14,387 nt of DNA from Candidatus Culexmicrobium cathedralense. Lineage in GTDB: Archaea > Thermoproteota > Methanomethylicia > Culexarchaeales > Culexmicrobiaceae. Position numbers and translations under genes: made by a program. How positions within the stretch are numbered: position 1 is the stretch's first letter; every line of letters starts with the position of its first letter. The stretch covers positions 1-14,387 of the forward strand of contig JANZKC010000007.1 of the NCBI GenBank assembly GCA_025061115.1, written 5' to 3'. The notes below the pieces were generated by a model, which ran no database searches, was not told the DNA's origin, and saw nothing but the letters and a program-made list of their open reading frames with translations. Positions 1 through 14,387 of the stretch are shown here, piece by piece.

Positions 1-1622
1 TCTAAAATTACATGTGTAATATTCTTTAAAACGTAATCTGAAGCAGTAATTGAATCTGCAAGATTTTTACCATATTCTTTAAGTATTTTATCTGCAGTTC
101 TACTTGCATCATGCAATGTAACATGGAATGCCCCTATAGTTGAAATATAATCTAAAGATGTAGTTGCATCCGCTATTTTTTTGCCTATATTCTTGGATAG
201 ATAGTCGATGCTGGTAATTGTCTCCGCCATATACTTTACAGTTTCTTTTACATGCCAATCGGCAACCTTAGAGCTGTCAGCCAGCTCTCTTACATATACG
301 CTTATTTTTCTGAAATCAAAGTCTCCATAAACTCTATCCATCAACATTTTACTTAAACTCTTAGAAATATAGTCTCCAACTGAGCTTAAATCTCTTAAAA
401 GCCTAACTGTGCTTTTTCGTGTAACGTCATAAACTGATGATGAGTCTCTAATGTTGATTGATGGAATTTTAGAAATTAGGTCGATCAATTTGCTTGAATC
501 GGTCAGAACAATGTATCGTGAAGCAATTTTAGATATGTAGTCTAATAGCTTGCCTGCATCGGTAAGTGTCACGTGGAATGACGCTGAAGGCTGGATGTAA
601 TCGAAAGCCTCTGCAGAATCAATTAGCATTACAGTTGGCTTTTTAACTATTCTGTCAATACCCTTAACTACTTCCCTAAGCACTTTGCCTCTAATGGTTG
701 TAAAATCAAAGTCTCCGAAAACCCTATCTATAAGCGACACGTAGTAGCCGAAGTTAATGTACTCGCATAAGCTGGCGTAATCCCTTAAAGCTCTGAGGAA
801 GCCTCTATTCAAATAATCGCTTATACTGGAGTAGTCGGAGATGATTATTTTAGGTTGCTTAGAAACGTAATCTTCAACTTCACCTATATCTACAATATCT
901 AAGTGGAAGCTCACAGTCCTAGAGAAATAATCTAATCCCTTACTAGTATCAACTAGCTTTTTGATTGAAGTTTTCCTTAATGAATCAGAAGCCTTGCCAA
1001 CATCAGTAATGCTGACTTCGTGTGCTACTCCTACTGGCAAGTCAATGTAGCTGTTTTTATGTGCTGATGCCCATTGATTCCAGTCTGATGTCCATGCATC
1101 GTAATATCCAAATATGACGCTTATAGTTTCATTTATTAGCCCATATGGATTAGATGAACCTATGCTCCATGCATCTGGCGTTTTCTCTATTACTGTTATG
1201 GTGTTGTCTGGATTTATTTTGAATTTGATTTTGGCATAACGGTTGTAGCTTCCATTGCTCCATCCAGCCCTGCTCATATTTATTCCAACCATTATCCAGC
1301 TCGGCGGGACTTGGTCTTTGTCAAGGTAGCTTGAAGGTGCAATGAACCACCTGAAATTAGCTCTAGTACTATTGTATCCGTGATATGCTCCAAACCAGCC
1401 TTCAATCGTTATGGTGTCGCCCTTAAGTTGCACTTGATGTGCAACTAGAAATCCATAGCAGTGTTGTGGATAAGTTACGTTTTGCTCGTAACTTCTTTTA
1501 TGGTCTGTGGCTGGCTGGTTTAACTGTATTGCAGGATAATTCCTATATGAATATCCAGTGTTATACATGAAGAAATGACCTTGAGTATCATTCCACCTAT
1601 CTGAAACATAATATTTAGTCAT
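1..1622 (-). CDS. Putative virion fibre/adhesin: ~195-aa aromatic-rich N-terminal domain plus ~18-20-aa repeats; truncated at window edge (>540 aa)
   Basis: Not in the ORF track; translated by hand. ATG at 1622-1620 with upstream GAGGGGG SD, open to position 1: MTKYYVSDRWNDTQGHFFMYNTGY... then repeats such as ITDVGKASDSLRKTSIKKL / LTDAGKLLDYISK / LADSITASDYVLK. The fibre call is inferred from repeat architecture and context. Confidence 0.8.
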   Translation of the reverse strand, partial: MTKYYVSDRWNDTQGHFFMYNTGYSYRNYPAIQLNQPATDHKRSYEQNVTYPQHCYGFLVAHQVQLKGDTITIEGWFGAYHGYNSTRANFRWFIAPSSYLDKDQVPPSWIMVGINMSRAGWSNGSYNRYAKIKFKINPDNTITVIEKTPDAWSIGSSNPYGLINETISVIFGYYDAWTSDWNQWASAHKNSYIDLPVGVAHEVSITDVGKASDSLRKTSIKKLVDTSKGLDYFSRTVSFHLDIVDIGEVEDYVSKQPKIIISDYSSISDYLNRGFLRALRDYASLCEYINFGYYVSLIDRVFGDFDFTTIRGKVLREVVKGIDRIVKKPTVMLIDSAEAFDYIQPSASFHVTLTDAGKLLDYISKIASRYIVLTDSSKLIDLISKIPSINIRDSSSVYDVTRKSTVRLLRDLSSVGDYISKSLSKMLMDRVYGDFDFRKISVYVRELADSSKVADWHVKETVKYMAETITSIDYLSKNIGKKIADATTSLDYISTIGAFHVTLHDASRTADKILKEYGKNLADSITASDYVLKNITHVIL

Positions 1623-1961
1623 AATGCCCCCTCATAGTAGAATCCATATTTGTCTCCGTCAAACCAGCTCCAGCCGTGAAATATGTGGTAGTCTTCTCCC
1701 CACTTAACTACATACAATATGTAATCGCCATCTTTACAGCTGAATTTAAGCTCTAGAATTGAAGTTAACTTTTTCTTTCCAGCATTTTCATCAAGTATTA
1801 TTGATTCAAATTCTCTGAGGCTTGCCCTCCTTCTAATAACCTTGTGAGATGCTAAGTTACTGCAAGGAACGAAAAAACTGAATGAAACTGCTTTTCCTCC
1901 TAACTATTACTTCTCTATCATCAATACAAATACTGCATTCGCCAAACTTTATCTCCGCCAT
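1619..1961 (-). CDS. Hypothetical protein split by a +1 frameshift near 1877-1871 (113 aa if joined); alternatively a pseudogene or sequencing error
   Basis: SD AGGTGA and ATG at 1961 give 34 codons (MAEIKFGECSICIDDREVIVRRKSSFIQFFRSLQ*). The +1 frame is open from 1903 to TGA at 1621-1619, which overlaps the next ATG (ATGA), and has no early start codon. Confidence 0.65.
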
Positions 1962-2046
1962 AAACTCACCTTAATCTGCATCAATTCAAATCCAAAAATA
2001 ACCTTAAATAACTTCTAATATATTGTTTTTTTAGAGGCGATTACAC
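1962..2046. promoter_or_regulatory. Divergent archaeal promoter region
   Basis: AT-rich gap between divergent starts (1961 minus, 2047 plus). A purine-rich run is followed by TATA-like CCTTAAATA (~2002-2010), which reads TATTTAAGG on the minus strand. SD motifs on both sides. Confidence 0.55.
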
Positions 2047-2637
2047 GTGAAAGATAAAGGTGTGGATATTGGGAGAATTCAGGGGTTTGTGGAAATAATC
2101 GTTAGAGACAAGCATGGAAGAGTTAAGGTTCATATTGGGAGACCGCCTTTTGTGAAGCTTCCAATGATGAAGAAGAAGAAAAATAACCCTCACAGCCTTC
2201 CAATAATGAGTTCTCTTCCAGCTAAAACCATTGACTTGGAGTACTGGCGTAAAAACATTATTACTAATGTTGGATTAGCCGAGATAGTTAGACTTGTATT
2301 CTCTGGGTTAACTGGAACTAAATTCGGCTACCTAGCTATTGGAACTGGCACCACAGCTGAAAGTGCAAGTGACACTGCATTGGAAGCTGAAATTGCACGT
2401 AAATCAGCTTCAGTTTCTCAGACTACTACAACCATTACGGATGACACAGCCCTCTTAGAGGCTACCTTTAGTTCCGCTGACGGGTTATCTGGCACACACG
2501 CAGTTAGTGAAGCTGGAATATTTAATGCAGCTTCGGGTGGAGTGCTTTTAGCTAGAAAAACCTTCTCAGCAGTAAATGTCAATTGGGATGCTGGGGACAG
2601 CTTGACAATAAGATACTACGTGCAGTTCACAAGATAA
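2047..2637 (+). CDS. Phage tail-fibre/baseplate attachment-like virion protein (DUF3751/gpH N-terminal-like)
   Basis: Motifs NIITNVGL...YLAIGTGTTA...DTALEAEIARK...EAGIFNAASGGVLLARKTF...DSLTIRY recognised as typical of this phage structural family. GTG start after GAGGCGA. Confidence 0.75.
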   Translation: MKDKGVDIGRIQGFVEIIVRDKHGRVKVHIGRPPFVKLPMMKKKKNNPHSLPIMSSLPAKTIDLEYWRKNIITNVGLAEIVRLVFSGLTGTKFGYLAIGTGTTAESASDTALEAEIARKSASVSQTTTTITDDTALLEATFSSADGLSGTHAVSEAGIFNAASGGVLLARKTFSAVNVNWDAGDSLTIRYYVQFTR

Positions 2638-2659
2638 CATTAAACAGAGGTGACTAGAA

Positions 2660-3031
2660 GTGCCAGTGAGGATAAGGGAGAAGCAGAGGATTAAAGGAAC
2701 AGTCACTCCATCAGCATTAAATACTGAAACTGACGTGATAAACCTTGCAGATCAGTCTGACGACTACATTATTGAGGGGTACATTGACTTGGCAAATATG
2801 GCTTCAGATGATGTAGTGGAGCTTAAAGCGTACATTGCAGTTGACGGAGCAAATCAAAGGCTAATGGACAAAATAACTTTCTCTGGCACTCAAGAAATAC
2901 CAGTAGTTAGAATTGTTGCTCACACAGTTCCGTATGACGGCAAGTTCAGAATAACTATTACTCAGAAGGCTGGAAGCGCATTGAAGTCATTTCCATATGC
3001 ATTCACGGTGCAGGTGATGGAGACAATCTAA
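2660..3031 (+). CDS. Hypothetical beta-rich protein, probably virion-associated
   Basis: 123-aa ORF with SD GAGGTGA and an alternating hydrophobic beta-strand pattern; lies in an operon with the tail-like gene. Confidence 0.7.
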   Translation: MPVRIREKQRIKGTVTPSALNTETDVINLADQSDDYIIEGYIDLANMASDDVVELKAYIAVDGANQRLMDKITFSGTQEIPVVRIVAHTVPYDGKFRITITQKAGSALKSFPYAFTVQVMETI

Positions 3032-3045
3032 ATGAGGTGAAAAAA

Positions 3046-3423
3046 GTGAGCTTCTGGCACCCAAACAAAATGCCCCTAACACTAATAGGGGCAGATGACA
3101 CTCAAAAGCAGGTGACAGGCACTGCTGAAACTGAAGTAAAATACCTCAGGTTCAGCCAGCCATCGGCAAATGCTTACAGAATGCTCAAAGTGAACTTAAG
3201 CCTATGGGTTTCAGGTGGAACGGGATACGCATACATATACATTAACGATGAAGCAACTCCTAGAATAACCCTCCAAACAACTTCAACTTCAGAGGAAGTG
3301 CTGTCTGGAGAATGCAGCATATCAGATCTTCCTGCTGGAGTCCACATAATTAAGCTGAAAATAAAGAACAGCGATGCAGGTCAAACAACTTATACTGAAT
3401 TGCTGGAGGTGTACGCTAGTTGA
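3046..3423 (+). CDS. Hypothetical beta-sandwich protein, probably virion-associated
   Basis: The track starts at 3037, but SD GAGGTGA (3034-3040) favours GTG at 3046. Thr/Ser-rich beta pattern with LPAGVHIIKLKIK. Stop overlaps the next start (TTGA). Confidence 0.7.
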   Translation: MSFWHPNKMPLTLIGADDTQKQVTGTAETEVKYLRFSQPSANAYRMLKVNLSLWVSGGTGYAYIYINDEATPRITLQTTSTSEEVLSGECSISDLPAGVHIIKLKIKNSDAGQTTYTELLEVYAS

Positions 3424-3887
3424 GTATTGACGTTAGAAGCTGTGAGGAATGCCAAATATGCGTTTCATGTGAAAACTGCTATGGATGCCAATCATGCTAC
3501 ACTTCATGCTACTCATGCTACTCATGTCAAAGATGCGATGTGTGCGACCGCTGCTATTCATGCTATGGCAGCTGCGAGACGTGTCAAAGGTGCTATGGCT
3601 GCCAAAGATGCGATGCATGTGAGAAGTGCTACACTTCATGCTATGGCTGCTATGCCTGCCAGACTTGTGATGAGTGTGAGCATTGCGTCTCATGCTACGG
3701 CAGCTGCGAGACATGTGCAACATGCGTTTTATGTGAGACATGCGATTCATGCCAAATATGCGTTGTATCGTGCTACTCATGCTATTCATGCGAATCATGC
3801 GATGCTGCCCAAACGTGCCCAACATGTCAAGTGTGCGCTGCCTGCGAATCATGCAATGTATGTGGACTTAATGTCATATCTGAGTAG
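3420..3887 (+). CDS. Cys-X-X repeat protein A (45 Cys in 155 aa); candidate radical SAM substrate or metal-binding fibre
   Basis: TTG start coupled to the upstream TGA, SD GGAGGTG. Cys at every third residue, with a CXXS unit at Cys 7, 14, 21, 28 and 35. Confidence 0.88.
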   Translation: MSIDVRSCEECQICVSCENCYGCQSCYTSCYSCYSCQRCDVCDRCYSCYGSCETCQRCYGCQRCDACEKCYTSCYGCYACQTCDECEHCVSCYGSCETCATCVLCETCDSCQICVVSCYSCYSCESCDAAQTCPTCQVCAACESCNVCGLNVISE

Positions 3888-3898
3888 GGGGAGTGAAA

Positions 3899-4411
3899 AT
3901 GAGTTTGAACATACGCAGAAGGGCGGTTAAAACTCCAGATATTAAGGATGTTGAGTGCCCCACGTGCGAAACCTGCGTTACCTGCGACCTATGCGTAACC
4001 TGCTACGGCAGCTGTGAGGCATGTCAAGTATGCGTAGGATGCCAGACTTGTGATGCCTGCCAGAAATGCAATGTAAGTTGCTACAGGTGCTACTCATGCC
4101 AGCGCTGCGACGCATGCGACCAATGCTACAGCTGCTACGGCAGCTGCGAGACATGTCAAGTGTGCGCAGCCTGCGAAACGTGTGATTACTGTCAAGAGTG
4201 CTATTCTTCATGCTATGTATGCTATTCATGCCAGACATGCGACGCATGCGACAAATGCTATACGTGTGAAGGCTCATGTGAGGCATGTCAAATCTGCGTT
4301 TCATGCGAAAAATGCGTGACGTGCTACTTCTGCAACACATGCGAGTCATGCAATACATGCCAAATGTGCTATGACACAACTTATACATGCCCAATAGGAG
4401 TTTACGTATAA
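3899..4411 (+). CDS. Cys-X-X repeat protein B (46 Cys); paralogue of A
   Basis: ATG 3899 (or GTG 3893) after GGGGGAGTGA. Same period, with CXXS at Cys 6, 13, 20, 27 and 34. Shares 24 identical nt with gene A (3693-3716 = 4133-4156). Confidence 0.88.
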   Translation: MSLNIRRRAVKTPDIKDVECPTCETCVTCDLCVTCYGSCEACQVCVGCQTCDACQKCNVSCYRCYSCQRCDACDQCYSCYGSCETCQVCAACETCDYCQECYSSCYVCYSCQTCDACDKCYTCEGSCEACQICVSCEKCVTCYFCNTCESCNTCQMCYDTTYTCPIGVYV

Positions 4412-4458
4412 AAATTAAAATAGTTAAAAGTCAAAAATAGTGATTGTAGGTGAAAGCC

Positions 4459-4722
4459 GTGTCGTGCAAAGTATGTTATGAATGTGAGAAATGCTTTACA
4501 TGTGAAAGGCAATGCGGAATATGCGTTGCATGTGAAGTTGGAGTAGCCCCTCAACCCCAACCTCAGAGAATGCCGCCGCAGCAAAGAAGACCTGCTCAGC
4601 CACCTAGAATGCAAATACAGCAGCCAATAACTAGAGAAGAAGTAAAGGAAATAATACTTGAAACTCTAATTGAACTTGGAGTCATAAAGCCAGCCAAAAG
4701 GAGAGAAGTAAACCTTGAATAG
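4459..4722 (+). CDS. Short Cys-X-X protein C (8 Cys) with Pro/Gln linker and amphipathic C-terminal helix
   Basis: SD AGGTGA (4448-4453) favours GTG 4459 (track: 4450). Sequence CKVCYECEKCFTCERQCGICVAC, then PQPQPQRMPPQQ..., then ITREEVKEIILETLIELGVI. Overlaps the rSAM start. Confidence 0.8.
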   Translation: MSCKVCYECEKCFTCERQCGICVACEVGVAPQPQPQRMPPQQRRPAQPPRMQIQQPITREEVKEIILETLIELGVIKPAKRREVNLE

Positions 4723-5845
4723 AATGCAATTTCCGCCGCTAGGCGAATTAACAGTATGGAATACAAGTAGATGTAACTTCAGGTGCAAATATTGCTTCGT
4801 CTTTAAATTATATGAGGATATTCCTCGCCAAGAAATGCAGAGAGAAACCATGAATGCACTACTGCATTTTGCACGCCACAATCTTAGAAGAGATGGAATG
4901 ATATGGTTTTTCGGCGGTGAGCCGCTGGTCAGCTTCGACACTATGAAGTATATTACTGAGAAGGCTGTTGCAGATAATCTCGCCATAAGATTTGGAGTTA
5001 CAACTAACTGCTACCTGCTCAACAAGGATATCCTCAAATGGATGAAAAAGTATGGTTACGGCATTCTATGCAGCATAGATGGACTGCAGAAAACACATGA
5101 CAAATACCGTGTATTGCCAGATGGCAGAGGCACATGGAAAGTAGTATGGGAGAACATAAAGAAAGTCAAGAAAATATTGAATCCAAATCCACAACTAAGA
5201 TGGACTTTTTCACCAGAAACAATTGACGGTCTTACCGAAGGATTAAAATTCTTCGTCAAGCATGGCTTCACAAACGTAGCAATAGACGCAGTATATGAAG
5301 TTGAATGGGACGAAGACAGCCTCAACCAACTTAGAGAAGAACTAACCAAAATGCGTGACTTCCTAGACAAATGCTATGAGAGAAACATACCAGTATTCAG
5401 CATGTTCGTTAGAGATGCAGCAACGGCAGTAATGAACAACAGAAGAATAAACTGGACTCAAAGATGTGGGTTAGGTCAAGGCGGAGTGGGAGTGGCTCCA
5501 GACGGCAAAATATACCCCTGTCACAGATTCTGTTCTTCAAGGAAGCTTGTGATTGGAAGTGTGTTTGACGGATTTTATCCAGAGAGGATATATTTGAACG
5601 AAGAGTGGCAAAAAGTTCCGCCTTACTGTGAGGTTCCAGAGAGATGTCTAAGTTGTAAATTCAAAAATGCATGTATGGGCGGCTGCCTTGCTGTGAACTA
5701 CGACTTATTTGGAGACATGCATATAGTTCCAAAAGCAATGTGCGACATAAAGAACATTGTAGTGGAAGTCTTTAAGCCGCTAGTTGTAAAGCATAAGGAT
5801 AATCCTACGTTTAGAAGAATATTCAAAGTTCAGGTGAGAGAATGA
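4715..5845 (+). CDS. Radical SAM/SPASM-domain protein (anSME/peptide-maturase-like)
   Basis: CNFRCKYC (CxxxCxxC), FFGGEPL, TTN and SIDG motifs. SPASM cysteines in CGLGQGGVGVAPDGKIYPCHRF and CLSCKFKNACMGGC...C. No N-terminal RRE extension. Confidence 0.95.
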   Translation: MNRMQFPPLGELTVWNTSRCNFRCKYCFVFKLYEDIPRQEMQRETMNALLHFARHNLRRDGMIWFFGGEPLVSFDTMKYITEKAVADNLAIRFGVTTNCYLLNKDILKWMKKYGYGILCSIDGLQKTHDKYRVLPDGRGTWKVVWENIKKVKKILNPNPQLRWTFSPETIDGLTEGLKFFVKHGFTNVAIDAVYEVEWDEDSLNQLREELTKMRDFLDKCYERNIPVFSMFVRDAATAVMNNRRINWTQRCGLGQGGVGVAPDGKIYPCHRFCSSRKLVIGSVFDGFYPERIYLNEEWQKVPPYCEVPERCLSCKFKNACMGGCLAVNYDLFGDMHIVPKAMCDIKNIVVEVFKPLVVKHKDNPTFRRIFKVQVRE

Positions 5846-6099
5846 GTAAAATTAAAAATTTAGTTAAAGCAGTTCTAGGATTAATAATTTTCACCTTATT
5901 TCTTATGGCTGTCGTCCCGTCGGCACCTGTGGTGGTTGCATTTTGGTTTATTCCAATAATAGTTCTAGTGATGGTTGGATGGTTTGCAGTAATTTTAGGA
6001 GTTGTAGCTTGGATTATAAATAAGTTGAAAAGAAAATCGAAGTTTTCTGATTTAACGAGAAGTCCTAAAAGCAATATGCGACGTAAAGACGCTTGTTAG
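5842..6099 (+). CDS. Small membrane protein (about 2 TM segments, basic termini)
   Basis: ATGA overlap with the rSAM stop; long hydrophobic stretch over roughly residues 7-59; Lys/Arg-rich tail. Confidence 0.7.
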   Translation: MSKIKNLVKAVLGLIIFTLFLMAVVPSAPVVVAFWFIPIIVLVMVGWFAVILGVVAWIINKLKRKSKFSDLTRSPKSNMRRKDAC

Positions 6100-6157
6100 G
6101 ATGCATCAAGATAATTCGGCATTCAGAAGAATGCTTAGAATGTAAGTGAGGGAGTAA
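6062..6157 (+). pseudogene. Decayed copy of the 3' end of the radical SAM gene
   Basis: Translates to VLKAICDVK--------TLVRMHQDNSAFRRMLRM*VRE* versus rSAM 5726-5845 VPKAMCDIKNIVVEVFKPLVVKHKDNPTFRRIFKVQVRE*. 17/31 aligned positions identical, a 24-nt deletion and one internal stop. Confidence 0.85.
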
Positions 6158-6200
6158 AGCAATTAACGCTGTTCACCAAAATAAATATGTGGTGTGAACT

Positions 6201-6848
6201 GTGAGTTACGAAGGCTTCATTGTTTTGCCTCCAGACTCAACTGGCAAAAAAGTTAGGACAATAGTTAAAGAAGTAAATGGATTTCAAGTTCACCATGAAG
6301 TTTTCTGCTTAACTTCACCTAGAACGCTGTATGGGGTTTACCAGTTCTGCCCCCGCATGCTGACTGGCTCTAAGGATGCTCTATATGTTTATCACGCCCT
6401 CATGAATCCGCCTGACTCTGAAAGAGATGTTGCTGTAAGGCGAATATGGATAAACGTCGTAACTATTAATCCAGCCAAAGTAATTGAAATGGCAGTTTGG
6501 CGAATAAATAGTGCAAGCGGCGGAGTAGATGTGGATCCCTCGTTTGTAGCTAAGAAGGACTCCAACTATCCAGATCCAACCATAACTATTAAGGAGGGAG
6601 ATCCAGCAAGTCCAATTACAGTTAATGTTACCGAGAAGCTCTTCAGCTTTGCAACTCCAAACTCTGCTGGTCAGACCATAGGCATTTATGACCTTGACTT
6701 TACACATGCAATTGACAGGAGAAGTGACATTATACTTCATGCTGGAGAGGGAATATGCATCCGCAATGAAGAGGCTGGAGATACAGATTTCAGAGTAGTG
6801 TGGATAATTGAGTGGGAAGAATACGCTGGATTAGGAGTCATATCTTAG
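6201..6848 (+). CDS. Hypothetical beta-rich protein, possibly virion-associated
   Basis: 215-aa ORF with SD GGTGTG. LPPDSTGKKVRT N-terminus and IILHAGEGICIRN...IEWEE C-terminus resemble jelly-roll phage proteins (inference). Confidence 0.7.
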   Translation: MSYEGFIVLPPDSTGKKVRTIVKEVNGFQVHHEVFCLTSPRTLYGVYQFCPRMLTGSKDALYVYHALMNPPDSERDVAVRRIWINVVTINPAKVIEMAVWRINSASGGVDVDPSFVAKKDSNYPDPTITIKEGDPASPITVNVTEKLFSFATPNSAGQTIGIYDLDFTHAIDRRSDIILHAGEGICIRNEEAGDTDFRVVWIIEWEEYAGLGVIS

Positions 6849-6857
6849 GGTTGAGCC

Positions 6858-7274
6858 ATGCCTTCAGTTGCAGTTAAGGCATACATGCTTTCAGGTTTGA
6901 GAGGCTACACTACTGCATACGGCAAGTCATACTATAATTGGGCTGACGAAAAGGCATCAAGAATACTAAGATACTTGAAGTTCACTTACAAAAGAGGTTT
7001 GCCATTAGACCTCCAAGACATGGCTGAAGCAATATACATTGAAAAGCTGCTGGGAATAGGGACGTTAAACCACTACAGATACCCGAAAATAATGTGGAAG
7101 CCAATCAAAAGTGCATTTACAAATCACAAGCCATCCCCCTTCATCAAAAGCTTCCTAAACTACCTGATAAACTGGCTCAAAGCAAACGGCTACGTAAACC
7201 AAGAAAACAAGGTAATTAAAATTCCATCCCTAGAGGAACTCGTAAAGCTGTGCACATTCCAGCCTGATCCCTAA
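6858..7274 (+). CDS. Hypothetical basic protein
   Basis: 138-aa ORF, ATG 9 nt after the previous stop, followed by an AT-rich gap. Confidence 0.7.
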   Translation: MPSVAVKAYMLSGLRGYTTAYGKSYYNWADEKASRILRYLKFTYKRGLPLDLQDMAEAIYIEKLLGIGTLNHYRYPKIMWKPIKSAFTNHKPSPFIKSFLNYLINWLKANGYVNQENKVIKIPSLEELVKLCTFQPDP

Positions 7275-7312
7275 AAAACAATTTTTTAAAATTATAAAGT
7301 ATAAAATACTGC

Positions 7313-7987
7313 GTGGAGGTGATTCAGCATTCTATGAACCCAGTTAGAAAGGGTTCTGGGTGGGAGCACCTTCTAGTGATTGCAAGAATTGAAGGGTTAA
7401 AGAGGGCTTACACGTGGAATCCAGCTGTAGGCTGTCACGGAATTGGATGTGAAGTTAAGAAGCGTGGAGTCTGCTGGGCTGAAAAGTTTGCTAAGCGATT
7501 TAAAATTGACTTTACTCCTCACTTGATTCCAGAGAGGTTGAAGGATCCTTACAGGCTCAAGAAGAGTGCAGTGATTACACCTGTAAGTATGGGAGACCTG
7601 TTTGGATTGGAGCCGCAGCACACTGAAGCTATATTAAATGTTATAAGAGACTGTAGCTGGCATAAATTTGCAATACTTACTAAGCTTCCTCAAAACGCAT
7701 TAAAGTTCAATCCATTTCCAAGTAATGTTTGGTTTGGTGTTTCAGTTAACTTGCAAGATGACGTTTGGAGGCTTGACTGCCTAAAGAGAGTTGAGGCTCC
7801 AAGAAAATACGTGCTTTTTGAGCCATTATACTCTGCAATTAACTATGACCTTTCATGGCTAGACCTAATTGTAATTGGCTGTCAAAGCTACCCTACAGTT
7901 CAGCCTAAGAAGGAGTGGGTTGAAAGCATACTTAGAAATAGCGGTTCAGCCAAAGTATTCTTCAAATCAAATCTAAAGCCAATTTAA
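7313..7987 (+). CDS. DUF5131 / phage Gp37Gp68-family protein (three-Cys, radical-SAM-like)
   Basis: TWNPAVGC...C...CWAE, SMGDLF, ILTK, NVWFGVSV, FEPL, WLDLIVIG and VFFK motifs. Start uncertain (7313, 7334 or 7376). Confidence 0.88.
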   Translation: MEVIQHSMNPVRKGSGWEHLLVIARIEGLKRAYTWNPAVGCHGIGCEVKKRGVCWAEKFAKRFKIDFTPHLIPERLKDPYRLKKSAVITPVSMGDLFGLEPQHTEAILNVIRDCSWHKFAILTKLPQNALKFNPFPSNVWFGVSVNLQDDVWRLDCLKRVEAPRKYVLFEPLYSAINYDLSWLDLIVIGCQSYPTVQPKKEWVESILRNSGSAKVFFKSNLKPI

Positions 7988-7996
7988 CTCTTTTTT

Positions 7997-8227
7997 CTAA
8001 TGGTTTAAAGCCATTTCTAGCATTACTAAGAGTAGAAGGGCAAATATCAGGGTAAATAAAGCTAATACTATTAGTATTACTGCGTACTCAACTGCTATGA
8101 GCGGTATTTCTATGAGTGAAGCTTCGCTTATTCTCTGTAGGTTTACATATGTAGCTAGGAACCCAACTATTAGGCATCCTAATAAAAAAACTGCGCTTGC
8201 CATAACTATTTTATGTGCTTTATTCAC
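7997..8227 (-). CDS. Small 2-TM membrane protein
   Basis: GTG start with SD GGTGA; two hydrophobic segments. Confidence 0.7.
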   Translation of the reverse strand: MNKAHKIVMASAVFLLGCLIVGFLATYVNLQRISEASLIEIPLIAVEYAVILIVLALFTLIFALLLLVMLEMALNH

Positions 8228-8233
8228 AGTTAA

Positions 8234-8410
8234 TCACCGTCTCCTATACTTTTTAATTGCTTTGTCTTCCCCCCTCTCAATAGCGTACTTGTATGCCTCA
8301 CATAAGTCTGGATTTTCCCTACAGTATTCTGGATGTGAAGGTATTAAGTCTGCAATGGTGCACTTAAGTGCTTCTTCATCAAAGTACTTGCACTTAGGTA
8401 AAGCTGTCAC
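8234..8410 (-). CDS. Small 4-Cys hypothetical protein (58 aa)
   Basis: Not in the track. GTG overlaps the upstream TGA (GTGA). MTALPKCKYFDEEALKCTIADLIPSHPEYCRENPDLCEAYKYAIERGEDKAIKKYRRR fills the operon gap. Confidence 0.7.
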   Translation of the reverse strand: MTALPKCKYFDEEALKCTIADLIPSHPEYCRENPDLCEAYKYAIERGEDKAIKKYRRR

Positions 8411-8592
8411 CACCTGCTCCTAATCCTTTTCCTGCAAACCTTAATGTGGGAGTGCGCATCCACAATAGACCAGAAATAGCTTCCACAATACTTGCACTTG
8501 AGACCGTGCTTGGTTGAAATAAAGCTGCTGCTCACCAGCTCCATATCCCTCTCTGACAGTAAAATACTGGTTTTTACATGTGTAGTTTTCAT
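8407..8592 (-). CDS. C2H2/C2HC-type zinc-finger protein
   Basis: KCKYCGSYFWSIVDAHSHIKVC. ATG 8592 after GGGGGAG is preferred over the track start at 8640. Confidence 0.7.
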   Translation of the reverse strand: MKTTHVKTSILLSERDMELVSSSFISTKHGLKCKYCGSYFWSIVDAHSHIKVCRKRIRSRW

Positions 8593-8608
8593 TAGAGTTA
8601 CTCCCCCG

Positions 8609-8824
8609 CTACCACTCACACTTGGGGCATGAGCCTTCAATTTTCACTTCTGCTTGTGCAAAGTCACCCTTATTTAGTTTCTCAATCAGGTGTTTGCTGC
8701 AAAGCCTAACTACTTTCCCATCTTGAAGTGTTATGACGTACTCTGCTTTTTCATTGCATAGGTCGCATTTCAAGGCTGGGGAGCCTCCCTGCTTAGCATT
8801 CGCAATTATGCTCTGAAGCTTCAC
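8609..8824 (-). CDS. Small zinc-binding protein
   Basis: CDLC...LCSKH and CPKC motifs; part of the tight minus-strand operon. Confidence 0.7.
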   Translation of the reverse strand: MKLQSIIANAKQGGSPALKCDLCNEKAEYVITLQDGKVVRLCSKHLIEKLNKGDFAQAEVKIEGSCPKCEW

Positions 8825-9035
8825 TCATTAAGTTCATTATGAATTTGATTATTCTATATGTCACTGTTTTGTCGAATACTATTAGCGTGTCTTCATTTGG
8901 ATTTTTTGGATCGAATATTCTTACTGTTAGGTGCCCCCAATCGTTAAGTGCAACTTGCACTTCATTCGGGTATTCTGCATTAATTACAGTCTTTGTGGAT
9001 TCAATCTTTCTCTTGATAATTTCAACCACTTTCAT
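8793..9035 (-). CDS. Hypothetical protein
   Basis: 80 aa, ATG with GAGGGGG SD, overlaps both neighbours. Confidence 0.7.
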   Translation of the reverse strand: MKVVEIIKRKIESTKTVINAEYPNEVQVALNDWGHLTVRIFDPKNPNEDTLIVFDKTVTYRIIKFIMNLMSEASEHNCEC

Positions 9036-9201
9036 CTTCCCCCTCTTTAACTTCTAGTTTCTTAATTCTCAATTCGCCGTCGCCTTTCTCCAGCTTTAAT
9101 AGTTCACCTTCCTTCCAGTTCAGTTCTCTCACTATTTTTATTGGCAGTGGTATGTAGTATGATTTGTATATTTTTCTCAGAAAAACTATCTTGGACTTCA
9201 C
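9022..9201 (-). CDS. AbrB/MazE/SpoVT-family DNA-binding protein (59 aa)
   Basis: LRKIYKSYYIPLPIKIVRELNWKEGELLKLEKGDGELRIKKL is a swapped-hairpin signature. GTG 9201 follows SD GGAGGTG (track start 9393 is too long). Confidence 0.85.
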   Translation of the reverse strand: MKSKIVFLRKIYKSYYIPLPIKIVRELNWKEGELLKLEKGDGELRIKKLEVKEGEDESG

Positions 9202-9254
9202 TTTCACACCTCCAAAAAATTTTAATAGTTTGCAACATATAAATTTTATGAAAA
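9200..9254. repeat. 55-bp direct repeat, copy 1 (divergent promoter/SD cassette)
   Basis: actttcacacctccaaaaaattttaatagtttgcaacatataaattttatgaaaa; 52/55 identical to 10101-10155. Confidence 0.92.
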
Positions 9255-9273
9255 TATTATGGGGGCTTGAGAA

Positions 9274-9513
9274 GTGTTTAGGCTTAATCTCACAGAAAGT
9301 GAAAGAGAAGCAATAATAAAAGAGTTGGCTGAGCGAATGAAAGACATAGTGTACATTAATGCAGAGAAAAGAGCTGAGGAAGTGATAGAACAATTATTAG
9401 CCATGAATCTAAAACCCGATAGCAACATAACCATCAGCTACGTCATTCACTTCACATTTGACGACATACTGCAGATGCTGGGAAGGCTAAGGCGGAAAAG
9501 TGGAGGTGAATGA
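9274..9513 (+). CDS. Hypothetical protein
   Basis: 79 aa, GTG after GGGGG, just downstream of the repeat cassette. Confidence 0.65.
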   Translation: MFRLNLTESEREAIIKELAERMKDIVYINAEKRAEEVIEQLLAMNLKPDSNITISYVIHFTFDDILQMLGRLRRKSGGE

Positions 9514-9780
9514 ATGGCGAGAATGCTGGTGGATATAAAGACCTACATTCCAGAGAAAGGAGTGTGGGTGAGCACAGTAGCATGGGACGTAGAGATAGGT
9601 TTCGGTCGATGCGCAGAAACAATGGTGTTCAAGGGAAATGAGCAGGGCATAACGGACTGGAAGGAACTCTACTTCGAATCACATGGACATTGCACCGACT
9701 ATAATGAACTCAAAAAGAGGCACGACGAAATCGTACAGAAAATACGTGAGGGCAAAATTCTGCTGGAAGTTGTTGCCTGA
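9514..9780 (+). CDS. Hypothetical phage protein
   Basis: 88 aa, strong SD GGAGGTGA, WVSTV...ETMVF motif. Confidence 0.75.
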   Translation: MARMLVDIKTYIPEKGVWVSTVAWDVEIGFGRCAETMVFKGNEQGITDWKELYFESHGHCTDYNELKKRHDEIVQKIREGKILLEVVA

Positions 9781-9854
9781 CAAGTTGATCTTTTATGAAC
9801 TAAAGAGACAAAAAATGGTTAATGTTGAGGCAATATAATCCAACAACTCAACAC

Positions 9855-10100
9855 TCATGGGGATTCCTCTCCTCTTTTTACTTTTTTAATGTTATAGTCT
9901 AGTCTGAAGTGTAGGATTGTTTTGCTGCCGAAGCCGTCTTGACATACCTGCAGCACTCTTACTCCATGCTCTAGACAGCGTTTAGGCGAAATGACTATTG
10001 CACTGTGGCGCTCATCATACATTAGGCACTCCAACAACCACTCTGGCACAAGTTGCCTACGAAGCTTTCTAATCTGCTCCCTCCAAATGTCATTATTCAT
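9855..10100 (-). CDS. Hypothetical protein
   Basis: 81 aa, ATG directly after SD GGAGGTG of repeat copy 2. Confidence 0.7.
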   Translation of the reverse strand: MNNDIWREQIRKLRRQLVPEWLLECLMYDERHSAIVISPKRCLEHGVRVLQVCQDGFGSKTILHFRLDYNIKKVKRGEESP

Positions 10101-10155
10101 ACTTTCACACCTCCAAAAAATTTAAATAGTTTATAACATATAAATTTTATGAAAA
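10101..10155. repeat. 55-bp direct repeat, copy 2 (divergent promoter/SD cassette)
   Basis: actttcacacctccaaaaaatttaaatagtttataacatataaattttatgaaaa; again lies between divergent genes. Confidence 0.92.
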
Positions 10156-10190
10156 ATTTTGCGGGTATTTGTGCAGGGGGTTAGGGAGTT

Positions 10191-10397
10191 TTGAAGTATG
10201 TTGAGTGGCTTAGGGTTAATAGTGGTATAGATAGGTGGCTTAGAAAGCTAATGAAAATTCACGGCTCAAACTATGAGAAGATTGCAGATGCAATAATAAG
10301 CAACCCGTCAATGTCTCACAGAGAAAAAACCTACACGGTGAGAAGGTTAATAGAGCTGGTAATAGAAGAATGTAGCAGGGAAGTTGAAAATGCATAG
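10191..10397 (+). CDS. Hypothetical helical protein
   Basis: 68 aa, TTG start after GGGAG; first gene of a plus-strand operon. Confidence 0.6.
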   Translation: MKYVEWLRVNSGIDRWLRKLMKIHGSNYEKIADAIISNPSMSHREKTYTVRRLIELVIEECSREVENA

Positions 10398-10617
10398 GTG
10401 TGAGTACTGCAATAAGAAGGTTGCTGAGGCAGTGCTCCTAGATGAAACTGAATACATATTCAAGTACATATGTGAAGATTGCCTGCAAGAGCTTAGGAAG
10501 TCATTCGGAGACTTCAACTTGAATTACCAGTACCTTATGGCTCCATATCAGGCTATGGACTGGCTCAAGAATGAAGCTAACAAGTTGATAATGTGGCTTA
10601 GAGGCAGGGTTGTTTAG
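10390..10617 (+). CDS. Small zinc-binding protein
   Basis: CEYC...ICEDC; ATG 10390 (track: TTG 10384). Confidence 0.7.
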   Translation: MHRCEYCNKKVAEAVLLDETEYIFKYICEDCLQELRKSFGDFNLNYQYLMAPYQAMDWLKNEANKLIMWLRGRVV

Positions 10618-10619
10618 CG

Positions 10620-10934
10620 ATGGTTAACAATAATTTTTTAGTGTTAATGGAACAGTATAAATGCCCAGTTTGCGGAGCGACTTTCCGAAGCATCTTTAAG
10701 TTGAAGCAGCATTTCAAAATGACGCACATGAAGCACCGCCCATTCATATGCCCGATATGTGGAAAGAAATTCATTAACGAGATACGTCTAGCAAAGCACT
10801 CTTTAACTTGTAATGATGAGAAGCACATGGCACTTGCATTTCTCTGCTACAACTTGAGAACAACAAAGCTGAGCAAAGAAAAGAGAATGCAAATGATAAA
10901 CGCTGCAAAACACGTTTTCAAAATTGGAGCGTGA
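10620..10934 (+). CDS. Tandem C2H2 zinc-finger protein
   Basis: YKCPVCGATFRSIFKLKQHFKMTH and FICPICGKKFINEIRLAKH; this protein type is common in crenarchaeal viruses. Confidence 0.88.
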   Translation: MVNNNFLVLMEQYKCPVCGATFRSIFKLKQHFKMTHMKHRPFICPICGKKFINEIRLAKHSLTCNDEKHMALAFLCYNLRTTKLSKEKRMQMINAAKHVFKIGA

Positions 10935-11017
10935 AGCAAAGTGCGGCTTTAATGAATAAGCTTTGTAAGGCAGATTACGAAATGGTACTATCAGTAAAAA
11001 ATCATTTAAAGAGGTGA
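10931..11017 (+). CDS. Possible 28-aa micro-ORF
   Basis: GTGA overlap with the upstream stop; ends within the SD of the next gene, filling the gap. Could be chance. Confidence 0.3.
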   Translation: MKQSAALMNKLCKADYEMVLSVKNHLKR

Positions 11018-11021
11018 TGAA

Positions 11022-11612
11022 ATGAATCTGAAGGATTACCTAGAGAAGCACGGTATCATGAATTGGTATGAGTGGGCAACAAAGTATCTTAAACTGCCAT
11101 CACCAGAAGAGGTTGAGGTACTGCCTTACGGCACGTTCAAGTTTCAACCTACCGTTAATGGCTTTACTGGAAGAGATGAAAAGGGGAAACTATATGTTAC
11201 ATTTAAAAATAATCCTCCGAATCTAGAGACTTTCAGTCATGAACTAATTCACTTAGCTGGACATGGAGAAATTTATGCCTTCAACTTAGATGTATTCCTT
11301 GCCTATGCAATTAAACACGATTTACCGCCATTTAACGTACTGGCACTACTGGATTTATCGCTAAATCAAGTTGAAAGCGTGCTGAGAGAGTTCGGCTTCA
11401 AAAGCATAGACGAATACTTCAATCATAGACTTACATGTGAAAACGAGCAGGTCAGACTGCTGATTCACTGCCGCAAAATTCTCGGCGATTGCTCAGACAT
11501 TATGAAACTTATAACTTTCATACAAATACTATATGAATTCTTTCGAGAACCAAACCCACCTGAACTAGAACAAAAAATATTCAGAAAAATAGCTGAAAAG
11601 AATGGAGTGTAG
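11022..11612 (+). CDS. Putative zincin metallopeptidase (HExxH)
   Basis: NGFT...ETFSHELIHLAGHGEIYA; SD GAGGTGA. Confidence 0.7.
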   Translation: MNLKDYLEKHGIMNWYEWATKYLKLPSPEEVEVLPYGTFKFQPTVNGFTGRDEKGKLYVTFKNNPPNLETFSHELIHLAGHGEIYAFNLDVFLAYAIKHDLPPFNVLALLDLSLNQVESVLREFGFKSIDEYFNHRLTCENEQVRLLIHCRKILGDCSDIMKLITFIQILYEFFREPNPPELEQKIFRKIAEKNGV

Positions 11613-11616
11613 GGCA

Positions 11617-11784
11617 ATGAGGCGGTTTATTGTTAGTATTAGGTTTAGACGTGCAGTTGAGGCTGAAGATTCACAAGAAGCATGTGAAATAGCTTGGAAT
11701 GAGTTAGTTAAGGCAATTATCTTTACTGGCTCAACACAATTTGAATTTGAAGTAAAGGAGATGGTTGAAGGTGAAGTCAATTAA
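11617..11784 (+). CDS. Small hypothetical protein
   Basis: ATG 11617 after GGAGTG (track: 11602); operon context. Confidence 0.6.
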   Translation: MRRFIVSIRFRRAVEAEDSQEACEIAWNELVKAIIFTGSTQFEFEVKEMVEGEVN

Positions 11785-12106
11785 AATAACTCCAGATGGA
11801 GCTATATGTGAGGAGTGCGGTTTTGCTACGACTAAGCTTTATTACTATGATGGTAAATTTTTATGTTCTGCATGTTATCATAGAAAGGTTGGGGGGTTAG
11901 GAGTTATGGTTGAATCTAAATTGCCGCCTAAAGGCATGATATGCATAGAGCAGTTCACAGAATCACTCTACATGATAACAGTTAGGAGAGAGGATGGGAA
12001 AGAGCTTTCAATGAGAATTACACGTGAAGAGCTGAGAAACTTGGCTGAGTACATAGATTACATCCTTCACTTGCCAGCAAATGCTGAGGGGAGTAGGTCG
12101 GGTTGA
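11765..12106 (+). CDS. Zinc-binding protein
   Basis: CEECG...FLCSACY; start at 11765 or 11771; TTGA overlap with the next gene. Confidence 0.72.
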   Translation: MKVKSIKITPDGAICEECGFATTKLYYYDGKFLCSACYHRKVGGLGVMVESKLPPKGMICIEQFTESLYMITVRREDGKELSMRITREELRNLAEYIDYILHLPANAEGSRSG

Positions 12107-12426
12107 AGATTAGTCTAGTTGAGCTTCCAGTTGAAATTTCATGTTGCCTGTGCGGGAAATTCAGCAGGAATATGATTAGGGTTGAATGCAAGTTTAACGA
12201 GTTGCACAGCCTTGTAAATTACATCTGCCTGCCGTGCGCCTTCAAGCTTAGAGAGTACATTGAAGAAAAACTTAGCGTGAAGTACTTCAAGTACAAGAGT
12301 CAGAAGGAATTTAGGGTGGATAAATTGAGGTCAATTTACTGCAGGTGGAAGAAGAAGTTCGTCAGCGAAGAAGTCTGCAGAAAGTGCGTCTATTACGACC
12401 GCAAATCGAGGGAGTGCCAGTACTAG
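12103..12426 (+). CDS. Multi-Cys zinc-binding protein
   Basis: CCLCG...ICLPC plus C-terminal YCRW...CRKC...C. Confidence 0.72.
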   Translation: MKISLVELPVEISCCLCGKFSRNMIRVECKFNELHSLVNYICLPCAFKLREYIEEKLSVKYFKYKSQKEFRVDKLRSIYCRWKKKFVSEEVCRKCVYYDRKSRECQY

Positions 12427-12495
12427 GATCTGATTCGACTGCCCTAAACAGTACCAAACAGCACTAAGCTCGCCTGATCAGTACCAAGTGGTACC

Positions 12496-13200
12496 TTAAT
12501 TTTCTGGTGATTCTATTCTGTATCTTATTTCCTTCTTTATGCTTTCTAGTATTAGCTCGAATGGCTTTAATTCTGTTATTGGTATGTGGGCTACTAATTC
12601 GGTTTTAGTCTTATCGGTTTTCAGCGGTTTTTTCCTTACGTATCCTTTCTTGTTTACGTATAGTCGCCACCAGAGCTTTGGGCTTACTGCCAGTATTTTG
12701 CCGTCCTTAGTTACATATACTAGGTAGTCCACGTTGTCATAGTATGCGTGGCTTAATAGTGAGTAGTTTATGGTTACTGCTGGCGCGTAGTCGGTTTCTG
12801 GTGCGTCTGGCTTGTTGTCTCTAAGCCATTTGGGGAAGCTCCAGAATGGCTCTCTAAATAGTGTTACGTATATTTTTATTCTGTCCCATCCAGATGGGTG
12901 GTCGAATGGCTTCAGTATTCCTTCTACTTCGATTCTTCTGCCGCCTAGAATCTTGCTTTTCATCAGCATTCTGAAGCCATACTTCTGCATTAGCGCTATC
13001 ACTGCCTCTACAGCTTCCTTTATATTTCTAATTTTAACTTTCTCTTTAGCTGAAACTGCAGATACAACTTTCCATCCTGCAAGTACGTTTAACCCGTATT
13101 TTGCAATGCACTGGGAGCAAACAGCTGGACTATATAATCCTGCACACTTCTTAGCATTACAGAATGCCTTAATTGTTATGACAACTTCACCCACCACCAT
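12496..13200 (-). CDS. Hypothetical protein with N-terminal Cys cluster; C-terminal alpha/beta domain possibly nuclease-like
   Basis: 234 aa, SD GGTGG, upstream TTTATATG (~13234-13241, minus strand), CNAKKC...CSQC. The nuclease idea is a weak inference. Confidence 0.65.
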   Translation of the reverse strand: MVVGEVVITIKAFCNAKKCAGLYSPAVCSQCIAKYGLNVLAGWKVVSAVSAKEKVKIRNIKEAVEAVIALMQKYGFRMLMKSKILGGRRIEVEGILKPFDHPSGWDRIKIYVTLFREPFWSFPKWLRDNKPDAPETDYAPAVTINYSLLSHAYYDNVDYLVYVTKDGKILAVSPKLWWRLYVNKKGYVRKKPLKTDKTKTELVAHIPITELKPFELILESIKKEIRYRIESPEN

Positions 13201-13436
13201 TTTTCCACCATTATATCCTTATGTCCAAAAACACATATAAAAACCTAACCCACAAAAAACCGTTTGTAGCTTTTTACTTACACTAACACAATCACACGCC
13301 GCAACTGCAACTTCAAATGATAGGCAGAAAAAACCACAAAACAATACAAAAAACTAACAGAAACAAAAAACTAAAATACTGGTGGACTACGCTTCTTGCC
13401 TTAGAATGGTGTCGTTCATACTATAGTTATTATGGG

Positions 13437-14150
13437 TTAAAAGGTGGGAGGCTTCCTCATTTCCCCTCTGAATAAATTATGTAAGAAAGATAGTTGTTCT
13501 GCAGTCAGTTCTTTATTAAATATAAGAACCTCTCCTATATATCCATTGAACCAATGACCATCACCACTCGCAGCGCCATCGTGAAACTTTGTGCTATCTT
13601 TCATCGCTCCTATACCAATATCGCCAGAATGCGCCCACAACTGAGAACCTTCACCACTACCAAATAATACGCCATCTAAATACCCTTTAAAGGCGTCAGG
13701 CGAAAGCGAAGTACCACCCTTTAAAGTTAATGCCGCCCAATGCCATTTTCTGGACTCTATTTCGTCAGTATAGAGGAATGTGCCGCTCCATCCAGATTCT
13801 CCAGACGGTGTATTCCAGCCACCTATATATAGGTAGCCTGCATGGACATAAATATTTAATCCTCTAACTGTCGCTCCCTCTTCATATATCACTTGTTTTC
13901 TATTGGATATATCTTTATCAATAACATAGAACCACACAACAATAGTCCTCTCGGTGTGCACATCAAGATTGATATCAGGTGTGTCAGGTACATGGATATA
14001 ATCGTCTTCACCATCGAAATACAGCAAATAATCTCTATATTTTCTTACCCAAGAAGCACCATATATTGTTCCATGATTATTGCGTCCACTTCTATCATAT
14101 ACTATGTCTCCACTACCCTCATTTAAAGGCAACACTAATACTGGATGCAT
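13437..14150 (-). CDS. LamG/concanavalin A-like (Laminin_G_3) domain protein, likely virion adhesin
   Basis: LPLNEGSGDIVYDRSGRNNHGTIYGASW...LYFDGEDDYI...WHWAALT...YLDG...FNGYIGEVLIFNKELTAEQL. Start at ATG 14150 or GTG 14159. Confidence 0.9.
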   Translation of the reverse strand: MHPVLVLPLNEGSGDIVYDRSGRNNHGTIYGASWVRKYRDYLLYFDGEDDYIHVPDTPDINLDVHTERTIVVWFYVIDKDISNRKQVIYEEGATVRGLNIYVHAGYLYIGGWNTPSGESGWSGTFLYTDEIESRKWHWAALTLKGGTSLSPDAFKGYLDGVLFGSGEGSQLWAHSGDIGIGAMKDSTKFHDGAASGDGHWFNGYIGEVLIFNKELTAEQLSFLHNLFRGEMRKPPTF

Positions 14151-14245
14151 AAAAACCACTCAAATACAAATAATCAAAAAACAAGTTTTAAACATAATGC
14201 TGATCCATTCAACCATACATTCTAAAATTCTCCAATTTATAAACA

Positions 14246-14268
14246 TGTTGTTGTTGTTGTTTGTTGTT
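14246..14268 (+). repeat. Short (TGT)n microsatellite
   Basis: tgttgttgttgttgtttgttgtt inside an otherwise A/C-rich tract. Confidence 0.6.
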
Positions 14269-14387
14269 TTTGCTGTCTGAAACTCATCAAATTACATATG
14301 TAAGTCTGATTTAGGCTAAGCCACCCCAAAACCCAACCCAACACTACACATGTAAACGTAAACAACCACAAACCCCACAAACCACAA

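Follow-up and report, generated by a model that had tools for sequence, protein, structure and literature searches.

A radical SAM/SPASM maturase with cysteine-every-third-residue proteins on an archaeal virus-like element: a candidate system for thioether-stapled fibre-associated proteins

Loci in which a SPASM maturase adjoins long runs of evenly spaced cysteines are already described as a kind, namely in the CXXX-repeat system with the TIGR04115 maturase and its TIGR04114 and TIGR04117 targets, although a literature search by the CXXX family name and for virus-encoded radical SAM-matured structural proteins retrieved no study of the CXXX-repeat family. The SPASM enzyme QhpD staples a protein that is kept in a larger assembly and is not a secreted peptide. 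PapB forms thioethers between Cys and the beta carbon of Asp in CX3D motifs and carries three [4Fe-4S] clusters, whereby the substrate chalcogen binds the iron of an auxiliary cluster (PMC10177961). In the HXS system, the His-Xaa-Ser repeats of HxsA are matured by the radical SAM enzymes HxsB and HxsC (PMC13128918).

The window, the whole stretch of 14,387 nucleotides analysed here, carries two Cys-repeat genes (A and B), a small Cys-containing gene (C) and a radical SAM/SPASM maturase gene (R) downstream of fibre-like genes. The best explanation, to which we would give an even chance, is that the virus encodes a maturase which introduces numerous thioether cross-links into structural proteins associated with the fibre. 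What we infer is that A and B are the substrates, that thioethers form and where, that the products lie in the virion, and what they are for. The first-pass annotation had likewise proposed that the enzyme matures a structural component, and of this interpretation the enzyme class, the absence of an RRE, the coupling to the upstream gene and the viral context are supported, but not C as a third substrate like A and B, and the pairing of Cys repeats with a radical SAM enzyme is not special to archaeal viruses.

The Cys-repeat genes A and B

The four open reading frames A, B, C and R were recovered at the positions first annotated, with 45, 46 and 8 Cys in the former three. Protein A (3420..3887, plus strand, 155 aa) is of a 'short-leader' type beginning with MSIDVRxC and protein B (3899..4411, plus strand, 170 aa) of a 'long-leader' type beginning with MSxN(I/V)RRRAxKTxDxKDxEC, the conserved N-termini amounting to about 6 aa (MSIDVR) and about 20 aa (MSxNIRRRAxKTxDxKDxE), respectively. 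The true start of B is most likely ATG 3899 (170 aa) and not the alternative GTG 3893 (172 aa), because the orthologues and the Atlas record begin there. Successive Cys are three residues apart in 38 of the 44 gaps of A (five gaps of 4, one of 6) and in 39 of the 45 gaps of B (five of 4, one of 7), and the spacings 3,3,3,3,3,3,4 build a 22-residue super-repeat; the consensus of the single triplet is C-[Q/D/E/N/Y]-[S/T]. When the 16,872 stop-to-stop frames of 40 aa or longer in the 1.98-Mb assembly are ranked by Cys density, A and B take the first two places (13 per 40 aa); they are also alone in being Cys-periodic. No NCBIfam family matched A, B or C at E <= 0.1, and for B AF2 gives no reliable model (mean pLDDT 45.6).

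That the Cys-periodic frames are not genes but a by-product of repetitive DNA in which another frame is coding is next to impossible, even though frames at 3427-3930 (plus strand) and 3433-3852 (minus strand) are also open across A. A and B are paralogues with 61% identity which differ at codon positions 1, 2 and 3 in 39, 27 and 59 cases, a third-position excess accompanied by 27 synonymous codon differences and by switched Cys codons in 10 of the 40 aligned Cys-Cys columns. Tandem Repeats Finder (TRF) reports only 9-nt micro-repeats and no long DNA tandem repeat, so that A and B did not arise as a tandem array at the DNA level. Population variants come from the contigs of four further runs, 40 of 186 variant sites being listed and 19 of these falling in A and B; 11 of the 19 are synonymous in the CXX frame (six of them TGC<->TGT exchanges) and eight non-synonymous, none removing a Cys, whereas in the two other plus-strand frames only 3/19 and 7/19 would be synonymous. 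More than 20 loci furthermore hold orthologues in the same Cys register. The non-gene reading is refuted by the codon pattern of the paralogues, the population variants and the conservation of Cys columns in the related locus L168; these comparisons indicate that A and B are real coding genes read in the CXX frame, and that variation among paralogues, orthologues and populations preserves their Cys codons.

Compared with the orthologues in L168, Cys columns are kept in 43 of 44 cases in A and 44 of 44 in B, while the non-Cys columns are 50% and 54% identical and indels comprise whole triplets. The Cys scaffold is constant and the X positions change fast, such that A and B are 62-64.5% identical to their L168 counterparts, whereas the maturase is 92% identical. 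As the two genes 3' of the maturase gene are, with 53-57% identity between the window and L168, more diverged still, the divergence of A and B may reflect mosaicism and not selection for variety.

The first residue between the Cys is strongly patterned. In 447 CxxC triplets pooled from 12 proteins, the +1 position is occupied by Q (124), Y (70), D (69), E (63), V (42) and N (42), and the +2 position by S (144) and T (112). A and B contain 12 CxxC[DE] motifs, the CX3D/E form, each; extended to CxxC[DENQ] the count is 21 or 24, next to 9-10 CxxCY and six CxxC[VAILF] motifs in each protein.

The maturase R and its associated module C

The maturase gene (R; 4715..5845, plus strand, 376 aa) overlaps C by 8 nt, and its assignment to the radical SAM/SPASM enzymes is supported. 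R scores 59.5 bits with Pfam Radical_SAM (PF04055; cut-off 29.5), and the CX3CX2C motif at C20/C24/C27 as well as the SPASM cysteines C251, C269, C311, C314, C320, C324 and C343 are invariant across 13 sequences. With G264, these seven Cys, invariant or nearly so, complete the seven-Cys SPASM motif, which we take to be C-x(9-15)-G-x4-C ... C-x2-C-x5-C-x3-C ... C with two auxiliary clusters; the Pfam SPASM model alone stays below its cut-off (15.8 versus 21.5).

The best NCBIfam match is NF047865, 'PapB family' (208.7 bits, 1.3e-61, below the cut-off of 340), with positions 5-327 of the 330-position profile aligned, followed by other thioether formers, the ScfB-related family (2.2e-44), the SCIFF maturase (TIGR03974; 3.7e-43, 148 bits versus a cut-off of 425) and QhpD (4.6e-38). 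HxsB matches with an E value of 2.5e-31, and cyclophane formers score lower, such as YhhB with 1.1e-22. Of the solved structures, CteB (5wgg, E 9e-36) comes closest, aligned over the radical SAM and SPASM domains from R residue 18 (chain residue 105) onwards. R contains no N-terminal RRE, as first annotated: residues 1-104 of CteB are without counterpart. By sequence, R thus appears nearest to the PapB, SCIFF/CteB and QhpD thioether formers. The profile search proposed by the first-pass annotation hence ranks thioether formers best, but as R reaches the curated cut-off of no NCBIfam model, its reaction is not assignable by family membership.

Missing all curated cut-offs would also be compatible with R modifying A and B by other radical SAM/SPASM chemistry, be it an alpha-carbon sactionine, a Tyr cyclophane or the conversion of Cys to formylglycine. 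Cyclophane-forming SPASM enzymes target three-residue repeat motifs, Tyr is the second commonest +1 residue (70/447), and R matches the anaerobic sulfatase maturase (family 1.1e-24; PDB 4k37, 5e-10). Cyclophane formers and sulfatase maturases, however, score far below the thioether formers, and the sole invariant feature of the substrates is Cys, which makes such chemistry unlikely.

Protein C (4450..4722, plus strand, 90 aa; the start may be GTG 4459) was annotated as the third of three consecutive genes with Cys at every third residue, a description that fits A and B. The eight Cys of C are all located between residues 6 and 28 in a CxxC mini-repeat, which precedes a linker rich in Pro and Gln and a C-terminal helix; this helix has the tail KPxxRRxVxL. 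The N-terminal CxxC motif and linker are fused to the radical SAM enzyme in eight homologues (P0008, P0009, P0010, P0012, P0014, P0015, L004 and L005), while in the split forms the C-terminal helix and tail are conserved. A complex model places residues 63-87 of C on the SPASM domain of R with a score of 0.70 (best control 0.02). In calibration, 58 of 80 solved complexes but 2 of 110 mismatched pairs attained this mark, counts that are approximate here as the alignments were our own; at least 95% of contacts are shared between runs, and the partner pLDDT is 52 or more. C is thus predicted to dock via its C-terminal helix on the SPASM domain. Because of the fusion to the enzyme in many homologues and the modelled docking, C is a conserved maturase-associated module rather than a further substrate like A and B.

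In the thioether reading, R would be made in the anoxic host cytoplasm and, using the SAM cluster and two auxiliary clusters, would link the sulfurs of the Cys in A and B with nearby side-chain carbons. The acceptors would most likely be the Asp, Glu, Asn or Gln after the next Cys, giving ranthipeptide-type thioethers comparable to those of PapB, CteB and QhpD; Tyr or Val at +1, about a quarter of all triplets (112/447), are not PapB-type acceptors and count against a PapB-type reading. Instead of an RRE, R would bear, either fused or docked via C, a small version of the substrate repeat held by a flexible linker of Pro and Gln. This would yield a densely stapled protein that neither heat nor redox state affects, as part of the virion fibre or host-recognition apparatus, a place where disulfides would not survive the hot, reducing fluid.

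Fibre genes, recurrence of the module and the viral element

The plus-strand block starts with a fibre-like structural protein (2047..2637, 196 aa), which matches phrog_5417 (4.2e-19), phrog_4176 'tail fiber protein' (2.7e-14) and, weakly, the Pfam Gp80 fibre and is 87-90% identical in L167/L168 and 51% in L088. It is followed by a conserved 123-aa protein (2660..3031, plus strand) with Pfam matches below threshold only, the homologues of which (39% identity in L004/L090, 91-92% in L167/L168, 49-51% in L173/L177) are always encoded close to the gene of the next protein, P128 (3037..3423, plus strand). The AF2 model of P128 (mean pLDDT 91.0, pTM 0.82) shows a TNF-like jelly-roll beta-sandwich with the Chlamydia Pgp3 C-terminal domain as best Foldseek match (TMq 0.69), the BC2L-C and PLTL TNF-like lectins, the cyanophage A-1(L) short tail fibre CBD and the Bd2734 C-terminal domain being among the other top matches. 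In L088 and L095 the P128 homologue forms the C-terminal domain of larger proteins (389 and 617 aa, respectively) with tail-fibre PHROG matches, and P128 is a putative fibre-tip or receptor-binding domain.

The start codon TTG of A (3420-3422) overlaps the stop codon TGA (3421-3423) of this fibre-like gene, which bears out the translational coupling claimed earlier, and the tight junction is also present in L168, L170, L172, L173, L175 and L177. Upstream proteins in L095, L088 and L005 match tail-fibre or virion structural PHROGs, a terminase (L005) or major head protein (L007) lies beside the module elsewhere, and proteins of 237-1930 aa contain the repeats in further loci. On the other side, a small hydrophobic protein (5842..6099, plus strand, 85 aa), the ATG of which overlaps the R stop, has a weak holin-like Pfam match below cut-off; L167/L168, where the next gene follows 48 nt after the maturase gene, possess no counterpart and its membership in the module is doubtful.

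The order of tip domain, two CXX paralogues, C and radical SAM enzyme recurs in 22 of the 26 loci found via the tip domain, a synteny survey as suggested at first annotation, with the CXX genes directly downstream of the tip domain in these 22 and absent in four. The enzyme follows in 18 of the 18 loci with enough downstream sequence. Conversely, a Cys-periodic frame is located on the same strand within 3 kb in 12 of 14 loci with an enzyme at least 33% identical, one of the two exceptions having only 258 nt of upstream sequence. The occurrence of either partner alone, named at the outset as a refutation, was thus mostly not found. In a FastTree tree of 141 radical SAM enzymes, R sits in a 99* clade of 16 separate from the TIGR04115-type CXXX clade, with 13 members next to period-3 DENQ repeats, two next to period-4 DENQ repeats and one without upstream sequence. 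Repeat-type labels change 18 times on this tree versus a mean of 53.3 after shuffling; enzyme clade and repeat type go together.

These linkages bear on whether A and B are metal or iron-sulfur scaffolds, like metallothioneins or cluster carriers, with the Cys as ligands and R in another role or forming few links. Loading with iron-sulfur clusters or metal, conjectural as it is, would suit the approximately 29% Cys of both proteins, the metal-rich origin of the runs holding the sequence, which are labelled hydrothermal vent or sediment metagenomes, and the CxxC motif of C, which could bind a cluster or zinc; CxxCxxC runs also begin ferredoxin-type cluster motifs. But a dedicated SPASM maturase linked to the repeats in all informative loci, the repeat type tracking the enzyme clade and the strong Q/D/E/N/Y pattern at +1, needless for a pure ligand array, render a scaffold role improbable. 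A and B also hold 13 and 14 Tyr, in contrast to classical metallothioneins, which to our knowledge lack aromatic residues.

A released product, a weapon against competitors or a factor manipulating or protecting the host, is what the enzyme family of R, best known for RiPP maturation, and the short conserved N-terminal 'leaders' of A and B would bring to mind; a fixed Cys frame with variable X positions would also suit an arms race between toxin and target, and in the HXS defence system a radical SAM-matured repeat protein acts as an effector (PMC13128918). On the other hand, no leader peptidase, exporter or immunity families were detected among the window ORFs scanned (20 Pfam, 10 PHROGs; small ORFs partly covered), in agreement with the initial observation that no transporter or leader peptidase adjoins A, B and R. 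Further, the products would measure 150-360 aa or be domains in proteins of up to 1930 aa, there is coupling to a fibre-tip gene, with head, terminase and fibre genes adjoining in other viruses, and A-type and B-type paralogues always occur together, which suggests an assembly. RiPP-like products outside the virion are therefore quite unlikely, and fibre-associated structural proteins remain the preferred reading.

The window contig joins a second contig, C6, via a 127-nt overlap into a linear element of approximately 39.9 kb with inverted terminal repeats of at least 104 bp. The radical SAM gene was found in 0 of 60 related genomes at E <= 1e-30, and the element shares a 1472-aa protein, the 'tape-measure' matches of which may reflect coiled coil only, and a glycosyltransferase with an IMG/VR contig; it is distinct from the host chromosome and missing from the related genomes. 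Two reverse gyrase genes score over cut-off, and the assembly that carries the element is that of a hyperthermophilic archaeon. The host is assigned by binning only (bin contamination 7.65%), with 0 of 82 CRISPR spacers matching the element. Although no capsid, portal or terminase was recognised among the scanned ORFs of C6 (10 Pfam, 20 PHROGs) and the window, the archaeal-virus context first proposed holds with these features, and sequence comparison indicates that the module is conserved and viral, being found in other viruses too. The pairing is not special to archaeal viruses, since period-4 Cys repeats lie beside radical SAM enzymes in many IMG/VR contigs and Bathyarchaeia MAGs hold 430-600-aa repeat versions in what look like cellular surroundings. 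Ordinary-looking genes flank the nearest cellular homologues, Bathyarchaeia L087 and L091, and the enzyme-repeat pair is thus not intrinsically viral.

Comparison with known systems

T-even gp38-type adhesins are small separate proteins encoded after the fibre gene that sit on the fibre tip; they combine a conserved repeat scaffold with variable segments and are glycine-rich and without maturase. They offer an analogy to A and B that may hold for gene position and architecture, without sequence or model similarity.

Period-4 Cys proteins of 300-430 aa adjoin TIGR04115-type enzymes in many IMG/VR contigs, and the enzyme of locus L034 is a true TIGR04115 member (401.3 bits versus 350). In this CXXX system, the period is four with T/S/G as spacer residues, whereas A and B have a period of three and Q/D/E/N/Y-S/T spacers; A and B match neither target model, R scores 110 bits versus the cut-off of 350 and the enzymes form a clade separate from that of R.

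The HXS system resembles the present one in that radical SAM enzymes act on a protein with three-residue repeats and not on a small RiPP (PMC13128918), but it differs as a bacterial defence system with five repeats, a signal peptide, periplasmic action and +8 Da chemistry.

CteB, the SCIFF maturase closest in structure to R, forms thioethers, but its residues 1-104 are a peptide-binding N-terminal domain that R lacks, and SCIFF peptides have six Cys and one link. The likeness to QhpD lies in thioether cross-links within a protein, the quinohemoprotein amine dehydrogenase subunit QhpC, which as an enzyme subunit receives three links; R attains 131.1 bits versus the QhpD cut-off of 453. PapB and freyrasin finally may be likened to the locus for the repeated Cys-X3-acid motifs, which in A and B stand beside CxxCY and CxxC[VAILF] motifs, PapB being the best-scoring named family for R though below its cut-off. 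PapA is a short peptide with six motifs, against about 45 Cys spread over the 155-170 aa of A and B, and the setting of R is viral and archaeal. In the PapB of PMC10177961, the SAM-cluster Cys are at 119-126, so that this enzyme has an N-terminal domain; those of R are at 20-27.

Coding of the cysteine-repeat genes

The window corresponds to one complete contig (C7, 14,387 bp) from an archaeal assembly of 1.98 Mb in 25 contigs. Its plus strand carries a tightly packed block of genes from 2047 to 6099, within which the four open reading frames claimed by the first-pass annotation are all real: A (3420-3887, 155 aa, 45 cysteines), B (3893-4411, 172 aa, 46 cysteines), C (4450-4722, 90 aa, 8 cysteines) and the radical SAM/SPASM enzyme R (4715-5845, 376 aa, 15 cysteines). 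A begins with a TTG codon that overlaps the TGA stop codon of the preceding gene, so that the proposed coupling of A to its upstream neighbour stands, and C and R overlap by 8 nt. For B, the ATG at 3899 is the most likely start, being the one used in its orthologues and in an Atlas record.

The spacing between consecutive cysteines is three residues in 38 of 44 gaps of A and 39 of 45 gaps of B, with a four-residue step after every seventh cysteine that creates a 22-residue super-repeat. The assembly contains 16,872 open frames of 40 aa or longer, of which A and B are the most densely packed with cysteine and the sole periodic ones. The two are paralogues with 61% identity, the codons of which differ 39, 27 and 59 times at positions 1, 2 and 3 (27 synonymous differences); the alternate cysteine codon is used in 10 of the 40 cysteine columns common to both, and repeats on the DNA level are restricted to 9-nt micro-repeats. 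Population variants were taken from contigs of four other sequencing runs. Among the best-supported 40 of 186 variant sites examined, 19 are located in A and B, where in the CXX frame 11 are synonymous (six being TGC/TGT exchanges), 8 are non-synonymous and none alters a cysteine, while in the other two plus-strand frames just 3 and 7 of the same sites are synonymous; changes in R are synonymous in 15 cases and non-synonymous in 3. Thus, the CXX frames of A and B are beyond chance and coding. Contigs of one run (X6) contain joints that skip 190, 559 or 985 nt inside the A/B region (window 3063-4331), which may be variants in repeat or gene number or assembly errors in repeats and were set aside.

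On the protein level, a word-indexed search of 5.8 billion proteins gave 26 candidates for A, none with E <= 0.01, and homologues of A were reached later via the loci described below. The ESM Atlas provided no usable match to B, and a Pfam scan of 10 Cys-repeat proteins assigned none of them to a family. An AF2 model of B (mean pLDDT 45.6) was set aside.

The probable viral element and the conservation of the gene set

The neighbour to which A is coupled, a 128-aa protein (3037-3423, plus strand), is confidently predicted to be a jelly-roll (pLDDT 91) that most closely resembles TNF-like trimers and lectins (the C-terminal domain of Chlamydia Pgp3, BC2L-C, PLTL), a domain of a cyanophage short tail fibre and the tip of a Bdellovibrio fibre, which bears out its earlier description as tail-like. 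This tip domain forms the C-terminal end of 389-aa and 617-aa proteins in two other loci (L088 and L095), both with matches to tail-fibre PHROGs, as has the gene at 2047-2637 (plus strand) to fibre PHROGs.

The element itself extends beyond the window. Bases 1-127 of the window contig overlap with the end of a second contig, C6, and its far end (14261-14364) is the reverse complement of C6 bases 1-104, so that the two contigs make up a linear element with inverted ends, approximately 39,905 bp long. On C6, the gene for a MoxR-type AAA ATPase (483 aa) is followed by that for a VWA-domain protein (504 aa) at 923-3885, a pair also known from two-tailed archaeal viruses. Two GT4 glycosyltransferases and an FkbM methyltransferase are encoded further on, and the contig also codes for a 1472-aa protein that has tape-measure-like matches. 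The 1472-aa protein and one of the glycosyltransferases have homologues on an IMG/VR contig bearing the same module, which also exists as a Methanodesulfokora washburnensis record. Searched with tblastn against 50,697 GenBank phage records, the 1472-aa protein, the tip domain and B (low-complexity filter on) gave no match. The archaeal-virus context proposed in the first-pass annotation is supported: the genes form a distinct element and the rSAM is absent at E <= 1e-30 from all 60 related genomes, but neither capsid, portal nor terminase was recognised among the scanned open reading frames of the element, and the link to the host is one of binning only. In L005 a related module lies next to a terminase, and in L007 next to a major head protein. 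The 82 CRISPR spacers of the arrays on contigs C1 and C4 had no real match to C6, the window contig or other small contigs. With respect to habitat, the assembly possesses two reverse gyrase genes over cut-off, the mark of a hyperthermophile, and ten sequencing runs, annotated as hydrothermal vent or sediment metagenomes and none of them listed as RNA, contain at least half of the window; four of these may be its source.

Other genes of the window include a repeat protein of at least 540 aa (3-1622, minus strand, continuing into C6) with approximately 40-aa repeats and a D-S-x-x-x-x-D-Y-I-S-K-like motif, which has no family match, is 62% identical in the metagenome contig L168 and resembles a repeat protein at the start of locus L004. 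A DUF5131 protein (7313-7987, plus strand; PF07505, 103.1 bits) resembles TIGR04471 'radical SAM mobile pair protein A' (65.4 bits, under cut-off) and phrog_2045 and is a second, unrelated Fe-S-type gene of the element. The product of 13437-14159 (minus strand), with a concanavalin A-like lectin/glucanase domain (Laminin_G_3, 46.7 bits) and matches to virion structural PHROGs, may be another receptor-binding protein. A block of small genes contains a C2H2 zinc-finger protein (10620-10934, plus strand) and an AbrB/MazE-type DNA-binding protein (9022-9393, minus strand), probably regulators; Rfam and tRNA scans of the window had no matches.

Conservation of gene order was assessed from two sides. 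As a single-sequence query against the viral and genome collections R retrieved no loci, while alignment-based queries succeeded. Seen from the enzyme, 14 loci have an rSAM with 33% identity or more, and in 12 of them a Cys-periodic open reading frame (run of at least 8, within 3 kb, same strand) lies near it, the exceptions being L084, with 258 nt of upstream sequence only, and the partial L093; overall, such a frame accompanies this enzyme family in 44 of 78 viral (IMG/VR) and 12 of 80 genome loci. From the side of the tip domain, 26 loci were found (2 viral and 24 metagenomic, some copies of one another), of which 22 have CXX genes directly 3' of the tip domain and 4 the tip domain alone; wherever downstream sequence suffices (18 of 18 loci), the CXX genes are followed by the rSAM together with a C-like component, either as a gene of its own or as a fused motif. 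Each such tip-domain locus has two CXX paralogues, the order of which can swap, one with a leader of approximately 20 aa, MSxN(I/V)RRRAxKTxDxKDxEC, and the other with the short MSIDVRxC. In a FastTree phylogeny of 141 rSAMs the window falls within a well-supported clade of 16 (13 rows of period 3, two of period 4 with D/E/N/Q and one without upstream sequence), separate from a clade of 32 with TIGR04115-type CXXX systems. As relatives share labels, this pattern shows clustering, not independent co-evolution.

Two further kinds of locus were observed. In IMG/VR, 38 loci (L028, L034, L041-L048, L056-L080 and others) contain period-4 Cys-repeat open reading frames (such as CTGSCTGSC) up to 3 kb from a TIGR04115-like rSAM; inspected frames are between approximately 60 and 740 aa long and contain as many as 151 cysteines, and phrog_6085, of 'unknown function', takes three of the period-4 proteins scanned. 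The nearest cellular rSAM relatives, in Bathyarchaeia MAGs (L085, L086, L087, L091) with ordinary-looking gene surroundings, adjoin proteins of 430-600 aa with mixed period-3/4 cysteine repeats and a Cys-free C.

Divergence within the gene set is uneven. Compared with L167 and L168, metagenome contigs representing a close relative of this element, the fibre gene (87-90% identity), the 123-aa gene at 2660-3031 (plus strand; 91-92%) and the rSAM (92%) are well conserved, whereas identity is 67-68% for the tip domain, 62-64% for A, 64.5% for B and 64-66% for C. In A and B, 43 of 44 and 44 of 44 cysteine columns are kept with respect to L168, against 50-54% identity in the non-Cys columns, and length differences amount to whole triplets. 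Fixed cysteines with a changing filling are what a rigid scaffold with a variable surface would look like. Simple mosaicism is the alternative, since the two genes 3' of the rSAM diverge even further (53-57% to L168).

The enzyme, gene C and the candidate reaction

The radical SAM/SPASM identity of R is secure, as the CX3CX2C motif and all seven SPASM cysteines are invariant across an alignment of 13 relatives and the Pfam Radical_SAM model scores above its cut-off, the SPASM model slightly below. Searched against NCBIfam, R has its best matches among thioether formers, namely the PapB family (208.7 bits, cut-off 340), ScfB-related (152.1, cut-off 855), SCIFF maturase (148, cut-off 425), QhpD (131.1, cut-off 453) and the CXXX-repeat-target family (110, cut-off 350); the TIGRFAM-type search suggested earlier thus places thioether formers nearest, but by curated cut-off R belongs to none of them. 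The closest solved structure is CteB, the alignment with which begins at R residue 18 and CteB residue 105, so that R lacks the N-terminal peptide-binding domain, in agreement with the RRE absence previously noted. Inteins interrupt several close homologues (P0001, P0004 and L095, 4181-5874), one at CX3CX2C and another just ahead of the CHRF cysteine of the SPASM domain. Contigs of run X7 have a loose end at window 4791 that by eye looks like the end of such an intein, and intein-bearing alleles of R itself may exist in nature.

Gene C, first considered a third substrate alike A and B, turned out to be different in kind. A CxxCxxCxxC motif with a Pro/Gln-rich linker is fused N-terminally to the rSAM in P0008, P0009, P0010, P0012, P0014 and P0015, which belong to the closest rSAM relatives from a library of 1.84 billion proteins, and in loci L004 and L005. 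Stand-alone C modules (window, L088, L167/L168, L173, L087, L091) end in a conserved helix and a KPxxRRxVxL tail, which is identical in the window and L168 while the linker differs; in the Bathyarchaeia loci L087 and L091 the module is without any cysteine. In a model of the complex, C residues 63-87 sit against the SPASM domain of R (195, 243-248, 300-312, 330-337) with a score of 0.70 compared to 0.02 for the best control. Among 80 solved complexes 58 attain this mark, and among 110 mismatched pairs 2 do so, a calibration that applies only roughly because the model was built from custom alignments; contacts agreed by at least 95% between runs and partner pLDDT was at least 52. We read C as a mini-copy of the substrate tethered to the maturase, which may act as a recognition device or as a primer or may itself be a substrate.

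From the enzyme class and the strict linkage of the genes, A and B are quite probably the substrates of R. In 447 CxxC triplets from 12 proteins of the group, the position after the cysteine is occupied by Q (124), Y (70), D (69), E (63), V (42) or N (42), and the following one by S (144) or T (112). As the period puts the +1 position four residues after each cysteine, A and B each hold 12 CxxC[DE] and 21-24 CxxC[DENQ] motifs, of the form acted on by PapB. PapB is reported to join cysteine to the C-beta of Asp within CX3D motifs, with the substrate binding an auxiliary cluster (PMC10177961). The motif pattern fits thioether formation, and with the C-[Q/D/E/N/Y]-[S/T] pattern and the ranking of family matches in its favour, the likeliest reaction is the formation of ranthipeptide-type thioethers from cysteine to D/E/N/Q side chains, to which we give slightly better than an even chance. 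The rivals are metal binding by A and B and other SPASM chemistry.

Purpose and relation to known systems

Radical SAM/SPASM maturases are familiar as modifiers of short, secreted peptides and, in rare cases, of protein subunits. A released RiPP-like factor, earlier put forward as a weapon, is the rival to a structural component. We lean slightly towards a structural, fibre-associated role as the likeliest purpose of A and B, favoured by the coupling of A to the fibre-tip gene, the location of the module amid structural genes in other viruses, protein size, the constancy of the paralogue pair and the lack of a peptidase or exporter among the window open reading frames scanned. Thioether links would hold in hot, reducing fluid, unlike disulfides.

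A bolder joint reading, tentative and in our view rather doubtful as a whole, is that viruses of anoxic habitats, from hyperthermophilic archaeal vent viruses to IMG/VR phages, use 'cysteine ladders' as building material for parts of their host-recognition fibres. The virus-encoded rSAM would make dozens of thioether staples per ladder protein; these would replace disulfides with links that withstand both redox change and heat, and the product would form a new class of virion protein cross-linked after translation. With the cysteine frame fixed and the intervening residues changing fast, specificity could vary on a rigid rod, while the maturase would find the repeats via the tethered mini-copy, either fused or docked through C, and not via an RRE. 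If true, viruses harden their own structural proteins by such an enzyme with tens of cross-links per chain, which would represent a novel principle by which virions stay stable where the habitat is hot, reducing or anoxic, a new protein material in the form of a thioether-held rod and a function for a widespread, unnamed viral gene set. An RRE-less enzyme with a tethered pseudo-substrate would equally be a new way for RiPP-type enzymes to recognise their substrates, and one that can be tested. In a literature search covering articles without supplements and few subscription journals, no paper on virus-encoded Cys-repeat/rSAM modules was found.

Evenly spaced cysteine repeats with a SPASM maturase are likewise present in the TIGR04114/04115/04117 CXXX system and in CefA/CefB (Cys-every-fifth, NCBIfam names). 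By membership tests the module falls outside the CXXX family, PapB, SCIFF and QhpD, and it differs from the known CXXX-type kind in its period and residue pattern, in its paired substrates of 150-360 aa, in an enzyme that has a tethered CxxC module but no RRE, and in its constant position behind the fibre-tip domain in archaeal viruses.

Follow-up and report, generated by a model that had tools for sequence, protein, structure and literature searches.

Genes A and B of this locus encode proteins in which cysteine recurs at every third residue, and they raise the question of what such arrays are for. Both lie in the window, by which we mean the whole 14,387-nt stretch of DNA that was read (contig C7).

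Regularity of the two cysteine arrays

Gene A (3420..3887, forward strand) encodes a 155-residue CXX-array protein with 45 cysteines and five CXXS stutters spaced 22 residues apart. Its start codon, TTG, overlaps the stop of the preceding ORF (TTGA), and GGAGGTG lies 10 nt ahead of it; this 128-residue preceding ORF shows no significant similarity (E 0.026) to the ORF at the same position in L111, the locus of the closest orthologous pair. Gene B (3899..4411, forward strand) encodes a 170-residue CXX-array protein with 46 cysteines and five CXXS stutters, its length being counted from the ATG at 3899 within an ORF open from GTG 3893. B is paralogous to A (62% identity over 113 residues), cysteine makes up 29% of residues, and both proteins lack a recognisable leader.

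The spacing of the cysteines is strict. In the translation of 3420-3887 the gaps of A read 333333-4 five times over, and those of B (translation of 3893/3899-4411) read 33333-4 and then 333333-4 four times. Gaps of three account for 38/44 in A and 39/45 in B, and 20,000 residue shuffles of each protein gave a mean of 6.5 such gaps with a maximum of 17. The translations bear out the initial annotation in placing five one-residue stutters in each protein (Cys 7, 14, 21, 28 and 35 of A; Cys 6, 13, 20, 27 and 34 of B) and in finding that the extra residue is always serine, as all ten four-residue units end in Ser (in order, CYTS, CYGS, CYTS, CYGS and CVVS in A; CYGS, CNVS, CYGS, CYSS and CEGS in B). 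The 22-residue units are of two alternating types, 'CE.CQ...C(Y/N/V)xS' and 'CY.CY.CQ.CD.CD.CY.C(Y/E)GS', so that the previously described 44-residue super-repeat is present in both proteins; because the first unit of B has six cysteines before its stutter, B is offset from A by half a super-repeat (one 22-mer). Units A2 and B3 are identical at 19/22 positions. The super-repeat is underlain by a 132-nt (44-codon) DNA repeat family, D1 (3438..4301, forward strand), whose members share 60-73% identity with the reference copy. A has three of them (3438, 3570 and 3702) and B has two (4010 and 4142), and a further copy lies at 4199. The exact 17-mer TGCTACACTTCATGCTA was correctly noted to occur twice, at 3495 and 3627, and gave no matches in 200 shuffles. 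Both cysteine codons are in use (TGC/TGT 34/11 in A and 37/9 in B), which indicates that the conserved entity is the residue and not a DNA word.

The X positions of the triplets are mostly Y, E, D, Q, T, S, V or A, as had been stated (126/154), and the two positions differ, X1 being Q, E, Y, D or V and X2 being T, S, A, R or V. There are 12 CX3[DE] motifs in each protein and 22-24 of the form CX3[DENQ]. Glycine is found at 4/77 triplet X2 positions and as the third residue of 5/10 stutter units. Collagen has glycine at every third residue, and the proposed comparison with it stands as an analogy between triplet repeats near fibre genes but fails in that every-third glycine is absent; with Cys and not Gly at every third residue, the packing rule of the collagen triple helix is not followed. 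Collagen-like phage tail fibres share with the arrays a strict triplet repeat near tail fibre genes, and multi-chain in-register assembly is a plausible property of both, but the arrays have regular +1 stutters and a dedicated radical SAM (rSAM) enzyme.

An exhaustive phmmer search found 29 relatives of A. In the nearest pair of orthologues, that of L111 (rSAM 62% identical), there are seven stutters and 5 Cys to every 16 residues, and other relatives have periods of 10, 16, 17, 19 or 22, some of them mixed within one chain. Given these periods, there is no support for the suggestion that geometry or stoichiometry fixes the number of cysteines at seven in 22 residues, nor for the expectation that homologues would change in length only by 22 or 44 residues. 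The 22-residue period is a lineage-specific stutter spacing and not a universal constant, and an unrelated protein, P0019, has the 22/44 pattern too.

The only library family that matches the arrays is phrog_15341 (A, E 1e-8, 35.9 bits; B, E 1.3e-5, 25.7 bits). Other proteins with CXX runs match it better (P0010, E 7e-37), its best members being Asn/Lys/Glu-rich CXXC runs of AT-rich phages that lack the Q/D/E-T/S composition seen here, and as the family has no known function, membership of A and B explains nothing. Searching for A by word index among proteins of near length gave 26 candidates, none significant; tblastn of A against phage records with the low-complexity filter on gave no match, and the ESM Atlas gave no usable match for A. 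Matches of about 15% coverage to P0002, a 959-residue relative, had suggested fusions of CXX arrays with Baseplate_J or beta-helix proteins; these were rejected, as P0217, P0199, P0189 and P0180 share an internal domain of ~130 residues and have no Cys array.

A radical SAM/SPASM enzyme beside the arrays

Directly downstream of B are gene C and an rSAM/SPASM enzyme, both of which, along with the viral tail context, the initial annotation overlooked. Gene C (4450..4722, forward strand) encodes 90 residues, with a short CXX run (8 Cys) at the N-terminus, then a linker rich in Pro and Gln, and at the C-terminus a segment that, read by eye, is a probable amphipathic helix; it is 36% identical (E 2e-8) to the gene at the same position in L111. 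In the viral clade the rSAMs carry fused CK.CY.CE repeats at their N-termini, and gene C is the counterpart of these repeats; N-terminal extensions are seen in the rSAMs of L021-L025, L113 and L119.

The enzyme gene (4724..5845, forward strand) encodes 373 residues from the ATG at 4724, in an ORF open from TTG 4715, and matches PF04055 with 59.5 bits. Its translation contains the rSAM motif CNFRCKYC (CX3CX2C), and its SPASM domain is complete, including the cysteines of the auxiliary clusters (CX12GX4C and CX2CX5CX3C). Residues C248, C266, C308, C311, C317, C321 and C340 do not vary among 23 relatives. There is no N-terminal RRE-like domain.

The order array, array, rSAM is found in the window, L111, L021, L022, L023 (=L024), L025 and L113; in L119 the rSAM is preceded by a single array that the start of the contig truncates, and L031 has a single 529-residue protein with a C-terminal Cys array and then the rSAM. 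A PapB-like rSAM is thus present beside arrays in 9/9 distinct loci that reach far enough, the window included, while 5/10 viral loci end short of the expected rSAM position. Among other rSAM loci a CXX array was found in 0/79 on genome contigs and 0/77 on metagenome contigs; the rSAM profile scans of these contigs recovered mostly SCIFF-type enzymes and one close relative each (L031 and L111, respectively). Scanning viral contigs with the window rSAM as a single query sequence found nothing. In a tree, the array-linked rSAMs form three clades (support 98, 100 and 99) whose deep branching the tree does not resolve, and a 29-row clade without arrays stands apart from them. This array family, accompanied by a PapB-like rSAM wherever the locus reaches far enough, is undescribed.

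Probable pairing of the arrays and their viral setting

The two arrays of a locus are closely matched. Their spans are alike in five loci (141/145, 131/135, 296/301, 240/239 and 242/246 residues), and the stutters of partner arrays come after equal numbers of triplets. The stutter types are also complementary: a Gly-type stutter faces a Thr/Val/Ser-type at 5/5 levels in the window and 7/7 in L111, and a QGG-type faces an xxNVxS-type at levels 2-7 in L021, L023 and L025. The matched spans and stutter positions together with the complementary types support in-register pairing, and the earlier suggestion that A and B associate in this manner is probably correct. In L023 and L025 the identity at non-Cys positions is higher between orthologues (0.38-0.41) than between partners within a locus (0.29-0.30), so the match there is not simple homogenisation. 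The A-B value in L111 is 0.67, compared with 0.58 and 0.49 to the orthologues, and identical units are common to both L021 partners; gene conversion between the paralogues could partly account for the matched lengths. Prediction of an A+B complex gave an ipSAE of 0.00 in two runs without controls, which is counted neither way, and AlphaFold2 gave no usable model of A (10-row alignment, mean pLDDT 35.8) or of P0002 (5 rows, mean pLDDT 30.1).

The pairing evidence fits equally well with a metal-thiolate rod, in which CXXC pairs of both in-register chains would bind Zn, Fe or Cu ions along a line of putative M(Cys)4 sites, with a minor role for the rSAM or with the cysteines free; this is the metal-sulfur wire of the initial annotation. 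CXXC is a classic metal-chelating spacing, and both it and the 29% cysteine content are as such a rod would have them; the two PDB matches of A are both to one zinc-binding ZZ domain (HERC2) but are not significant (E 0.048 and 0.069). We consider a metal rod unlikely, however, as it leaves the dedicated PapB-like rSAM in 9/9 far-reaching loci unexplained, and A and B match no metal-binding family in Pfam or NCBIfam; the metallothionein family was likewise not recovered, with no Pfam or NCBIfam model matching either protein.

The surroundings of the arrays are those of a virus. Bases 1-127 of C7 are identical to the end of contig C6, on which a tape-measure protein is encoded, and C7 is half of a tailed-virus genome of ~40 kb. 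Upstream of A, a gene at 2047..2637 (forward strand) matches phrog_4176 (tail fiber protein, E 2.7e-14) and phrog_5417 (E 4e-19), with a weak match to the Gp80 fibre, and this tail-fibre-like gene puts the module among virion tail or fibre genes. The first array forms the C-terminal end of an 820-1470-residue protein in four viral contigs. L021 contains, in order, a tape-measure protein (PF10145), a 367-residue protein, a 944-residue protein ending in an array, a 262-residue array protein and the rSAM, and in L113 a 1310-residue protein of Gly-Pro-Thr triplets is directly 3' of the rSAM. A and B of the window are free-standing, without fusion to a tail protein, and their neighbours and distant relatives suggest that they may be located in the virion. 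Three further observations were made: a 21-nt match between C7 and C1 falls inside ordinary coding-like sequence and not within a CRISPR array; mcrA was not found in the genome; and a scan for sigma-70 promoters and terminators, which is unsuited to an archaeal virus, gave chance-level results.

That A and B stand free in the window is also what would be expected if they were released or intracellular rSAM-matured effectors, such as a giant RiPP-like toxin or a superinfection-exclusion or anti-defence factor, and had no place in the virion. The related rSAM/SPASM enzymes normally mature secreted peptides, judging by their NCBIfam names, and an rSAM-matured His-Xaa-Ser tripeptide-repeat protein is reported to be an antiphage effector (PMC13128918). 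We regard such a role as distinctly improbable, given the fibre-like gene neighbours, the C-terminal position of the array in the 820-1470-residue proteins and the placement of the L021 fusion two genes after the tape-measure gene. A and B also have no recognisable leader, and PADLOC has no model matching A, B or C, its sole match being that of the generic rSAM core to viperins.

Proposed chemistry of the module and its meaning

The presence of a dedicated rSAM/SPASM enzyme in a viral tail context suggests that the cysteines are covalently modified. Among NCBIfam models the window enzyme matches PapB best (NF047865, 208.7 bits, below the 340-bit cut-off), followed by ScfB-related, SCIFF maturase and QhpD models. 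PapB is likewise the top match in 6/6 array-linked rSAMs tested (187-212 bits, all below 340), with further matches to SCIFF maturase, QhpD, ScfB-related and nif11-like peptide maturase models and with the anaerobic sulfatase maturase scoring far lower. SCIFF maturase, QhpD and ScfB-related enzymes are Cys-thioether formers, and the nearest solved structure is 5wgg ('Radical SAM domain protein', E 9.6e-36), which we take to be CteB, a thioether-forming SCIFF maturase. As all of these matches are below the curated cut-offs, the chemistry is extrapolated.

Several characterised systems resemble the module in part. As in PapA/PapB (freyrasin), an rSAM/SPASM gene is beside a Cys-rich substrate with repeated Cys...Asp/Glu motifs, and the match of the window enzyme is co-linear with the whole PapB model without an extra N-terminal domain. 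However, PapA has six CX3D/E motifs according to the accessible part of PMC9413430, whereas the arrays are matched pairs of 155-314 residues with 42-83 Cys each, some fused to large viral proteins, and the acidic acceptors are not conserved. Set beside a short PapA-like precursor with a leader, A and B each have 12 CX3[DE] motifs but are 155-170 residues long and want an evident leader; in L111 only 4 Glu and no Asp are found at X1. The SCIFF system is similar in having C-[QEK]-[TS]-x-C runs in its substrates and in 5wgg being the nearest structure, but the window enzyme scores 148 bits against a cut-off of 425 for SCIFF maturase (TIGR03974), lacks the first ~100 model positions (its match begins at 105), and is separate from the 29-row array-free clade of SCIFF-type loci. 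A score of at least 425 bits with an adjoining six-Cys peptide of ~45 residues, which defines SCIFF membership, was not found, and A, B and C match no NCBIfam model. SCIFF-like peptides are also present beside phage rSAMs (L008). In the QhpC/QhpD system thioether cross-links are formed inside a quinohemoprotein amine dehydrogenase subunit, and QhpD (E 4.6e-38 to the window enzyme, 3.6e-46 to that of L022) is alike in being an rSAM/SPASM enzyme that acts on a protein and not on a released peptide; it differs in score (131 bits against a cut-off of 453), in the dehydrogenase context that is absent here, and in that the substrates here are repeat arrays. The CXXX-repeat peptide maturase system (TIGR04115) is excluded both by score (110 bits against 350) and by a repeat period of 3 and not 4. 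HxsB is a distant match (E 2.5e-31, 109 bits against a cut-off of 370), and HxsA is a tripeptide-repeat protein matured by rSAMs; PMC13128918 describes this maturation, and the HXS system has five HXS repeats, the two rSAMs HxsB and HxsC and a bacterial antiphage role, whereas the arrays here have 42-83 CXX repeats and a single rSAM and lie in a viral tail setting.

According to PMC9413430, PapB forms a bond between the sulfur of Cys and C-beta of Asp or C-gamma of Glu, and it accepts both Cys-Xn-Asp motifs (n = 0-6) and nested ones. The L111 orthologues are almost without Asp or Glu (X1 is Q27, Y18, V13 and E4, with no Asp), so the PapB-type link from Cys to Asp or Glu cannot be the universal reaction, in which case Gln, Tyr, Val, Ser, Thr or a backbone carbon would need to serve as acceptor. 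Some other rSAM chemistry on the arrays (conversion of Cys to formylglycine, S-to-C-alpha sactionine links or epimerisation) could be imagined from the below-cut-off family matches, the poor conservation of acidic acceptors in L111 and the matches of the window rSAM to anaerobic sulfatase and sactipeptide maturases (E 1e-24 to 1e-25), but it is very unlikely, as PapB, SCIFF maturase and QhpD, which form non-alpha thioethers, surpass the sulfatase maturase by 30-60 orders of E-value in 6/6 enzymes.

The explanation we consider best, and to which we give an even chance of being correct, is that A and B, two matched proteins with Cys at every third residue, are substrates of a thioether maturase and form a stapled, tail-associated rod of a tailed archaeal virus. 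The two chains would align in register, with the +1 stutters (CXXS here) level and complementary, and the rSAM/SPASM enzyme would turn many of the ~90 thiols into ranthionine-like thioethers (sulfur to side-chain carbon). Docking of the enzyme on the array may fall to protein C, whose CXX motif is part of the enzyme itself in other viruses. The product would be a redox-insensitive, covalently stapled rod forming part of the virion tail or fibre. We infer the role of A and B as rSAM substrates, the thioether chemistry, the physical pairing and the place in the virion. A tentative and rather doubtful extension is that fibre-forming repeats include, besides collagen GXY and the coiled-coil heptad, a third kind, CXX arrays with +1 stutters, made of two complementary in-register chains that a virus rSAM stitches together by dozens of thioethers.

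Radical SAM/SPASM maturases are known for small cross-linked peptides, and here the same type of enzyme is tied to long paired repeat proteins, some of which end a large protein in the tail gene region. The matched complementary stutters provide a concrete and testable pairing rule. Literature searches aimed at such arrays or at rSAM enzymes in virions returned no report of them, and the extended reading, if true, would be the first case of radical cross-links that an enzyme installs in a virion structure. The product would then be a ranthipeptide on the scale of a protein, a redox-proof covalent rod in the tails of viruses that infect anaerobic archaea. If the cysteines do become thioethers, this would constitute a new route to a stable virus tail in anoxic, reducing habitats, where disulfides fail, and nature would offer a model for protein rods with many staples.

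The array genes and the adjoining radical SAM enzyme

Gene A (3420-3887, forward strand; 155 codons) and the adjoining gene B (3899-4411, forward strand; 170 codons from the ATG at 3899, in a frame open from a GTG at 3893) encode proteins with 45 and 46 cysteines respectively, arranged as CXX triplets that are interrupted at intervals by a four-residue CXXS unit, or stutter. The Cys-Cys gap string is 333333-4 five times over in A, and 33333-4 once followed by 333333-4 four times in B, and gaps equal to 3 account for 38 of 44 in A and 39 of 45 in B; over 20,000 residue shuffles such gaps averaged 6.5 and never exceeded 17. Serine is the last residue of all ten four-residue units (in order, CYTS, CYGS, CYTS, CYGS and CVVS in A, and CYGS, CNVS, CYGS, CYSS and CEGS in B). 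Two types of 22-mer alternate along both proteins: the second of A and the third of B are identical at 19 of 22 residues, and adjacent 22-mers have only 9-10 residues in common, seven of them the cysteines. The DNA counterpart of this alternation is a 132-nt repeat family, with copies of a 17-mer at 3495 and 3627. Within the triplets, the first non-Cys position (X1) is mainly Q, E, Y, D or V, and the second (X2) mainly T, S, A, R or V; both TGC and TGT are used as Cys codons. These gap strings, Ser-ended stutters, alternating 22-mers, 17-mer copies and X composition are as the initial annotation had described them. The remaining long open frames in this region (3427-3930, forward; 3433-3852 and 3978-4394, reverse) encode Ala/His-rich or Ser/Arg/Met-rich products and are taken to be shadows of the Cys repeat.

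Gene C (4450-4722, forward strand) lies directly after B and encodes a short CXX run of eight cysteines, a linker rich in Pro and Gln, and, at the C-terminus, what by eye looks like an amphipathic helix. Two bases past its stop codon is the ATG of a radical SAM/SPASM enzyme (rSAM; 4724-5845, forward strand) that carries CX3CX2C and the two SPASM cysteine motifs. Among NCBIfam models it matches the ranthipeptide maturase PapB best (E 1.3e-61; 208.7 bits, under the 340-bit cut-off), followed by ScfB-related, SCIFF-maturase and QhpD models, and PapB is the top NCBIfam match for all six array-linked rSAMs tested. The nearest solved structure is 5wgg (E 9.6e-36), which we take to be the SCIFF maturase CteB. 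Alignment to the SCIFF-maturase model begins at its position 105 and alignment to the PapB model at its position 5; the enzyme thus has no N-terminal recognition domain. A tree of 62 rSAMs places the array-linked enzymes in well-supported clades, without resolution of the order among them, apart from an array-free 29-row clade. The rSAMs of two viral contigs (L021, 9111-10673; L025, 11288-12814) have the SAM-cluster motif CX3CX3C (CNLSCKYPC and CNFRCAYPC), not CX3CX2C.

Relatives, periodicity and pairing of the arrays

A, B and C have no Pfam or NCBIfam matches, and the only family match for the array proteins is to phrog_15341, of unknown function. An exhaustive phmmer search identified 29 relatives, the best of which are 840-1020-aa proteins with an N-terminal part matching phrog_8917 and a CXX array at the C-terminus. 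L021, a viral contig, encodes, one after another, a PF10145 tape-measure protein (scoring above cut-off), proteins of 367 aa and 944 aa, the second of which ends in the array, a 262-aa array protein that stands free, and a 518-aa rSAM with four N-terminal 'CKKCY.CE..V.K' repeats. The same array/array/rSAM trio is present in L022, L023 (the same as L024) and L025; the remaining five of the ten viral loci end short of the expected rSAM position. The metagenome contig L111 encodes an rSAM 62% identical to that of the window, and has counterparts A', B' and C' in the same order before it. In L113 an rSAM with a CXX-bearing N-terminus comes after two arrays, the first of them truncated at the contig start; L119 has one cut array and an rSAM of the L113 kind, and L031, from a Bathycorpusculum MAG, encodes one protein with a C-terminal Cys array and then an rSAM. 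A CXX array is present in none of the other rSAM loci used as controls in the same scans (0/79 and 0/77).

Directly after the rSAM of L113 is a 1310-aa collagen-like protein (1979-5908), largely of Gly-Pro-Thr triplets. A second kind of Cys array, with CTG/CSG/CTS units in mixed 3-/4-residue spacing behind an N-terminal domain of ~120 aa, precedes rSAM/SPASM genes on further viral contigs (L205, 3063-3992; L206/L207, 3924-4592; L221, 1552-2067), and the rSAMs linked to it form their own tree clade (99*). The long relative P0002 contains an internal domain of ~130 aa (residues ~283-415) common to proteins with Baseplate_J, beta-helix/NosD or Prophage_tail Pfam domains, and also found in multihaem cytochrome-like proteins; one truncated relative of P0002 is labelled as from a Promethearchaeota MAG.

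The 22-residue period recurs but is not required. The L111 proteins A' and B', plainly orthologous and with conserved termini, have seven stutters each and the gap string 3333-4, or five cysteines per 16 residues. Further relatives have gap strings of 334 (period 10), 3337 (16), 33335 (17) and 333337 (22), and in the viral clade the period grows within one chain as 16, 16, 16, 19, 22, 22, 22. The earlier suggestion of a fixed period is not supported, and the expectation that homologues would differ in length solely in steps of 22 or 44 residues fails. Stutters mostly advance the triplet phase by one residue, as 4- or 7-residue units. The 427-aa relative P0019 has (CXX)6-CXXX with a 22-residue period, the 333333-4 pattern and a 44-residue alternation (CDGV/CDGF units), and differs from A and B in sequence outside that pattern; its C-terminal domain presumably resembles a bacterial secretion-sorting domain.

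Within each locus the two partners match. Their array spans are 141/145 residues in the window, 131/135 in L111, 296/301 in L021, 240/239 in L023 and 242/246 in L025, with equal triplet counts before the stutters in both. In the window the third stutter residues form complementary series (T, G, T, G, V in A; G, V, G, S, G in B), and stutters are complementary at all seven levels in L111. At levels 2-7 of L021, L023 and L025, partner 1 has QGG, QGG, V, V, V, V and partner 2 has V, V, QGG, QGG, QGG, QGG, the type switching at the same level in both. Orthologues across L023 and L025 are more similar than partners within either locus, so the match has been kept in separate lineages; L111 and L021 show signs of exchange between partners, and gene conversion may thus contribute. 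The in-register hetero-oligomer proposed for A and B in the initial annotation has good comparative support in these spans, stutter positions and complementary types, drawn from loci that form only two or three independent groups.

Viral genome and host

The window is an entire contig (C7). Its first 127 bases are identical to the last 127 of contig C6 of the same MAG, and its bases 14261-14364 match C6 1-104 in reverse complement. C6 encodes a 1472-aa tape-measure protein, and together with the shared ends this indicates that the two contigs constitute a tailed-virus genome of ~40 kb, with either inverted terminal repeats or closure through a long palindrome. A gene with tail-fibre similarity (2047-2637) is located upstream of A. 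Two glycosyltransferases and a methyltransferase (C6 14476-15540, 22120-23157 and 23810-24655) lie amid the tail genes, and a fused glycosyltransferase-methyltransferase is encoded just upstream of the array genes in L111. The window also contains a DUF5131 protein (7313-7987; PF07505, E 2e-29) with a sub-cut-off match to 'radical SAM mobile pair protein A' and further matches to two PADLOC candidate models, PDC-M41B (E 6e-30) and PDC-M30B (E 9e-30), and a 55-nt direct repeat (9200-9254 and 10101-10155; family D3) with 95% identity and copies 901 nt apart, possibly a repeated regulatory element.

The source MAG (1.98 Mb, contamination 7.65%) is archaeal, with SSU and LSU best matched by archaeal models. 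Among 62 genomes of its class, the rSAM is present in the MAG itself alone, and the named close relatives of the enzyme are from Bathyarchaeia MAGs. The virus host is uncertain, and the contig may have been mis-binned, or the virus may be a recent acquisition.

Proposed maturation of the arrays

The constant companion of the arrays is an rSAM whose nearest characterised relatives form Cys thioethers, the SCIFF maturase and QhpD among them. PapB joins a Cys sulfur to an Asp or Glu side-chain carbon and broadly tolerates differences in spacing and nested motifs (PMC9413430). We therefore propose that A and B are substrates of the rSAM, and that the product would be a rod stapled by many thioethers. 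Protein C, which shares the CXX motif of the putative substrates and whose counterpart in the viral clade is fused to the rSAM, may dock the enzyme on the array. One difficulty is that the array pair of L111 is nearly devoid of Asp and Glu, which makes these residues doubtful as the general acceptor. If CXXC pairs from two chains chelated metal, that would accommodate the pairing data equally well but leave the presence of the rSAM without explanation. For a matured effector, the HXS system offers a precedent (PMC13128918), but such a non-structural role would fit poorly with arrays being fused to the large viral proteins. For A and P0002, AlphaFold2 yielded no confident model, and Atlas and PDB sequence searches returned nothing usable.

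In its enzyme-substrate logic the proposed system follows ranthipeptides, SCIFF and QhpC. What sets it apart is that the putative substrates are long CXX arrays, paired and complementary, in which +1 stutters recur regularly, that some arrays form part of large viral proteins, the gene for one of which lies two genes past a tape-measure gene, and that a CXX-bearing putative docking piece takes the place of the leader-recognition domain. A full-text literature search, with subscription journals outside its coverage, found no description of such arrays or rSAM enzymes in virions. Thioether links would survive in reducing habitats, where disulfides would not.
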